64,000 bases of DNA. Source: a virus. Made by a program: the position numbers and the translations under genes. Under the pieces are notes generated by a model, which did no database searches, was not told where the DNA came from, and saw nothing but the letters and a program-made list of their open reading frames with translations. Location: IMG/VR virus record IMGVR_UViG_3300035492_000037; one strand, given 5' to 3'. Numbering within the stretch: position 1 is the first letter of the stretch; every line of letters begins with the position of its first letter. This document shows positions 1-64,000 of the stretch, piece after piece.

Positions 1-773
1 ATGACACCGGCATGGCTGGCAGCATCGGCGCCGTGGTCGAGATCAAGCTGGGCGACGACAAGGAAAGCGGCAAGCGCTACCAGATCGTCAGCCGAAACGC
101 ACCGAACAAGCGGCCTGACCTGTCCACCGAGGGTGGGCGCGCCAAGATCGCCGAAACAATCGACGCCCTAGGAGATGTGTTCGCCGCTAAGGTGGCGCGC
201 AACCTAGGCGTTGATCCTGAAGACGTGCCGGCCATGGGCGACCATGGCGGCATCAAGATGGGCGCCGCCGCCGTCGAGGCGGGTCTGGCCCACCGATTGG
301 GCTCGCTTGAGTCCGTGATCGCTGACCTGGCCCGCCCGGCAGCAAACCAACAGAGGAAACCCTCCATGCAGGTTAAAACCACTGCGGAGCTGCGTGCTGC
401 CATCGAGGCCGGCGCCGACCCGCTTACCATCGAGATCGCCGAGCCGGTCATGTCCGAACCTGTCGACGTCGACGCCATCAAGGCCGAAGCGTCTCAGGCC
501 GCAGTGACCGCCGAGCGTGAGCGCATCAAGGGCATCAACGCCCTGGCTGCAGTCGGCTTCGAAGAGGAAGTTTCGGCTGCCATCGATACCGGCCTGAGCG
601 TCGAGGCCACTGCGCTGAGCCTGTACAAGGCATCGCAGGACCGTGGCGTAACGCTGGGCGCGATCAAGAGCGACGCCAAGTCCGCAGCCGCTGCCAGTCC
701 CAAGGACGGCACCGACAAACCCACCATCTCCGCAAAATCCATCTGGGCACAACGCCAAGGCCGAGGAGCGTAA
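1..773 (+). CDS. S49-family head maturation protease/scaffold, 5'-truncated by the window edge
   Basis: Frame stays open to the window start; GSIG and A..AGLAHRLGSLE S49 motifs; sits before decoration and capsid genes as lambda C/Nu3 does. Confidence 0.8.
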   Translation, partial: DTGMAGSIGAVVEIKLGDDKESGKRYQIVSRNAPNKRPDLSTEGGRAKIAETIDALGDVFAAKVARNLGVDPEDVPAMGDHGGIKMGAAAVEAGLAHRLGSLESVIADLARPAANQQRKPSMQVKTTAELRAAIEAGADPLTIEIAEPVMSEPVDVDAIKAEASQAAVTAERERIKGINALAAVGFEEEVSAAIDTGLSVEATALSLYKASQDRGVTLGAIKSDAKSAAAASPKDGTDKPTISAKSIWAQRQGRGA

Positions 774-776
774 GAA

Positions 777-1130
777 ATGAGCTACGAAAAAGTAACCATG
801 GGCGCCCGCGTCGGCGAATTCCTGCTGAGCGAGGCCAATGGCGAGCGCTCCCGCGAAGAAGTCACCCTGGCTGCCACTGATGTCGCGCTGTCGGCCGGCA
901 CCGTACTGGGCAAGGTCACTGCGACTGGCCACTACGCGCCTTACAACGCTGCTGGCGCCGACGGTACCGAGACTGCCGCTGCGATCCTTTACGGCAACAA
1001 GCCGGTGTCCACCGAAGTGCAGCCAGCCGCTGTCGTCGTGCGTGATGCCGAAGTTGTCGGTGAACTGCTGGTCGGCTCAGACGCCGCCGCCGAAGTCGAA
1101 CTGCTCGCTCAGGGCATCGTCGTCCGCTAA
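777..1130 (+). CDS. Head decoration protein (lambda D-like)
   Basis: 117 aa; GTVLGKVTATGHYAPY and AAAILY motifs; position before the capsid gene. Confidence 0.85.
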   Translation: MSYEKVTMGARVGEFLLSEANGERSREEVTLAATDVALSAGTVLGKVTATGHYAPYNAAGADGTETAAAILYGNKPVSTEVQPAAVVVRDAEVVGELLVGSDAAAEVELLAQGIVVR

Positions 1131-1148
1131 CCCAACCCCTGCTTCCCG

Positions 1149-1172
1149 AAGCCGCCCTAGAGGCGGTTTTTT
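1149..1172 (+). terminator. Intrinsic terminator-like hairpin
   Basis: AAGCCGCC-CTAGA-GGCGGTTTTTT. Confidence 0.6.
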
Positions 1173-1190
1173 CGTTTCTGGAGAACGAAC

Positions 1191-2195
1191 ATGCCCGATT
1201 TGAACGTATTCGAAGGCGATGCCTTTTCGACCATCAGCCTGACCAAGGCCATCAACACCGCGCCGGACGGCCAGAAGGTTCCGACCCTGATCGATTCCCT
1301 CTTCGAAGAGGAAGGCATCAGCACCACGGCTGTGTTCATCGAACGCGACAACGACAGCCTGTCCCTGGTCCCGGCCAAGGATCGCGGCGCGCCGGCTGAC
1401 GTGACCGTCGGCAGCAAGCGCGACAAAATTCCGTTCCAGACTTTCCACCTGCCGACCCGCGGCAAGATCCTGGCCGACGAAGTGCAGAACATCCGTGCTT
1501 TCGGCTCGGAAACCGAGATGGAAAGCGTCGAAGCCATGGTGCAGAAGCATCTGATGAAGATGCGCAACCGCATCGACGCCACTATCCGCTTCCAGCGCGC
1601 TGGCGCCATCACCGGCAAGATCTACGACGCCGACGGCACCAAGGTGCTGCTGGACCTGCATGACCGCTTCGGCATCACGCAGAAGACCCAGGCGATGGCC
1701 CTCGGCACTGACACCACCAAGGTGCTGCAGAAGGTCACCGACGCCAAGCGCAAGTCCGAGGACAACATCGGCGACAGCGGCGTGATCACTGGCTGGATGG
1801 CCATCTGCGGTCGTGGCTTCTTCGATGCCTTCACCAACCACCCGGTTGTTGAAAAGGCGTTCGATCGCTTCAACGACGGCCAATTTCTGCGCGACGACAA
1901 GCGCATGTCCGGCTTCAGCTTCGGCGGCGTGATGTGGCAGGAGTTCTACGGCAAGGTCGGCAACATCGAGTTCGTCGGCACTGACGAGGCCTACCTGGTT
2001 CCGCTGGGCGTCGACGGCCTGTTCGTCACCAACTTCGCCCCGGCTGACTACATGGAAACCGTCAACACCAACGGCCTGCCGTACTACGCCAGCCAGGAAC
2101 TGCTGCCGCACAACAAGGGCGTTGACCTGGAAGCGCAGTCCAACCCGCTCAGCCTGTGCACCCGTCCGGGCGCAATCATCAAGCTGACCAAGTGA
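1191..2195 (+). CDS. Major capsid protein (lambda E family)
   Basis: 334 aa; F..ISLTKAIN N-terminus and QSNPLSLCTRP C-terminus typical of capsid E. Confidence 0.9.
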   Translation: MPDLNVFEGDAFSTISLTKAINTAPDGQKVPTLIDSLFEEEGISTTAVFIERDNDSLSLVPAKDRGAPADVTVGSKRDKIPFQTFHLPTRGKILADEVQNIRAFGSETEMESVEAMVQKHLMKMRNRIDATIRFQRAGAITGKIYDADGTKVLLDLHDRFGITQKTQAMALGTDTTKVLQKVTDAKRKSEDNIGDSGVITGWMAICGRGFFDAFTNHPVVEKAFDRFNDGQFLRDDKRMSGFSFGGVMWQEFYGKVGNIEFVGTDEAYLVPLGVDGLFVTNFAPADYMETVNTNGLPYYASQELLPHNKGVDLEAQSNPLSLCTRPGAIIKLTK

Positions 2196-2500
2196 TGTTT
2201 GGCGCCGACATTGACAGCGCTGTCATGGCGGCGCTGAACGATGGCTGCGGTGACTACTTCGACGCCGCGGGGCAACTCGCGGCGCGGGGTATTCCGCTGA
2301 TCGTGGATCACAACCTGGTGCAGAACGGCCCTGATGGGCTGTTTGTCAGCGACATGACCGGCATCACCTTCAGCAAGGCAGACCTGTGCAAGGTAAGCCG
2401 GGGCGGCGTGTTCGTCTTCGGCAAGCGGCGCTATCTGGTCGAAGAGCCGGTTTCTGACGACGGCCAGATGTGCACGATGGCCTGCATGGAGTCCCGATGA
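2195..2500 (+). CDS. Head-tail joining protein
   Basis: ATG overlaps the capsid stop (TGATG); size and position. Confidence 0.6.
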   Translation: MFGADIDSAVMAALNDGCGDYFDAAGQLAARGIPLIVDHNLVQNGPDGLFVSDMTGITFSKADLCKVSRGGVFVFGKRRYLVEEPVSDDGQMCTMACMESR

Positions 2501-2952
2501 ACATTCTCACCGAAGCGCGCCTGGCTCTTGTGGCCAGGTTGCAGACGATCACGGTTGCCAATGGCTACCGGACGAATGCGGGGCAGAACGTGAAGACGGG
2601 CTGGTTCAGCGAGATTCTAGAGTCGGACGACGTCGGATTTCCGCTGATCTGCTTGCAGAAGGCGAAGGGCGGCGATCCGGTCGAGGGGCCTGGCGTTATC
2701 CAGCTTGCGCCAGGTTTCTACGTCATTGGCGCAGTCGATGCCGGCCTGGACGACTACGACGACGCGCTGGAAGACATCGAGCTTGACCTTATCCGTTGCC
2801 TGATCACAGGCAAGGGCCGTCCGGTCGAGTGGATGCCGCGCGGTACGACCAGCGTGTCGCTATCGACATCTGAGCATTTCCCGCCAGGCAACGGTGAAAG
2901 GGCGTCGAGCGTGATGCTCCCGATCCAGCTGGCACTGAACATCCGGCCATAG
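2497..2952 (+). CDS. Tail terminator/completion protein
   Basis: ATGA overlap; RLQTITVANGYRTNAG motif; position before the tail tube gene. Confidence 0.65.
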   Translation: MNILTEARLALVARLQTITVANGYRTNAGQNVKTGWFSEILESDDVGFPLICLQKAKGGDPVEGPGVIQLAPGFYVIGAVDAGLDDYDDALEDIELDLIRCLITGKGRPVEWMPRGTTSVSLSTSEHFPPGNGERASSVMLPIQLALNIRP

Positions 2953-2969
2953 CGCCAAACCCAAACATC

Positions 2970-2996
2970 AAGCCCGCCATCGAGCGGGTTTTTTTT
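2970..2996 (+). terminator. Intrinsic terminator
   Basis: GCCCGC-CATCGA-GCGGGT followed by a T run. Confidence 0.7.
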
Positions 2997-3014
2997 CACC
3001 CGGAGAAAACTCGC

Positions 3015-3542
3015 ATGGCCAACTATGCATATATGGGCAAGGGCATCGTAAAGCTCGCCCCCGAAGGCGGCGGCACCGCGCGCGACGTGGGCAACGTGTC
3101 CGCGCTCAGCTTCAACGTCAACGAAAACATCATCAAGCTGCCGAACTACCGCACCGCTGGCGGCGGCACCTATGCTCAGGTGAACCGCATCGAGTCGGTC
3201 GAGTTCACGGCCACGCTGCACGACCTGAGCCCGGAGAACCTGGCGATGGTTCTGTTCGGCACGGTGACCGAGGATGCCGTTAACAACAAGGCCACTATCG
3301 AAGCACTGACCACTGGCGCGCAGACCTTCCTGATGACCTTCGAAGGCGTGAACGAGGCGGCCACCGGCAAGACTGTGACCGTGACCGTGCATCGCGCCAA
3401 GATCGGTGCCGCTCAAGGCCTCGGCTTCATCGGTGACGAATTCGGCGCGCTGGAGATCACCGGCGAGGTTCTGATTGACACCAGCATCGTGACTGCTGGC
3501 CTGTCGCAGTTCTTCAAGGTCGAGATGGACACCATCGCCTAA
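3015..3542 (+). CDS. Major tail tube protein
   Basis: YMGKGIV and VGNVSALSF motifs; position. Confidence 0.75.
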   Translation: MANYAYMGKGIVKLAPEGGGTARDVGNVSALSFNVNENIIKLPNYRTAGGGTYAQVNRIESVEFTATLHDLSPENLAMVLFGTVTEDAVNNKATIEALTTGAQTFLMTFEGVNEAATGKTVTVTVHRAKIGAAQGLGFIGDEFGALEITGEVLIDTSIVTAGLSQFFKVEMDTIA

Positions 3543-3625
3543 GCGCCCGAGTCCAAGCCCATCGGATCGGTGGGTTTTGGCGCGTGCGCCGTGGTAGATT
3601 TCCCTCATCAATGGGAGGGAACCTG

Positions 3626-4030
3626 ATGCAGTGCCCGAAATGCGGCTACGAGCCAACAATGAGCGAGATGCTGGGCAGCCCGGATGATTGCGTGAAGTGC
3701 GGCGCTAACTTTGCGACCTATAAAGCGCCAACTGTCGCCGAGAAGCTGGCGAAAGGCATGAAGGGCGCCCGAGCAGCTGTTGCAGAGGGTAGGGCGGCGC
3801 GCAATGGCAGCCTTTACTGTCCAGCGTGCGGAACGACAAGCGAAGGGCAAACGCATACGCGCGGCTCAATACTCATCGAGATCATCCTGTGGCTGTGCTT
3901 CCTGGTGCCCGGCATCATCTACAGCATCTGGCGCCTGACCACCCGTCAAAAGGTATGTCCGGCCTGCAAGAATCCAGGCGTGATTCCGACCAATTCGCCC
4001 AGAGCGAGGCGAGAACTCGGTATCGACTAA
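3626..4030 (+). CDS. Moron-type membrane protein with Zn-ribbon motifs
   Basis: CPKC..CVKC, CPAC..CPAC pairs and a hydrophobic segment (ILIEIILWLCFLVPGIIYSIW); GGGAGG RBS; terminators at 3555-3578 and 4049-4074. Confidence 0.7.
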   Translation: MQCPKCGYEPTMSEMLGSPDDCVKCGANFATYKAPTVAEKLAKGMKGARAAVAEGRAARNGSLYCPACGTTSEGQTHTRGSILIEIILWLCFLVPGIIYSIWRLTTRQKVCPACKNPGVIPTNSPRARRELGID

Positions 4031-4088
4031 GCCGCCACCCAACACACGAAACCCGCTTCGGCGGGTTTTTTATTGCCCGGAGTTTTGC

Positions 4089-4454
4089 ATGAGCGATCTG
4101 AAAATCCTGTTTCCCGAGCCAGTCACCGTCGAGGTGATGGGGCGCGACGTGCAGATCCTGCCGGTGAAACTGCGCCACTTCGAGCGCTACGGCAAATCGG
4201 CCGGCGCCCTGGTCGAGCTGTTCAGCCAGGCCAGTGTTCAGCAGATCAACCGCTACGCAGCCACGCATAGCCGCGAGCTGCGCCAGGTGCTGCTGGCCAC
4301 GACCAGCCTCAAGCGCTGGCAGTTGTGGTTCCTGCCCGCGACTGTTTCCGTGCAGCTGCTCGTCGAAGTAGTGCGGGTGAACTCGAGTTTTTTCGGCGAC
4401 GCCCTGCCGGCAATGGTCAGGGCGCTGAATGGAGCGCCGTCGTCCAACGGCTGA
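4089..4454 (+). CDS. Tail assembly chaperone (G-like)
   Basis: Between tail tube and tape measure genes; slippery T TTT TTC at 4388-4394. Confidence 0.75.
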   Translation: MSDLKILFPEPVTVEVMGRDVQILPVKLRHFERYGKSAGALVELFSQASVQQINRYAATHSRELRQVLLATTSLKRWQLWFLPATVSVQLLVEVVRVNSSFFGDALPAMVRALNGAPSSNG

Positions 4455-4630
4455 TCGCGGCAGGCCACGCGCTGGGCGATGTGCAGGACTACAGCCTGCC
4501 GCAGATCGAGGCATTCCTCGCAGCCGTTGATGCCGAGGACCGTGCCGCCAACCGGGTGGCGCTCATTGCTTCTAGGGCGGCCAACATCAAGCCGGACGAT
4601 TTCAAGCGACTGCTCAAGGAGTTCACCTGA
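4388..4630 (+). CDS. -1 frameshift extension of the tail assembly chaperone (GT-like)
   Basis: The -1 frame after TTTTTTC is open to 4630 and abuts the tape measure ATG. Confidence 0.65.
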   Translation, partial: FFRRRPAGNGQGAEWSAVVQRLIAAGHALGDVQDYSLPQIEAFLAAVDAEDRAANRVALIASRAANIKPDDFKRLLKEFT

Positions 4631-6774
4631 TGGCACAGGCGAAGACCAGCGTCATCATTGATGGCAAAAACAACACCAAGCAGGCGTTCGACGAGGTTAA
4701 TAACCAGATCGAGTCGATGAATAAAAAGCTCTCGGCGGCCGGCAAAGCGCTCAAGGGTGTGTTCACCGTCTCTGCAATAGCCGGCGCAATCCGCGGTATC
4801 GCCAATGCGGCCGACAGCTACAACCTGATGAACGCTCGCCTGAAGCTGGCGACCGAATCGCAGGAAGAGTTCAACACCGCGCAGTCCGAGCTGCGCCGCA
4901 TTGCACAGGCAACGCAGGCACCGCTGGAATCGCTGGCCACTCTGTACCAGCGCGTCAGTCGACCGCTGAAGGAAGCCGGCCGCAGCCAGGAAGAAATTCT
5001 GCAAGTCACCGAGGCTGTTGCGACATCGTTCCGCGTCTCCGGCGCAAGTGCTCAAGAGGCCGAGAACGGCGTGATCCAGTTCGCCCAGGCGCTCGGCTCT
5101 GGTGCGTTGCGCGGCGACGAGTTCAATAGCGTGGCCGAGCAGGCGCCGCGCCTGATGCAGGCGCTAGCCGACTCGCTTGGCGTGCCGGTCGGCGCGCTGA
5201 AGGAGATGGCGGCGCAGGGTGAATTGACGGCTGATGTCGTGACCGATGCCTTGGTCGGCCAGCTCGACACATTGCGGCGCGAGGCAGAGTCCCTGCCGCA
5301 AACCGTAGGTGGCGCGATGACCGAGCTGACCGATAGCTGGAACAAAGCTATCGGCCAGGCGAATGTGCAGCCACTGGTGGATGCGATCAAGTCGCTGTCT
5401 GAGACGCTGAGCGATCCGGTCGTAGTCGATAACCTGGTCAAGCTGGCTTCGGCGCTGGCTACGCTGGCCGGAACGGCTGTGGAGGGAGCTTCAGAGTTCG
5501 TTGATCTTGGCAAGCGCATCGCGTTCGTTGCCGCCAATGCGTCCGGCATGGTGACCGAGCTTGACCAGATCGACCAGCAGATAGCCGACCTCGACCGCAG
5601 CCTGCAGGGTACCGGCCTCAGCACAACCATTGACGGGTTGCTGTTCTCGCCAGAGGAGCTGCAAGCAAAGAAGGACGCGCTGGTTGCGTTCCGCGCGGCA
5701 ATCGTTGCCGAGCAAAGCGGTATGAACGCAGAGCTGCAGGCCGCCGCCGACATGGCAGCGAAAGCGGCGGCAGCTACCCGCCAAGAAGAGGTCAAGGCCC
5801 AGCGTGACTATGTTGCGGCGCTGAGCAGCACGCGCGATGAGTTGGTCAAGCAGGCAAAGGCCGGCGCCAAGCAATTGGTTTCGGCTGAGAAAAGTGCGCT
5901 GTCCGAACTCAAGAAGGTGCGCGATGAAAGGTTGAAGATCGAGGAGCGCTACCGCGAGGCGCTAGCAGGCCTGAATGGTCCTGGCGAGGCCTCCTACGGG
6001 GCTGCGCAATCGCTCAAGGTAGGCGCCCGCGAAGCGCTGCGCGCTGGCGATATCGAAGGCGCCAAGGCGCAGGCACAGGCCGCGCTCAAAATGCTGCAGG
6101 ACCTGGCCGCAGCAGGGGAGAACACCTACGGCTTCGCCGGCTTCATCGGCGAGCTGCAGGATATTGAGCTGGCCGCAAACGACATCGAGAAGAGCAACGC
6201 CGAGGCAAAGATTCAGTCAATCCGCGACGAGATGGCCGCGCTAAAGGAGCAGGCTGACAAGCTCAAGGATGCACCGATCAGCTTCAAGATGGACGAGGAA
6301 AGCCTAAACGGCGTGAAGAGCCAGATTCAGCAACTGGCCGAACAGCTCGGGCAGCAATTGGTGATTCCGGTCAAGGTTGCTGCCAACGACTTCACCCAGC
6401 CCTACACCCTGCAAGATCCCGGCCCCGCGCCGAGCGGCTTCGCCACGGGCGGCTACATCAGCGGGCCTGGCACCGGTACCAGCGACAGCATTCCAGCGCT
6501 TCTCTCGAATGGCGAGTACGTCATTCGCGCGGCAGCGGTGAAGAAGCTCGGCAAGGGCTATTTGGACTGGATCAACCGGGGCCTGCACGTCCCGCGGTTT
6601 GCGGACGGCGGCCTGGTCGGCGCTGTGTCATCGATGCAGCCGCAGCAGGGGCGTGACCTCGGCCGGGTGGACCTCAACGTTGGCGGCGAGTCGTTCTCGT
6701 TCCTCGCCGAGCGCGACCAGTTCGACCGGGTACTGAGCCGCACAAGGGCCAAATTCGGCCGCACTCACGGATAA
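4630..6774 (+). CDS. Tape measure protein
   Basis: 714 aa, Ala-rich and helical; GALRGDEFNS N-terminal tape-measure motif; GFATGGYISGPGTGTSDSIPALLSNGEYV C-terminal motif. Confidence 0.9.
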   Translation: MAQAKTSVIIDGKNNTKQAFDEVNNQIESMNKKLSAAGKALKGVFTVSAIAGAIRGIANAADSYNLMNARLKLATESQEEFNTAQSELRRIAQATQAPLESLATLYQRVSRPLKEAGRSQEEILQVTEAVATSFRVSGASAQEAENGVIQFAQALGSGALRGDEFNSVAEQAPRLMQALADSLGVPVGALKEMAAQGELTADVVTDALVGQLDTLRREAESLPQTVGGAMTELTDSWNKAIGQANVQPLVDAIKSLSETLSDPVVVDNLVKLASALATLAGTAVEGASEFVDLGKRIAFVAANASGMVTELDQIDQQIADLDRSLQGTGLSTTIDGLLFSPEELQAKKDALVAFRAAIVAEQSGMNAELQAAADMAAKAAAATRQEEVKAQRDYVAALSSTRDELVKQAKAGAKQLVSAEKSALSELKKVRDERLKIEERYREALAGLNGPGEASYGAAQSLKVGAREALRAGDIEGAKAQAQAALKMLQDLAAAGENTYGFAGFIGELQDIELAANDIEKSNAEAKIQSIRDEMAALKEQADKLKDAPISFKMDEESLNGVKSQIQQLAEQLGQQLVIPVKVAANDFTQPYTLQDPGPAPSGFATGGYISGPGTGTSDSIPALLSNGEYVIRAAAVKKLGKGYLDWINRGLHVPRFADGGLVGAVSSMQPQQGRDLGRVDLNVGGESFSFLAERDQFDRVLSRTRAKFGRTHG

Positions 6775-6784
6775 CGGAGCCACC

Positions 6785-7294
6785 ATGGCACAACCCACCA
6801 TCATGCTCGGCGGCGTGCCGATCGTGCTGCACGCCGGTGCGCCGGAGGAAAGCATCGGCGCCATCGGCGGCTCTACCGTGCTGCGTATGAGCGACGGCGC
6901 CGGGGTGAAGATGCAGCACTGGCAGCGCTCGGCCGGCAGCATTTCCGGCTCCGGCTGGATGCCGCCAGGCCTCGCCGGGCTGGACTACTCGCAGCCGCTT
7001 GAGCTGCGCAGCACCAAGGTGCTGAGCCACGTTGGCGCCGGCACAGCCTTCACGCTACTCGGCACGCCTCGGCCGGATGTCGCGCCTTGGGCGCATGCGC
7101 TGGTCGGCGATCAGTGGGTGCGCACCGCCTGCACCTACGCCGACGGCGTGGTCACCGTCACCCCTGTGGCCGGCGCCACCCTGTACCAGGCCTGCTACAT
7201 GCCGGTGTTCTCGGTGTTCGCCGAGCCGCCGAGCGAATCGCAGAGCGCCGGCACCGCCACGCACAGCTGGTCGATCAACTGGGAAGAAACCTAA
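6785..7294 (+). CDS. Minor tail protein (distal tail position)
   Basis: RBS GGAG; immediately after the tape measure gene. Confidence 0.55.
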   Translation: MAQPTIMLGGVPIVLHAGAPEESIGAIGGSTVLRMSDGAGVKMQHWQRSAGSISGSGWMPPGLAGLDYSQPLELRSTKVLSHVGAGTAFTLLGTPRPDVAPWAHALVGDQWVRTACTYADGVVTVTPVAGATLYQACYMPVFSVFAEPPSESQSAGTATHSWSINWEET

Positions 7295-9025
7295 ATGCTC
7301 AACGCCGCACCGCTCAACAGCGCGCCGCTCAACAGTGCCGGCAGCTCTACGCAGGAGCCTGTCTATGTGGTGCGCGGCCAGGCCTATACCTGGCGCCTGC
7401 GATTGGTGGTCGGCGGTGTGGATGTCACGGCCCAGCTCACCGGCACCGTCGAGGTGGACCGGGAAGAGGGCGCCGCGGCGGTCGGTTCGTTCGATCTCCA
7501 CCTGGCGCAGGGGCCCGTGGTGCCGAGCGATTGGGTCGGCCGCAGCGTGGCGCTCGACTACCTGAGCACAGCGGCCGGCGAGACAGTCGAGGCCCGGCGC
7601 CTGACCGGCCGCATCAGCAGCACGACCTGGAACCCCATTCGCCGCATCCTCAGCTGCGAGTGCTCCGACCAGCTGCAACAGCGCGTCGAGGGCATGGCCA
7701 TTGCCGACCTCGATGCCCTGATCGGCGGCTACTGGTCGGCCGATGTGTTCGAGCCGATCGAAGGGCGCAGCCATTGGGATTACGCGCTCGAGCGCCTGGA
7801 AACGCTCCCGGCCAGCCTCGACTGCTCGGTGACGGGCGAACTGCGCGTCACCTCGTGGTTCGCGACCGACGCTGCGTTCTCGTTCGGCCCTGGCACCACG
7901 CTCTACGAATCGGTGAGCGTGGACCTCGCGCCGCTCGGCAACATCACCAACCGCGTCGAGATCGAATTTGCCTACCGCTACCCGCGGCTCTGGCAGCTCA
8001 ACGAGGAGTACAGCTGGACGCACCCAGAAACCACCGGGCTCGGTGGCATACAGGGGTTCTGCGCCTGGCGGACATGGTCCACCGAGCTGCCGACCACCGA
8101 CATGATCGAGAGCGCCATCGAAGGCTCCGGGCGCACCCTGGTTGGCACCGTGACGGGCACCAAATTGCCGCTGTCCATGGCCAACCCCTGCGGCGACGGC
8201 AATGCCTGGGTCAACACGTTCGACAACCTCTGGCTGATCGCCAGCGTCTCCGGCGCCACGCGCTGGGCGCAAACGGTCACCGAGAACTACAAACTCACCC
8301 TGGCCACGCCGGAGGGCGAGGTGGCCGCTACGCAGATCATCCAGCGTGCGGCCTACACCCTCAGCATCGAGGACGACCGCGCGGACGACTGGTCGCGTGA
8401 CCCGATCACCGACGGGGAGACGGGCAGCCAGGATCTGACCGCGCCGGCCCGGCGCGACGCCGCCCTCGAGGTGGCGCTGCGCAGCGCTCAAACGGAAATC
8501 ATCGCTGCACACCGGCAAACGACCCTCAGCTGGCAGGTGCCTACCAGCCTCGCGCTGGGTATCGACCTCGTGCATACGCTCGAGCTGAACGACCAGGGCG
8601 CCCGCGGCACCGGCAAATGCCGGCGCATCGTCGACTCATTCGACCTCGGCGCGGGGCTGGCGACCACCACGCTGAGCATCGCCGTCATGCGCGGCAGCGG
8701 CACGAGCGATGCGCTCGGCCTGCCAGCGGCGCCGGACACCAGCCTGCCGCCGTTCGAGGCGATCCCCGAGTTCCAGGCGCTGCCCACCCAGCTCGGTGGG
8801 CGGCTGAACGACCCGTACACCGGCCAGCCGATTCCGCCGTATGACGACGAGATCGACGGGTTTTCCGGCAACTACGACGCCACCGATGACCTGACCGCCG
8901 AGACGTTCCCGCGGCGGTTCAGCATCCGCACCCGCGAGATCGGCGAGCAGTACCGCGACGAGCGCACGGCCGAGGCCGCCGCGCTGTACCGCGTGGGCAT
9001 CCCGAACGACAAACTGGAGCTGTGA
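7295..9025 (+). CDS. Minor tail/tail tip hub-like protein
   Basis: 576 aa, coupled to the upstream gene; beta-rich; N-terminal LNxAP repeats. Confidence 0.55.
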   Translation: MLNAAPLNSAPLNSAGSSTQEPVYVVRGQAYTWRLRLVVGGVDVTAQLTGTVEVDREEGAAAVGSFDLHLAQGPVVPSDWVGRSVALDYLSTAAGETVEARRLTGRISSTTWNPIRRILSCECSDQLQQRVEGMAIADLDALIGGYWSADVFEPIEGRSHWDYALERLETLPASLDCSVTGELRVTSWFATDAAFSFGPGTTLYESVSVDLAPLGNITNRVEIEFAYRYPRLWQLNEEYSWTHPETTGLGGIQGFCAWRTWSTELPTTDMIESAIEGSGRTLVGTVTGTKLPLSMANPCGDGNAWVNTFDNLWLIASVSGATRWAQTVTENYKLTLATPEGEVAATQIIQRAAYTLSIEDDRADDWSRDPITDGETGSQDLTAPARRDAALEVALRSAQTEIIAAHRQTTLSWQVPTSLALGIDLVHTLELNDQGARGTGKCRRIVDSFDLGAGLATTTLSIAVMRGSGTSDALGLPAAPDTSLPPFEAIPEFQALPTQLGGRLNDPYTGQPIPPYDDEIDGFSGNYDATDDLTAETFPRRFSIRTREIGEQYRDERTAEAAALYRVGIPNDKLEL

Positions 9026-9026
9026 C

Positions 9027-9461
9027 ATGGCATTGGGTGATGAACGCCGCGCCTCTGGCCGGCAGATGGAGCAATCTCGTCGCGCCGCCGGGCAGGCGAT
9101 GGAGGACGCACGCAGAGCGGGTGGCCGGCAGATGGAGGCGTCGCGCCGTGGCGAGGCCATGGTCGATGACATCAACAGCATCGTCCGCCCGCGCCGCCAG
9201 GCCACGCCGCTGCGCCGCGTCGATCCGGTCGGCCCGCTGCCTGCCACGCGCGGTACCGGTGTATACCAGGCGCCGGCCAGCGGTACGGGCGGCGGCATTG
9301 CCAGCCCCGTGACCGAGCCCAGCGCGGCCACGCGCACCTACTGGCCCGGTGGCTGGCCGAGCAACGACGGCCTATTGGTGCTGCCTGCCATTCGCCAGGT
9401 GCAGATGCAGGACGCCAACGGCGCCGAGGTGATATTCGACTACGCGGACCCGAGCGCATGA
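9027..9461 (+). CDS. Putative virion tail protein
   Basis: Tightly packed in the tail operon; N-terminal RRAxGxxME repeats. Confidence 0.5.
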   Translation: MALGDERRASGRQMEQSRRAAGQAMEDARRAGGRQMEASRRGEAMVDDINSIVRPRRQATPLRRVDPVGPLPATRGTGVYQAPASGTGGGIASPVTEPSAATRTYWPGGWPSNDGLLVLPAIRQVQMQDANGAEVIFDYADPSA

Positions 9462-11092
9462 CGCAGATCACCTGGGGCAACCCGTACCGCGGGCTGTGCC
9501 GAAACAGCAGCATTGCCCTGCCCAACGGCGCGAGCCGTGCCTGCCCGCAACCGTGGGGCGAGACGACCGACGACTACGGGCAGACGCTATTGCAGCGCGG
9601 GCCCGGCGCCTATGTGGTGCGCAGCCCCGAGGAGGCCGCGCGCGACGCCGAGCTGGGCTACACCTGGCGCACCGACGCGCTGCTCGCCGGCTCGGATTTC
9701 GAGCTGTACGGCCAGGTGCTCGGCGGCTACATCTACTGCGCGCCGGACGGCAGCCGCTGGCACATCGCGGCCATGTGGCCGACCGTGCAGGCGCAGCAGC
9801 CGCTCACCCTGAACATCACCGCCACCCGTTTCGGCGAGTTCGATGGCGCCGCGCCTGTGGTCCAGAGCCTGGTTGCCACGCTCGCTGACCTCGGCCAGGC
9901 CGAGCCCGACCCGGCCAAACCGGTGAGCGGTACGGTGAGCATCGCCGTGTGCGACCTGCAACCGGACGGCAGCCGGGCGCTGCTCATGCTCTACCTGCCG
10001 TTTGCCGTGCTCCAGCAGTGGGGCTACAGCAACGCCAACATCGGCAAACGCCCGCTGGGCTGGCTCGAACTCACCCTCAGCGGCGGGGCGGCCGGCCTCA
10101 GTGCCAGCCTCGTCGTGGTGCGTACCCGCGCGCAGGCGCTCGGCATGGCCGTCATCCGCGAATCGAACTGGAGCGGCAGCGGCCAGCTGACCCTGGCCGG
10201 CCTCAGCTCGAGCAGCGTGGACATGGGCGACTACACCGAGGTCACCTACACCTACCAGCCCGGGCTGGGTGAGACGTTCGGCTACGACCACTTGGCCGCC
10301 GACAACGAAATCAGCCTCAGCAGCCGCATCCTGGCGCTGTGGTATGCCGGCGCCGGGTTCGAGGAACTGACCCTCGACTACAGCTGGACCGAGACCGGCG
10401 GCAATGCCGTCCCGCAGGAGTCCACCAGCGGCCAGCGCGTCGAGCACCACCCGAAATCCGGCGGCGCCGTCACTGTGGTTGAGGACAGCCTCGAGCACAG
10501 CGTCAGCCGCAGCGGTCAGCTGGACGGCACCCTTGCCATCACGCTGCGCCGCGGTGCCGAGGTGGTTGCGCAGATCACCGGAGCCGCCAGCAACGTCATG
10601 GCGCTGAGCCGTGTGCTCGCCTCGCCATCCGGCGCCTCGCAGAGTTGGACAGAGACCGGCAGCGGCACGCTGGACAGCGCCGCCGGATCGATCGCGGAGG
10701 TGAAGAATTTCGACGCCAACACCCCGTTTTTCACCTATGTCAGCACCTCGCGTCTGGCCCCGCAGCTGCCGGAGCCAACCACCAACCTGCCGCGCCTCCA
10801 GGCGCTGGCCGGCGGATTCGGCGCGGAGCTGTACATGACCGACTGGCAGCGCACCAACGTCGCGCCGCGGCGCTACAGCAACAACCTGCTCGGCCTGCTC
10901 GTCGAGAGCGGCCCCTACGATTTCGACGCGGCCGTGTACCACTACACCCGCCGCACCACGGTCGCCGCCTACCCGGGCGGTAGCGATGCCGGCGGCCTGG
11001 CGGCCAATGCGGGCACGGCCTACTACGGCAGCTACAACCCGGCCACTGGCGCCGTGATACGCGATCAAACCGAACCCGTCTGCTGGATCTGA
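9458..11092 (+). CDS. Putative virion tail protein
   Basis: 544 aa, ATGA overlap, beta-rich composition. Confidence 0.55.
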   Translation: MTQITWGNPYRGLCRNSSIALPNGASRACPQPWGETTDDYGQTLLQRGPGAYVVRSPEEAARDAELGYTWRTDALLAGSDFELYGQVLGGYIYCAPDGSRWHIAAMWPTVQAQQPLTLNITATRFGEFDGAAPVVQSLVATLADLGQAEPDPAKPVSGTVSIAVCDLQPDGSRALLMLYLPFAVLQQWGYSNANIGKRPLGWLELTLSGGAAGLSASLVVVRTRAQALGMAVIRESNWSGSGQLTLAGLSSSSVDMGDYTEVTYTYQPGLGETFGYDHLAADNEISLSSRILALWYAGAGFEELTLDYSWTETGGNAVPQESTSGQRVEHHPKSGGAVTVVEDSLEHSVSRSGQLDGTLAITLRRGAEVVAQITGAASNVMALSRVLASPSGASQSWTETGSGTLDSAAGSIAEVKNFDANTPFFTYVSTSRLAPQLPEPTTNLPRLQALAGGFGAELYMTDWQRTNVAPRRYSNNLLGLLVESGPYDFDAAVYHYTRRTTVAAYPGGSDAGGLAANAGTAYYGSYNPATGAVIRDQTEPVCWI

Positions 11093-11104
11093 CCGAGGAC
11101 AACC

Positions 11105-11728
11105 ATGGATTTCGTGAACAACTGGAGCCGGCCGATCACGCTGGCGGCCGGGGCGACCTCGCTCGCCCTCGATCTGCCGGACGGCAGCTACCGCCTGACC
11201 CTGGCCGACAAAGCGGCCGGCGCCACCCGCTGGGAGATCATCGACGCCAGCGTCGCCTCCGGCACCGCCACGCTCACCCGTGCGCAGGAGGGCACTACCG
11301 ATCAGGCCTGGCCAGAGGGTAGCGTTATCTATTGCGCGCTCACGGCCGGCACCTTGGCCGATCTGTCCGCCCCTGCGGCGCCGGCGCGCTCTCCGGTCGT
11401 GCGGGTAGGCGCATCGCGATCGCTCACGCTCGCCGACGAGGGGGCGTTCGTGAAAATGACCAGCGGCAACATTGAGCTGACGGTGCCAGCCGAGGCCGAC
11501 GTGCCCTGGCCAGCCGGCGCGCAGATCACATTCGCCGGCTGGGGCGGCTACAGCATTGTCGGTGCTCCGGCCGGGGGTGACTACGTGGGTTTCATGTTCG
11601 GCGACTCGTTCGACAACAACATCCAGTCGGCGAGCGAATACGCCGTCATCACCATCAAGCGCATCGACGTCGATACCTGGATTGCCTGGGGCGATTTCAT
11701 GGCGAGCGCCGGACCAATCATCGCGTAA
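11105..11728 (+). CDS. Putative tail fibre-associated protein
   Basis: GAGG RBS; LTRAQEGT..WPEGS motif seen in tail fibre N-termini. Confidence 0.5.
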   Translation: MDFVNNWSRPITLAAGATSLALDLPDGSYRLTLADKAAGATRWEIIDASVASGTATLTRAQEGTTDQAWPEGSVIYCALTAGTLADLSAPAAPARSPVVRVGASRSLTLADEGAFVKMTSGNIELTVPAEADVPWPAGAQITFAGWGGYSIVGAPAGGDYVGFMFGDSFDNNIQSASEYAVITIKRIDVDTWIAWGDFMASAGPIIA

Positions 11729-11743
11729 TCGTCGGAGCATCCC

Positions 11744-12322
11744 ATGCTGCCAGCAAAACTCGATCTGCATATCGTGCAGGGCTCGACCCTGCGCGACACC
11801 CTGCGGCTGATGCAGCCGCGCTACGAATACCGGCCAATCACCGCCCTCGGCGGCTCGCCGCTGCGCCTGACCGTCGACCACGGCCTGCCGGGTAACTGGC
11901 TGGCCTGGGTGCAGGGCGTGAGCGGCATGCAGGGCGTAAACCGATCGCCCCAAACCGAGCACCCGCATCGCGTCAGCGTCGTTGACGACGCCACGCTGGA
12001 AATCAACGCGCTCTCGGCGTTTGGGCTCAGCCCCAGCGGCGGCCAACTGATCTACAAACCGCCCGTTGACCTGACCGGCGCCACCGCCCGCATGCAGATC
12101 CGCGCGCAAGTCGGCGGGGCGGTGCTGCTCGAGCTGACCACCGCCAATGGCGGCCTGGCGTTCACCGGCCCCGGCACCATCACCCGCACCCTGAGCGCAG
12201 CACAAACCGCAGCGCTCACCTGGACCGAGGCCGTCTATGACCTCGAGGTCGAGTACGCCGACGGCACCGTCCAGCGCTACCTGCAGGGGGACGTCACCGT
12301 GAGCCGCGAGGTGACCGTATGA
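11744..12322 (+). CDS. Putative baseplate-upper/tail adaptor protein
   Basis: LDLHIVQGST and PVDLTGATARMQIR…AVYDLEV motifs. Confidence 0.55.
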   Translation: MLPAKLDLHIVQGSTLRDTLRLMQPRYEYRPITALGGSPLRLTVDHGLPGNWLAWVQGVSGMQGVNRSPQTEHPHRVSVVDDATLEINALSAFGLSPSGGQLIYKPPVDLTGATARMQIRAQVGGAVLLELTTANGGLAFTGPGTITRTLSAAQTAALTWTEAVYDLEVEYADGTVQRYLQGDVTVSREVTV

Positions 12323-12600
12323 GCACCGTCGCGATCTGCGGTGACCCGGAGGTGCTGGTCATCGAGCACGGCGCCGAATACGCCGTCGGCCTGGAGCCGG
12401 ACGCAGAGACGGCTGTCGTCATGGCCGGCGAGCAGGGCCCGCCAGGGCCGCCTGGCCGTGACGCACCCGGCGCCGGCGGTGCGCCACTGATCAGCAACGA
12501 CCCCAGCAACCGCCTGACCCAGGGCAGCGACGACGGCCTCTACGTCCTCGACGACCTCGCGCCCGATCCGCTCGCCTATTACATCCTCGCAAAAGGCTGA
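12319..12600 (+). CDS. Small tail protein with a short collagen-like GxP stretch
   Basis: GEQGPPGPPG; ISNDPSNRLTQGSDDGLYV. Confidence 0.55.
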   Translation: MSTVAICGDPEVLVIEHGAEYAVGLEPDAETAVVMAGEQGPPGPPGRDAPGAGGAPLISNDPSNRLTQGSDDGLYVLDDLAPDPLAYYILAKG

Positions 12601-12604
12601 CTCC

Positions 12605-13099
12605 ATGACCCTCGAAACCAAGATCATCGCCGTCGTTCAAGCCATCGGCGCCGACATCAAAGACCTGCGCACCAAACAAGGCGACCTCACCGCACTGAGC
12701 ACAACTGCCAAGAGCAATCTCGTCGCGGCGATCAACGAACTGTACGGCCTGCTGGGTTCCTCCGGTGCCGTTATCGATGACGCAGCCGGCGACGGCGCTA
12801 CGGCTGTCACCTGGTCGGCCGACAAGATCTTCGACACGATCGAAGCGGCCAAGGCGGCGGTGAAGGCCGAACTCACCGACGGCGCCTCGACCGCACTCGA
12901 CACCCTGGCCGAACTGGCCGACGCGCTGGGCAACGACCCGAACTACGCCGCCACCATTGCCACCGAACTGGGAAACCGCGTGCGCTACGACGCCGCGCAA
13001 ACCCTCACTGCCGCGCAAAAGCTGCAGGCCTGCCAGAACATCGGTGTCGGTGACCCCGAGCACGATTTCGTTGCGGACTACACCACAGCCAAGGCGTAA
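12605..13099 (+). CDS. Fibre-like virion protein
   Basis: ALDTLAELADALGNDPNYA motif common in phage fibre proteins. Confidence 0.6.
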   Translation: MTLETKIIAVVQAIGADIKDLRTKQGDLTALSTTAKSNLVAAINELYGLLGSSGAVIDDAAGDGATAVTWSADKIFDTIEAAKAAVKAELTDGASTALDTLAELADALGNDPNYAATIATELGNRVRYDAAQTLTAAQKLQACQNIGVGDPEHDFVADYTTAKA

Positions 13100-13102
13100 A
13101 TC

Positions 13103-14362
13103 ATGAGCCTACAGCAGAGAGTCACGGCGCTTGCGCAGGCCGTAGGTGCGGATATTCGAAAGCTCGATGTGTCGCGGCACCCAGCAATCCGCCCTTCTTT
13201 GCGGTTGGATTTCATCAACTGTGCGCGGCTCGACCCGCGCATCACCTTCACCCGCGCCTCGGGTGGCGGTCGCCTCAACGCATCCGGCCAGTACGAATGG
13301 CTCCCCGCCAATCAGCCACGCTTCGACTTCGACCCTGTTACAGGTGAGGCGAAGGGGCTGCTGATCGAGGAGCAGCGGACGAATTTGCTACTGAACAGTA
13401 GCTCCTTGGCAGGATTTGGAGGGTTTAACGGCGCCACTATCACCGAAGACACTGAAACTTCTCCAGATGGCGTTAACAAATTCAAGCGTGTTAACCTGAG
13501 TGCGGGGACTTCGGCTTATGTTTCTCTCTCAGCAGTAAGTAGCTATGGCGCAACGACTCTAACCTATTCGTTCTTTGTAAAAGGGGTGGCGGGCGAGACC
13601 GTTGTTGTAAAGTTCAACACAAACGCACAAGCAAGCATCACGGCTTCAGATGGGAATTACACGGAAGTTACCATTGCCAAGAAAACCGTAATCCTAAACG
13701 GTTCAGTTCAGCGGCTCAGTATTACCGTAACGCTAAGTGCTGCGATAACTTCCGGGTACGTGTATCTCGGGGATCGACGTGGAGGTGAGACTGCCACTTC
13801 GTACCTGGTCTGGGGCGCCCAACTAGAAGCCGGCTCCTTCCCCACTTCCTACATCCCCACAACCACCGCCCAAGTAACCCGCGCTGCCGACGTGGCTAGC
13901 GTGAACACGTTGTCGCCGTGGTTCAACGCGAGCGAGGGGACGTTGTTTGTGGAGGTAGTGCCAGGACAAATAACTACGGCTAATTGGGCGGCCGCTCTCA
14001 GCAACTCGGCCACAGGCCTGAGTGACTTAATCGACCTGGGTTGGGGTTCTGCTTCGGGTACGACCCGGCCTACAAGAGGTCGTGTTCTGACCGGTGGTGT
14101 GACTCAGACGGAACAACAACTCGCAAATACAGTGGAGTCTGGTCAGCCAATCAAGATGGCCATCGCCTACGCCGCGAACAGTGTCCAGACTGCCGCTCGG
14201 GGCGTGGCGTCCGCTGAGGATACGTCAGCGGTAATCCCGGTGGTTGATCGCCTCCAGATCGGCAGGGTCGGAGCCTACGGCTATTCGCCCGGCCACATCC
14301 GCTCGATCCGCTACTACCCCAAACGTCTCTCCAACACCGAACTAAAGGCGATGACCGCATGA
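13103..14362 (+). CDS. Spike/fibre protein with carbohydrate-binding and LamG-like modules
   Basis: TFTRASGG..PRFDFDP..GLLIEEQRTNLL and WGAQLEAGSFPTSYIPT motifs; GHIRSIRYYPKRLSN C-terminus. Confidence 0.65.
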   Translation: MSLQQRVTALAQAVGADIRKLDVSRHPAIRPSLRLDFINCARLDPRITFTRASGGGRLNASGQYEWLPANQPRFDFDPVTGEAKGLLIEEQRTNLLLNSSSLAGFGGFNGATITEDTETSPDGVNKFKRVNLSAGTSAYVSLSAVSSYGATTLTYSFFVKGVAGETVVVKFNTNAQASITASDGNYTEVTIAKKTVILNGSVQRLSITVTLSAAITSGYVYLGDRRGGETATSYLVWGAQLEAGSFPTSYIPTTTAQVTRAADVASVNTLSPWFNASEGTLFVEVVPGQITTANWAAALSNSATGLSDLIDLGWGSASGTTRPTRGRVLTGGVTQTEQQLANTVESGQPIKMAIAYAANSVQTAARGVASAEDTSAVIPVVDRLQIGRVGAYGYSPGHIRSIRYYPKRLSNTELKAMTA

Positions 14363-14886
14363 AGACAGTTTCTAAAGTAGACCGCACGCAGAAAGGGTGG
14401 ATCAACAACTGTGAGGTCACCGATAGCGGGTGCTGGGTGTGGAGATTCGCCAAAAATCGAGACGGATACGGGACTCTCTACAAGTCAATAGAGAAGAAAG
14501 CTTACCGTGCGCACAGATATGCCTATGAGCTGTTTGTCGGCCCGATACCGCGCGGACTAGAGATAAGACATCAATGCTTCAACCGAGCGTGCGTAAATCC
14601 AGCTCACTTACTGCCGGGGACGCACCGAGAGAATGTGATGGACACCATCAATGCCGGGCTGCATTCGTATAGCCACGCCAAAGCCCCCAAGCCCGAAGAG
14701 CATCGAAGGAAGATCGCCGAGGGAGTCAGGGCGTCGACGAGCATTCTTAGCGAGGACGATGTGCGCGACATACGCGAGCGGTATGCGGCAGGCGAATCCA
14801 GCAAAAAGCTCCGCGAGATGTATGGGGTGAGCCGTTCAACCATCTACTCCATTACATCAAGAAGAGGCTGGAAATATGTTGCGTGA
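14359..14886 (+). CDS. HNH homing-endonuclease-like protein
   Basis: GCWVW..GYG…AHRYAYE…EIRHQCFNRACVNPAHL..GTHREN; C-terminal HTH. Confidence 0.85.
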   Translation: MKTVSKVDRTQKGWINNCEVTDSGCWVWRFAKNRDGYGTLYKSIEKKAYRAHRYAYELFVGPIPRGLEIRHQCFNRACVNPAHLLPGTHRENVMDTINAGLHSYSHAKAPKPEEHRRKIAEGVRASTSILSEDDVRDIRERYAAGESSKKLREMYGVSRSTIYSITSRRGWKYVA

Positions 14887-15142
14887 TTACTACCTGCAAA
14901 CGGCAGACGAACCCACCATGCGCGCCGCCCTGATCGCTGCTGGCGTGACGGATGACGAGGGCAACTCAACTCCCAGCCATGCGGTATCGGTCATCGGGAC
15001 ATGGTACGAGCAGCCAGACCCGGAAATCGAGCCTGTGGCGCTGCCCGGCTGGCACTTCAACGTCCGCTCCGCCGAGCCTGTCGAGTGGCCGGATAGCGTG
15101 ACGCTGGCTCAGCCGAAAACGCCGTGGAGGGTGTGGGGATGA
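14876..15142 (+). CDS. Small hypothetical virion-associated protein
   Basis: 88 aa; LPGWHFNVR and PKTPWRVW motifs typical after spike genes. Confidence 0.55.
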   Translation: MLRDYYLQTADEPTMRAALIAAGVTDDEGNSTPSHAVSVIGTWYEQPDPEIEPVALPGWHFNVRSAEPVEWPDSVTLAQPKTPWRVWG

Positions 15143-15456
15143 TCCGCGCGCTGATCCTCGCAGCCCTGCTTCTGGCAGGCTGCGACCAGGCTCCGGCACA
15201 GATCGAGCGCACCGAAGCCCTGGTGCATATCCGCCTGGTGGATCAGATCGACTACCGACCGGGCTACGACGCGCTCGGTCTGTCCCGCTGCGCCAACGGT
15301 GTGTGCGTGGTCGAGATTCGCCGCGACCTGTACCCGGCCTGCGTCACCCACGAGATACGGCATGTGTTCGAGGGTGACTGGCACGCAGGGCGAGAAACAA
15401 CTGAGGGGTGTGAATTATGGGTAGCATCGGAACCGGACCAAACCAGATTCCCGTAG
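15139..15456 (+). CDS. Putative lipoprotein with an HExxH motif
   Basis: Signal peptide with LAGC lipobox; CVTHEIRH. Confidence 0.55.
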   Translation: MIRALILAALLLAGCDQAPAQIERTEALVHIRLVDQIDYRPGYDALGLSRCANGVCVVEIRRDLYPACVTHEIRHVFEGDWHAGRETTEGCELWVASEPDQTRFP

Positions 15457-16568
15457 CAGGCATGCTCGGGACGATGGCGTTTCAGGACGCTGAGTCGGTC
15501 AATATCGAGGCGGGCCTGATCGGCACCAAGACTGTCGCCGAGCTGAATACCGCCGCATCGGACGCCCGCGAATGGACGGCTGAAACCGTCACGCAGACCG
15601 AGGCGGAGCAGGGCACGGGCACCACCCGCCGCGCATGGACGGCAGAGCGCGTGCGCCAGGCCATCGCTGCTTGGTGGGCTGCCAGCGCGATGAAGACGAA
15701 GCTGGACGGCATCGCTACCGGCGCCACGGCGAATGACACGGATGCCCAGCTGCGCGACCGGTCAACTCATACCGGCACCCAGGCGATCAGCACGGTGACT
15801 GGGCTGCAAACGGTGCTCGACGGGAAGATCAACGCTAGCGAGCGCGGTGTTTCGGGCGGCATCCCGACGCTGGACGAGTTCGCGCGGATTCCGCCCAGCC
15901 AGCTGCCGAGCTACGTCGAGGATCTGGCGCGCCTGGCGCCCGCCCCTTCGATTTCTGGTCAGTTCGTCTGGACGGCATCCGGGTGGGAAGCTGTTTCAGC
16001 CTCGAACCTCACCGGCTTGGCAGAAGCGATGTCCAACAAGTTGTCGACATCTGGGGGGAGCGTGTCAGGCAAGCTGACCGTCGACTTCAATGTTGGGGCC
16101 TCACCCACTTACGCCGATGGGCAAATCGAGCTTCGGAGTACAGATGGTGGCGACGTTTCTCTGGGCTTCCACCGCAGTGGCTACACGGCATGTCAGCTTC
16201 GCCACTCGAACAATGGGTTGATTCTTTCTGGAACAAGCAGGACTGCGGCAGCCGATCTGTACGTTTACGGAACCATTACGGCAGCATCTGACGTTAGGCT
16301 CAAGCGCGACATTCGAGTTATCGATGACGCCACTTCCCGGATAAGATCGCTGCGCGGAGTCACGTTTACTGCCATTTCGTCAGGCGAAAGGCTCACTGGA
16401 GTTATAGCTCAGGAAGTTCTAAGTGTTTTGCCGGAGGCGGTGAAGCTCGGCGAAGACGGTTTTTATTCTGTTGCGTATGGGAGCCTTGTTGGCCTGCTGA
16501 TTGAAGCTCTCAAAGAGCAGGCGGCGCGAATCGACAAGCTGGAGTCCGCCCATGACGCTCCCCAGTAG
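15417..16568 (+). CDS. Tail fibre with C-terminal peptidase S74 (intramolecular chaperone) domain
   Basis: ASDVRLKRDI…GVIAQEV..LPEAV…VAYGSLVGLLIEALKE. Confidence 0.8.
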   Translation: MGSIGTGPNQIPVAGMLGTMAFQDAESVNIEAGLIGTKTVAELNTAASDAREWTAETVTQTEAEQGTGTTRRAWTAERVRQAIAAWWAASAMKTKLDGIATGATANDTDAQLRDRSTHTGTQAISTVTGLQTVLDGKINASERGVSGGIPTLDEFARIPPSQLPSYVEDLARLAPAPSISGQFVWTASGWEAVSASNLTGLAEAMSNKLSTSGGSVSGKLTVDFNVGASPTYADGQIELRSTDGGDVSLGFHRSGYTACQLRHSNNGLILSGTSRTAAADLYVYGTITAASDVRLKRDIRVIDDATSRIRSLRGVTFTAISSGERLTGVIAQEVLSVLPEAVKLGEDGFYSVAYGSLVGLLIEALKEQAARIDKLESAHDAPQ

Positions 16569-17091
16569 CGGAACCATGACCACTGCGCAGCTGGCGCAAG
16601 AGTTGTACGGCAACAGCGGTGCCCCTGTAACGATACCGGATGCCGCCACCAGAGCGCTGACGGGTAAATCGACTGGCACGCTGGTGTTTCCTACTGATTT
16701 CTATGGCAAATCAGCCCGCTACGCCATCACCGCCACATTCGCGACATACCAGACCCTGACGACGGGCTACAGTCGTGGCGTGTACGGCTCGATCAGCCCG
16801 GCCTATGCCAACGTCGACGGCGTAACCAATGCCTCCGGCGCGGCGGGGCAGATCGACCTGCTGGCCACGACTCAGGACGAAGCGACGCTCGCCTATTCGC
16901 TCGAACTGGTCATTGTCGGCAGCTACACCCTAGCCAGCCTGCCATTCACGACCATGCGCGTAGCGGACGCCAACAACGTGACCTACAACAAGAGCGCCGC
17001 CACGCTGACCGTATCGGGCGGCAAGACCACGCTGCGCTGGGCGAATGCTGCGCGGTTCTTCACGGGGTCGGCGGCTGTCGTGTTCGGGTAG
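16552..17091 (+). CDS. Hypothetical fibre-associated protein
   Basis: MTLPSSGTMT N-terminus and FPTDFYGKS motif typical of genes after S74 fibres; GGAG RBS. Confidence 0.55.
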   Translation: MTLPSSGTMTTAQLAQELYGNSGAPVTIPDAATRALTGKSTGTLVFPTDFYGKSARYAITATFATYQTLTTGYSRGVYGSISPAYANVDGVTNASGAAGQIDLLATTQDEATLAYSLELVIVGSYTLASLPFTTMRVADANNVTYNKSAATLTVSGGKTTLRWANAARFFTGSAAVVFG

Positions 17092-17108
17092 CAGAGTTTC
17101 AGCCACAT

Positions 17109-17130
17109 CCCCGCCAGTCGGGGTTTTTTT
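17109..17130 (+). terminator. Intrinsic terminator
   Basis: CCCCG-CCAGT-CGGGG followed by a T run. Confidence 0.6.
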
Positions 17131-17146
17131 GCCTGGAAGAAAAATC

Positions 17147-17659
17147 ATGACCCTCTCTGAAATACGGGAGCGAGCCATAGCGCCCGCTCTCGCGCTGCTG
17201 CCTGCGCGGATGTCGAGCCGAGAGGCTGAGATTATGTTGCTAGCTATCGGGCTGCAGGAAAGCAGCTTCGTCCACCGTCGCCAGATGGGAAACGGCCCGG
17301 CCCGGTCGTTCTGGCAGGGTGAGCTCGGTGGCGGGATGGTGGCTGGCGTTCGCACGCATGAGGCCACAAAGGCCCATGCCGCAGCGCTGTACCGCGCCCG
17401 CGGCGTTGCTCCTGACAACCGATCGATCTGGAGCGCTATTGAGCATGACGACGTGCTCGCCGCTGGCCTGGCTCGCCTGCTGCTGTGGAGCGATCCCGGC
17501 CGGCTTCCGAGCTCGGATGACGTGGAAGGCGGTTGGCGGCTGTACCTGAAGACGTGGCGCCCTGGCGCATACGAACGCGGAACTGCTGAGCAACGCGCAG
17601 AGCTCCGCGCCAAGTGGGGCCGGAACTTCGCCGCGGCCGTGCGCGAGGTGATGCGATGA
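17147..17659 (+). CDS. Endolysin (lysozyme-like, Pseudomonas-prophage type)
   Basis: LLAIGLQES..HRRQ.GNGPARSFWQ.E…YLKTWRPG; directly upstream of the spanin genes. Confidence 0.75.
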   Translation: MTLSEIRERAIAPALALLPARMSSREAEIMLLAIGLQESSFVHRRQMGNGPARSFWQGELGGGMVAGVRTHEATKAHAAALYRARGVAPDNRSIWSAIEHDDVLAAGLARLLLWSDPGRLPSSDDVEGGWRLYLKTWRPGAYERGTAEQRAELRAKWGRNFAAAVREVMR

Positions 17660-18171
17660 CCGCCTGGCTGAAACTCGTGCCCGGCTGGGCCTATTGGCTG
17701 CTGGCCCTGGCCGTTGTAGCCGGCGGGCAGCAGATCCGGGTGCTATCGGCGCAGTCTGACGCCGCGCAGGCAAGAACCGATCTTGCCGACTACAGGACCG
17801 AGGTTAGCGAGCGCGACCGCCGCGCTGCGCTGTTCGTCATTCAGGAAAACCAGCGGCGCCAGGCCGCGACGGAGAAAGCAGATGCAGAGGCACAGGAACA
17901 ACTGGCTGCCGCACGTAGCGATGCTGAGCGTGCTGGTAGTGCTCTTGAGCGCCTGCAGCAGCGCCTCGCCGCAGCTGAGCAACGCAGTCGTGACGCCGGC
18001 AATGCCATCACTGCCCAGCTCAGCCAGGCAGCCGAAAGCGCCGCCCGAGTGCGAGCCGACCTGCTCGGCAGGGTTGGAGAGGCTGCTGAACTCTATGCTG
18101 GAGTCGCCGACGAGCGAGGAATAGCTGGGTCTGCGTGTGAGAAAGCGTATGACGCTGTGAAGGGGGATTAG
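17656..18171 (+). CDS. i-spanin (Rz-like)
   Basis: N-terminal TM, long coiled coil, C-terminal GSACEKAY; follows the endolysin. Confidence 0.8.
   Translation: MTAWLKLVPGWAYWLLALAVVAGGQQIRVLSAQSDAAQARTDLADYRTEVSERDRRAALFVIQENQRRQAATEKADAEAQEQLAAARSDAERAGSALERLQQRLAAAEQRSRDAGNAITAQLSQAAESAARVRADLLGRVGEAAELYAGVADERGIAGSACEKAYDAVKGD
17882..18124 (+). CDS. o-spanin (Rz1-like) lipoprotein embedded out of frame in the i-spanin
   Basis: GGAG RBS; hydrophobic core plus LSAC lipobox; Pro-rich mature part with two Cys. Confidence 0.7.
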   Translation: MQRHRNNWLPHVAMLSVLVVLLSACSSASPQLSNAVVTPAMPSLPSSARQPKAPPECEPTCSAGLERLLNSMLESPTSEE

Positions 18172-18533
18172 AGTTGCCCGGACGGGCGAGGACGGTAGAC
18201 CGGAACGCCGGCCTCCTGTGCTGCGGTGATCATGTCTTGCGTTCCGCGGCCGCCCAGGAAGGCGACCACGCCGTCTGGCTTCAGTTCGAGCATCTGCCTG
18301 TTCCGGATCGGCCCGGCGCGCTTGCCGTACTTCTCCCATTCGGCCCGGCACCTGGTGAGGGTCTTGCCCATATTAACTGCCCACTCCCGCGCCCACCGAT
18401 CGGCCCCGGTAGGGCACTCGCCCTGGATGATTTCGGAGATACCGCGGAGCGTGTGGATCTTGTCGAGCACCTGAAACACGAACGCCCGGTCGGTATAGTC
18501 GCGACCGCCGCAGACGATGATTCGGACGGGCAT
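18168..18533 (-). CDS. YspA-like SLOG-family protein
   Basis: RIIVCGGRDY…IIQGECPTGAD..A..WA…AEW.KYGKRAGPIRN.QM…VVAFLGGRGT.DM; GGAGG RBS. Confidence 0.8.
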   Translation of the reverse strand: MPVRIIVCGGRDYTDRAFVFQVLDKIHTLRGISEIIQGECPTGADRWAREWAVNMGKTLTRCRAEWEKYGKRAGPIRNRQMLELKPDGVVAFLGGRGTQDMITAAQEAGVPVYRPRPSGQL

Positions 18534-18568
18534 TTTGACCTTTCCTCCAGCGCCTTGCTTGAATTCTG

Positions 18569-18730
18569 CTACAGCAAAACGAAACGGCAGGATAAGCAAT
18601 TGATCTTATTGGCTTTTATTCGCCAATCAACACGATCCATCATCGGCGCGACGGAAAACCTCCTACTTACCGTGGCGCCTGCGTTTGCTGGCTTTGTGGC
18701 CTGAATTGCGGGGTTTGTCGCTTCACTCAT
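18569..18730 (-). pseudogene. dusA: Orphan 5' fragment of tRNA-dihydrouridine synthase A, running into unrelated DNA after the att core
   Basis: My translation: MSEATNPAIQATKPANAGATVSRRFSVAPMMD, then RVDWRIK… and a stop. FSVAPMMD is the DusA N-terminal motif, normally followed by WTDRHCR. Confidence 0.8.
18636..18646. other. Putative att core (junction of prophage 1 and prophage 2)
   Basis: TCCATCATCGG encodes PMMD on the minus strand, where DusA similarity stops. Confidence 0.6.
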
Positions 18731-18811
18731 TTGCTACCGTTTCCAGCCATTTTTGCTTGTTTCTGAAAGGCCGTTGCTACAATGTAGCAAGCCGTTCAAG
18801 TCATGTAGCAA
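18731..18811. repeat. TTGCTAC/GTAGCAA repeats, putative integrase arm-type sites
   Basis: TTGCTAC at 18731, palindrome TTGCTAC-AAT-GTAGCAA at 18774-18790, TGTAGCAA at 18804-18811. Confidence 0.6.
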
Positions 18812-18816
18812 AATCC

Positions 18817-19929
18817 ATGGGAACCATCACCACCCGCAAGCGCAAGGACGGGGCAACCCGGTATACCGCGCAGATCCGTATCATGCAGAAGGGCGTGACA
18901 GTCTACACCGAGAGCCAGACCTTTGACCGCAAAGCGACGGCGCAGGCGTGGATCAAGAAGCGCGAGACTGAGCTGGCCGAGCCTGGCGCGATTGCTAAAG
19001 CAAAGCGTAGCGGCGTCACGGTCAAGGAGATGATCACGCAGTATCTCGAGGAGTACGAGAAGATTCGGCCGCTGGGCAAGACCAAGCGCGCTACGCTGGC
19101 GGCTATCGGTGAGACGTGGTTGGGGCAGGTCGTAGACTCCGAACTGACAAGCCAGGTGCTCGTCGAGTATGGGAATCGACGCATGCAGGAGGATGGCGTC
19201 CAGGCGCAGACGGTCGGCAACGATCTAGCGCACCTGGGGGCCGTGCTCGCTGTAGCAAGGCCGGCATGGGGTTATGACATCGACCCGATGGCGATGCCTG
19301 ATGCCCGGCGTGTGTTGCGCAAGATGGGCGCGGTCAGCAAGAGCAAGGAGCGGGCCCGTCGCCCGACCCTAGACGAGCTGGACAAGATCCTGACCTACTT
19401 CTGCGAGATGCGCGACCGTCGCAAGCAGCAGATCGACATGGTTCGGGTCACGGCGTTTGCGCTGTTCTCGACTCGCCGACAAGAGGAAATCACGCGCATC
19501 CGCTGGGACGCCATGCGCGAGGATGAACAGTCGGTGCTAATCACTGACATGAAGAACCCCGGCCAGAAGCACGGCAACGATGTGTGGTGCCATGTGCCGG
19601 ACGAGGCATGGCGCATCCTAAAATCGATGCCCAGGGTCTCGGAGTTTGTGTTCCCGTACAACGCCCGGTCGGTGTCGGCGTCGTTCACGCGGGCCTGTCG
19701 CTTCCTGGAGATAGAAGACCTGCATTTCCACGACCTGCGGCACGATGGCGTCAGTCGTCTGTTTGAGCTTGGTTGGGATATTCCGAAAGCGGCCAGCGTG
19801 TCGGGCCACCGGGATTGGAACTCGATGCGGCGCTATACGCACCTGCGTGGGAAGGGCGATCCCTATGAAGGCTGGGCCTGGTTGGATCGGGTAATAACGG
19901 GCCCCGTGATTGGGGCCCGGCAGGATTAG
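18817..19929 (+). CDS. int: Tyrosine integrase (DusA-associated type)
   Basis: MGTITTRKRKDG start; R(RRQEEI), HDLRH, SGH…RRY catalytic motifs; divergent from the dusA fragment. Confidence 0.93.
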   Translation: MGTITTRKRKDGATRYTAQIRIMQKGVTVYTESQTFDRKATAQAWIKKRETELAEPGAIAKAKRSGVTVKEMITQYLEEYEKIRPLGKTKRATLAAIGETWLGQVVDSELTSQVLVEYGNRRMQEDGVQAQTVGNDLAHLGAVLAVARPAWGYDIDPMAMPDARRVLRKMGAVSKSKERARRPTLDELDKILTYFCEMRDRRKQQIDMVRVTAFALFSTRRQEEITRIRWDAMREDEQSVLITDMKNPGQKHGNDVWCHVPDEAWRILKSMPRVSEFVFPYNARSVSASFTRACRFLEIEDLHFHDLRHDGVSRLFELGWDIPKAASVSGHRDWNSMRRYTHLRGKGDPYEGWAWLDRVITGPVIGARQD

Positions 19930-20207
19930 GAAGCGCGGCGCAGGCCTCGCCCCATCAGCTTGTCATGTTCAGCCTTGGCGCTCCGGTGCTGGCTGTCCAA
20001 GTATGCAGCCAGGTCGCTCAGGTGTACGCCCCGGGCAGACTTCTGGCTTCGCTCCATCTGCACAAGCGGCAGGTCTATCTGGCCCGCCGCCACCTTCATC
20101 TTCATCTTCTCCGGAGTCAGGTGACTGAAATAGTCGGAGCAGACCCTCTCGAGCGGAATGATCGCCGCGCCGTTGTACTGAGCCATCAGTAGGAATGCTG
20201 TGTTCAT
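19926..20207 (-). CDS. PrtN (pyocin activator)-family HTH protein, likely excisionase/regulator
   Basis: MNTAFLLMAQY…IIPLERVCSDYF…KSARGVHLSDLAAYLD; convergent with int. Confidence 0.8.
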   Translation of the reverse strand: MNTAFLLMAQYNGAAIIPLERVCSDYFSHLTPEKMKMKVAAGQIDLPLVQMERSQKSARGVHLSDLAAYLDSQHRSAKAEHDKLMGRGLRRAS

Positions 20208-20210
20208 CCC

Positions 20211-20408
20211 TCACCCCTCCAATTCCCGGCAGCCGCAGTAACTGCAGCGCTTGCCGAGGATATTCTTCACGCATACGTTCGTGCGCTCGCCTTCTTCCTC
20301 AATCCAGACTTCCATGCGGATTCGCTGCATGTCCGATCTGGCGAGGATTTCAAACTGGCGTTTCTGCTCCTGCTCCGGCAGGCGCTTAAATGATTGCCAA
20401 AGGCTCAT
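20211..20408 (-). CDS. Hypothetical phage protein
   Basis: 65 aa with a C-terminal CSYCGC. Confidence 0.5.
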   Translation of the reverse strand: MSLWQSFKRLPEQEQKRQFEILARSDMQRIRMEVWIEEEGERTNVCVKNILGKRCSYCGCRELEG

Positions 20409-20410
20409 GC

Positions 20411-20644
20411 TCACCCCCTCACCGTTACGCCGGCTGCTTCGATGGAGCGCCGTGCTTCTGTGCGCCCAATCAGCCAATAGCCGTCTTCGTCAGTTCGATA
20501 CGCTGATGCCAGATCGATCACCAACTCCCGCCGAGACGCCAGCCACACATTCCGCATCTGGTCCTTCACGTCCTCGAACTGCTCGCGGTGAGGCTGCCTG
20601 TCCCACCACGCCTCGAACTCTGCTATCGCCTTGTCTGTGTGCAT
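20411..20644 (-). CDS. Hypothetical phage protein
   Basis: AIAEFEAWW…RNVWLASR motif common in phage early genes. Confidence 0.6.
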   Translation of the reverse strand: MHTDKAIAEFEAWWDRQPHREQFEDVKDQMRNVWLASRRELVIDLASAYRTDEDGYWLIGRTEARRSIEAAGVTVRG

Positions 20645-20653
20645 GTCTATCTC

Positions 20654-20977
20654 CTATCGACTTACCCGCACGATCGCGTCAGGGTTGGCAATGCACGCTT
20701 CCAGGTAGCGTGCCACGAACGGTACGAAGTGGACGTATCGACCCCAGCCGTTCGGCGAGTCGAACTGTTCAAAGTGGCTCGGTCGCTCGACCAGCTGGGC
20801 CAACCCAGCGCGCAGGGGCTCGATCAACTGGCTTGCCTTGGCCACGCCGATTTCATCCGGGCGCCAAAGGTGTTCGTAGATGCCGGCTTCGCCAGCCATC
20901 TTGTTGAGGTTGTGGGTGATGTTGGCGTCGTAAAGGCACTGTTCTTCGTCGTCGTAAAGCGAAACGTCTAGGCTCAT
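20654..20977 (-). CDS. Hypothetical phage protein
   Basis: MSLDVSL..ANITHNLNKMAGEAGIY…FDSPNGWG. Confidence 0.65.
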   Translation of the reverse strand: MSLDVSLYDDEEQCLYDANITHNLNKMAGEAGIYEHLWRPDEIGVAKASQLIEPLRAGLAQLVERPSHFEQFDSPNGWGRYVHFVPFVARYLEACIANPDAIVRVSR

Positions 20978-21067
20978 GGCGTGCAAATCCTCCCCGCCGA
21001 CTCTCGCCGGCAGGCTGTGTGTTTGGGTGGGGTTAGGGTGGGCGATACCTGACGCGGGGTCAGAGTG

Positions 21068-21562
21068 TCAGTCGTCCGGCCACGCCATGCAGAATGCATC
21101 GGCACATCCGCACTCTGGCGCCGCGCACTCCGGCCGATCTTTGTTGAGCAGCATGTCGTAGGCCAGTGCAGCCACGCGACCGAACTGCTCAGCGCGCATT
21201 TCCTCCTGAAACCCGTCTGGATGCGGCGTGCCGGTGACGTGCCCAATCTCATGAGCCAGCATGTGCAGAACGCGGCCTTTATCAGTATCAGGCGCTGCCC
21301 ACGCGTGAATGCAGCTACTCACCGTGTCCACAAAAGCCCAGCACCCCTGCGCGCGCATGCCTGAGATGTCACTTCCAGGCTCTAGCACCACCTCGTTGCC
21401 GTTATCGTCTAGGCCGCAGATTTCGCTATCGGCAAGAAGTTCGTCGTATGTCATGCCCTCGCCGATAGCCACCGACTCCCACATTGCACGATGCACGGCC
21501 TCCGGGCTTTCGTGCCAACAGATAGACATTTTTGGAGGGTTGGGATCAATGCTCCGTTTCAT
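21068..21562 (-). CDS. HExxH-motif protein (putative metallopeptidase)
   Basis: LAHEIGH…EE.RAE; its ATG lies in the IS target duplication. Confidence 0.6.
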   Translation of the reverse strand: MKRSIDPNPPKMSICWHESPEAVHRAMWESVAIGEGMTYDELLADSEICGLDDNGNEVVLEPGSDISGMRAQGCWAFVDTVSSCIHAWAAPDTDKGRVLHMLAHEIGHVTGTPHPDGFQEEMRAEQFGRVAALAYDMLLNKDRPECAAPECGCADAFCMAWPDD

Positions 21563-21564
21563 GG

Positions 21565-22932
21565 CTATTCGGAAAATAGTGTGGATTCGAAGAACTCATC
21601 AAGGTTGTCGTAGAACTCCTTGGCGTGTGTAATCGAGCGCTCGTTGCATTCCTTGCAGAGGCAGTGCCGGCGAGTGTCCCCCGACTCCACTGGCAGCCAG
21701 ACTGCGCGCTCATCCTCGAAGAACAGGCCGCCGCAGCTGACGCAGAACCACTCCGGCGACTGACCTGCACGAGCATTGTTGGAGAACAGCATGCGCGCTC
21801 TGATGATCTCGAACGTGTAGCCGCGCCCGTTACGGTTGATGACCTTCGTCATACCGTTCAGGGCTTCGGTGTAGCCGTTGGTGATGGGGTGATCGAAGTA
21901 GTTGACGATCTGCTGCCGCCAGTTCTTCAGGGCTGACAACAGGTCTTTGTAGTCAGCAACTACGTCACTCGCCTTCACCCGTTGAACCCATCTATCCATG
22001 GCAGGGATAGCGTCCGCCTTGGGCAGGTTGTACAGGGCATAGAAGTCTTCCTTCAGCTGGTAGGACTGGGCGACCTCGGGGTCATTGTCCAGCCACATAT
22101 CGAGGTTGAAGGACTGCTTGTCAGTGAGGTTCGCGGCGCTCTTGTTGAGCAGCACCTTGCTGCGCTTCCACTCCTTGTTGACTTTGACGCCCTGGGCTTT
22201 GCCTCGGCGAATACGGGTCTTGTCCAGCGCATAATTGGCCATCCTGACAACGTGGAACTTGTCGATCACGACCGGCACGCCTGGGGCCATCATGTTCACC
22301 ACGTTGAGGTATGGGCGCCACATATCGGTAGCCACCCCAAGCAGCGTTGAGCGGTCAGGGAAGGCTGCCAGCCAGCGCGCCAGGGTGTCCTGATCGCGGC
22401 TGGGGAGGATATCGATAGGCACGTTGCGGCCCACGTCTGTCAGGACGCAGCGCATGTCACCCGCAATCTTGGTTTCGTCGATCCCCAGCCAGTTAGGCAG
22501 GTATGGCCTGAACTGGGTGTTCATGTGCTCGACGTAATCGTTAGCGATGTTGCGAATGGTCTTCTCGTCGCAGCCGATGTGTTGCGACAGCCTGGTGAAG
22601 GTGTCCCGCATGCACTGCGTCTTGATGTACTCAACGCAGCGCTGGGTCATCCGCCTGTCAACCTCAACCCCGCCCAGTGGCTGCAAGGACGTTCCGCCGC
22701 ACTCCCGGCATTTGTACCGCTGAACCTTGGCTACCAGCTGCACATGAGCGCCCCTGATAGGGCTATCGCGATAGGTCGCTACCTTAGGGCCGTGACGGTA
22801 CAACTTGCCCACTACGCCGCACTTTGTGCAGGCCTGAAGCGGCTGGGTGTATTCAGCCTCGATGGTGTAGGTGCCGTCATCGAGGCGGGAGGTCAGGACG
22901 TTCCAATCTGGTAGGTCGAGGATATCAGTCAT
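21565..22932 (-). CDS. ISL3-family DDE transposase with an extra C-terminal Zn-finger-like tail
   Basis: CTKC…CREC Zn finger, LGIDE, VATDMWRPY, VVIDKFHVV, TNGYTEALN..K..R.GRGY. Confidence 0.92.
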   Translation of the reverse strand: MTDILDLPDWNVLTSRLDDGTYTIEAEYTQPLQACTKCGVVGKLYRHGPKVATYRDSPIRGAHVQLVAKVQRYKCRECGGTSLQPLGGVEVDRRMTQRCVEYIKTQCMRDTFTRLSQHIGCDEKTIRNIANDYVEHMNTQFRPYLPNWLGIDETKIAGDMRCVLTDVGRNVPIDILPSRDQDTLARWLAAFPDRSTLLGVATDMWRPYLNVVNMMAPGVPVVIDKFHVVRMANYALDKTRIRRGKAQGVKVNKEWKRSKVLLNKSAANLTDKQSFNLDMWLDNDPEVAQSYQLKEDFYALYNLPKADAIPAMDRWVQRVKASDVVADYKDLLSALKNWRQQIVNYFDHPITNGYTEALNGMTKVINRNGRGYTFEIIRARMLFSNNARAGQSPEWFCVSCGGLFFEDERAVWLPVESGDTRRHCLCKECNERSITHAKEFYDNLDEFFESTLFSE

Positions 22933-22935
22933 GCA

Positions 22936-23193
22936 TTACCGGGCTGGCAGGTCTGGATAGAGTGACAACGGGGCAAAGGTGTCGATGCTTCCGTCATCGA
23001 ATTGCAGAACAACCTCGTACCCAGAGTGGTGGCGAAGAGAGATTATCCCAACGCACCTGCCAGCCTGTCCACTCATTCGCCCGGTGCCGCCCACTCGCCA
23101 GCGGGCTCCATCAGTGACCGGCTCCCAGCGAATCAGCTTGGCAATGTTGATAGTTGTGACATCAAGACCTAGAGCGAGCTGAGGCGCTGTCAT
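22936..23193 (-). CDS. IS passenger gene B, unknown function
   Basis: 85 aa, inside the IRs, overlaps gene A by 4 nt, ends 3 nt before the transposase ATG. Confidence 0.6.
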   Translation of the reverse strand: MTAPQLALGLDVTTINIAKLIRWEPVTDGARWRVGGTGRMSGQAGRCVGIISLRHHSGYEVVLQFDDGSIDTFAPLSLYPDLPAR

Positions 23194-23681
23194 TTGGGAG
23201 CACTCGCGCCGAACAGGGCGGGCTTCCAGCGGTATTGGTTAGATCCACGAATGCGCCAGATGTTGTCCTCCCCGCGCTTCTTTAGCTTTCGCGCCCGACG
23301 CTTGCTGATGACTCGCTCTGGCCAATCAGTGAAACCGTAGCAGCCGCCCCCGTCGTGAAATGCGGGCCATTCCAGTTGTTCACACTCCTCCAGCGAGTGT
23401 CCTGTTTCAGGGTCGTACTGCGAGTCATCGGCATTGCCAAAGTCGGCCTCAATAGCCTCGTAGACCTCCTCCAGACGATCCATGTACACGTCATCGTCCC
23501 AATCGCTGCCGACCCGGACGATGTAGTAGTTCGGCCTAGTTGCAAGGGGGGTGTAGTAGATCAGGCGACGCCCATCACCAAAGACCGTCTCAATCAGTTT
23601 CGGGTCGCAGGTGCATGGCTGTCCCCAGAACGTGGTTTCGTATACGCCTTCGATGTGTTGGCGCAGTGTCTCATGTTTCAT
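23190..23681 (-). CDS. IS passenger gene A, acidic, unknown function
   Basis: GGAGG RBS; 163 aa inside the IRs. Confidence 0.7.
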   Translation of the reverse strand: MKHETLRQHIEGVYETTFWGQPCTCDPKLIETVFGDGRRLIYYTPLATRPNYYIVRVGSDWDDDVYMDRLEEVYEAIEADFGNADDSQYDPETGHSLEECEQLEWPAFHDGGGCYGFTDWPERVISKRRARKLKKRGEDNIWRIRGSNQYRWKPALFGASAPK

Positions 23682-23770
23682 TGTCGCCTCCTGATCCACA
23701 CGATAATCCGGATTTTGATTATACCGATGAATCAGGATTTACACACGATATTCCGAATAGCCCGTTTCAT

Positions 23771-24226
23771 TCACGCCTCCTTCGCAGCCATAGCGGGCGC
23801 TTCGCCATCAATCAGCGCATCTACCGCAGCGTTGATGTTTCCGCCGAATTCATCCAGATCGACGCGCAGCAGGTTGAGCCAGTGCATGTCATCACCCTGG
23901 AGGCTGACGTAGCGCCACCGCTCTGCATCCTCCCGCAGCCTATCCCGCTCGGCGGTCACGGCTGACAGGGCGGCGAGGTGCTGCGTGACAGTCATCAGCG
24001 CTTCGCCCTTCGCGCATGACTTCACGATTCTGACATGAGGGATATAGATGCTCGGCTGGTCGCGGCGGTAGTCGCCATCCATGTAGCCGATGATGTCCAA
24101 CCCTTCAGCCTCTGCGGGCTTGTCGAGGATGGCCTCCAGTTCTTTGAGTAGCGATGCTGCATGCGCATCCTTGGCAGCGTCGCAGCAGTTTTCCAGCAGC
24201 TCCCGATCAACCAATACCTTGCTCAC
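23771..24226 (-). CDS. Hypothetical phage protein
   Basis: VLVDRELL and RLREDAERWRY motifs of phage early genes; GTG start inferred. Confidence 0.6.
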   Translation of the reverse strand: MSKVLVDRELLENCCDAAKDAHAASLLKELEAILDKPAEAEGLDIIGYMDGDYRRDQPSIYIPHVRIVKSCAKGEALMTVTQHLAALSAVTAERDRLREDAERWRYVSLQGDDMHWLNLLRVDLDEFGGNINAAVDALIDGEAPAMAAKEA

Positions 24227-24299
24227 TTCCTTTCTCTCCTGCACCCTATGAGCGCCCTATATTTTCAGTGCCCGGCTGGACGCCTTGATTGCCGCTGGC

Positions 24300-24701
24300 T
24301 CAGCGGTGCTGATGCCCAGACTGATGATCAGGTAGCCACGGCCACGGCTCGCCGATGCGCTCGAGATACGCGCGCAGTTTCGCTGGCGTCGCGTAGCCGA
24401 TCAGCATGGCGGCACGGGTGCGAGACATCCCCTCTGCGGCCAGCCGGCGCGCTGCATCGGCAACCGACTCCCCCATCGCCTCCTGATAGCGCCTGGCGAC
24501 GCAACCGCGCCTCTGCCGCCATGGGTAGGCGATGCCGCGAGCCTGCAGGTAGCGCCGCAGCATCGCCGTCGTGCGGAACCCCAGCTCGCGCGCGATCTCG
24601 TCAGGGTGCCATTCGCTCATCCGCCGCGCTGCGTCCTGAACACGCTCTCCGGTTCGCTGGTAGTAGGCCGTGGCTACCTGGCGGGAGATGCAGGCGCTCA
24701 T
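24300..24701 (-). CDS. Hypothetical protein with two HTH-like repeats
   Basis: Y…GE.V.DAARR…IA..LG(F/Y).T…LR.YL occurs twice. Confidence 0.55.
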   Translation of the reverse strand: MSACISRQVATAYYQRTGERVQDAARRMSEWHPDEIARELGFRTTAMLRRYLQARGIAYPWRQRRGCVARRYQEAMGESVADAARRLAAEGMSRTRAAMLIGYATPAKLRAYLERIGEPWPWLPDHQSGHQHR

Positions 24702-25102
24702 TGCTCTATCTCCTTGATTGTGGCCAGCGGCAGCCCGCTCATTGCCAGCGGCTCGTCGTAGCAGACGCCCATCATCTCGGGCCATTTTCGCGGCTCGCCG
24801 GGCTGAATTACTCCAAGGTCGTGCGCGCGATCCCATGAGAGGCGATGCCGGATGACCTGGTACAGATCCCACGCAACGCCATCCTCGCGGCGCTTCGTGA
24901 CCTCCGGCATCAGTGAATTGGAAAGGCGCTGTATCTCGTGCCGCGTGGCGTGGACCTGCTCCCAGTCGCGCCGGTCGTAGAAGCCCGGCAGCCGCTCAAT
25001 GGCGTGATCGATCTGACCGATCTTGATCCGCGCCAGTAGCTCGCAGGCCTCTTGCAGCTCTGCTGCCTGGCGCTCGGTTACGGTGATGGTGTAGGTGCGC
25101 AT
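24698..25102 (-). CDS. Hypothetical phage protein
   Basis: GGAGG RBS; ATGA overlap with the next gene. Confidence 0.6.
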   Translation of the reverse strand: MRTYTITVTERQAAELQEACELLARIKIGQIDHAIERLPGFYDRRDWEQVHATRHEIQRLSNSLMPEVTKRREDGVAWDLYQVIRHRLSWDRAHDLGVIQPGEPRKWPEMMGVCYDEPLAMSGLPLATIKEIEQ

Positions 25103-25193
25103 GGCGCCTCCTTGGGGGCCTCCGGTGGGCGGCAGCGGTAGCAGTCACAGATGCCAATTCGCTGGCCAGGGGTGCGGCAGTAGGTCGGGGCGT

Positions 25194-25523
25194 TCACAAC
25201 TTCTCGCGCAGCCCCTCGTCGGTGATGATGCGGCGCACCGATCGGGAGTCGATGCCGATCCTCTCGCTGATCTGCACGCTGTTGAGCCCCTGTTTGAGAA
25301 GCGGCAGGATCGAGTCGATGTTGCGCTGCCGCTGTTCGCGGTGCTTGTCGGTGTTGCCACTCGTGCGCTTCTTCATGGCGCTGTTCTTGACGCCGCGGCG
25401 CCGGCTGGCATCCTCGGCCGCACGGTTGCCCTGGTTATTGTTCCAGGTGCGCTCAGGCATCGGGCGGTACTGGAAGCCATCTATGATTTGGATGCGCCCG
25501 CCTGCATTGAGGAACGCATGCAT
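25194..25523 (-). CDS. HTH DNA-binding phage protein
   Basis: C-terminal GLNSVQISERIGIDSRSVRRI. Confidence 0.6.
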   Translation of the reverse strand: MHAFLNAGGRIQIIDGFQYRPMPERTWNNNQGNRAAEDASRRRGVKNSAMKKRTSGNTDKHREQRQRNIDSILPLLKQGLNSVQISERIGIDSRSVRRIITDEGLREKL

Positions 25524-25583
25524 GGTTGTCTATGAGCATGGGTGTGTACCGGGGAGGAGGGCGCGCTGGGCGCCCGGGGTGGA

Positions 25584-26051
25584 TCAGGCGGCGGCGCGCT
25601 GCTTCATGGTGAAGTCGCGATGCAGTTTCGAGTGACACGAGACGCACAGCCAGACAACCGAAAGCGGTTTGTCGTAGTCGACGTGGTGTCCGTGCAGGCG
25701 CTCAGTGTTGAAGCAACCTGGCGCCATACAGCATGGTGATTTCCAGAGGCGCTTGTCCCTGACGGCGTTATCGACCGTACATGCTGCCGAGTACTTTTCT
25801 GGATTTCGCTCCACGTATGCGCGCTTTGCAGCGTTTGCGCGCTCTCGTCCGCGCTCAGTGCGCTGGTAATTTGCTCGGGCCTCAACACGGTGAGGAAGGT
25901 TTGCTCTGCGGCGCTCGTACTCGCGATACGCTTCACGGTTCCGTGCGTAATTCGCGCGCACGGCTGCCTTGCGACATTCCTTGCAGGTCTTGTCGCGGTT
26001 ATAGAAGTCAGTATCTGCTTTCTGATCGCCGCACTTAGCACAGTGCTTCAT
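25584..26051 (-). CDS. HNH-type Zn-binding endonuclease-like protein
   Basis: CAKC…CKEC; CMAPGC…HGHHVDYDKPLSVVWLCVSCHSKLH. Confidence 0.75.
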   Translation of the reverse strand: MKHCAKCGDQKADTDFYNRDKTCKECRKAAVRANYARNREAYREYERRRANLPHRVEARANYQRTERGRERANAAKRAYVERNPEKYSAACTVDNAVRDKRLWKSPCCMAPGCFNTERLHGHHVDYDKPLSVVWLCVSCHSKLHRDFTMKQRAAA

Positions 26052-26070
26052 GCGGCGCTCCTGAATGGGC

Positions 26071-26394
26071 TTATGCCCCAGCGAGGTGATGCAGGGGGAG
26101 GAAGGGAATTTCCGAGTCAAAATCATCCGGCGGCGCGGCCTGCTGACTCCGCTGCGCCTGTCGCGGCGCTTGCTGCTGCCCTTGCTGCTGCTCGTCGCGC
26201 GGCTCGAACAGGGCCAGCCACACGCCGCCATCGTCAGAGCGAGGGCAGCCGGCCGGATTGAATGAAGCGTCCAGCTTCAGTCGAAACCCTTTCGAGGTCT
26301 GGATCACCGCTCCAACATTCCGGGTGACGTACTTGGTCTGGCCGTCCTTCTCGTACTGGCCAATGGTTGCTACTACGTCGTATCGCTTACTCAT
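26071..26394 (-). CDS. Small ssDNA-binding-like protein
   Basis: Beta-rich N-terminus, Gln-rich linker, DDFDSEIPF acidic tail; next to recT/exonuclease. Confidence 0.55.
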   Translation of the reverse strand: MSKRYDVVATIGQYEKDGQTKYVTRNVGAVIQTSKGFRLKLDASFNPAGCPRSDDGGVWLALFEPRDEQQQGQQQAPRQAQRSQQAAPPDDFDSEIPFLPLHHLAGA

Positions 26395-27020
26395 GCCGCC
26401 TTACTCCTCATGCGCTCTCGCATTTCGTGTTCAAGTTCTGCCAGCTCTTCGAGGAAGAGCTTGATCTCGGTTTCCATCTGCCGAATGCGTGCCTCGTCGC
26501 GCTCCAGGCGGAAGCAGGCGTACTGCAGTTCATCCGGCAGCCGGTCGTCGAAGGTCACGAAGTCGACCCACTCCAGTTCGGCGCAAGCCATCTGCGCGAA
26601 CATCTGCCATTCGTACTGCGGGTCATGCTTGCCGGATTGGATAGTGGCGACGTGGGTGGCCGTATTCGGGCATTTGATCTCGAGGCCGCCGCGGGCGGAC
26701 AGGATCAGGCCGTCAGGCGAAGCACCGAAGCCTTCGATCGACGGGTGCAGGATCAGGCCAGCCTCGGTCACCTCTGCGTCCGCGTAGAGTTCGTATGCCA
26801 TCCTGGCAATCGGCTCCATTTCGTTGCCACGCTGCATCGCTGCGCTGGTGAACCCTTCTTCGCGCTTGCCGGTCAGCCGCTCGCACAGGAGCTGCATCAT
26901 GTAATTCTGGCGGGTAGCAGAAGGGGCGCCTCCGCGCCCCTTTGCCATTACGTCCCGAACCCGGCTGGCCGTAACGCGGCCGATTCGAGCGGAGAACCAT
27001 TCGTCAGTTTGCTGCTGCAT
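26391..27020 (-). CDS. YqaJ/lambda-exonuclease family recombination nuclease
   Basis: EWF.AR.GRVTAS…GNEMEPIAR..YE…GASPDG…LEIKCP…WQM. Confidence 0.9.
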   Translation of the reverse strand: MQQQTDEWFSARIGRVTASRVRDVMAKGRGGAPSATRQNYMMQLLCERLTGKREEGFTSAAMQRGNEMEPIARMAYELYADAEVTEAGLILHPSIEGFGASPDGLILSARGGLEIKCPNTATHVATIQSGKHDPQYEWQMFAQMACAELEWVDFVTFDDRLPDELQYACFRLERDEARIRQMETEIKLFLEELAELEHEMRERMRSKAA

Positions 27021-27933
27021 GGTCAGCCTCCTGCACCTCTCCCTCGATCGGTGCTGGTTGTGCGCTCAGTGCGGCCTTGCGGGCCTCGACGGCGGTCTTT
27101 AAGGATGAGAACGACGACACGTCTTTAGCGGCCTGCATCTCTGCCTTGCCTGCCAGCCAGACGCTTTGCAGTGCTTCCAGTGATTCAGCGTTCACGACCT
27201 GGGCAATCCACTTCTCGGCAAGCTCTCCGCCGCGTGGCTGCTCATTCATCGACGCCAGGCCTTCCCCTGAATCGGTGTTCAGGTGATGGATCGCCTTGTC
27301 GAGACGGTCAGTCTTTGGCCAGTACTTGTAGGCGCGCTTGACGACTGTTTTCTTCGCCATTTCGCCGTAGTCCGTCTTCCAGGGCGAGGAGCGGCCGGAC
27401 TTCACCGACTGCGACCGATTCATGATTGAATCAATCTCGTCGCGGCTCATGCAGGTTGTGAGGTAGTCGCCGTCGGCCGTCTTGACTACGACGTACACGC
27501 CAACGATCTGGCCTCGATCCTTCGAGAAGGGGTTGTACTGGTGCGCCGGGGGCTTGTCGAAGCCGTTCAGGGCGAAGGAATCGTTCTGGTAGACCAATTC
27601 AGCCTGCGCCCAGCGAATAGAGCCGGTGGCCATGGCCAAGTCCATCAGGCCCATGTAGCTGATGTCGAGGCAGATCTTGCCGTCGCGCGGCACCAGATAG
27701 GCCTGCCGCTTGGCGGGGTTGAGGCTGATCCCGATGGCCGCGATGTTGGTGACCGCGTTCACGACCGACTGGCGGTTGTTCATCGCGATCTTGGTGGCAA
27801 AGTCATTGCCCTGGATGGTCTGTATTGCGAACTCGGCTTCCCGCTCGAAGCTGAGCGTCTTGTCGGTCAGCACCTGGGCGAATGAATCGCGCGCGCCGTA
27901 GATGTCCTGCGCGATGGTTAGGGCGTTGCTCAT
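27004..27933 (-). CDS. recT: RecT-family single-strand annealing protein
   Basis: GISLNPAKRQAYLVP…ISYMGL…PWKTDYGEMAKKTVVKR. Confidence 0.85.
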   Translation of the reverse strand: MSNALTIAQDIYGARDSFAQVLTDKTLSFEREAEFAIQTIQGNDFATKIAMNNRQSVVNAVTNIAAIGISLNPAKRQAYLVPRDGKICLDISYMGLMDLAMATGSIRWAQAELVYQNDSFALNGFDKPPAHQYNPFSKDRGQIVGVYVVVKTADGDYLTTCMSRDEIDSIMNRSQSVKSGRSSPWKTDYGEMAKKTVVKRAYKYWPKTDRLDKAIHHLNTDSGEGLASMNEQPRGGELAEKWIAQVVNAESLEALQSVWLAGKAEMQAAKDVSSFSSLKTAVEARKAALSAQPAPIEGEVQEADHAAAN

Positions 27934-27959
27934 CGGATCTACCTCGGTAAGTGATCGGA

Positions 27960-28115
27960 TTAGAAAAAGTGATTAATCGCCGCCCACTGGAAGACGATAA
28001 GCATGTCCAGTGCTGCGAACCCCAGGAGAGCCCACCAAGCAGCTGCGAAGCTGTGGCCTGATGGGGTGTCGTCGTGCGGGCCGGTGTCGTAGGGGAGGGG
28101 GAGGGTGCGGTTCAT
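27960..28115 (-). CDS. Small membrane protein
   Basis: 51 aa with a hydrophobic C-terminal half. Confidence 0.45.
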   Translation of the reverse strand: MNRTLPLPYDTGPHDDTPSGHSFAAAWWALLGFAALDMLIVFQWAAINHFF

Positions 28116-28399
28116 ATGTACTGGTCCTTCGTAAGCTGGCCTAGGCACGCGATGGGCTTCAGGTAGTGCAGGTCAGATATGAAGCAATTGCGATCCCAGG
28201 ACGGGTTGACCAAAATGTGGTACCCGCCGGGGCTGCCCTTCTTGCGATCGCTTCGAATCCCATTGAGGAAGCCGGTGTAGAGCAGAGCCTTATGCACCGG
28301 GTTGCCTTGCCTGAATGCAACTTCAACCTGATACCAGCTGGATTCTTCCCATCCGCCATCTGGCGCGATGATCGTTCTTTCATCTGGCGGCATTTTCAT
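28112..28399 (-). CDS. Hypothetical phage protein
   Basis: 95 aa, overlapping start/stop with its neighbours. Confidence 0.55.
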   Translation of the reverse strand: MKMPPDERTIIAPDGGWEESSWYQVEVAFRQGNPVHKALLYTGFLNGIRSDRKKGSPGGYHILVNPSWDRNCFISDLHYLKPIACLGQLTKDQYI

Positions 28400-28515
28400 C
28401 CCGTCACCTTCCCTGCCAGTCCGCTAATCACAGCCAGCAGCGAGAACACTGCCAGGCCGTAGCCGTAGAATTTCCAGAACCAGATGCGCTTGGCGCGTTG
28501 GTAGGCTGATGCCAT
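28396..28515 (-). CDS. Small membrane peptide (39 aa), not in the ORF track
   Basis: My translation MASAYQRAKRIWFWKFYGYGLAVFSLLAVISGLAGKVTG; GGAGG RBS; ATGA overlap. Confidence 0.55.
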   Translation of the reverse strand: MASAYQRAKRIWFWKFYGYGLAVFSLLAVISGLAGKVTG

Positions 28516-28517
28516 GG

Positions 28518-28994
28518 CTAGCCTCCGAATATGTGCTTGTCACAAACGCTGTATGCAATCTTGCAGCGCTCTAGATCGAAGTGGCCGAAGTGGCATTCCT
28601 GCTTCGGTATGCCCATCTTCTTGGCGAGCCATTCGTATGCCTGATTGCGGCTCATGCCTTCGATGCTGCTGACCCGCTGCCAAAGGCTCTTCGCCTCCTT
28701 GCGGGCATCGCGAAGCTCTTTGTCAGCCATCGTGCCAAGCGGTAGATCGGTAGCAGGGTGAAGTCCAACCATTGCGTCGCAAGGCTGGCACCAGTACGCA
28801 TACGGCCAGTCGCCGTATTCACGGCCGCGATAGATCTCGCTGTTGTTCACCAGGCGAACAGGGCCATTGCAGTAAGGGCAGCGCGTTGGCGGTGGCATCC
28901 AGTCTTTTACCCGGCGCAGCGCGTGGCGGCTAACAACCGGCAGAGGCGCTGGCGGGACGATTCGGTCAGGGCTGTTCGCTCGTGGATCAGTCAT
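28518..28994 (-). CDS. DUF3268-like zinc-finger protein
   Basis: CPYC…NSEIYRGR.YG…C..CDA.VG.H..T..PLGT.A…R.AR. Confidence 0.75.
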   Translation of the reverse strand: MTDPRANSPDRIVPPAPLPVVSRHALRRVKDWMPPPTRCPYCNGPVRLVNNSEIYRGREYGDWPYAYWCQPCDAMVGLHPATDLPLGTMADKELRDARKEAKSLWQRVSSIEGMSRNQAYEWLAKKMGIPKQECHFGHFDLERCKIAYSVCDKHIFGG

Positions 28995-29092
28995 CACGCA
29001 CCCCCTATCAGCGCAACGTAACCAAGCCATCCGCAGAACGGCGCCACTCCGCCATACAGCAGGAAGGCGCCGGCTATGTTCTTGAGGGTCAT
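28994..29092 (-). CDS. Small membrane peptide (32 aa), not in the ORF track
   Basis: My translation MTLKNIAGAFLLYGGVAPFCGWLGYVALIGGA. Confidence 0.45.
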   Translation of the reverse strand: MTLKNIAGAFLLYGGVAPFCGWLGYVALIGGA

Positions 29093-29286
29093 GGCTGCTC
29101 TCCTTGCATGGCCTCGCCGAGAGTTGAAAACCGGAACGAATCAGGCAGCTTTACAGCCTCAATTGAGCCGCCAGATAGGGACTGGATCATGTGGATCAAA
29201 ACGTCCTGGCACTCGGCCGGGAATTTGATGTGGCATACCGCTCCGTCAATCTCTGCGGTGATCTGCAGCCGTGTGATTCGTGTCAT
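29089..29286 (-). CDS. Hypothetical phage protein
   Basis: 65 aa, ATGA overlaps. Confidence 0.5.
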   Translation of the reverse strand: MTRITRLQITAEIDGAVCHIKFPAECQDVLIHMIQSLSGGSIEAVKLPDSFRFSTLGEAMQGEQP

Positions 29287-29756
29287 GGCTGGGCTCCTTG
29301 CAGGGCGGCGCGGTCGATTCGCTCAATCTCAGCGAGAAGCAGGGCGGCTGCTCGGACATAGTTCGCTCTAGCATCTCGCGGCTTCCACCACTTGGCATGG
29401 AAAGGCCAGATGCACGGCGCGCACGGCGCTTCGTCATTGGCGCCGTTGAGCACGTACGCCGCCGCTGCGCGCGGTAGCTCGGCAGCGCTGTAAAGGTCGT
29501 CATGAGCAGGCGTCCATCCTTCGCGCTCGACTTGGCGTCTGCGCTCTGCCAGAACATCAGCAGAAGCTCGGGTTGGCCGATCACGCTCGTCAAGGAGTGC
29601 ATCCCGCTCAGCGAGAAGGGCGTCGTAGTCGCTATGGAGCACGTAGCGGCCATGAGGTCCTGCCTTCATCGTGGCGTCTGTTTCAATCTCGCCAGTGCCG
29701 TCGCCGGCATATCGGTTGACGATTCTCAGGTCCCACCGCTTCACTTCCTTGCTCAT
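29283..29756 (-). CDS. Hypothetical phage protein (Ead/Ea22-like N-terminal motif)
   Basis: GRYVLHSDYDAL; DVLAERRRQ…GWTPAHDD…R.N.VRAAALLLAEIERIDR. Confidence 0.7.
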   Translation of the reverse strand: MSKEVKRWDLRIVNRYAGDGTGEIETDATMKAGPHGRYVLHSDYDALLAERDALLDERDRPTRASADVLAERRRQVEREGWTPAHDDLYSAAELPRAAAAYVLNGANDEAPCAPCIWPFHAKWWKPRDARANYVRAAALLLAEIERIDRAALQGAQP

Positions 29757-30034
29757 GCCGCCTCCTGCTTGATCTGCTCTGCCTGCAATCCAGCCACGCT
29801 CGCCGTAATGCTGCGCAGCTTCTCCAGTACGTCCGCCTCGCTTTCGCCTGGCAGGCCGTCGAGGTAAACGCGAAGGTTGAGCAGCGGTTCCTTGGTCTTC
29901 ACGTTGTAGGCCCGGACATACAGCCCGTTGGTGTTGCCGGCGTAGTCCATGTGCACCTCGAAGCGGCCGGCTTGCGTGATGTCCACGCACAGGCAGAACA
30001 GGTCGAACACGGCTTGTTGGATTTCAGTGGTCAT
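29753..30034 (-). CDS. Hypothetical phage protein
   Basis: 93 aa ending KQEAA, coupled to the next gene. Confidence 0.55.
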   Translation of the reverse strand: MTTEIQQAVFDLFCLCVDITQAGRFEVHMDYAGNTNGLYVRAYNVKTKEPLLNLRVYLDGLPGESEADVLEKLRSITASVAGLQAEQIKQEAA

Positions 30035-30318
30035 GCTGCGCGCTCCTTGATAACGGGGTCGGTGATGGCCTGTAGCGCCTCAATGACGCCGCGCAGGGCC
30101 AGCGGGTAGGTGTCAGGCTTTGCATTCACCAGCGGCAACAGCTCGTCGCACAGGCGCAATACCGCGTCTTGGTCCGGGCCGCCGATGGCGTCGTACAGGT
30201 CCTTTGCGTCGAACAGGTCACGCGCTCGCTCAATGCGAAGATCGCGCGCCCACTCTCGGCCGGCAGCACGATCCCGCTGCGCCTCGTCGCCGGGCACAGG
30301 GCTGATGTAGATGCTCAT
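30031..30318 (-). CDS. Hypothetical phage protein
   Basis: GAGG RBS; 95 aa. Confidence 0.55.
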   Translation of the reverse strand: MSIYISPVPGDEAQRDRAAGREWARDLRIERARDLFDAKDLYDAIGGPDQDAVLRLCDELLPLVNAKPDTYPLALRGVIEALQAITDPVIKERAA

Positions 30319-30350
30319 GGGTGGCTACCTCGATGTGCCCGGACGGGCGA

Positions 30351-30638
30351 TTAGGCTTCGCGCTCTGCCTGGTCGAGAGCAGAGGCGCGCTTGTTGATCC
30401 GCTCGATGCGCTTGGCGATGTCGGCGCGCTGCTCGTCGATCTTCTTGCGGCCGGCTGCGATGGCTTCCTCCTTTGTCGGATAAAGATGCAGTTCCGTGCT
30501 GAACGCCTTGCCCTTGTCGCTTACGTCCCAGTGTTGGAATTGGCCCCATGTTGAGTACGCTCGGGTCAACTCAACCTCAACCGGTTTGAACGCTGGTGTC
30601 AGCGCCCATGCTTTGTACGGGTAGGTTCTTTCAGACAT
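30351..30638 (-). CDS. Hypothetical phage protein flanked by 16-bp direct repeats
   Basis: GGAG RBS; TGTGCCCGGACGGGCG at 30334-30349 and 30683-30698. Confidence 0.6.
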   Translation of the reverse strand: MSERTYPYKAWALTPAFKPVEVELTRAYSTWGQFQHWDVSDKGKAFSTELHLYPTKEEAIAAGRKKIDEQRADIAKRIERINKRASALDQAEREA

Positions 30639-30792
30639 AAGCTCTCCAAGCCGCGTCCTGCGCAGCGTTTAGATTGAGTGGGTGTGCCCGGACGGGCGGG
30701 GAAGGGTGATGCAGTGGCCGGTGCTGATCTCCGGCTTTGTCGGCAGTTGCCGAAATCCGACTGGTCCTTAGCGCATCAGCCTGCGCAACACT

Positions 30793-30928
30793 GCATCGGG
30801 GAGTGATCTGGCCGGGATTCGAACCCGTAAGACTTACGTCGATTTCGGCAGCGCTACCTAGTCGACCGCCCAGCACCCACTGGCGCCCCTGTCCCAAACG
30901 AGGCAAACACCAGATCACTCTCCGATGC
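30793..30928 (-). ncRNA. tRNA-like structured RNA enclosed by a 19-bp stem
   Basis: Arms 30793-30811 and 30910-30928 (18/19 complementary); on the minus strand a CGGG-TTCGAAT-CCCG T-arm and a 7-bp acceptor-like GATCTGG/CCAGATC followed by U8. Confidence 0.5.
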
Positions 30929-31089
30929 CGACTGGTAACGCCAGTCACTCGGCCTGCTACCGATTCCCCGGCAGGCGCGCGGCAGGAGTTGTCTTCCTTG
31001 ACGCCGGATCGGCTCCAGCGATGGTCGTGGCGCTCCCAGCACCGCGCGCCGTACGGTTATCGCAGACCTGGGGGTCTGGCCTGGCTGGT

Positions 31090-31173
31090 TCAGGGTTTAT
31101 GGCGCCACCACTCCAGCCCCCACAGCGCAGCTAGTACGCAGATGAGGAGGAGGGTTTCTGGTTCGGTTAGCAT
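31090..31173 (-). CDS. Small membrane peptide (27 aa)
   Basis: MLTEPETLLLICVLAALWGLEWWRHKP; overlaps the upstream stop. Confidence 0.35.
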   Translation of the reverse strand: MLTEPETLLLICVLAALWGLEWWRHKP

Positions 31174-31487
31174 GGGGTGCCGCGAGCCTTGGCGATGGCG
31201 GCGCGCATCGTTCTCAGTGCCGCCTGGGCATCCCTGACATAAGCAGGATCGAAGCCTCCGGCCAGATGGATCACCGCTTGGCACGCGTGCAACTCTTTGC
31301 AGGCCAGTTCTAGGGCGTGCAGCAGATCAGGCGCAGCGACAATCAGGTCCGCATCTGCCTCGGTGTAGACGTAGTCAGCAACCTGCTCGCCGTCGTCGTT
31401 GAAGTAGATTGGAAAGCCGTGGGCGTTGCCGCCGTAGCTGACGCGCTCGCCCTTGCGCCAAACGCCTTGCGTGATTCCATTGCTCAT
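31167..31487 (-). CDS. Hypothetical phage protein
   Basis: GGAGG RBS; TQGVW…ADADLIVAAPDLLHALE…AAIAKARG, a widespread phage early-gene motif. Confidence 0.75.
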   Translation of the reverse strand: MSNGITQGVWRKGERVSYGGNAHGFPIYFNDDGEQVADYVYTEADADLIVAAPDLLHALELACKELHACQAVIHLAGGFDPAYVRDAQAALRTMRAAIAKARGTPC

Positions 31488-31549
31488 CTCATCCTCCTAT
31501 GTGCTGATGGGTGCCCGCTGCAGCCTGTAGCCAAGCTGCGGGGGTGGGG

Positions 31550-31672
31550 TTAGGCCAGCCACTTGACAGGGGTGAACTCGCCGTCTGCGAAACCCACCTT
31601 GATCGAGTAGGCGCCCTCTGGCGTTATCCAGTGCCCGGTGCATTTGTCCAGGACAAGAATTGCTGCCTTCAT
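31550..31672 (-). CDS. Small hypothetical protein (40 aa), not in the ORF track
   Basis: GGAGG RBS; my translation MKAAILVLDKCTGHWITPEGAYSIKVGFADGEFTPVKWLA. Confidence 0.5.
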   Translation of the reverse strand: MKAAILVLDKCTGHWITPEGAYSIKVGFADGEFTPVKWLA

Positions 31673-31973
31673 GGTGTTCCTCCGTTCGTGTTGTGATTCA
31701 TCAAGCCACCAACTGCGCCTCTTCCATCCGCTGCGCTCTCACTACAACCTGAGAGCGGTGGGGTGGGGTGTGGTTATGCGTGCTAGTGCGTTGCAAATCG
31801 GCGATTCCAGCGCGCCACAATCTTGATTGCGCGCTCTCTGGATTGGATAAACCGGGCCGGTCGCATCTCCTCATCCGTAGGCAGCGGAAGGCGCCGGCAT
31901 TCTTCGTCACTCCAGCACCGCTGGATCGCCCATCCGTGGCGAGCCGCTCGGCCCTCTATGTAGAGCCTCACGA

Positions 31974-32132
31974 CTAAACCACCGAGGACCAAGTGTTGTT
32001 CGAGTACAGAACAGCCTCATACAGCTTCTTCCCGCGAGGCTTCTTCAGCGTGAAGATGGTGCGCGTGTCGCCTTTCACTTCGATCTGCCAGGACTTGAGC
32101 ACTTCGTACCGTTGGCCGTTGATCGTGATCAT
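31974..32132 (-). CDS. First gene of the leftward early operon, small basic protein (52 aa)
   Basis: GGAGG RBS; MITINGQRYEVLKSW…. Confidence 0.6.
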   Translation of the reverse strand: MITINGQRYEVLKSWQIEVKGDTRTIFTLKKPRGKKLYEAVLYSNNTWSSVV

Positions 32133-32381
32133 GTTGAATCCCTCCGGTTGTCTTCCCAATGCCGACTCATCGAATCGGCATCAGTGAATGTTCCGTTCTC
32201 CGTTGCGCGCTATGCCGAGTCGTCTCAGGCCCTAGTCAGCTACTGGCGTCTTCCAGGGCGGCGGTTGCGCAACTTCGCGTGGCTGCATGTGGAGCCACGG
32301 CCAGTTCCAGAGCTGGCATGGGGCGGGGAATTTGTTGATCGCGCTGTTCGGTTGCCCGGACCCCGCCGCGATGTTCCTGAA

Positions 32382-32393
32382 TTCTTAAAGAGC
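32382..32393 (-). promoter_or_regulatory. boxA-like antitermination element (nutL-like)
   Basis: Minus strand GCTCTTTAAGAA, close to the rrn/lambda boxA consensus, about 60 nt downstream of pL. Confidence 0.5.
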
Positions 32394-32453
32394 CTTCCGG
32401 GATCACCCGAGGCCTCTCGGCCTGTCGGCGCGGTGTGCTGCGTCGACGGGTGA

Positions 32454-32495
32454 ACGATACGATAGCGTATGGGTTGCGTCAATACGTTTTTGCAT
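32454..32495 (-). promoter_or_regulatory. pL promoter with two overlapping operators
   Basis: -35 TTGACG (32482-32477), 17 bp, -10 TATCGT (32459-32454); ATAC-N6-GTAT at 32457-32470 and ATAC-N6-GCAT at 32482-32495. Confidence 0.7.
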
Positions 32496-32513
32496 GAATT
32501 TTATTCCGGGCAT

Positions 32514-32539
32514 AAAAAAGCCCGCTCAGTGGCGGGCTC
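32514..32539 (-). terminator. Terminator downstream of cI
   Basis: GCCCGC/GCGGGC stem with a U tract on the minus strand. Confidence 0.7.
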
Positions 32540-32559
32540 TTCGTATTACGTTTGGAGGG

Positions 32560-33213
32560 TCAGAACATGGATTTCGGCAGCTTAGCGTCAATGACGCGAC
32601 CTATAAGAACGATCCGGTCATCCATCCGAATTGTCTCAAAGCTTGGGTTCAGCGGCTCGAGGTATTCGACCCCGGCGTCTCGGACGTACCGCTTAAAGGT
32701 CGTCTCACCGCTGTCCAGCATCTTCGCAATGTAGAACTTTCCACTTATGACGTCGAAGCCTTCAGGCTGAACCAAAATGCGCATCTTAGGCATAAAGCTC
32801 GGACCTTCTCGCGGCGACACCATCGAAAGGCCTTTTACTTCAAGCCAATAACCATATCGGCCAGCGTTCTCGTTCGACTCAATGAACTCCTCAGCCTGTC
32901 CTGGCTGGAAGTTGTCGCACGACTCCGCAAGCGCTCCCGCTGCTACCCAACTTATCAAGGGATACCGCCTCTCTTCCCGGTGTGGCTGTTCGGTTGCGCC
33001 TACGTTAGCGCCTCCGCTTCCAAATAATAGCCACTCCGGGGTTACGCCTAGCGGGCGCGCCAGCTTACTGACGGTGGTTTTCCGTGGGCTATCGCTTTCG
33101 CCGGATAGTATCCGATTGATAGTCGGCTGCGGGACTCCCGATCGGCGGGAAAGTTCACCTTCTGACCATCCCTTGACCCTCATCAACTCGCCCAGGCGGG
33201 CCGCAATAGTCAT
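32560..33213 (-). CDS. cI: CI-like repressor (XRE HTH plus S24 peptidase)
   Basis: SEGELSRRSGVPQPTINRIL HTH; YPLISWVAAG, WLEVKGLSM, TTFKRY self-cleavage domain. Confidence 0.93.
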   Translation of the reverse strand: MTIAARLGELMRVKGWSEGELSRRSGVPQPTINRILSGESDSPRKTTVSKLARPLGVTPEWLLFGSGGANVGATEQPHREERRYPLISWVAAGALAESCDNFQPGQAEEFIESNENAGRYGYWLEVKGLSMVSPREGPSFMPKMRILVQPEGFDVISGKFYIAKMLDSGETTFKRYVRDAGVEYLEPLNPSFETIRMDDRIVLIGRVIDAKLPKSMF

Positions 33214-33223
33214 GTCTGCCTCG

Positions 33224-33278
33224 ATACCTTTTTGTATATCGAGAGTGTATTGCCTGCGCCCATGCGAAAGCGTATCAT
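33224..33278 (+). promoter_or_regulatory. pR promoter and OR operators
   Basis: -35 TTGCCT (33250-33255), 17 bp, -10 TATCAT (33273-33278); ATAC-N6-GTAT at 33224-33237 and ATGC-N6-GTAT at 33262-33275. Confidence 0.7.
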
Positions 33279-33310
33279 CGGTCATACATAACCTGATTGG
33301 TGCTATGAGA

Positions 33311-33508
33311 ATGACCATCCAAGAAATGCTGCGCGACCTGGAGGCCTTCGGTTTCTCGCAGCGCGAAATCGCAGAGAAGTGCGGGACCAGCCAGCCGAAC
33401 ATCAGCCGAGCAATCAACGGCACCGCTGTTCGCTACGAACTCGGGAAGTGCATCGAGGAGATGCACAAGAAGGCTCGCCGCTCCGCTATGCGGAAGGCTG
33501 CAGCTTAA
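33311..33508 (+). CDS. cro: Cro-like repressor
   Basis: GFSQREIAEKCGTSQPNISRA HTH; divergent from cI. Confidence 0.85.
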   Translation: MTIQEMLRDLEAFGFSQREIAEKCGTSQPNISRAINGTAVRYELGKCIEEMHKKARRSAMRKAAA

Positions 33509-33621
33509 TCCTTGGTTCTTGCGCGTTTGCATAAGCGACATCCCTGTCAGTGGTTTCCATGAATCCAGTATTGCCCGACGAACGGTAGGGCGCCACGGAA
33601 AGAGACAAGAGGTTTTACGAG

Positions 33622-34044
33622 ATGGAAGATTTTCTGAGAGCTGCCCAATCCGCGGTGCTGGATCACGAAGCCAAGAGCCTGGCCGCCAAGATGGGCGTTC
33701 CGCATGTGAGCCTGCTGCAGCGCGCCAACCCGGACAACGATGCGCATCACCTGACCATCGAGCACCTGTTCGGGATCCTGCTCCACACCGGCGACATGCG
33801 CCCCCTGGAGGCGCTGGCTGAGGCCTTTGGCTTTGAGTTGGTGGCCAAGGAGCAGCCCAAGGCGCGCGACCTGTCCGCCGCGATGCTCCACGTGACCAAA
33901 GAATTCGCAGACGTTGCTCGCTCCGTGAGCGATGCGATGGATGACGGCCGTATCTCCCAGCACGAGCGTGCGCAGATCAGCCGCGAGATCAACGAAGCCC
34001 GCCACAGCCTCGATGTGATGGCGGCTTCGGTAAAGGTCGCCTGA
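33622..34044 (+). CDS. Phage regulatory CII-family protein
   Basis: LAAKMG…LLQRANPDNDAHHLT; position after cro. Confidence 0.75.
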   Translation: MEDFLRAAQSAVLDHEAKSLAAKMGVPHVSLLQRANPDNDAHHLTIEHLFGILLHTGDMRPLEALAEAFGFELVAKEQPKARDLSAAMLHVTKEFADVARSVSDAMDDGRISQHERAQISREINEARHSLDVMAASVKVA

Positions 34045-34116
34045 CAGACAGGCACAAAAAAGCCACCGGGCAAGGGTGGCTTCTTCAACAGCGGTACAAC
34101 TGAACTGGAGTGAATT

Positions 34117-34347
34117 ATGCGCCAACACGACTTCCACCGCAACACCATCGACCAGCAGCGCGCAAGCGCCGTTATCGCAGGGCCGTGGCCTTCCTACTCG
34201 GCATTCAAGCATCTGCCTGAGCGTGAGCGCTGGGTGCTCTACGGATCGGCCAAGGCCTATCGCGGCGCTCTGGAAGAGCTGGGCATTCAGATGGCCGAGA
34301 GCTACGACGAATTCATCAAGCGCGTCACTGACGAGCTGGAGATTTGA
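34117..34347 (+). CDS. Hypothetical phage protein
   Basis: GGAG RBS; 76 aa. Confidence 0.65.
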   Translation: MRQHDFHRNTIDQQRASAVIAGPWPSYSAFKHLPERERWVLYGSAKAYRGALEELGIQMAESYDEFIKRVTDELEI

Positions 34348-34349
34348 GC

Positions 34350-35279
34350 ATGAATTTCTATCCCTTCCACCCGGGCGATTACATGCTCCGCACAGCTCAC
34401 CTCGACGTTGTTGAGGACCTGGCGTATCGCCGCCTGCTGGACCTGTACTACATCAACGAGCAGCCGATTCAAGGTGCTGCAGAAGCCATTGCTCGTGTTA
34501 TCCGTATGCGTTCAAACGTAGCTGAGGTCGCTGCAGTTCTGGCTGAGTTCTTCGTGGAGACCGAGGCCGGCTGGCAGCATAGCCACTGCGATCAGGTTAT
34601 CGCTCAGTACCAAGCCAAAGCCCGCCAGGCGGCAGAGAACGGCAAGCGCGGAGGTCGCCCGCGCAAAGCTGAAGCTTCAGAAAACGAAACCGAAAATAAC
34701 CCAGAAAAAACCCAGCCGGTTATTTCCGCTAACCCAGAAGAAAGCGGATCGAAAACTAACCAAGAACCAATAACCAAAACCAAAGAAGAGCAAGAGCAAA
34801 AAGCTCTTGTGCCATCTGCCGATGACACGAGCGCCTACTCGGCTGAGTTCGAAGCGTTCTGGGCTGAGTACCCGAAGCGTGAAGGCGGAAATTCCAAGAA
34901 GGGCGCCTTCAAGGCTTGGAATGCTCGCCTCCGCTCTGGCGTGAAGGCCGAAGACCTGATCCTGTCGGCCAAGCGTTACGCCGACCAGATGCAGGCCAAG
35001 GGCAACGTCGGCACGTCGTTCGTCAAGCAGGCCGCCACGTTCCTCGGGCCGGACGAGCACTGGCGCGAGGCGCTGGCTTCGAACGTCCACCCGCTGCGCA
35101 CCACCGCCTCCGGTGGCGTCGTGAAGGGTGATTCCCGTACCTGCCCGCCGCTGACCCGCAAGGGCGATTTCGAGTACTGGAACGCCATCGAGAACCGCTG
35201 GGAAGTCCGCAACTCCGAAACCCACGATCCGGCCACCGGCTACGCCTGGTCCTACCTGAAGTCCAGGGGGATGGCATGA
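34350..35279 (+). CDS. Replication initiator (YdaU/DUF1376-like, lambda O position)
   Basis: MNFYPFHPGDY..T.HL..EDLAYRRLLDLYY; FEAFWAEYPKR…KQAATFL. Confidence 0.85.
   Translation: MNFYPFHPGDYMLRTAHLDVVEDLAYRRLLDLYYINEQPIQGAAEAIARVIRMRSNVAEVAAVLAEFFVETEAGWQHSHCDQVIAQYQAKARQAAENGKRGGRPRKAEASENETENNPEKTQPVISANPEESGSKTNQEPITKTKEEQEQKALVPSADDTSAYSAEFEAFWAEYPKREGGNSKKGAFKAWNARLRSGVKAEDLILSAKRYADQMQAKGNVGTSFVKQAATFLGPDEHWREALASNVHPLRTTASGGVVKGDSRTCPPLTRKGDFEYWNAIENRWEVRNSETHDPATGYAWSYLKSRGMA
34697..34785 (+). repeat. Putative replication-origin iterons inside the initiator gene
   Basis: AACCCAG three times and AACCAA four times in an A-rich tract. Confidence 0.5.
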
Positions 35280-37111
35280 CTCCCTCCGAGATTGCCAGCC
35301 GCCTGGCTGATCGCGTCAACGACGTGTGCCACTACCTGCTGCCGGCCGGTAAGCGCGAAGGCTCCGAGTGGCGCGTGGGCAGCACCAATGGCGAGAAGGG
35401 GCAGAGTCTCGGCGTTCACCTGAAGGGCGAGAAAGCCGGCGTCTGGTGCGATTTCTCAACCGGAGAGACGGGTGACCTGCTGGACCTGTGGCGCGCGACT
35501 CGTGGTTGCGATATGCGCACCGCGCTCAGCGAGGCCAAGAGCTACCTCGGCGTTCACGAGCCGAAACTGGAATCGCCCAAGGTCAAGGAATTTGCCCGCC
35601 CGGATCGCCCGAAGTGTGCCACGCCGAAAGCCGATAGCCCGGTCATGGCCTACCTGAAGGGCCGCGGCCTGAAGGCTGAAACCATCGCCAAGTTCAAGAT
35701 CGCAGAGCAGGGTCGGCTGATCGTCTTTCCCTACCTGCGTGACGGCGGCCTGGTTCACTGGAAGACCATTGGCATTGATCGCGACGAGAACGGCAAGAAG
35801 ACCGGCATTCGCACATCGCCAGGCACTGAGCCGTGCCTGTTCGGCTGGCAGGCAGTTCCGGCCGACGCCCGCGAAGTCACCATCGTGGAAGGCGAGATCG
35901 ACGCCATGACCGCCTGGCAGTACGGCAAGCCGGCATTGTCGGTCCCGTTCGGCGGCGGCAGCGGCAACAAGCAGGCCTGGATCGAGCACGAGTATTCCAA
36001 CCTGGAGCGCTTCGACACGATCTACCTGTGCCTTGACGCGGACGAGGAAGGCGAGAAGGCCACCGAGGAAATCATCAAGCGCCTCGGGCGTGAGCGCTGC
36101 CGCTTGGTCAGCCTTGGCTGCAAGGATTTCAACTACGCGCTCGACACGCTGATGTTGACCGAAGACGACATCGACGAGTGCTACGCCAAGGCGAAGAGCC
36201 TTGATCCGGACAAGCTGGCCGGCGTGCTCGACTTCGCGGACGAGGTTTGCGCTGAGTTCTTCGAGCGCAATCCGACCGTCAGCGGCATGGAAGTGCCGTG
36301 GGAGAAGGCTCGCGACGTGATCCGGTTCCGCTCCTCCGAGCTGAGCGTCTGGACGGGCTGGTCTGGCCACGGCAAGTCGCAGCTCCTGAACTACCTGGCC
36401 TATCACGGTATGCGCAAGGGCGAGAAGTTCTGCATCGCCTCGATGGAGATGCCGGCTCGTCGCACTCTTCAGCGGATGGTTCGCCAGGCTTCCGGCTTGT
36501 GCTACCCGACCCGCGGCTACATCAACGCCATCCTCGAATCTCTGGCCGGCAAGCTCTGGATTTACAACCAAGTCGGTTCGGCCAAGACGAGCGAAATGCT
36601 CGAAACCTTCCGGTATGCCGCCCGCCGCTATGGCGTGACGCACTTCATCGTGGACAGCCTGGCCAAGCTGGGCATGGCAGAGGATGACTACAACGGCCAG
36701 AAGCAGGCCATGGAAGCGCTGGTCGGCTTTGCTCACGAGATGGGCGTGCATGTGCATCTGGTCGCCCACCCGCGCAAGGCGGAAGACGAGTCGAAGGCGC
36801 CCGGCAAGCTCGACGTTCGCGGCGGCGCCATCCTCACCGATCTGGCAGACAACGTGATTACGGTCTGGCGGAACAAGAAGAAGGAAGACGCCATGAAGCA
36901 GGGCGGGGAAGACGCCGAACGCTTCGAGGACCAATCCGACGTTCACATGATCATCAGCAAGCAGCGGCTTACCGGCGAGGAAGGAAAGATCCCGCTGTGG
37001 TTTGACCCTGCCTCCGCGCAATACCTCGAACGAGCCGAAAGCAGGCCGCGCCAGTGGGTGAACTACTCCGGTCCGGTAGAGCAGCGCCATGACCTTAAGG
37101 AGTCCGCATAA
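35276..37111 (+). CDS. Toprim primase-SF4 helicase fusion (T7 gp4/Twinkle-like)
   Basis: IVEGEIDA, CLDAD.EG Toprim motifs; Walker A GWSGHGKS; IVDSL, HLVAHPRK. Confidence 0.9.
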   Translation: MTPSEIASRLADRVNDVCHYLLPAGKREGSEWRVGSTNGEKGQSLGVHLKGEKAGVWCDFSTGETGDLLDLWRATRGCDMRTALSEAKSYLGVHEPKLESPKVKEFARPDRPKCATPKADSPVMAYLKGRGLKAETIAKFKIAEQGRLIVFPYLRDGGLVHWKTIGIDRDENGKKTGIRTSPGTEPCLFGWQAVPADAREVTIVEGEIDAMTAWQYGKPALSVPFGGGSGNKQAWIEHEYSNLERFDTIYLCLDADEEGEKATEEIIKRLGRERCRLVSLGCKDFNYALDTLMLTEDDIDECYAKAKSLDPDKLAGVLDFADEVCAEFFERNPTVSGMEVPWEKARDVIRFRSSELSVWTGWSGHGKSQLLNYLAYHGMRKGEKFCIASMEMPARRTLQRMVRQASGLCYPTRGYINAILESLAGKLWIYNQVGSAKTSEMLETFRYAARRYGVTHFIVDSLAKLGMAEDDYNGQKQAMEALVGFAHEMGVHVHLVAHPRKAEDESKAPGKLDVRGGAILTDLADNVITVWRNKKKEDAMKQGGEDAERFEDQSDVHMIISKQRLTGEEGKIPLWFDPASAQYLERAESRPRQWVNYSGPVEQRHDLKESA

Positions 37112-37372
37112 ATGTCTGATTTCACCGAAATGGCCTCCGCCTACGAGCAGGCCCGCACAGCTCCTGATCCAGTAGACCGCGCCTCTGGCTTAGAGGAAGC
37201 AGACCGCATCGGTGGCGTGGCGCTGGTACAGGCCAGGCTGCAGGGGCAGGGCGCTGAGTTCTGCATCGACTGCGACGAGGAGATTCCGGCCAAGCGTCGC
37301 GCTGCTGCTCCGTGGGCAGAGCGCTGCATCTCCTGCCAGGACGACCACGACAAGCGGGAGGCGCGGAAATGA
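37112..37372 (+). CDS. TraR/DksA C4-type zinc-finger protein
   Basis: DPVDRAS…CIDCDEEIPAKRR…CISCQ. Confidence 0.8.
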   Translation: MSDFTEMASAYEQARTAPDPVDRASGLEEADRIGGVALVQARLQGQGAEFCIDCDEEIPAKRRAAAPWAERCISCQDDHDKREARK

Positions 37373-37554
37373 AGCTTCTGCTCTACGTCCTGTTCGGCTT
37401 CGACCTGTTCGCCTGCCTGGTAATCATGATTCTCGCGGCGACCGGCAAGGATGTCGGGGAGGCACAGCGTTATAACGGGCTGCGTCTGCTGATTGAGGTC
37501 GCCGCCCTGGCTGTTATCTCTGAGATCGGCAAGCGGGGTGCTGCCCGTGGCTGA
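37369..37554 (+). CDS. Small two-TM membrane protein
   Basis: ATGA overlap; hydrophobic segments. Confidence 0.45.
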   Translation: MKLLLYVLFGFDLFACLVIMILAATGKDVGEAQRYNGLRLLIEVAALAVISEIGKRGAARG

Positions 37555-38017
37555 GCGTATAGCAATAAACAGCGCGTCAAGGCTTTCCGAAGCCATCAAC
37601 CGCATCACGATCCTGTACCGGGAGAAGAAGTATCTGGTTCTGAGTCTGCGCGAAGGCAAGGACCGGACCCTCGACCAGAACGCTCTCTGGTTCTCCCTGT
37701 ACGAGCGCATCGCGCAGATGACGCAGATTGGCGACGTGGACGATGCCCGCCGCTACTGCAAGCTGCACTTCGGCGTTCCGATCATGCGCCGCGACTGCGA
37801 GGAGTTCCGCGACGGCTGGAATCGGATCTTCCTGCACCTGCCGTATGAGGAAAAGCTGCGCCTGATGGGCGAGTGCTCGCTGATGGGGCCGGACGGCTTC
37901 CCTGTGACTCGCCTGTTCAACCGCAAGCAGGGCATCGAGTACACCGATCGCATTGTGGCCGAGTTCGCCGGCCGCGGTGTGTTCTTCGGCGACCTGCTCG
38001 GGGAGGCTGCAGCATGA
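37547..38017 (+). CDS. NinB-like recombination protein
   Basis: RTLDQNALWF…YCKLHFG..; nin-region position. Confidence 0.6.
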   Translation: MAERIAINSASRLSEAINRITILYREKKYLVLSLREGKDRTLDQNALWFSLYERIAQMTQIGDVDDARRYCKLHFGVPIMRRDCEEFRDGWNRIFLHLPYEEKLRLMGECSLMGPDGFPVTRLFNRKQGIEYTDRIVAEFAGRGVFFGDLLGEAAA

Positions 38018-38178
38018 CATCTATGCAAATAGTAGCGCTGACTTTTGTTGTCTGGATGTGGCTTTTTGGCCTCATAGACGCCGCGCTTCCAGAGAGCCCG
38101 ATAAACCGGATCTTCGGCATCAGTCAGGCGCTGGTCGCGCTCTTCCTCCTCTGGAATGTCGAGGCCTGGCTTCTATGA
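38014..38178 (+). CDS. Small membrane protein
   Basis: ATGA overlaps; two hydrophobic segments. Confidence 0.45.
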   Translation: MTSMQIVALTFVVWMWLFGLIDAALPESPINRIFGISQALVALFLLWNVEAWLL

Positions 38179-38480
38179 GCAAGCAAACCAAGCTCACAAA
38201 GGCCGCCCACGGTCGAGACTGTCAGGTGCGCCTTCCCGGTTGTCCCAACAACACCGAAACGACCGTCCTCGCGCATTACCGCCTGGCCGGCACCTGCGGC
38301 GTCGGGATCAAGCCGAACAACCTGCAGGGCGCATGGTGCTGTGACTACTGCCACAGCGTCTGCGATGGCCGGATCAAGGCGCCGGAGGGCATGACCCGCG
38401 AGGACATCCGCCTGGCTCACGCTGAAGGCGTTATGCGGACGATCGACATTCTGGTTCGTGAGGGAGTCGTCGCCGCATGA
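38175..38480 (+). CDS. DUF1364/YbcO-like Zn-binding nuclease-like protein
   Basis: AAHGRDCQVRLPGC….TTVLAH.R…G.G.KP…AWCC..CH..CDGR. Confidence 0.8.
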   Translation: MSKQTKLTKAAHGRDCQVRLPGCPNNTETTVLAHYRLAGTCGVGIKPNNLQGAWCCDYCHSVCDGRIKAPEGMTREDIRLAHAEGVMRTIDILVREGVVAA

Positions 38481-38635
38481 AGACCTGCCCCGTAGACGCC
38501 ACCCACAAGACCACCGGCTACAGCCTACGGCAGACCCTGTACTGCCACGACTGCCGCAAGGAACACCCATGGCCGCTAAAGCCCGGCCAGCTCCCCCTGA
38601 TCGCAAACAACAGAGCCACAAGGAAGCCGCAATGA
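38477..38635 (+). CDS. Small Zn-ribbon protein (52 aa), not in the ORF track
   Basis: My translation MKTCPVDATH…YCHDCRKEHPW…; ATGA overlaps at both ends. Confidence 0.5.
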   Translation: MKTCPVDATHKTTGYSLRQTLYCHDCRKEHPWPLKPGQLPLIANNRATRKPQ

Positions 38636-38741
38636 GCTGGCTAGAGATCGCGCTAATCGTCTTTGTCGCCGTCCTTGCCCCGCTAGCGGCCGCATGGGCA
38701 GACATGAAAGTAACCGAATTGAACGAGAAGGAAGCCAGCCA

Positions 38742-39263
38742 GTGAAAGCCCATCAGATCCTCGAAGCCGGCCTAGGCCACATGAAGGACCGATCTGCCAC
38801 CTACGACAAGCCGGCAGGCGAGCGGAGCATGGGCGCCACAGTTGACGCCTTCCGCGCAATCACTGGCCACGACCTGACCGAAGAACAGGGCTGGCTCTTC
38901 ATGGGGCTGCTCAAGATGGTTCGCAGCCAGCAAGGCGGGTTCCGCGCTGACAACTACGAAGACCTTGCCGCATATGCCGGGCTCCAGGGTGAGGCCGCAT
39001 GGGCTGAGCGCGCCAATCAGGACTTCGGCCAGCAGAACACCATCGACTACCGCAGCGCTGAGCAAAAGGGGTTCAACGACCCTCGCACCGTTGCCGGCGT
39101 AGACGTGTCGTTCCCGACCGAGAAGCACATGAGCTTCGCGCCGGAGTGCGAGCACAACTTCGAGGACCACGGCTCCTATCGGTTCGGTTCACGTGGTCAG
39201 CAGCTGACTATCCTGAACTGCGGCAAGTGTGGTGCTGAGCAAGTCGAGGCCGAAGATGAATGA
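38742..39263 (+). CDS. DUF6378-like protein with a C-terminal Zn ribbon
   Basis: DRSATYD..ERSM…FMGLLKMVR…DNYEDLAAY; CEH…CGKC. Confidence 0.65.
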   Translation: MKAHQILEAGLGHMKDRSATYDKPAGERSMGATVDAFRAITGHDLTEEQGWLFMGLLKMVRSQQGGFRADNYEDLAAYAGLQGEAAWAERANQDFGQQNTIDYRSAEQKGFNDPRTVAGVDVSFPTEKHMSFAPECEHNFEDHGSYRFGSRGQQLTILNCGKCGAEQVEAEDE

Positions 39264-39481
39264 GCGCGTCGGAGATGAATGGCTCGCTAAATCTGGCCTG
39301 CTTGACGATGACGGAGCGGCAGTTGATCAACGCGGACAAGCAAGCCTGCCTCATCCGATGGAAGGTGCGCGACCTCAAGGGGCCGGAGAAGGAACGGCAG
39401 GGCCGCGTTCTGCTGGCAGCTGTTCCGGAGAGTGCGCGACCTGCCGTTGTGGCGGCTCTGAAGGCGAGGGCAGGTAAATGA
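39260..39481 (+). CDS. Hypothetical phage protein
   Basis: 73 aa, overlapping neighbours. Confidence 0.55.
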   Translation: MSASEMNGSLNLACLTMTERQLINADKQACLIRWKVRDLKGPEKERQGRVLLAAVPESARPAVVAALKARAGK

Positions 39482-39951
39482 TCATCGGAATCGACCCTGG
39501 CTGCACTGGCGCCATCGTAGTGATGACCGAGAGCCGCAACTACGTGGCTCACCTCAACATGCCGACCATCAAGGTAGGCACGAAGAGTCGCGTGAACGGC
39601 GCCGCCGTCGCTGCCTTCCTGCGCGAGACGGTCGGGGAGTTCACCGCTCATGCCTATCTGGAGCAGGTCGGCGCCATGCCTGGCCAGGGCGTTTCCTCGA
39701 TGTTCACCTTTGGCCATGCCGCTGGCGTGGTCGAGGGCATCCTTCAAGGAGCGTGCATCCCGTACACATTGGTCACCCCGCAATCATGGAAGAAAAGAGC
39801 GGGCCTCATTGGGGCCGACAAGGATGCTGCACGCTCCCGCGCAATCCAGCTCTACCCGGACCTCCGCATTCTCGACCTGAAAGGGAAGGGGCAAGCGGTG
39901 GCCGACGCCATTTTGATCGCCCGGTTTGGGGCTAAAGGGGAGGCAGCCTGA
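39478..39951 (+). CDS. RuvC-like Holliday junction resolvase
   Basis: IIGIDPG, AYLEQV, FTFG, VTPQSWKK, ADAILIA. Confidence 0.88.
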   Translation: MIIGIDPGCTGAIVVMTESRNYVAHLNMPTIKVGTKSRVNGAAVAAFLRETVGEFTAHAYLEQVGAMPGQGVSSMFTFGHAAGVVEGILQGACIPYTLVTPQSWKKRAGLIGADKDAARSRAIQLYPDLRILDLKGKGQAVADAILIARFGAKGEAA

Positions 39952-41087
39952 TGGCCGCACGCAAAGCGACAGACGACGAAATCAAGGCTGCGCTGACTGG
40001 CCGCACTGTGGCAGAGGCTGCGCAGATCCTCGGGCTGCACGAGCGCAATGTCTACACCCACAAGGCGCGCCTGGCTCGCCAAGGGTGGAGCCCGGAGCAC
40101 GGGCTGAACACGGAGTACCCTGACGGCTTCAAGATGGGCAAGGTTACCATCCAGCGGAACGGGCAGGGCGAGATCGTCAACACGTGGGAGCGGATGTGCG
40201 AGGACTCCGAGCGGCAGATGCAGATGATGCAGAGTGCCATCGAGACGCTGTGCAATCGCGTCCCTGCGGTAGCAAGGAGGAAGGCGGTTGGCAGCTTCGA
40301 CGAAAAGCTGTGCGTTGGATATCCAATCGGAGATCCGCATTTCGGCGAATACATCTGGGGCGCCGAAGCTGGCGGCGATTGGGATCTGACCATAGCGCGC
40401 CAAACCCACATCGACGCCATGGCTGCCCTGGTAGAGGGCGACCCGAGGGCTGAGCGCGGGCTGATCGTCAACCTTGGCGATGTCCTGCACTACGACTCAC
40501 TGATGCCGAAGACGCCGCGCTCAGGCCACATCCTGAACTCGGATGGCCGTTTCTCCAAGATGGTTGACGTGCTGATCGACACGATGGTGACAATGATCGA
40601 GATGGGGCTTGATCGGCACAAGACACTGCACGTCATCAATGTCCAAGGCAACCACGACGAGACGGGCTCTCAGTGGCTGTCCCGTGTGCTGGCTGCTCGG
40701 TTTATCAACGAGCCACGCATCACTTTCGACTTAACGCCAAGCGTCTTCAACTACTACCGCTTCGGCAAAGTTCTGGTTGGCAGTCATCACGGACATTCAG
40801 CCAAGCCGGCAGCGCTCCCAGGAGTGATGGCTGCAGATAGACCTATTGACTGGGGCGAGACCATCCACCGCTACTGGTGGACCGGTCACATTCACCACGA
40901 ATCCAAGAAGGAGTTCCCAGGCGTATCGGTTGAGTCGTTCAACACGGTAGCGCCGGCTGATCCTTATGCCTACAACGCCGGTTACCGCTCGCGCCAGACA
41001 ATGAAGTCAATCGTCCTGCACTGCGAGAACGGAGAGGTATCGAGGCAAACGGTTCATCCGGACATGGTGAAAGGGGTGGCAGCATGA
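39951..41087 (+). CDS. HTH plus calcineurin-like metallophosphoesterase
   Basis: N-terminal TVAEAAQILGLHERNV HTH; GDPH, LGDVLH, GNHD, HHGH, GHIH metal-binding motifs. Confidence 0.8.
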   Translation: MAARKATDDEIKAALTGRTVAEAAQILGLHERNVYTHKARLARQGWSPEHGLNTEYPDGFKMGKVTIQRNGQGEIVNTWERMCEDSERQMQMMQSAIETLCNRVPAVARRKAVGSFDEKLCVGYPIGDPHFGEYIWGAEAGGDWDLTIARQTHIDAMAALVEGDPRAERGLIVNLGDVLHYDSLMPKTPRSGHILNSDGRFSKMVDVLIDTMVTMIEMGLDRHKTLHVINVQGNHDETGSQWLSRVLAARFINEPRITFDLTPSVFNYYRFGKVLVGSHHGHSAKPAALPGVMAADRPIDWGETIHRYWWTGHIHHESKKEFPGVSVESFNTVAPADPYAYNAGYRSRQTMKSIVLHCENGEVSRQTVHPDMVKGVAA

Positions 41088-41629
41088 CCTATCGCAACGT
41101 GGTTTCCGCAGTAGTCCGCGCCCTGGCGTCGGAGGTGATTAACTCGGCTGGTGGGTGTGATTTTGAGCCAAAGGTGCAGGCTGCCCGAGTGCCCGGCGCC
41201 ATCTGCGGCAAGGAAGAGGCGTTCCTGACGGACTGCTGGGTGTTCTCACGCCTGCACACGATGTTGGGCCCTGAGCACTGGCGCGCATTGGTGGCGCAGT
41301 ATTCGACGCACGCCGACCGCAAGCGCATTGCCATCGCTGAGTTGGTCGGCACGATCCAATCCCCGGCGCCGGTTCGGTTCATCAACTGCTGTGTGGTGAC
41401 GTGGGCCTATCCGAAGCTTCCGGGCGCAGAGGGCAAGCGGTCAACCAATGTGCTGCCGGCCGGGTGGTACAACATGGACAACTGGAGCGATGACCCGGTG
41501 CCGGTGAAGACCCAAGAGCGCTGGCGTCGTGACATCCGCAAGGGCTTGAAGCAGGCCGTTGACCAGGCGCTGATCGAGGCGCACGAGATCCTGGCTGCTG
41601 AGGGATTGGTGGCAGGCGAGGCGGCGTGA
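41084..41629 (+). CDS. Late antiterminator Q-like protein
   Basis: Last gene of the nin region before the late promoter; C-terminal helical DNA-binding region. Confidence 0.65.
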   Translation: MTYRNVVSAVVRALASEVINSAGGCDFEPKVQAARVPGAICGKEEAFLTDCWVFSRLHTMLGPEHWRALVAQYSTHADRKRIAIAELVGTIQSPAPVRFINCCVVTWAYPKLPGAEGKRSTNVLPAGWYNMDNWSDDPVPVKTQERWRRDIRKGLKQAVDQALIEAHEILAAEGLVAGEAA

Positions 41630-41649
41630 AATAAATTTGCGAAAGGGCG

Positions 41650-41678
41650 TTGACTAGGAACAGTGTTCCTCCTATAGT
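41650..41678 (+). promoter_or_regulatory. acr operon sigma70 promoter with an Aca1-type operator in the spacer
   Basis: TTGACT (41650-41655), 17 bp, TATAGT (41673-41678); palindrome AGGAAC-AGT-GTTCCT at 41656-41670. Confidence 0.85.
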
Positions 41679-41724
41679 GAAGCCATGCCAGTCAGCCGGC
41701 GCGGCGAAACCAAGGAGAGACACC

Positions 41725-41946
41725 ATGTACGCAGGATACCAAGCAGCAAAAGTCGAGTTTGAAGGCCGCACTGTAGTCGTTGATATGGTGACGATTGGTG
41801 GGCTAGTAGGCGACTGGAAGGCGCGCAGCGAGGAAGACAAGTATTGGATTGGAGACCTGATCGGCTTTAATCGCGCCCTCAGCATGGCAATCGACAGCGA
41901 AGACGGCATTGCTGAATACAAGTCCGTTCGCGTAACTATGCAATAA
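41725..41946 (+). CDS. Candidate anti-CRISPR protein A (73 aa)
   Basis: AGGAG RBS; first gene of the aca1 operon; net acidic. Confidence 0.7.
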   Translation: MYAGYQAAKVEFEGRTVVVDMVTIGGLVGDWKARSEEDKYWIGDLIGFNRALSMAIDSEDGIAEYKSVRVTMQ

Positions 41947-41973
41947 ACAGCATACGATAAAAGGAATTTACAA

Positions 41974-42267
41974 ATGAGCCTCACTCATATCTACAGCGGG
42001 AACGCCTACGAGCATGACAATGTTGACAGTCGCGCCGACCTATCGAAAGCCGCGTCGCGAACGGCTGTTGCTGAGCGAGTGCTGCGCGCAAAGCGGCCGT
42101 TCAGCATGGATGAGCGGCGCTGGAATGAACTGAGCGAGTGGGCGAATCAGCAGATCAATGGCTGCGACTCGCTGCCGCCTATGGCTGTCACTGCCATTGT
42201 TGCGTGCCGGTGGCCTGGCGAGCCCGTGCAAAACAATGGCGTTAGGTCTGAAAGCAACGCCAAATGA
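41974..42267 (+). CDS. Candidate anti-CRISPR protein B (97 aa)
   Basis: AAGGA RBS; ATGA overlap with aca1. Confidence 0.65.
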   Translation: MSLTHIYSGNAYEHDNVDSRADLSKAASRTAVAERVLRAKRPFSMDERRWNELSEWANQQINGCDSLPPMAVTAIVACRWPGEPVQNNGVRSESNAK

Positions 42268-42485
42268 AGCCTGACGCCAGCGCCCGTAACCCCGCCCCGG
42301 ATTATCTCCGGGGTCTCATCGAACAGGCAGGCATATCGCAGCGCGAGGCAGCAGAGCTAATCGGCATCGAGCCTCGCCTGCTGCGGTACTACCTGACGGA
42401 CCCGGCGAGCGGGAAACAGTTTCGAGTGGCGCCGTACCCGGTCCAGTTTGCCCTGGAATGTCTCGCGCCATGCAAAGAGGGTTGA
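42264..42485 (+). CDS. aca1: Anti-CRISPR-associated HTH repressor Aca1
   Basis: PDAS..NP.P.YLRGL…AGISQR.AAELIG…R..RYYL…R.APY.VQFALECLA matches the Aca1 sequence as I recall it almost throughout. Confidence 0.92.
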   Translation: MKPDASARNPAPDYLRGLIEQAGISQREAAELIGIEPRLLRYYLTDPASGKQFRVAPYPVQFALECLAPCKEG

Positions 42486-42511
42486 CAGGAGTGCTCTAAT
42501 GAGCCTAAAGT
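42482..42511 (+). promoter_or_regulatory. Putative late promoter pR'
   Basis: TTGACA at 42482-42487 and TAAAGT at 42506-42511 (18 bp spacer), followed by a terminator. Confidence 0.5.
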
Positions 42512-42559
42512 AAGCCATCCTGTCGATCTTGCGCGTTAAGGAATGACATACAGCACATG

Positions 42560-42599
42560 AAGCCCCGGCACAGAGCAATCTGGTCGGGGCTTTTTTATT
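42560..42599 (+). terminator. tR'-like terminator
   Basis: AGCCCCG…CGGGGCT stem followed by TTTTTT. Confidence 0.7.
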
Positions 42600-42839
42600 C
42601 CCATCGAATTCGATGTGTTTGCGCGAACGGCTGATTAGGGCTCGACCACCCGGCGCCCAATTCAATACATCCGCCATGCCTCTGATCATTTTCCTGGCGT
42701 CACGCAAATGATCATGCACAAATCGCGCGGATTTTCATTCGCCTCACGGCAACCCTCTTCCGGCCCCATGCCTGCCTCCTTGCCCCGAGCGGATCGCACG
42801 CGCATGTGAGGCCGGACCAAACACCAACGAGACTCCACT

Positions 42840-43154
42840 ATGACCGACAGCCATGAGGGCAGGACAGTGCATGAGCGAGTCGGCGCCCTGGAGCAAGAGG
42901 CAGCCGTCACTCGGCATCGCCTAGACAGATTCGACCGGGACCACGCGCAGTCACCCAACCGCCTGACCAAGCTTGAGCAGCAGTTCGAGCACATGACCCG
43001 CCAGCTCACCGCGATCGGAGAGAGCCAGGACGAGGTAGCCGGGAAGGTGGACACACTGAGCAACAAGCTCACCTATGGGATTGGCGCCGGCGTGGTGCTG
43101 GTTGCCGTGTTCGACAAGCTGTGGCCGTTCGTTGCCAAGGGGTTCGGCGCATGA
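42840..43154 (+). CDS. Coiled-coil membrane protein of the lysis cassette (holin-associated)
   Basis: Heptad region plus a C-terminal TM; precedes the holin. Confidence 0.55.
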   Translation: MTDSHEGRTVHERVGALEQEAAVTRHRLDRFDRDHAQSPNRLTKLEQQFEHMTRQLTAIGESQDEVAGKVDTLSNKLTYGIGAGVVLVAVFDKLWPFVAKGFGA

Positions 43155-43363
43155 ACCTGATCCCCGAATGGCGCAAGTCATGGCGCCTCACCAGTGTGCA
43201 GCTCGCCATCCTGACAGCCGTGCTAAACGCAGCAGCCGGTGCATGGGTAGCGTTCGAAGGCCACATCAACCCCGTCGCATGGGCCAGCGTGAACATGGTT
43301 CTCGGCGTGGCTATGGCTATCGCCAGGGTCGTGTCGCAGCCGAAGGTGACTGGCAATGAGTGA
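43151..43363 (+). CDS. Holin
   Basis: 70 aa, two TMs, LIPEWRKSWRLTSVQ…ARVVSQP motif. Confidence 0.7.
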   Translation: MNLIPEWRKSWRLTSVQLAILTAVLNAAAGAWVAFEGHINPVAWASVNMVLGVAMAIARVVSQPKVTGNE

Positions 43364-43538
43364 AGAGTACGACGGCCTTATCGACGGACGGGAAGATTAC
43401 GTCGGGTTCGGCGAGAGCATTAGCGAAGAGACGATATGAAACGCCTCCACGCCAGCCTGATACTGATATGCCTCGCAGCCTGTGTCGCTGTGATGATTGG
43501 GAGGGAGGTGTGGGTGTACTCACGCAAGAGGAAAGGCA

Positions 43539-43793
43539 ATGACCGAAAGACCAAAGGTCGTCGAGTTCAAGCGTGAAGGATGGCGAGACGCTATCAAGAC
43601 ACTCCGCACCATTGCCGACCAGATGGAGTCGGGCGAAGTGCCTCGCTGCGACGTTGGCATCCTCGTGACGATGGGTCCAGACGGAGAGATCGACACATAC
43701 GGCATGGGCGGCAAAGGCGAAGACCTGGCGCTGCTCGGCCTGCTCCGGTGCGCTGAGCAAGTGATTATCGAGAGCACCCTATACCCGGAGTGA
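43539..43793 (+). CDS. Hypothetical phage protein
   Basis: AGGAAAGG RBS; 84 aa before the small terminase. Confidence 0.6.
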   Translation: MTERPKVVEFKREGWRDAIKTLRTIADQMESGEVPRCDVGILVTMGPDGEIDTYGMGGKGEDLALLGLLRCAEQVIIESTLYPE

Positions 43794-43796
43794 CCT

Positions 43797-44423
43797 ATGG
43801 CCCTGACTCAGAAGCAGGAAGCCTTCGCGCTTGCCTACTTTGAGACGGGCAATGCCAGCGAGGCATACAGGCGTTCGTACAACGCCGAGAACATGAGCCC
43901 TAACGTGATTCACAACAAGGCCAGCGCATTGATGGCTAAGGGTGATGTCAGGGTTAGGATTGAACAGCTCCGCGCCAAGGCTGAAACGGCCTCAGTAATG
44001 AGTCGGCAGGAGGCCCTGGAGCGACTTTCGACCTTCGCCCGCACCGATATATCCGACCTGGTCGAGTTCGGCGCGTATGAGCTTGGCCAGGACGATGACG
44101 GCAAGCCGATTGTCCAGGCTGCCTGGAAGATCCGCGATTCTGTCCTGCAAGACCCGAAGAAGCTGGCGGCGATATCTGAACTGTCCGCTGGCCGTGACGG
44201 GATCAAGATCAAGACCCATTCGCCGCTTCAGGCGATCCAGCAACTTGCCAAGCTGCAGGGCTGGGACGTTCACGAGCTTGACATTGAAGGCAAGCGCCTG
44301 GCTAACGAGAAGGCGCGCCGCGAGCTTGAAGGCGAGCAGACAGTGCCCGTGGCCAAGATAGAGATCGAGGTGGTAGGTGGAAGGACGGACGCTAAGGCTT
44401 CAGATGACGGAGCCGCAGGCTAG
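43797..44423 (+). CDS. terS: Terminase small subunit
   Basis: LTQKQEAFALAY..TGNASEAYRRSY. Confidence 0.9.
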   Translation: MALTQKQEAFALAYFETGNASEAYRRSYNAENMSPNVIHNKASALMAKGDVRVRIEQLRAKAETASVMSRQEALERLSTFARTDISDLVEFGAYELGQDDDGKPIVQAAWKIRDSVLQDPKKLAAISELSAGRDGIKIKTHSPLQAIQQLAKLQGWDVHELDIEGKRLANEKARRELEGEQTVPVAKIEIEVVGGRTDAKASDDGAAG

Positions 44424-45654
44424 GTTCTTCCAGCTGCGCGACAAGTACCCGGCATTCGTGGGCGGGTTTGGTACCGGCAAGACTGAGACGCTAGCCAATT
44501 GCGCGATCCGTGACGGCCTTGAGTCGTCCTCTGCCCTGATTGCCCTCTATGAGCCGACCTATGATCTGGTCCGCCTGATCCTGGCGCCGCGGATGGAGGA
44601 GAAGCTTTCTTCGCTGGGCATCCGGTACAAGTACAACAAGCAAGAGAACATCATCTACACCAGCTCAGGCCAGTGTGGTGACTTCGTGCTTCGTACCCTG
44701 GAGAACCCGGCGCGGATCATCGGCTACGAGTCGTACCGAGCGCACGTCGACGAGATCGACACGCTCAAGAAGGATCAGGCAAAGCTCGCCTGGCAGAAGA
44801 TCATCGCGCGGAATCGGCAGCGGCCTGATGGCATTGCTGACCCGTTCAACCGCGTTTCGGCTTACACCACGCCGGAAGGCTACCGGTTCGTTTACGACAC
44901 CTGGGGCCGCAATCCTAAGCCTGGCTACGTGATGGTCCAGGCTGCCACGTACAGCAACCCATTCCTGCCGGATGACTACGTGCAGACCCTGCGCGACAGC
45001 TATCCGGCCGCCCTGATCGATGCCTATATCGAAGGGCGATTCACGAACCTGACATCGGGCAGCGTCTACCCCGACTTTGACCGCGCGCTGAATCACTCAG
45101 ACGCCACGCTGCAAGAAGGTGAGCCGGCCCTTATCGGGATGGACTTCAACCGTTTGCACATGAGTGCCGTGATCTACGTCATGCGCGATGGCTGGCCGGT
45201 GGCCGTGGACGAGATCACTGACGGGCGTGATACGCCGCAGATGGTCGAGCTGTTCCTCGAGCGCTACAAGCGCCGCGGGCACGCCGTGACGATCTTCCCT
45301 GACGCCAGCGGACAGAACAGCAGCAGCAAGAATGCCAGCGAGTCGGACCTGAGCATCATTCGGCAGGCAGGCCTTGCTGTGCGGGTGAACAGTACGAACC
45401 CAGCCATCATGGACCGCGTGAACGCCGTCAATGCCTTGATCCTGAATGGGCAGGGTGAGCGCCGCCTGAAGGTCAACACGCACCGCTGCCCGCATTTGAC
45501 GGATGGCCTAGAGCAGCAGGCGTTCGACAAGAACGGAATGCCCGACAAGTCCAGCGGTATCGATCACGTCATCGACGCGGCCGGCTATCCGCTGGCTCAC
45601 ATGTTCCCCGTATCTAAACCTGTCACCTCACTCAAACTCGGATTTGCACGATGA
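44377..45654 (+). CDS. terL: Terminase large subunit (PBSX-like)
   Basis: GGFGTGKT Walker A, HVDE Walker B, GMDFN and DHVIDAAGY nuclease motifs. Confidence 0.93.
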   Translation: MEGRTLRLQMTEPQARFFQLRDKYPAFVGGFGTGKTETLANCAIRDGLESSSALIALYEPTYDLVRLILAPRMEEKLSSLGIRYKYNKQENIIYTSSGQCGDFVLRTLENPARIIGYESYRAHVDEIDTLKKDQAKLAWQKIIARNRQRPDGIADPFNRVSAYTTPEGYRFVYDTWGRNPKPGYVMVQAATYSNPFLPDDYVQTLRDSYPAALIDAYIEGRFTNLTSGSVYPDFDRALNHSDATLQEGEPALIGMDFNRLHMSAVIYVMRDGWPVAVDEITDGRDTPQMVELFLERYKRRGHAVTIFPDASGQNSSSKNASESDLSIIRQAGLAVRVNSTNPAIMDRVNAVNALILNGQGERRLKVNTHRCPHLTDGLEQQAFDKNGMPDKSSGIDHVIDAAGYPLAHMFPVSKPVTSLKLGFAR

Positions 45655-47096
45655 CCGATGTCACCTATCAGCGCCAGGACTACAAGGACGCCCTGTACCG
45701 TTGGCGCTTGGTGCGCGACGTGTGCAAAGGCTCCGAGGCGGTCAAGAACGAGCGCACGCGGTACCTGCCGCAGCCTAACGCGCAGGACGAAAGCGACGAG
45801 AACAAAGCCCGTTACGATGCCTATCTGGCGCGGGCCGTGTTCTACAACGCCACTGGCCGCACGAAAGGCAGCCTCGTCGGTGCCGTGTTTCGCACCTGGC
45901 CCGTTGTCACGCTGCCGAAGCTGCTGGAGTACGTCACCAAGGACGTAGACGGGCAGGGCGTGAGCATCTACCAACAGTCGCAGTCGGTTATCGGGCATCT
46001 GCTCGAAACCGGCCGGCATGGTCTGCTCGTGGACTACCCATCAGTTGAGCCGGGCACCGTCAGCCAGGCGGACATGGCATCCGGCGCGATTCGGCCGACT
46101 GTCTCCAGCTACCCGGCTGAGGCCATCATCAACTGGAAGACTCGCAAGGTTGGTGGCCGGCATGTGCTGTCGCTGATCGTTCTGCGAGAGACGGTTGACG
46201 AGGACACAGAAGACGGCTTCGGCGTCGAGTCCAAAGACCAGTACCGCGTTCTGCGGCTGAATGAGTCCGGCCAGTACCAGCAAGAGCTATGGCGTCAGGC
46301 TGGCGGCGGCTGGATGGTCGAAGACCCGCGCATTCCGCTGGATGGCTCCGGCAAGCCCTGGACTGTAATCCCGTTCCAGTTCGTCGGCAGCGAGAACAAC
46401 GACACGTCGATTGATGAGTCGCCGCTGTACGACATGGCTGAGATCAACATCGGTCACTATCACAACAGCGCGGACTATGAGGAAGCGGCCTACCTGGTCG
46501 GCCAGCCTCAGCCGTGGATGTCTGGCCTTGACGAGCAGTGGCGCGACCACTTCGAAGAGACGGGCATCTACCTCGGCTCTCGTGCCCCCTGGCTGCTTCC
46601 GGTCAATGGTGCGTGCGGCGTCTGGCAGGCCCAGCCCAACACGGTCGCCAAAGAGGCCATGGACGCCAAAGAGCGCCAGATGGTGGCTCTTGGTGCCCGC
46701 CTGATCGAGAAAGGTAGCGCGGTCAAGACCGCCACTCAGTCCGAGGCAGAGACGGCGGCAGAGCATAGCGCCCTGTCGCTGATCGTCAGCAACGTGTCGG
46801 AAGCCTACACGCAGTGTCTGATGTGGATGGCTCAGTTCCTGAACGTCAGCGGCGAGATCGAATACACGCTGAATCAGGACTTCACCCAATCCAACCTTGA
46901 CCCGCAGATGCTGCAGCAGATCCTGCAAGCGGTCATGGCCGGCAAGATGCCTGAGTCTGACTTCTGGCGTTACCTGCGCGACTTCCAGCTGATCGATCCC
47001 GAGAAGACCGACGAGGAAATTCGGGAAGAGATCGCGGGCAGTGGCACCGGCCTGAACCTGGAGGATGACAATGGCGACGGCGGAGCGACTGATTGA
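45651..47096 (+). CDS. Portal protein (DUF4055-like)
   Basis: 481 aa after terL; YLPQP…YLARAVFYN; PLYDMAEINIGHY..SAD. Confidence 0.88.
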   Translation: MTDVTYQRQDYKDALYRWRLVRDVCKGSEAVKNERTRYLPQPNAQDESDENKARYDAYLARAVFYNATGRTKGSLVGAVFRTWPVVTLPKLLEYVTKDVDGQGVSIYQQSQSVIGHLLETGRHGLLVDYPSVEPGTVSQADMASGAIRPTVSSYPAEAIINWKTRKVGGRHVLSLIVLRETVDEDTEDGFGVESKDQYRVLRLNESGQYQQELWRQAGGGWMVEDPRIPLDGSGKPWTVIPFQFVGSENNDTSIDESPLYDMAEINIGHYHNSADYEEAAYLVGQPQPWMSGLDEQWRDHFEETGIYLGSRAPWLLPVNGACGVWQAQPNTVAKEAMDAKERQMVALGARLIEKGSAVKTATQSEAETAAEHSALSLIVSNVSEAYTQCLMWMAQFLNVSGEIEYTLNQDFTQSNLDPQMLQQILQAVMAGKMPESDFWRYLRDFQLIDPEKTDEEIREEIAGSGTGLNLEDDNGDGGATD

Positions 47097-48138
47097 GGCG
47101 GCGACTCGCAACGGCGTGATGCTCGAGCGCCTGAAGGCTGGAGAGGTCCAGAAGATCGATCCATTCCTTCGGCGCATCGACAAGGACATCCGGGAGCGAC
47201 TGAGCCGTGATGCGCTGACCGCGTACAGTCGGCAGCGGCTGGAAACGATGCTCGCCACGATCGACGCGATGATTGCGAAGGTCCACGGCGAGTTTTCCGA
47301 GCAGCTACTGCTAGACCTGTTCGATATTGGCAGCTACGAGGCCGAGTTTGAAGCAAGGTCGCTCGATCAGGTGCTGGTCAACATCTCGGTAGCGACCCCT
47401 ACCGTTCAAGCGATACAGGCCGCTGTGAAGGCTCAGCCGCTGAGCGTGACCGGGCCGGATGGCGGCAAGCTGCTGGAGCCGTTCATTGCCGACTGGCTGC
47501 AGGCTGAGCGCAACCGGGTCACTGGCGCGATTCGTATGGGCTATGTCCAGGGTGAGACGAATCAGGCCATCATCAACCGTATTCGTGGCACCAAGGCGCT
47601 GCAGTACAGCGACGGCTTGCTGGCGATCAGCAAGCGCAATGCCGAAGCCGTGGTCAGGACTGGCATCCAGCACGTCGCAAGCGTGGCGCGCATGGAGACG
47701 TGGAAGGCCAACAGTGACGTGGTAACCGGCTATCGCTGGGTTTCGACCCTTGACGGCCGCACCTCCAATACCTGCAAAAGCCTCGATGGCCGATCGTTCA
47801 AGATGGGCAAAGGACCACTGCCGCCGATCCACATCCGCTGCCGCAGCACGACGGCCGCAGAGCTGGACGCTCGCTACTCGTTCCTCGACGACGACGCGAC
47901 ACGCGCGTCCAAGGACGGCTACGTCGATGCCGGCGAGTCGTATTACTCGTGGCTGCAGAAACAGCCGGCCTCCTTCCAAGACATTGCGCTTGGAAAGGAG
48001 CGGGCAACCCTGTTCCGCAAGGGTGGGCTGAGCGCTGAGCGCTTCGCCGAACTCCAGCTAGACCGCAACTTCAAGCCTCTGACCCTCGACCAGCTCCGCG
48101 CACTGGAGCCGGCAGCGTTTGAGCGCGCAGGAATCTGA
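47065..48138 (+). CDS. Minor head protein (SPP1 gp7/Mu F family)
   Basis: WVSTLDGRTS..C..LDG…PPIHIRCRS. Confidence 0.88.
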   Translation: MTMATAERLIEAATRNGVMLERLKAGEVQKIDPFLRRIDKDIRERLSRDALTAYSRQRLETMLATIDAMIAKVHGEFSEQLLLDLFDIGSYEAEFEARSLDQVLVNISVATPTVQAIQAAVKAQPLSVTGPDGGKLLEPFIADWLQAERNRVTGAIRMGYVQGETNQAIINRIRGTKALQYSDGLLAISKRNAEAVVRTGIQHVASVARMETWKANSDVVTGYRWVSTLDGRTSNTCKSLDGRSFKMGKGPLPPIHIRCRSTTAAELDARYSFLDDDATRASKDGYVDAGESYYSWLQKQPASFQDIALGKERATLFRKGGLSAERFAELQLDRNFKPLTLDQLRALEPAAFERAGI

Positions 48139-48187
48139 TTCACCTCCGCAGGCTGGGCCTGCAACCACTGTCTCCGGGAGACAAGCG

Positions 48188-48901
48188 ATGACCCTGAAAT
48201 ACCAACTGGACAGCCTGGAAGGGCTGGAGCCGGCCGTGGCTGCCATGTACGAAGAGAAGGATGGGAAGTTCGTCCTGAAGGTCGAAGGCATCCCGCAGCC
48301 AGAGGACACTACCGGCCTTCGCAACAAGGTCGAAGAGCTGCTTCGAGAGAAGAAGGACGAGAAGGCGCGCCGTGAGCAGGCTGAAGAAGCCGCCCGCATC
48401 GCCGCCGAGGAGGCCGCCCGCAAGAATGGCGACACCGAAGCGCTCGACCGCAGCTGGAATGAGAAGTACAGCAAGGCGCTCGGCGAGAAGGATCAGGCAC
48501 TGAGCGCGCTTCAGGCTCAGGTGCATGCGCTGACCGTTGGCGCTACTGCCGCACGCCTGGCTGGCGAACTCGCCGTGCAGGGGTCATCCGCGGTCCTGCA
48601 GCGCCTTATCGAGCCTCGCCTGTCCATGGATATGCGCGACGGCAAACCGGTTGTTGTGGTGCTCGACAACGAAGGGCGCCCAACCGCTCTGACTCCCGAT
48701 GAGCTGAAGAACGAGATCATCAGCGACGCCGCTCTGGCGCCGTTGGTGGCTGGAAGCAAGGCAACTGGCGGCGGGGCTGCCGGTAGCAAAGGCGGCGGGG
48801 CCGCAAAAACGTGGGACCAACTCTCCGGTATGGAGCGCGTAGAGCTTCGCCGAACCAACCCCGCCGAGCATGCCCGCCTGAAGGCAGCAGCAGGCCAGTA
48901 A
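48188..48901 (+). CDS. Capsid scaffolding protein
   Basis: Charged coiled coil; GGGAAG near the C-terminus; precedes the capsid gene. Confidence 0.75.
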   Translation: MTLKYQLDSLEGLEPAVAAMYEEKDGKFVLKVEGIPQPEDTTGLRNKVEELLREKKDEKARREQAEEAARIAAEEAARKNGDTEALDRSWNEKYSKALGEKDQALSALQAQVHALTVGATAARLAGELAVQGSSAVLQRLIEPRLSMDMRDGKPVVVVLDNEGRPTALTPDELKNEIISDAALAPLVAGSKATGGGAAGSKGGGAAKTWDQLSGMERVELRRTNPAEHARLKAAAGQ

Positions 48902-48917
48902 CCAAGGAATCACAGAT

Positions 48918-49928
48918 ATGCCTACCATCCTTTCCGACGTAGTCTTCCGCGACGAATTGCGCGACTACATCAACGTCACCAGCGTGGAGCAGACCGCGTT
49001 CTTCTCCTCGGGCATCCTCGTCCAGAACAACGATATGTCCCAGCTGCTGGCCAGCCCGTCCAACACCTTCACCATTCCCTGGTGGGTTGACCTGGACGCC
49101 TCGGTCGAGTCGAACTACTCGAACGACGTGTACACCGACATCGCGACTCCGCTGTCCGTGGCCACCTCCAGCATGCAGGCTCGCGCTGCCTACCTGAACG
49201 AAGGTTGGAACGCGATGAACCTGGTGAAGAACATCACCAAGCAAGACCCGCTGGAGTACGTCGGCTCGCGCCTGATGAGCTACTGGCAGAAGGTTGCCCA
49301 GCGCCGCACCATCGCGACCGCTGTCGGCTTGTACAACGACAACGTGGCTTCCAATGGCGGCGACATGGTCGTCGACGCAGGCGGTCCGATCACTGCGGCT
49401 GCGATCATCAACGCTCGCGCCACCATGGGCGACTACGGCGGTTCAAGCCTGGGCGTCATTGCGATGCACTCCGCCGTGCACACCGAACTGCAGATCCTCA
49501 ACCTGATCGATTACACCCCGATCGCCGACCAGATCCCTGAGTTCGGTCGCTATCAGGGTATGCGCGTCGTGGTTGACGACGGCATGCCGGTCATCGCGGG
49601 CACCCCGAACAAGTACCTGTCCATCATCTTCCGCCCGGGCGCCATAGGTTATGCCGAACAGCAGCCGGCCGGTGAGGATGGTCTGGAGTACGTGCGCGAG
49701 CCCGAGCGCGGCAACGGCGGCGGCGCTGAGACCCTGTGGAGCCGTCGCAACTTCGTGATCCATCCGCTGGGTTACGCGTTCACCTCCACGACCATCACCG
49801 GCAACGGCACCGAAACCCGCCCGGCCTCGGCCTCGTGGGCCGACCTGGCGCTCGCTGCCAACTGGGAGCGCAAGCTGGATCGCAAGCAGGTTCCGATTGC
49901 GTTCGTGCTGTCCAGCGTCGCTGGCTAA
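48918..49928 (+). CDS. Major capsid protein
   Basis: 336 aa; FFSSGI…IPWW.DLD; VIAMHSAV…VVVDDGMP…ANWER. Confidence 0.88.
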   Translation: MPTILSDVVFRDELRDYINVTSVEQTAFFSSGILVQNNDMSQLLASPSNTFTIPWWVDLDASVESNYSNDVYTDIATPLSVATSSMQARAAYLNEGWNAMNLVKNITKQDPLEYVGSRLMSYWQKVAQRRTIATAVGLYNDNVASNGGDMVVDAGGPITAAAIINARATMGDYGGSSLGVIAMHSAVHTELQILNLIDYTPIADQIPEFGRYQGMRVVVDDGMPVIAGTPNKYLSIIFRPGAIGYAEQQPAGEDGLEYVREPERGNGGGAETLWSRRNFVIHPLGYAFTSTTITGNGTETRPASASWADLALAANWERKLDRKQVPIAFVLSSVAG

Positions 49929-49980
49929 CCTGGTTCCGGCCTCCTCGTGAGGCCGGCCCTTCAAGCATCAGGAGATTCCC

Positions 49981-50193
49981 ATGCAAGAAGACAAGTACAT
50001 GAACCCCAACAGCAAAGCGCGCTGGGGCTTCGGCGGTGACGCAGGTAACATCACCGTTGGCCCGAAGACTGTCGGTGAGACTGGCGGCGTCGAGCACGGC
50101 CGCAGCGAGCCAAAGGACGAAGGCGCTACACGCAACGGCGGCGGCGACGCACAGCCGCAAGCACGCAGCCGCAAGCGCGCCACCGAGGAATAA
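49981..50193 (+). CDS. Small hypothetical head-region protein
   Basis: GGAG RBS; 70 aa. Confidence 0.5.
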   Translation: MQEDKYMNPNSKARWGFGGDAGNITVGPKTVGETGGVEHGRSEPKDEGATRNGGGDAQPQARSRKRATEE

Positions 50194-50196
50194 AGC

Positions 50197-50694
50197 ATGG
50201 CTCTCATCGTAGAGGACGGAACGAGCAAGGTTGACGCCGAGAGTTATGCGACAGCCGCTGAACTGGTGGTATATGCCGCCAAATACGGCCGCACGATACC
50301 TGCCGCGGAAGCCGAGCAGGAGGCACTGCTGCGCCGCGCCGCCGATGCGATGAATGTCATGTCGTGGAAGGGCAAGAAGACCAGTTCAGGCCAGGCGCTT
50401 GCCTTTCCGCGCACCGGGGTAGAGGTAGACGGCGAAATCAAGCCTTCAACCCTGATTCCCCGCCAAATTCAGTACGGCCAGATGGCTCTGGCTGCCGAGA
50501 TTCACGCGGACGACATCGACCCGCCTGCCCAGCGCCAGGGCGCAGTGATCCGCGAACGCGTAGATGGCGCCGTAGACGTGCAGTACGCCGAGAACAAGTC
50601 GGGCTATCTGCTGCCGGCCGCTCCCGATCGGCAAAGCCGGACGCAGTTCGCTGACTATCTGGTCAAACGTGGCCTATTTGCCGTGAGGGCGTGA
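50197..50694 (+). CDS. Head-tail connector (DnaT-like phage family)
   Basis: LIVEDGT…AESY..EALLRRA…QALAFPR.G…VDVQY. Confidence 0.8.
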   Translation: MALIVEDGTSKVDAESYATAAELVVYAAKYGRTIPAAEAEQEALLRRAADAMNVMSWKGKKTSSGQALAFPRTGVEVDGEIKPSTLIPRQIQYGQMALAAEIHADDIDPPAQRQGAVIRERVDGAVDVQYAENKSGYLLPAAPDRQSRTQFADYLVKRGLFAVRA

Positions 50695-50695
50695 C

Positions 50696-51073
50696 ATGTC
50701 GCAGTTCTACGACCGCATGGCCTCGACCGCTCTGCGGTTGATAGAACGCTTCGGCCAGACCATTATCCTGCGCGACACGGTGCCGGGCGAGTACGACCCT
50801 GTGACCGGAGGGCAGACGCCTGACGTTGAGGTCAACCAGCCCGCACAGGCCATCCTGCAGGACTACGCGCTACAGCAGTCCGGGATGACCTACGCCGAGG
50901 GCACAGTCATCAAGCAGGGCGACAAGAAGATCCTCGTCGCAGCCCAGGGCATCACACCGCCGACGCTCACCACGACCGTCACCGCAGGCGGCGCAACCTG
51001 GACCATCGTAAACATCAAAGAGATCAACCCGGCCGGTACGCCACTGGTGTACGAGCTGCAGGGGAGGCGGTGA
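50696..51073 (+). CDS. Head closure protein
   Basis: YDRMASTALRLIERFG…YDP.TG…LVYELQGR. Confidence 0.75.
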   Translation: MSQFYDRMASTALRLIERFGQTIILRDTVPGEYDPVTGGQTPDVEVNQPAQAILQDYALQQSGMTYAEGTVIKQGDKKILVAAQGITPPTLTTTVTAGGATWTIVNIKEINPAGTPLVYELQGRR

Positions 51074-51468
51074 TGGCATTCGCTGACGATGTGCGCCGAT
51101 TCGCTGTGAAGGCTGGCGATTCGAGCGACAAGATTGTCCGCGCCGTCACGCTGTCGCTGTTCAATGGGATCATCCGTGACGTTCCGGTAGATACCGGGCG
51201 TGCGCGCGGATCGTTCGAAACCACCGTAGGTCAGCCGGCCACTACGACGCCAGATCGGCTTGACCCAAGCGGCAGGCAAGCAATGGCTGAGATTGAGGCC
51301 AATGTGCCTCAGGGCGCCGGTCAGGAAACCTACATCGCGTCGAATCTGCCTTACATCGTCCAGCTGGAAGAGGGCAGCTCAAAGCAAGCCCCTGAGGGTT
51401 TCGTGCGAAGAAACATGGACAGGATAGAGCGGAATCTAAGTCGAGCGGTACGCAACAATAAGGTTTAG
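51073..51468 (+). CDS. Tail completion protein (HK97 gp10-like)
   Basis: PVDTGRARGS…NLPYI..LEEGSS.QAP.G. Confidence 0.8.
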   Translation: MAFADDVRRFAVKAGDSSDKIVRAVTLSLFNGIIRDVPVDTGRARGSFETTVGQPATTTPDRLDPSGRQAMAEIEANVPQGAGQETYIASNLPYIVQLEEGSSKQAPEGFVRRNMDRIERNLSRAVRNNKV

Positions 51469-51526
51469 CGTGTAAGCGCTAGCGGAAAGTGGCATAATGA
51501 GCCTTCTCAGATAAAGAGGCTCGCCC

Positions 51527-52345
51527 ATGTCTTACGTCGGATCAGTGTTTGGCCAGCTAACAATCCTTAGCGAGCATGCAAAGGGTTACGACAAGCGCGC
51601 TATGTGTCGCTGCTCGTGCGGCAGGGTCAAGGATATTCGCCTGCACCGAGTCATAACCGGATTTACAAGGACTTGCGGATGCGCTAACAGACGTCATGCG
51701 GTAGAGCCTGGCCGAAAGTATGGCCGCCTTACTGTGCTTTCGCTGGATTACCAGACGATAAAAGGCCACCTGAAGGTTCCGGTGAGATGTGATTGCGGCA
51801 ATGAAAAACTCATCGGCGTAGCAGAGATAGCCACCGGGAAAACGCAATCGTGCGGCTGCCTTTCTGTTGACAAGCTAGTGGCTATGAGCACGAAGCACGG
51901 CGGAGAGAAAACAGCTCTTTATTCAGTATTGCGATCAATGAAGAGTCGGTGCCTATACCCAACAGCTGAATCATTCGGCAACTATGGCGGAAGAGGAATA
52001 ACAGTCTGCCAGGATTGGCTTGATAGCTTTGAGTCATTCCGCGACTGGGCAAACTCCACCGGTTACCGGGCCGGGCTTCAGATTGATCGAATTGACGTTA
52101 ATGGAAACTATGAGCCGGCCAACTGCCGCTGGGTTACGCCAAAAGTCAACGGTAACAATCGGCGAAACAATGTTCTGCTGACCGCTTTCGAAGAGACGAA
52201 AACAATGTCGGATTGGGCTGGCGATCCGCGCTGCAAGGTTAGCTATGCGGTGCTCAAGGAGCGAATCAGCAGGCTTGGCTGGCCCCACCTTGAGGCTATA
52301 ACGACTCCCAAAGAGCCAAGACAGAAGAAGATCAAGCCCGCCTAG
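51527..52345 (+). CDS. HNH endonuclease-like protein inserted in the neck/tail operon
   Basis: Two G..FG.LT…C.C.CG…SCGC repeats; YGGRGI.VC..W; IDRIDVNGNYEPANCRW. Confidence 0.85.
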   Translation: MSYVGSVFGQLTILSEHAKGYDKRAMCRCSCGRVKDIRLHRVITGFTRTCGCANRRHAVEPGRKYGRLTVLSLDYQTIKGHLKVPVRCDCGNEKLIGVAEIATGKTQSCGCLSVDKLVAMSTKHGGEKTALYSVLRSMKSRCLYPTAESFGNYGGRGITVCQDWLDSFESFRDWANSTGYRAGLQIDRIDVNGNYEPANCRWVTPKVNGNNRRNNVLLTAFEETKTMSDWAGDPRCKVSYAVLKERISRLGWPHLEAITTPKEPRQKKIKPA

Positions 52346-52371
52346 AGCGGGCTTTTTATTGGGGCTACGAA

Positions 52372-52788
52372 ATGTCCGAATCCAAGATCCACAGCGCCCT
52401 TGTTTCGGCCTATGTCGCGTCAGGCGTCATGCCTGTGGCGCGAACTAAGTTTGAGGGGAAAGCTTTCAGTCCGCCGACAGGGCAGAGCTGGGCGCGATTA
52501 ACCGGCCTGCCAACTGGCAGAGCGCCCGCCGCTCAGGGCAAGAACGCCGCACAAGAATGGACCGGGATTTTGGTGATCGACGTTTATCACCCGATCAATA
52601 CGGGTCACGCTGGATTGCTGGCTGACGCGGACACGCTATTGGCATTCTTTTCGTCCGGCAAGCGCCTCGACTATCAAGGACAAGGAGTTCATATCCGGCG
52701 AGCTGAGCGATCTCAAATCAAAGAAGAGGCCGTCTGGCAGTCGGTCAGCGTCAGCGTCTACTGCACCGCCTGGTCATTCCCGGCGTAA
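52372..52788 (+). CDS. Tail terminator protein
   Basis: Position before the tail tube gene; GILVIDVY motif. Confidence 0.7.
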   Translation: MSESKIHSALVSAYVASGVMPVARTKFEGKAFSPPTGQSWARLTGLPTGRAPAAQGKNAAQEWTGILVIDVYHPINTGHAGLLADADTLLAFFSSGKRLDYQGQGVHIRRAERSQIKEEAVWQSVSVSVYCTAWSFPA

Positions 52789-52848
52789 CCACAACCCGAA
52801 ACACCGCGGCCCGCCTTGAGCGGGCTTTTGCATTTCTGGAGATAGCAA

Positions 52849-53757
52849 ATGCCCTATGCACAAGGCGTCAATCAGAACACCTACATCAAACTGGAGGGTG
52901 TCGGCGGCACTCTTGACCCGGCCGTCGCCTGGATTCCGCTGCGCCTCATCACCAATGGCCTGAGCCAGTCGGTCGAGGAGTTGGAGTCCGACGAGATGCT
53001 GCCCGGCCGCCATATGGCAGAGTCCCGCAGCGGCGTCTCCAGCGTGGCCGGCGACCTCGAAGCCGAGCTAACCTACGGCACCTTCGATATGCTGCTGGAA
53101 GCGGCCTTTCACGGCACCTGGACCGCCAACGTCCTGAAGACCGGCAGCACTCGCCGCAAGTTCGCCATCCTCAAGCACAACGAGGACATCGGCCGCTGGC
53201 TGATCTACCGCGGCTGCGAGGTCGGCAGCGTTGCGATCGACTGCCCGCTGCAGGGCAAGATCGGCATCACCTTCTCCATGATCGGCACCAAGGAGGAAGC
53301 CTACGTCTTCGATGGCGTGACCGAGAGCATCGCCGATCCGACCGAAACCGTGATGATGACCACGTTCGAGGGCTCGCTGACCGAAGGCGGAACCGGCCTC
53401 AACCACGCGACCGCGCTCAACCTGTCGCTCGATAACGGCATGGAGGCGATCTACCGCCTGTTCAGCCGCGACGCCTACGACATCAAGCTGGGCCGCATCA
53501 ACGTCTCCGGCAGCCTGTCCGCCTACATCGAGGACAACCGCCTCAAGGACAAGTACCTCGGCGAGACCAAGACCCCGTTGGTCGTGACCCTGACCGATGG
53601 CGAGAACAGCTATCAGATCAGCATGACCCAGGCCAAGCTGACGACCTCGAGCGAGGAAGGTAGTGGAGACGATCCGATCATCCAGAATTACGACTTCCGG
53701 GCATTCAATGACCAGGCGGTCGACACTGAGATCACCATCACCCGCATTCCGGCATAA
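52849..53757 (+). CDS. Major tail tube protein
   Basis: LESDE…VAGDL..EL..G.FD.LLEAA…GRINVSGSLSAY. Confidence 0.85.
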   Translation: MPYAQGVNQNTYIKLEGVGGTLDPAVAWIPLRLITNGLSQSVEELESDEMLPGRHMAESRSGVSSVAGDLEAELTYGTFDMLLEAAFHGTWTANVLKTGSTRRKFAILKHNEDIGRWLIYRGCEVGSVAIDCPLQGKIGITFSMIGTKEEAYVFDGVTESIADPTETVMMTTFEGSLTEGGTGLNHATALNLSLDNGMEAIYRLFSRDAYDIKLGRINVSGSLSAYIEDNRLKDKYLGETKTPLVVTLTDGENSYQISMTQAKLTTSSEEGSGDDPIIQNYDFRAFNDQAVDTEITITRIPA

Positions 53758-53767
53758 GGGGGCTCGC

Positions 53768-54160
53768 ATGAAACCGAGTGACTTTTTCACCCGGGCCAAG
53801 GCGAACGAGGGGGAGCGCATGCCGCTCTCCCTGCCTGATGGCACGCCTACCGATGAGTGGCTGATGATCCGCGGCGTGGATTCAGATCAGTTTCGTCATG
53901 CCCTTGATGAATTCCGGCGCAAGTCTCTGACCGCTGCCTCCATAAAAGATCTGGAAGAAAAAGCCGAGAAGGCGGAGGCGGCACGGCTCGAGCTAAATGC
54001 CGCTCTAGTGATCGGCTGGTCGCTTGACGCAGAGTTCACCGAGGCAGCGCTGCTGGAGTTCCTGCGCGAGGCACCATACGTCGCCGCAGAGGTGGACCGG
54101 TTCGCGAGTGACCGCCGCCGTTTTTTTGGGAAACGCTCGACGGGCTCGCAGAACAGCTAA
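53768..54160 (+). CDS. Tail assembly chaperone
   Basis: After the tail tube gene; slippery T TTT TTT at 54121-54127. Confidence 0.8.
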   Translation: MKPSDFFTRAKANEGERMPLSLPDGTPTDEWLMIRGVDSDQFRHALDEFRRKSLTAASIKDLEEKAEKAEAARLELNAALVIGWSLDAEFTEAALLEFLREAPYVAAEVDRFASDRRRFFGKRSTGSQNS

Positions 54161-54480
54161 TCGAGCACGCCGAGCATCAACTAGGGCTTCTGCGACCAGC
54201 CGGGCCGAGGCCCAAGAAAGGGCCGGACAAGCGCATTACCGTCCGCGCACAGTTGGAAGCCATCGCGGAGAAGACTGGCAAGCGTCCGTCCCGCCTGGAT
54301 GGGCCGCCGTGCCCGCCTGAACTGGCCTACATCTGGGAGTGGTACTGCTCAGCAAGGCCGATAGGCTCGCTCGTCGAACTGAAGGCTTGGGCGGACCTAT
54401 ACGGGCACACGCTGAAGCCGCACGAGATCATGCTGCTGCGCCGACTGGCTTCGGTCGAGGATCGCGTGGCGAGCCAGTAG
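54121..54480 (+). CDS. -1 frameshift extension of the tail assembly chaperone
   Basis: The -1 frame is open from the T7 run to 54480 (…PPCPPELAYIWEWY…ELKAW). Confidence 0.7.
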   Translation, partial: FFWETLDGLAEQLIEHAEHQLGLLRPAGPRPKKGPDKRITVRAQLEAIAEKTGKRPSRLDGPPCPPELAYIWEWYCSARPIGSLVELKAWADLYGHTLKPHEIMLLRRLASVEDRVASQ

Positions 54481-54526
54481 GGCGCCGATTTGGTACTCTG
54501 GCGCTTTCTGACAGGGAGCGCGTCCA

Positions 54527-54706
54527 ATGGAGTTCATCATGTTGGCGGTGATGGTCGCCGCCTATTTCCTGCCCGGCCTGATTGCCTACATGCGAGGCCA
54601 TCACAACGCGGTGTCGATCATGCTGCTCAACCTGTTCCTCGGCTGGACGCTGCTGGGATGGATTGGCGCGCTGGTGTGGTCGGCGACCTCGAGCAAGCCG
54701 CAATGA
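54527..54706 (+). CDS. Superinfection immunity protein (T4 Imm-like), not in the ORF track
   Basis: My translation MEFIMLAVMVAAYFLPGLIAYMRGHHNAVSIMLLNLFLGWTLLGWIGALVWSATSSKPQ; YFLP..IA..R.H.N…NLFLGWT..GW..ALVW is the Imm signature. Confidence 0.88.
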   Translation: MEFIMLAVMVAAYFLPGLIAYMRGHHNAVSIMLLNLFLGWTLLGWIGALVWSATSSKPQ

Positions 54707-55062
54707 GGGGCTTGATGGTGTGTGCCTCGGCCATGTTTGCGCTCGCCGGTTGTGACACGCGCGAGCAGGCCTGCAATGACGCTGATGCTGCTTATCTAGC
54801 CGCACAGGAGCTTGTCGCAGAGCGGCTCGTCTCGCCTGCGACAGCTAGCTTCCCGGTGGCTGGCGAGAAAGGCGCGCACGTCGATAAGTCAGACGGCTGC
54901 AGGTATTTGATCAGCAGTTACGTCGATTCACAGAACCTGTTCGGTGCCGTGGTGCGCAGCAAGTTTGACGCCATCATGGTTCTCTCGCCGGATGGAGCGT
55001 GGAGGCCGGACGGCTTTAACCTTTCCGAGTTCCAAGGAAACGGCGCAGTCAAACGAGACTGA
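54703..55062 (+). CDS. Moron lipoprotein
   Basis: LAGC lipobox; L.SPATA.FP…YVDSQN.FGA motif; ATGA overlap with imm. Confidence 0.75.
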   Translation: MRGLMVCASAMFALAGCDTREQACNDADAAYLAAQELVAERLVSPATASFPVAGEKGAHVDKSDGCRYLISSYVDSQNLFGAVVRSKFDAIMVLSPDGAWRPDGFNLSEFQGNGAVKRD

Positions 55063-55078
55063 CCGCAAGATTCACAAG

Positions 55079-55101
55079 AGCCCGCCTAGTGCGGGCTTTT
55101 T
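55079..55101 (+). terminator. Moron terminator
   Basis: AGCCCGC-CTAGT-GCGGGCT followed by a T run. Confidence 0.7.
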
Positions 55102-55116
55102 CATGCCGGAGAAAAG

Positions 55117-55467
55117 ATGCGCCCGCAGGATTTCTATACGAATACGAGGGCCAGCGAGGGCGTCGTTGTCGAGTTCGCCGACCCGGCAGGCAGCAGAGAG
55201 TGGATACGCATCAGGTCCGTGTTGAGCGACGAGTTCAAAACCGCCTCGCTGTTGGCTCTAGAAGATGCGGCGCGGATCTCGGCCGAGTCAGGAAAGGAAA
55301 AGGCCAGACGGCTACGCGCGCGTCTTGCTGCTGCGCTTGTCGCTGACTGGTCGCTGCCTGGCGATGTCGATCCGATTCAGTTGCTCATTGAGGCACCACG
55401 CCTGCGCCGGCAAATCGAGCGCATAGCCGAGAACAACTCACTGCACTTTGGGGTACTCCATGACTGA
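55117..55467 (+). CDS. Second tail assembly chaperone paralogue
   Basis: MRPQDFYT..ASEG…EWIRIRSV.SDEF resembles MKPSDFFT..ANEG…EWLMIRGV.SDQF of 53768. Confidence 0.7.
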   Translation: MRPQDFYTNTRASEGVVVEFADPAGSREWIRIRSVLSDEFKTASLLALEDAARISAESGKEKARRLRARLAAALVADWSLPGDVDPIQLLIEAPRLRRQIERIAENNSLHFGVLHD

Positions 55468-57769
55468 ATATGCACGGCTGGTCGTGGCAGTAGACAGCAC
55501 GCAGGCTGCAAAGGCGCGCGCAGAGCTTGAAAAGCTACCAGCGTCAGCACGCAAGGCCAGTGCCGGCGCCGATGCCATGTCATCGAGCTTCCGCAAGCTT
55601 GGTGGCGTGCTGGGAACCTACTTCAGCGTGCGGGAGGTGGTGAGGGCCGCGGAGGCTTACACCACGATCAACAACCGCCTTCGGCTGGTCACTTCTAGCT
55701 CGGAAGATCTAGCCAGGGCGCAGAGTGACCTGTTCCAGATCGCGCAGAACTCTCGTCAGCCGCTTACCGAGACTGCAGAGCTTTACCAGCGAATCGCTAC
55801 CAATCAGAAAGAGCTTGGCCTTACCGGCGCCGGAGTGGCTCGCATTACCGAAGTGATCAACAAGTCGCTTGCAGTGTCAGGCACTTCGGCTGCATCCGCA
55901 GCGGGCGCGCTGACGCAGCTAGGGCAGGCCTTCGCATCTGGCCAGCTGCGCGGCGAAGAGCTGAACTCAGTGCTGGAGAATGCCCCCGCCCTGGCGCAAG
56001 CCCTTGCCCGCGGCATGGGCGTTACCGTGGGCCAGCTTCGTGCGCTAGGCGCTGAAGGAAAGATTTCTGCGCAAGCTGTAGTCGACGCTCTGCTCAGCCA
56101 AGGAGAGGCGCTGGATCAACAATTTGCCACGCTGGCTCCTACTGTTTCCGGCGCAATGACCACGGTCGGCAATGCGTTCGTCCAGCTCGTCGGGCAAATG
56201 GACCAGGCTACTGGCGCCTCTGCAGGTGCTGCTGCCGAAATTATGAAGTTGGCCGACATTCTTTCCGATCCTGCGACCGTAAAGGCTGCGCAGGATCTCG
56301 CGGCTGGTATCGCGACAGCTCTTGGCTGGGTTGTTGAGGCCGCAACATCGACTGTTGGTGCCGTCAAGTGGATGTCCGAGGAGCTGGCTGTACTCTTCAA
56401 CGGGATCGGTTTGCATGACATTGACCGCCTCGAGCAGGAAGCGTCTCGCCTGCAAGAACTGCTCAACAAGATGGAGCAGCGCGGCGAGACCGGGTATGCA
56501 ATCTACGGCAGCAAAAAGGAAAGCTACGACAAGGTTAAACGCCAGCTGGATCAGGCGTATGAGCTGGCGGATCTGGCCTCTTCGCTGCAAAAAGGAAGCG
56601 CCGCGTCTGCTCCGCGGACTAACCCGTCAGATCGGCCCGCGCTTAGAACCGCAACCGGCGGCAGTGGCGTTATTGAGCAAGATGTCAAGAACTCGAAGGC
56701 TTTGCAGGCGCAACTCAAAGCAGAGCTGGCAGCAAAGCGCGAGCTGACCGCACAGGAACAGATCCGCATCGACATCCTGCGCGAGTCCGGCCAGCTGCGC
56801 GCCGCCAATGACGCGCAGTTCCAGCTCGAGTACGCCGAGAAGATCGCCGAGTACGAGCGCCAGGGGAACGTCGAGGCACTGCAGCGGCTTGAGACTCTGC
56901 GTCGCATCCGCGAAGTGCAGATGAGTGCCGACCAAGCGCCCGGCACTGTTGAAGGTGTCAGCAAGGCGCCTAACTCCGGTTTTGTGTCGCCCGAGATTGG
57001 CGGGGCTGCTAGCGAGTTCATGCGCCTGCAGGAGCAGGCCACGCAGCTAGAGCAATGGCGTGCAACGGAACTGGAGAAACAGCGCGGATTTCTCGAGGCG
57101 AAAGCGATCAACGAGGAGCAGTACGCCGAGCGCGTTCGCAACATTCAGGAGCAACACCAGCAGCAGGTCGAACAGCTCGAGCAGGCGCGCTATCAGGTGT
57201 CGCTCTCCAGTGCGACGGACCTGTTCGGCAACCTGGCCGATATCACCGCGCAGTTCGCCGGCGAGCAGTCCGGTATCTACAAGGCGATGTTCATAGCGCA
57301 AAAGGCGTTTGCTATCGCTCAGTCGATGATTGCGATCCAGCAGGGTATTGCCTTGGCTGCGGCAAACCCGTGGCCGCTGAACCTGGGCGCAATGGCCTCG
57401 GTCGCTGCGGCTACGGCCGGCCTTGTCTCGAACATCGCGGCTGTAGGCCTCTCATTCGACGGAGGCGGCTACACCGGCAACGGCCCGCGCAGTGGCGGCC
57501 TGGACGGCAAGGGCGGCTTCCTCGCGATGATGCACCCGCAGGAAACCGTCATTGATCACACGAAGCAGCGCGGCAATAGCGGGTCTGGCGGCGGCGTGAT
57601 GGTCAACGTCAACCTGATCGAGGACGCGAGCAGGGCTGGCACAGTGGAGAAGAGCCAGAACCCGGATGGCTCATGGGACGTGAAGGCCTTTGTTGCTGAC
57701 CTGCACGGCGACGGGCCTGCTGCCAAGGCGATCAGTCAGTATTTCGGAATCCAGAAGGTGGGCAGATGA
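55460..57769 (+). CDS. Tape measure protein
   Basis: 769 aa; GQLRGEELNS N-terminal motif; FDGGGYTG…GGLDGKGGF…HPQE. Confidence 0.92.
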   Translation: MTEYARLVVAVDSTQAAKARAELEKLPASARKASAGADAMSSSFRKLGGVLGTYFSVREVVRAAEAYTTINNRLRLVTSSSEDLARAQSDLFQIAQNSRQPLTETAELYQRIATNQKELGLTGAGVARITEVINKSLAVSGTSAASAAGALTQLGQAFASGQLRGEELNSVLENAPALAQALARGMGVTVGQLRALGAEGKISAQAVVDALLSQGEALDQQFATLAPTVSGAMTTVGNAFVQLVGQMDQATGASAGAAAEIMKLADILSDPATVKAAQDLAAGIATALGWVVEAATSTVGAVKWMSEELAVLFNGIGLHDIDRLEQEASRLQELLNKMEQRGETGYAIYGSKKESYDKVKRQLDQAYELADLASSLQKGSAASAPRTNPSDRPALRTATGGSGVIEQDVKNSKALQAQLKAELAAKRELTAQEQIRIDILRESGQLRAANDAQFQLEYAEKIAEYERQGNVEALQRLETLRRIREVQMSADQAPGTVEGVSKAPNSGFVSPEIGGAASEFMRLQEQATQLEQWRATELEKQRGFLEAKAINEEQYAERVRNIQEQHQQQVEQLEQARYQVSLSSATDLFGNLADITAQFAGEQSGIYKAMFIAQKAFAIAQSMIAIQQGIALAAANPWPLNLGAMASVAAATAGLVSNIAAVGLSFDGGGYTGNGPRSGGLDGKGGFLAMMHPQETVIDHTKQRGNSGSGGGVMVNVNLIEDASRAGTVEKSQNPDGSWDVKAFVADLHGDGPAAKAISQYFGIQKVGR

Positions 57770-58230
57770 TCGAGTATCCCGCAGAACTGCCTTACCCCGA
57801 CCTTTCCGGCTACTCGCTGGAGCACGCGCCCAACCTAACGCGAACTCCGATGGTTAGTGGCCGCGCCAGGCAGCGCCGCAAATACACCAGCGTGCCGAGC
57901 TTCGTGACTCTTTCCTGGGGGATGCCTCAGAAAGAGTTCGAGCTGTTCGAGGCCTGGTTCCGCTGGTCACTGAAGGACGGCGAGGAGTGGTTCACTGGCT
58001 GGGCTCAGACATCTGGGCCTGGCCGGCAGACGACGATGCGCTTCATGGGTTCAGATGGATCGCCTGCCTACACCGCGCGCCTAGATGGCCCCGATTACTG
58101 GCGCATCAGCTGCAGGCTGGAGATCCGCGAGCGGCAAACGCTCAGTGATGGCTGGCAGCTTCTTCCTCAGTACGTCCTTGATCCTTCGATTCTCGACCTT
58201 GCACTCAACAGGGAGTGGCCAGAGGCATGA
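57766..58230 (+). CDS. Distal tail protein-like
   Basis: RTPMVSGRARQRR; immediately after the tape measure gene. Confidence 0.7.
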   Translation: MIEYPAELPYPDLSGYSLEHAPNLTRTPMVSGRARQRRKYTSVPSFVTLSWGMPQKEFELFEAWFRWSLKDGEEWFTGWAQTSGPGRQTTMRFMGSDGSPAYTARLDGPDYWRISCRLEIRERQTLSDGWQLLPQYVLDPSILDLALNREWPEA

Positions 58231-58709
58231 CCATTCTCGAGCGAGTGTATGCGTCGGGTGGCGACGTGATCATCCCGGCTATCGAGCTGATCTGCGCCGC
58301 GTGGGCTGAACCGATCCTGATCTGCAACGGTTTTGAGAACCAGTCGGTTATCGACGAAGACGGCCGTGCGCTGACGTTCCTCGCAGCCGGCATCGATGTC
58401 GCGCTCCCCGAGAAATCGAACCGCGGCTCGCAGACGCTGACCTTCGCGATCGACAACGTGACCGGGGAGGCGCAGCAGCAGATCGACGCGGCGCTTGAGG
58501 CGCAGGAGCGCGTGACGCTGATGTACCGCACCTACCTGGCCAGTGATCTGTCTGCGCCGGCCGAACGCCCGCTACGTATGAGCGTGCTGGGTGGCTCGAT
58601 CGTCGGCACGCAGATCCAGATTCAGGCCGGCTTTTTCGACCTAATCAACGTGGCCTGGCCGCGCGACCTCTACACCACCAAATTCGCCCCGGCGCTCAAA
58701 TACCTATGA
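58227..58709 (+). CDS. DUF1833-like tail protein
   Basis: LTFAIDNVTG…YRTYLASDLSAP…FAPAL. Confidence 0.75.
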   Translation: MTILERVYASGGDVIIPAIELICAAWAEPILICNGFENQSVIDEDGRALTFLAAGIDVALPEKSNRGSQTLTFAIDNVTGEAQQQIDAALEAQERVTLMYRTYLASDLSAPAERPLRMSVLGGSIVGTQIQIQAGFFDLINVAWPRDLYTTKFAPALKYL

Positions 58710-59104
58710 CCTGGATCGACCACTACCTTCGCGCGACGTACCAGGACGGCGCACGCGGGCCGGATCGGTACGACTGCTGGGGGCTGGTCAGGGAGGTTCG
58801 ACACGTCATCTACGGCAAGCGCTTGCTGCCTTCGTGGGGGAATGTCAGGAACACGCAGCCGGCCGAGTTCACCCGGGCGTACCGGGCAGAGGCAGCGACG
58901 ATGGAGGAGTGCGCGCCGGAAGCTGGGGCAATCGCCGCCTGCTTCCGCGGCTCGCTCTGCCTGCATGTTGCCGTTGTGGTTGACCTCGGCGAGGGACTGC
59001 GAGTGCTGGAGATCCGCAACGCCAAGACCAGCGCCAGGCTGCTTCGCCTGACAGACTTCGAGCGCCACTACGCGCGCGTCATCTACTACCGGGACAAGTC
59101 ATGA
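58706..59104 (+). CDS. NlpC/P60-like tail tip protein
   Basis: GARGPDRYDCWGLV…HVAV. Confidence 0.8.
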   Translation: MTWIDHYLRATYQDGARGPDRYDCWGLVREVRHVIYGKRLLPSWGNVRNTQPAEFTRAYRAEAATMEECAPEAGAIAACFRGSLCLHVAVVVDLGEGLRVLEIRNAKTSARLLRLTDFERHYARVIYYRDKS

Positions 59105-61785
59105 TCGAGATTTATCCGAGCAAGTTGCCCGGCGCGCCTATCGAAACACACCGCACCCTGCAGCGAATGACGGTCGAGTCATGGCTGCGCGCGAATGTGC
59201 CGAGCTATGAGCAGCGCGAGGCGCCGCCGATCAGCGTCGAGATCAACGGTGTTCTGATTTCACCGGATGCCTGGGTGACTGCTGAGTTCGGGCCTGATGA
59301 TATCGTCGCGATCCGTGTCGAGCCGAAAGGCGTCGAATCACTGATTGCGGTCGCGACCATCGTTGCCGCGGTTAGCGTGGTCACAGGGCTGTTCATGCCC
59401 AAGTTGCCGTCCACGCCGAAGAACAACACGACGCAGGGCGACAAGCTGGCCGAGGCAGCGGCCAAGGGCAACAAAGTCCGCATCAACTCGCCTATCCGCG
59501 AGATCGCGGGACGGCGCAAGGTGTACCCGGACTACCTGACACCGCCGCACCGGTACTTCCAGGCCGGCAGCCCGAAGTCGCAGTGGGTCGAGATGCTGCT
59601 GTGCATCGGCAAGGGCAAGTACCAGATCAACGCCAGCGAGATCCTAGTCGGCGACACGCCTGTCATCTCGCTGGGCGCCGACGCCGAATACGCGATCTAT
59701 CAGCCGGGCGCTAGCGTTGCGGCTGAACGTGCGGCCGATTGGTGGCATACCGCGACCGAGGTTGGTTCAACCAGCAGCGGAACGGCAGGTCTCGAGCTGC
59801 GTGCGACCTATGCGGTTGATCCAGTATCTACGGCCTCGAGCTACATTTTCAGCGGCGACACCATCACCGTTCCCTCTGGCGCTGGCGCGTTCCCGGACGG
59901 CTGGGACGCCGGCATGATCGTGCGCATCGAGCAATACCTGACGTATACGGTTGGTTCCGACGGAGGATCTCTCGAGGGCAACCTGACCCAGCTCGAGCCG
60001 TTCGCTGGGATGGTCATCGAGTTGGCTGGTGATATCGCTGGCGCATTCGTGGTTGCCTCTGTAACCACTGCAGGCCCCTCCGACCCTACGCCTGTTTCGA
60101 TCGCCCTGAACTACGAGAACGGCAGCCCCGTGGTTGGCCTGTCGCCGGGCTCTGCACGCCTGGCAGTAGGCTACGACGGTATGCGCTACCGCCTGACTGC
60201 AGGAAGCACAACCGCCATCAGCGTCGATCGGCTCACTGATACCGGGTCTACAGACACGGCATGGAGTGGATTCACTCCGGTGACCATGAGCGATGCAGAG
60301 CTGACGCTCGACGCCAGCACGCAGGAGGGAGACTGGGCCGGCCCGTTTGCCGTATGCCCGGCAGGCGAGACGACGGATGAACTTGAGTTCGACTTCATGT
60401 TCCCGGGCGGCCTGATCCACATCGGATCGAAGGGGCAGCTGATCTATCGCTCTGTCACGGTTGAGATGCAGTACCGCGACATGGCCACCGCAGGTGCATG
60501 GACGACCGTTCGGAAGACCTACACAGCCAGGACGCTGGACCAGCTCGGCTATACCGAGAAAATATCGATTGGCTCTGCTATCAGGCCGGAGGCTCGCGTT
60601 CGGCGTATCGGTGCGAAATCGACAAACCCGAACATCCAGGACACGGTTCAGTGGTACGGCCTGCGGTCAAAGTTGCAGCCGCCAACCAGCTATGAGGACG
60701 TCACGACGCTGGCCATCCGCGTGCGCGGCGGTCATCGCCTGGCCTCGCAGTCTGAGCAGCTGGTGTCGGTCGTGGCCACCCGAGTTCTGCCGGTACGCAA
60801 CGGTGGAGCGTGGGATGTCGAAACGCCAACTCGCGACATCGCGCCGTGGTTCGCCTACGTCGCGCATTCGATCGGCTACACGGACGACGATATCGATTTC
60901 GAGGAGCTGGACCGCCTCGATGCAATCTGGCGCGCGCGTGGGGACACGTTCGACGCTGCGATTGATAGCTCTGGCACGGTGAAGGAGTGGCTCAACGACG
61001 CGCTGATGGCCGGATTTGCAGAGCTAACCGTTGATCGAGGCCTCATCCGCCCCGTGCGCGATGAGCCTCGCACGACGTTCGAGCACATGTACACGCCGCA
61101 GAACATGACCGAGCAGCTGACGCGCCAGTTCGCGGCGTTCCAGCCTGATGATTTCGACGGTGTAGACGTGGAGTACACGGACGGAATCACCTGGCAGAAA
61201 GAGACTGTCGAGTGCCGCCTGCCTGGAGACCTTGGCCGGCGCGTCGAGAAGATCAAGGTCGAAGGGGTGACTGACGAGACGCGCGCCTGGCGCATCGGCA
61301 TGCGGCGCAGGATGGAGCAGCTCTATCGCCGCTGGTCCTATGGCTGGTCGACAGAACTTGACGCGCTCAACTCGCGGTACCTGTCGTACTGCGCTGCGGC
61401 AGATGACGTGCCCGGCTATGGCCAGAGCGCGCTGCTGCTTGATTTCGTCTCTGGCAACGGGATGACCATGCTGGAATCGTCCGAGCCGCTGACATGGGGC
61501 GACGGCGAGCACGTCGTGGCCATCAGGCGGCCGGATGGCACGCTGTCAGGGCCATACACAGCAACGCGAGTCGATGACTACCGGATGACCGTGCCTGCGC
61601 TTGATTTCGAGCCAGACACCAGCTGGAGCATTGAGCCGCCGCACCTGCTGTTCGGCCCGCTGAATCGCTGGAGCTATCCGGTGCTTATCACCTCTATCAG
61701 CCCGAGCGGCGATAGCGGAGCCTCAGTGCAGGCCGTCAACTACGACGCGCGCATCTATCAGTACGACGACGCCACACCCGCCTAA
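59101..61785 (+). CDS. Central tail fibre/host specificity protein (J-like)
   Basis: 894 aa; PIREIAG…YPDY; FDGVDVEY.D..TW; AVNYDARIY. Confidence 0.85.
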   Translation: MIEIYPSKLPGAPIETHRTLQRMTVESWLRANVPSYEQREAPPISVEINGVLISPDAWVTAEFGPDDIVAIRVEPKGVESLIAVATIVAAVSVVTGLFMPKLPSTPKNNTTQGDKLAEAAAKGNKVRINSPIREIAGRRKVYPDYLTPPHRYFQAGSPKSQWVEMLLCIGKGKYQINASEILVGDTPVISLGADAEYAIYQPGASVAAERAADWWHTATEVGSTSSGTAGLELRATYAVDPVSTASSYIFSGDTITVPSGAGAFPDGWDAGMIVRIEQYLTYTVGSDGGSLEGNLTQLEPFAGMVIELAGDIAGAFVVASVTTAGPSDPTPVSIALNYENGSPVVGLSPGSARLAVGYDGMRYRLTAGSTTAISVDRLTDTGSTDTAWSGFTPVTMSDAELTLDASTQEGDWAGPFAVCPAGETTDELEFDFMFPGGLIHIGSKGQLIYRSVTVEMQYRDMATAGAWTTVRKTYTARTLDQLGYTEKISIGSAIRPEARVRRIGAKSTNPNIQDTVQWYGLRSKLQPPTSYEDVTTLAIRVRGGHRLASQSEQLVSVVATRVLPVRNGGAWDVETPTRDIAPWFAYVAHSIGYTDDDIDFEELDRLDAIWRARGDTFDAAIDSSGTVKEWLNDALMAGFAELTVDRGLIRPVRDEPRTTFEHMYTPQNMTEQLTRQFAAFQPDDFDGVDVEYTDGITWQKETVECRLPGDLGRRVEKIKVEGVTDETRAWRIGMRRRMEQLYRRWSYGWSTELDALNSRYLSYCAAADDVPGYGQSALLLDFVSGNGMTMLESSEPLTWGDGEHVVAIRRPDGTLSGPYTATRVDDYRMTVPALDFEPDTSWSIEPPHLLFGPLNRWSYPVLITSISPSGDSGASVQAVNYDARIYQYDDATPA

Positions 61786-61858
61786 CAACTAGCCAACACC
61801 ACACACCGGACACGGCCCACACGGACGCCGTGCGATTTCGTTCGCCTGGAGTAAACGC

Positions 61859-64000
61859 ATGACTTTCAACACCGGAAACCCTGTTGGCTCGACCGACGCG
61901 CGGGATCTGTACGACGACGCGCAGAATTTCGACAAGTTGAGCGTAGGGCCTGAGCGCTCCTATCCTGATCGACTTGGCGTGTCGCGCAAGAGCTGGGCAG
62001 GAATGGAGGCGGATTTTACAGACTTCCTGGCCGCGTCAGGCTTCGAGCCTGACGTTCTGGAATACATCGATGGCACCCCGTTGACGATCGACCGGCCCAC
62101 CCAGCTGATCGAGCGCGCGGCCACTCCCGGGATCCTGTACGCGATCAAGCTGCCTTCGGCGTTTCCTGCTTCGCTCTCCGGAAACTGGGCAGACGACGAT
62201 GCGCTTCTTGTTATTCGGGTTGATGACTCGCTGCGACAGGAGCTGGCAGGAAGCGGCGGAGCGGGCATGCTTGGCTTCTCTCCATCTGGATCCTACCCCG
62301 CAGGAACTGTAGGCGAGGCGCTGCGCAGCACAATCAAGCCGGCAATTGCCTACGACTGGAACGGCGCGTCCGGCTCTGATGGGGCTCCCGCGATTCAGCA
62401 AGCCATAGACTCGACGGTAAAAGTTGCCGGCACGGTCAACCGAGGAGCTATTGAGCTTTTTGGTGGCGGTGAGTTCGCGATCTCGGCGCAGGTTGAAATC
62501 GATCAGAAAGCGCTTCTGCTAAGTGGTAATAAAGCGCTGGTGAAGTGGACCGGAAGCGGTGCATCTTCTTCTATGATCCGCATTGTCGATTCTTCCCAGT
62601 GCCACCTAAAAGACTTGGCGCTGATCGGCGATGCCGCTAACCCCCCGTTCGCGGCAATCTATGGCGAGGCCCTTTCTCCGCGCAGAGTAAAAGGCACAAA
62701 TGAGTATTGCACGCTAGAAAACATCATAATTGGCCGCCGTTTTATGCTGGACACGGACACGGGCGGCAGCATTTCAAATGACGGCGCTGGCAGGGTGCAG
62801 AACGGCATTGTCATCGGCGGGGCTTTCGACGGCGACAACGACGAGTGGCGCATTCGTAACGTCCAAGTAAGCGGTCATACAGGCGTAGCGTTCGATTTCC
62901 GTAACGCCCAAAGTATTTGGTCCAGTATCTACGATACTTTCGCAAACAATGGCGGGACCGGATATCGCCTTGGATGCAACATGACAATGTTTAACGTCAC
63001 CAGCAACCGGCAGACAGTTGCGGACATTGAAGGCATTCGCAATATTGAAGTGAGCATCTTCGGCATACAAGCCGAGCACTCAAACGTATTCATTCTTTCG
63101 AAGAGCGGCGCATCGTTCTTTGTGAAGGGTGGCGAGCTACAGATGAAGACCACAACGGCAGGGAACTTTTTCCGGTGGGAAAATGGCGGCTCGATGGTTC
63201 TGGAAGACCTGTATGTTGAAAACATCGAAAGCGGCTACAAAACCATCTACTACCGGCCAGGGTCCGTCAAGGGCGGCCTGATCCGAGTCCGAAACTGCAC
63301 GATCCAAGGCGGCGATCTGCGGGATACTTGGGACATTGATACAAGCTCATCCGTGGCGATGCCTGTGGAAATCGACATTGACCACGGCATCTTCAAATGG
63401 AAGACGGCGCGCCCATACGCTGACAGAGCCCTGACGATGCCGGCAGTTGCTGCGTCCGCATCTGGAATTGTTGCATCAGGTAACGCTAAGACGCCGTTTG
63501 GCGAGTTTTTCCATGCAGCATATCAGTTTAACCCGCAAGGACAGCACATAACGCCAGCAATCGACGCCGATAACCAGATTAGGGCAAGGATTTTCAACGT
63601 GACCGGGTCAGCAGTCACATTGCCGTCTGGCCGAATGCGCTGGATGGATGTTGGCGACCACGTTATTTCGCGCGGGTCGGCTTTGATAGACGCGCCGCTT
63701 ATGGCGAACAACACAGGGCACACAGCTACAATTAGTGTGCCAGGCGTGCGGCTAGGTGATTTTGTGGCATGGGGCGCTGGCGCAAGTTACATCAATAACA
63801 TCGTGGCTGCGTATGTGAGTGCCGATGATACTGTTTCGCTGCGTATCCATAACGCCACAGGCGGAAATAGCGACCCAGCAGCTACGACACTGTACGCAGC
63901 AAAGCTGCGTGAGTTCGGGCGCTTCCAGGGCGGGTTGGTTTACACTCCAGCTGCCATTGCAAACGGTGCGACGGTCACGCTTAGCGTGAGTATCCCTGGT
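61859..64000 (+). CDS. Tailspike/receptor-binding protein with a probable beta-helix, 3'-truncated by the window edge
   Basis: GGAG RBS; FNTGNPVGSTDARDLYD.AQNFD N-terminus; D.APAIQQAID start of a pectate-lyase-like domain; no stop seen by eye before 64000, hence absent from the ORF track. Confidence 0.8.
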   Translation, partial: MTFNTGNPVGSTDARDLYDDAQNFDKLSVGPERSYPDRLGVSRKSWAGMEADFTDFLAASGFEPDVLEYIDGTPLTIDRPTQLIERAATPGILYAIKLPSAFPASLSGNWADDDALLVIRVDDSLRQELAGSGGAGMLGFSPSGSYPAGTVGEALRSTIKPAIAYDWNGASGSDGAPAIQQAIDSTVKVAGTVNRGAIELFGGGEFAISAQVEIDQKALLLSGNKALVKWTGSGASSSMIRIVDSSQCHLKDLALIGDAANPPFAAIYGEALSPRRVKGTNEYCTLENIIIGRRFMLDTDTGGSISNDGAGRVQNGIVIGGAFDGDNDEWRIRNVQVSGHTGVAFDFRNAQSIWSSIYDTFANNGGTGYRLGCNMTMFNVTSNRQTVADIEGIRNIEVSIFGIQAEHSNVFILSKSGASFFVKGGELQMKTTTAGNFFRWENGGSMVLEDLYVENIESGYKTIYYRPGSVKGGLIRVRNCTIQGGDLRDTWDIDTSSSVAMPVEIDIDHGIFKWKTARPYADRALTMPAVAASASGIVASGNAKTPFGEFFHAAYQFNPQGQHITPAIDADNQIRARIFNVTGSAVTLPSGRMRWMDVGDHVISRGSALIDAPLMANNTGHTATISVPGVRLGDFVAWGAGASYINNIVAAYVSADDTVSLRIHNATGGNSDPAATTLYAAKLREFGRFQGGLVYTPAAIANGATVTLSVSIPG

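What the first reader, a model, noticed from the sequence alone, without database searches (positions are those of the whole stretch)
41974..42267. Candidate Acr B: 97-aa protein coupled to aca1
Seen: own AAGGA RBS, stop overlapping the aca1 ATG, helical core (SRTAVAERVLR…WNELSEWANQQI). Inference: a second inhibitor, possibly of a different subtype or a non-CRISPR defence, as acr loci often stack unrelated inhibitors.
Basis: partly seen in the sequence, partly recalled or inferred. Interest (0 to 1): 0.75.

Follow-up and report, generated by a model that had tools for sequence, protein, structure and literature searches.

The report
Untested anti-defence candidate beside Aca1
A real 97-residue prophage gene of a very rare, unrecognised family sits in a small operon controlled by the anti-CRISPR regulator Aca1, and its relatives elsewhere sit in front of Aca1, Aca10 and other small repressors, which makes it a well-supported but untested candidate for a new inhibitor of bacterial immunity.

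Summary
ORF 41974-42267 (+) has an AAGGA ribosome site 8 nt upstream, an ATGA stop/start overlap with the next gene, and a helical core. That next gene is a true Aca1 (E 4e-21 to solved Aca1). The operon promoter carries an Aca1-type palindrome in its spacer.

The protein ("B") matches no Pfam, PHROG, NCBIfam or PDB sequence and no known fold. Billions of proteins yielded only 12 distinct family members, which evolve under purifying selection.

Homologues lie directly upstream of:
- Aca1 (a second phage);
- an Aca10 homologue (E 5.5e-20 to PDB 7XI5);
- two other small HTH families.

In one locus B is fused to a DNA-binding-like tail. Five loci show the same build: a strong promoter with a palindrome in its spacer (four perfect and of spacer length, one only 8 bp), small cargo genes, then a small regulator. 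The neighbour gene A occurs with and without B, so cargo is shuffled as in known acr loci.

No activity, target or host CRISPR type could be established, and no known acr gene shares an operon with B. My reading is a binding-type immune inhibitor: about 0.4 anti-CRISPR and 0.25 against another defence. The scan had already noted this operon on this same DNA.

The parts
41650..41678 (+). Sigma-70-type promoter of the operon, TTGACT-17-TATAGT
   Evidence: Consensus scan gives 10 of 12 matches; 2 sites found in the region against 0.4 expected.
41656..41670 (.). Perfect palindrome AGGAAC-AGT-GTTCCT filling the promoter spacer: putative Aca1 operator
   Evidence: It is the only exact copy in the 64-kb window. 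It shares 12 of 15 bases with the JBD30 Aca1 site IR2, AGGCACAATGTGCCT, and two of the three differences are symmetric (half-site GGAAC versus GGCAC; PMC8633003).
41725..41946 (+). Gene A, 73 aa, acidic (pI 4.6), first cargo gene
   Evidence: ORF list. No Pfam, PHROG or PDB match. Homologues lie with B in L002 and L026/27, and without B in L028, L031 and L045.
41961..41965 (+). AAGGA ribosome-binding site of B
   Evidence: Read directly from the sequence; 8 nt before the ATG.
41974..42267 (+). Gene B, 97 aa, the finding: candidate anti-defence protein of an unrecognised family
   Evidence: family of 12 members; purifying selection; structure model; no family match; no fold match.
42264..42485 (+). 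aca1, 73 aa HTH repressor; its start overlaps the B stop (ATGA)
   Evidence: E 4e-21 to solved Aca1 (7c0g, 7fa3). phrog_3865 at E 2.8e-28. The DNA-contact residues R44, R47, Y48 and R59 of JBD30 Aca1 (PMC8633003) are conserved in the alignment.

Best explanation
B is a mobile cargo gene of an Aca-controlled early operon. Most likely it is an anti-CRISPR protein that works by binding, not by catalysis.

Proposed course of events:
- When the phage genome enters a cell, the strong promoter at 41650-41678 fires and produces A, B and Aca1 from one transcript.
- B binds a component of the host's type I CRISPR-Cas machinery (the surveillance complex or Cas3) and blocks it.
- Aca1 accumulates, binds the palindrome in the promoter spacer and turns the operon down.

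Shown here: the gene is real and conserved; the regulator is Aca1; the promoter-operator-cargo-regulator build recurs around B homologues with at least four different regulator types.

Inferred: that B is an inhibitor, that it acts by stoichiometric binding, and that its target is CRISPR-Cas. I put anti-CRISPR at about 0.4, and any anti-defence role (this reading plus the first rival) at about 0.65.
For: 1. Aca1 identity and operator (PMC8633003).
2. B homologues lie directly upstream of Aca1 in another phage, next to its terminase genes (L001).
3. In L010 B is the only cargo in a minimal operon: TTGCAA-N16-TAAAAT with palindrome GCACGGA-C-TCCGTGC, then B, then an overlapping Aca10 homologue (E 5.5e-20 to 7XI5).
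4. The same build with different palindromes and regulators occurs in L006, L026 and L002.
5. In L002 B is fused to a tail that is homologous (E 5e-7) to the C-terminus of the gene downstream of B in L013. This resembles the Acr-regulator fusions AcrIIA1, AcrIIA13, AcrIIA15 and AcrIF24, which PMC9410881 describes as Acrs with Aca activity.
6. Cargo is shuffled: A-B-Aca1, X-B-Aca1 and A-Y-Aca1 all occur.
7. In 76 IMG/VR Aca1 loci, 28 protein families lie directly upstream of aca1. Of the 10 sampled, 3 are the Pfam families AcrF1, AcrF3 and AcrF31, so this slot does hold true Acrs.
8. All contexts are mobile elements: prophages, integrase-bearing islands and an ICE-like island with SSB, MvaT and CbtA.
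9. B is small and shows no known fold. The only invariant residues are R29, W56, P68 and P69, so no conserved acid, histidine or cysteine set suggests an enzyme.
10. GC content dips over A and B.
11. Background rate: 7 of 27 aca-associated candidates tested in P. aeruginosa were Acrs (PMC7913775).
Against: - No activity data exist.
- No operon that holds B also holds a known acr gene; A, X, Y and the 133-aa neighbour are all unrecognised.
- B is near neutral (pI 5.4-9.4 across homologues), whereas many Acrs are acidic.
- The host genome is not held, so no CRISPR-Cas type or self-targeting spacer can be cited.
- Aca-regulated operons also carry non-CRISPR anti-defence and other genes (PMC13551039).
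- Most aca-adjacent candidates tested so far were inactive against the systems assayed (20 of 27).
- B recurs with Aca1-like/Aca10-like HTHs and with a 92/133-aa neighbour across 40-50% identity. That could mean a functional module rather than free cargo.
Confidence: 0.4

Rival explanations
1. B inhibits a defence other than CRISPR-Cas, such as restriction-modification, a signalling or abortive-infection system. It is expressed from the same Aca1-timed early operon.
For: Aca1-12 are predicted to regulate many non-acr anti-defence genes, and fewer than half of the genes under Aca1/Aca2 control have an assigned function (PMC13551039). B homologues occur with regulators typical of both Pseudomonas and Betaproteobacteria-type elements, and in an ICE-like island with SSB. 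This fits a broadly conserved target. B resembles no known Acr.
Against: Nothing points to any particular defence system. The two validated regulator families beside B (Aca1, Aca10) were both defined through anti-CRISPR genes.
Confidence: 0.25
2. B is not an immune inhibitor. It is a functional partner of the small repressor, or another accessory function of mobile elements such as a co-regulator, anti-repressor, superinfection exclusion or host takeover.
For: B is paired with a small DNA-binding protein in most loci, often with overlapping stop and start. It is once fused to a DNA-binding-like tail. Aca1 and the L006/L010 HTHs show weak mutual similarity (E 0.001-0.002), so part of the pairing may be inherited together. 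A 92/133-aa gene recurs between B and the HTH in L006, L012 and L026.
Against: B occurs with at least four unrelated regulator types: Aca1, Aca10-like XRE, a MarR-like winged helix, and a 68-73-aa HTH. A specific protein-protein partnership with all of them is unlikely. In L003, L004 and L011 no regulator is adjacent. B has no recognisable DNA-binding domain.
Confidence: 0.2
3. B is the toxin of a toxin-antitoxin-like pair, and the downstream HTH is its antitoxin (HigBA/MqsRA order).
For: The gene order is a small protein followed by an overlapping XRE-type HTH. The L006 and L010 HTHs show weak similarity to HigA-2 and MqsA.
Against: The partner in the window is a validated Acr regulator, and the one in L010 is a close homologue of another. 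The window operon has a further cargo gene. B is fused to the DNA-binding-like tail in L002, which is odd for a toxin. B has no RelE/ParE/MqsR-like fold match. B stands without an HTH in L003, L004 and L011.
Confidence: 0.05

Closest known systems
acrIF1-aca1 operon of Pseudomonas phage JBD30, and other aca1 operons of Pseudomonas phages
   Same: Both have a strong promoter with an Aca1 palindrome (AGGAACAGTGTTCCT here, AGGCACAATGTGCCT in JBD30), one or more small unrelated cargo genes, and aca1 last. Cargo is shuffled between phages. IMG/VR relatives of this Aca1 carry AcrF1, AcrF3 and AcrF31 in the same slot.
   Different: B and A match no known Acr family. Only one operator copy is seen. 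The 5' UTR shows no significant hairpin (z +1.3), although an Aca1-bound RNA motif is reported for most aca1 operons (PMC13551039). The operon sits in a lambdoid-type prophage, upstream of a second promoter, lysis and terminase genes, rather than in the Mu-like JBD30 type of genome (the phage-type comparison is my own knowledge).
acrIC7-acrIC6-aca10 operon of Pseudomonas citronellolis
   Same: In L010 a B homologue precedes an Aca10 homologue (E 5.5e-20 to 7XI5). The promoter is TTGCAA-N16-TAAAAT with a palindrome, much like the published TTGCAA-N16-TATTCT.
   Different: The palindrome sequence differs from the Aca10 site ATACGCTCATTGAGCGTAT (no match within 3 mismatches). B could not be compared with AcrIC6 or AcrIC7 because no sequences are held here.
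Acr proteins fused to their own regulator domain (AcrIIA1, AcrIIA13, AcrIIA15, AcrIF24) and the RHH regulator Aca14
   Same: In L002 the B domain carries a C-terminal tail with a strand-helix-helix pattern. The tail is homologous to the C-terminus of the gene that follows B in L013. This matches the idea of cargo and regulator merged in one chain (PMC9410881; PMC13551039).
   Different: The tail matches no Pfam or PDB RHH by sequence, so its RHH nature is inferred. The window's B has no such tail.

Membership tests
Anti-CRISPR (Acr) protein | Inhibits a CRISPR-Cas system in an interference assay | not testable with these tools
   Needs plaque or transformation assays. No activity data were found in any searched paper.
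Anti-CRISPR (Acr) protein | Encoded in an operon with a validated aca gene on a mobile element | tested here: met
   Aca1 at E 4e-21. The setting is a prophage with terminase, portal and lysis genes. Homologues lie with Aca1 (L001) and with an Aca10 homologue (L010).
Anti-CRISPR (Acr) protein | Aca operator (inverted repeat) within the operon promoter | tested here: met
   The palindrome at 41656-41670 sits inside the TTGACT-17-TATAGT spacer and shares 12 of 15 bases with JBD30 IR2. Binding by this Aca1 has not been measured.
Anti-CRISPR (Acr) protein | Sequence or fold relationship to a named Acr family | tested here: inconclusive
   There is no hit in Pfam (which recognised AcrF1, AcrF3 and AcrF31 in control loci), PHROGs, NCBIfam, PDB sequences at E up to 10, or GenBank phages. 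The fold searches gave nothing clear. Acrs without a structure or model (for example AcrIC3, IC6, IC7, several IE and IF families) could not be compared.
Anti-CRISPR (Acr) protein | Host carries the targeted CRISPR-Cas system, or a self-targeting spacer against the element | not testable with these tools
   No whole genome is held for this window or for L011.
Aca-type transcriptional regulator | HTH or RHH DNA-binding domain | tested here: inconclusive
   No DNA-binding family hit for B at E up to 1, and no HTH-like fold match above Z 4.3. Only the L002 homologue has an added DNA-binding-like tail.
Type II toxin (HigB/MqsR/RelE-like) with downstream HTH antitoxin | Recognisable toxin fold or family | tested here: inconclusive
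   No Pfam, NCBIfam or PADLOC-independent hit, and no fold match. The PADLOC library was not searched.
Type II toxin (HigB/MqsR/RelE-like) with downstream HTH antitoxin | Self-contained two-gene module, always with its antitoxin | tested here: not met
   The window operon has three genes. In L003, L004 and L011 B lacks an adjacent HTH, and L002 has B fused to the DNA-binding-like tail.

The most novel reading that the evidence does not exclude
B founds a new family of immune inhibitors. It is spread thinly across prophages and integrative elements of Pseudomonas-type and Betaproteobacteria-type hosts. It uses its conserved, apparently unstructured ends (Y-S-G-N-A-Y-E-x-D-N-V-D-S-R-A-D at the N-terminus, R-W-P-G-E...N-G-x-R at the C-terminus) to bind a conserved defence component by a mode not seen before. 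In some elements it has merged with its own repressor domain. The target may be a non-CRISPR system.
Probability: 0.25. Interest if true: 0.65.

Novelty: new member of a known kind. Interest (0 to 1): 0.45.

Why it matters
If B is active, it adds a new, structurally unrecognised inhibitor family to the anti-CRISPR/anti-defence repertoire. Such proteins serve as off-switches for CRISPR tools and as probes of how immune complexes work.

The family is unusually well marked for an untested candidate. It lies beside two experimentally validated Aca families, in a single-cargo operon in one locus, and as a cargo-regulator fusion in another. The case also shows that rare cargo families, missing from reference phage and species-representative genome sets, can still be placed by metagenomic context.

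Tried and rejected
- Family and structure look-ups for B found nothing: Pfam, PHROGs and NCBIfam at E up to 1; a PDB sequence profile at E up to 10; Foldseek against PDB and BFVD (best E 2.6-3.8); and an all-against-representatives structural search (best Z 4.3, generic helical hairpins).
- tblastn of B against GenBank phages and of two members against PLSDB plasmids gave no match.
- Pattern scans of GTDB species genomes and IMG/VR found no B relative. The metagenome scan found one (L004).
- The first AlphaFold2 run, with 4 sequences, was poor (pLDDT 60) and was replaced by the 11-sequence run.
- Complex prediction of A with B returned 'no answer' (score 0.10 against a mark of 0.32). It says nothing either way.
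- The 5' UTR (41684-41740) folds no better than shuffles, so I could not confirm the published Aca1 RNA hairpin.
- The Aca10 operator sequence is absent from L010.
- The B profile against ORFs of 12 Aca10-like genome loci and 76 Aca1 IMG/VR loci gave only sub-significant hits (E 0.04 or worse).
- The upstream ORFs in L014 and L024 share a W-A...G-x-D-L-P-P-like stretch with B, but I do not count them as members.
- The L002 tail could not be confirmed as RHH by Pfam or PDB.
- Peptide-motif searches of the paper library and of the supplements of PMC7913775 found no mention of this family. PMC13551039 and PMC12248084 have no supplements held as text, so those could not be searched.
- I considered B plus Aca1 for the single complex job. 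I dropped it because B pairs with several unrelated regulators.

Full report
**Observation**

The ORF is exactly as described. It runs from ATG 41974 to TGA 42265-42267 and encodes 97 aa. AAGGA lies at 41961-41965, 8 nt before the start, and the stop overlaps the next ATG (42264) as ATGA. The reading frame is under purifying selection. In 15 pairwise comparisons among six homologues, pN is 0.15-0.47 against pS 0.61-0.81. AlphaFold2 with 11 family sequences gives pLDDT 76, with residues 21-85 near 90. It places helices at 26-38, 47-61 and 70-74, matching the quoted "helical core". Residues 1-10 and 90-97 have pLDDT below 50, and confidence is also low (block means 59 and 67) over 11-20 and 81-90.

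**The operon**

- Upstream lies a sigma-70-type promoter, TTGACT-17-TATAGT (41650-41678).
- Its spacer holds the perfect palindrome AGGAACAGTGTTCCT, which is unique in the window.
- Gene A follows (41725-41946; 73 aa; pI 4.6), then B, then a 73-aa HTH protein.
- The HTH protein matches solved Aca1 (7c0g, 7fa3) at E 4e-21 and phrog_3865 at E 2.8e-28.
- The published JBD30 Aca1 site IR2 is AGGCACAATGTGCCT, with half-site GGCAC (PMC8633003). The window's palindrome shares 12 of 15 positions, and two of the three differences are symmetric. The Aca1 residues shown to contact DNA (R44, R47, Y48, R59) are conserved in the alignment.
- GC falls to 0.50-0.54 over A and the start of B, against 0.60-0.64 around them.
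- The operon lies after a 181-aa phage protein (phrog_3412). It lies before a second promoter with a terminator-like hairpin, a holin-like gene, and the terminase and portal genes. It is therefore an insert in a prophage. The host is probably Pseudomonas, because the lysis region is 90% identical to Pseudomonas phage PS-1.

**What B resembles**

Nothing known.
- No Pfam, PHROG or NCBIfam family at E up to 1.
- No PDB chain by sequence profile at E up to 10.
- No tblastn hit in 50,697 GenBank phage records or 72,556 plasmids.
- No clear fold match: Foldseek against PDB and BFVD gave best E above 2, and the wide structural search gave best Z 4.3 on generic helical hairpins.
- As a control, Pfam did recognise AcrF1, AcrF3 and AcrF31 in other Aca1 loci.

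The family is very small. A word-indexed search of 5.8 billion clusters, a full HMMER pass over 1.84 billion representatives, one metagenome scan, and one further member found next to an A homologue give 12 distinct members in the family alignment. None of them comes from the GTDB species genomes or IMG/VR.

Invariant residues are R29, W56, P68 and P69. G9, S24, A33, V36, P42, A57, P81 and N88 are nearly invariant. There is no conserved acid, histidine or cysteine set of the kind an enzyme would show. The N-terminal motif YSGNAYExDNVDSRADLS and the C-terminal RWPGE...NGxR are conserved, yet modelled with low confidence. That pattern fits segments that order on binding a partner; this is inference.

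| Locus | Arrangement |
|---|---|
| L001 (phage, just upstream of terminase) | a different 60-aa gene X, B, then Aca1 with overlapping stop and start |
| L010 (next to an integrase) | TTGCAA-N16-TAAAAT with palindrome GCACGGA-C-TCCGTGC, B as sole cargo, then an overlapping HTH that matches PDB 7XI5 at E 5.5e-20 |
| L006-L009 (integrase-bearing element) | TTGCAA...CATAAT with TGCCAC-N7-GTGGCA, B, a 92-aa gene, then an XRE HTH related to the L010 one |
| L026/L027 (prophage end) | TTGCAT-N17-TATATT with TAAAGCTC-AA-GAGCTTTA, A, B, a 133-aa gene, then a 73-aa HTH |
| L012 | B, the same 133-aa family, then a 68-aa HTH |
| L002 | promoter, A, B fused to a 45-aa tail, then a MarR-like winged-helix protein |
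| L013 | B, then an overlapping 130-aa protein |
| L003, L004 | B followed by varying small ORFs; the L004 copy has an in-frame TGA |
| L011 (NCBI assembly) | a C-terminally shorter B in an island with SSB, MvaT, PapB, CbtA and MqsA-like genes |

- 7XI5 is the Aca10 structure (PMC9410881). The L010 promoter echoes the published TTGCAA-N16-TATTCT, though the operator sequence differs.
- The L002 tail has a strand-helix-helix pattern and is homologous to the C-terminus of the L013 downstream protein (E 5e-7).

So B sits in front of two experimentally validated Aca families and at least two further regulator types. In four loci (window, L010, L006, L026) a perfect palindrome fills most of a strong promoter's spacer. 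In L002 the spacer holds only a shorter palindrome of 8 bp (ATAATTAT).

**Cargo shuffling**

A has few homologues. It occurs with B in the window, L002 and L026/27. It occurs without B, as A-Y(112 aa)-Aca1, in L028, L031 and L045. B occurs without A in L001, L010 and others.

In 76 IMG/VR loci that encode relatives of this Aca1, 28 different protein families lie directly upstream of aca1. Of the 10 sampled, 3 are the Pfam families AcrF1, AcrF3 and AcrF31. None is B. This is the combinatorial pattern of known acr loci.

**Interpretation**

The best-supported reading is that B is a payload of Aca-timed early operons, that is, an immune inhibitor acting by binding. I put anti-CRISPR at 0.4. The reasons are that both validated neighbour families were defined by acr genes, and that 7 of 27 aca-adjacent candidates were Acrs in the one systematic test I could read (PMC7913775). 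[quoted passage not shown]

A non-inhibitor role, as a partner of the regulator or some other accessory function, gets 0.2. It is favoured by the recurrent pairing with small DNA-binding proteins, the fusion, the weak kinship between Aca1 and the L006/L010 HTHs, and the recurring 92/133-aa neighbour. It is disfavoured by the diversity of regulator types and by loci with no regulator. A toxin role gets 0.05.

**Weaknesses**

- There is no activity and no known target.
- No host genome is held.
- No known acr gene shares an operon with B.
- B is near neutral in charge.
- The 5' UTR shows no significant hairpin where an Aca1-bound RNA motif is reported for most aca1 operons.

**Comparison with known systems and novelty**

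In function and layout this is an acr-aca1 operon of the JBD30 kind, and in L010 an acr-aca10 operon of the P. citronellolis kind. The L002 form parallels self-regulating Acr fusions and the RHH regulator Aca14.

Membership as an Acr cannot be granted, because the defining assay is untested. What is new is the protein family, not the kind of system. It is a rare, unrecognised candidate with unusually consistent context. I rate it as a new member of a known kind, with interest 0.45.

Earlier notes of this scan on the same window had already flagged the operon, the operator and gene A. I re-derived the operator and the Aca1 identity independently, and I added the family-wide context.

Noticed in passing
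window 42482-42600: A second sigma-70-like promoter, TTGACA-18-TAAAGT, starts 4 nt before the aca1 stop codon ends (42482 against 42485). It has an inverted repeat (42484-42495 / 42513-42524) and then a GC-rich hairpin with a T-run near 42549-42597. It looks like a lambdoid late promoter plus terminator unit, so the acr-type operon would be an insert just upstream of it.
   Followed up: partly
window 42670-42732 (+): Sub-threshold match to the Rfam abiF RNA motif (29.5 bits against a gathering score of 37, E 0.007), in the gap before the holin-like gene.
   Followed up: no
L004 6001-6279: This metagenomic copy of B has an in-frame TGA where the others have the Gly9 codon. It is either a pseudogene or an assembly error.
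   Followed up: partly
L013 424-816; L006 6660-6914 and 7325-7561; L010 2207-2467; L014-L025: An N-terminal motif MPNHPNR(S/G) is shared by Aca10-like HTH proteins and by a 130-aa non-HTH protein in L013. The middle of that protein matches a separate 78-aa gene in L006, and its C-terminus matches the tail fused to B in L002. These small regulators appear to be built from swapped modules.
   Followed up: partly
L014, L017, L018, L021, L024 (about 2220-2510 in each): In Betaproteobacteria-type genomes each Aca10-like HTH is preceded by a different small ORF (65-96 aa) whose end overlaps the HTH start by 8 nt. These are further untested cargo candidates.
   Followed up: no
L028 245-583; L031 2135-2473; L045 2163-2504: A 112/113-aa protein family lies between gene A and Aca1 in three loci. 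It has no Pfam or PHROG match, and the L028 member has no PDB sequence match either. It is another unrecognised cargo family.
   Followed up: partly
L012 1657-2261; L026 4731-5350: A 133-aa protein (weak hit to phrog_37751) and a 68-73-aa HTH follow B in two unrelated contigs. The HTH may be a further Aca-like family. It could not be compared with Aca4.
   Followed up: no
window 39951-41087: A 378-aa protein with an N-terminal HTH matches phrog_704 'DNA repair exonuclease' at E 6.5e-108. It lies two genes upstream of the operon.
   Followed up: no
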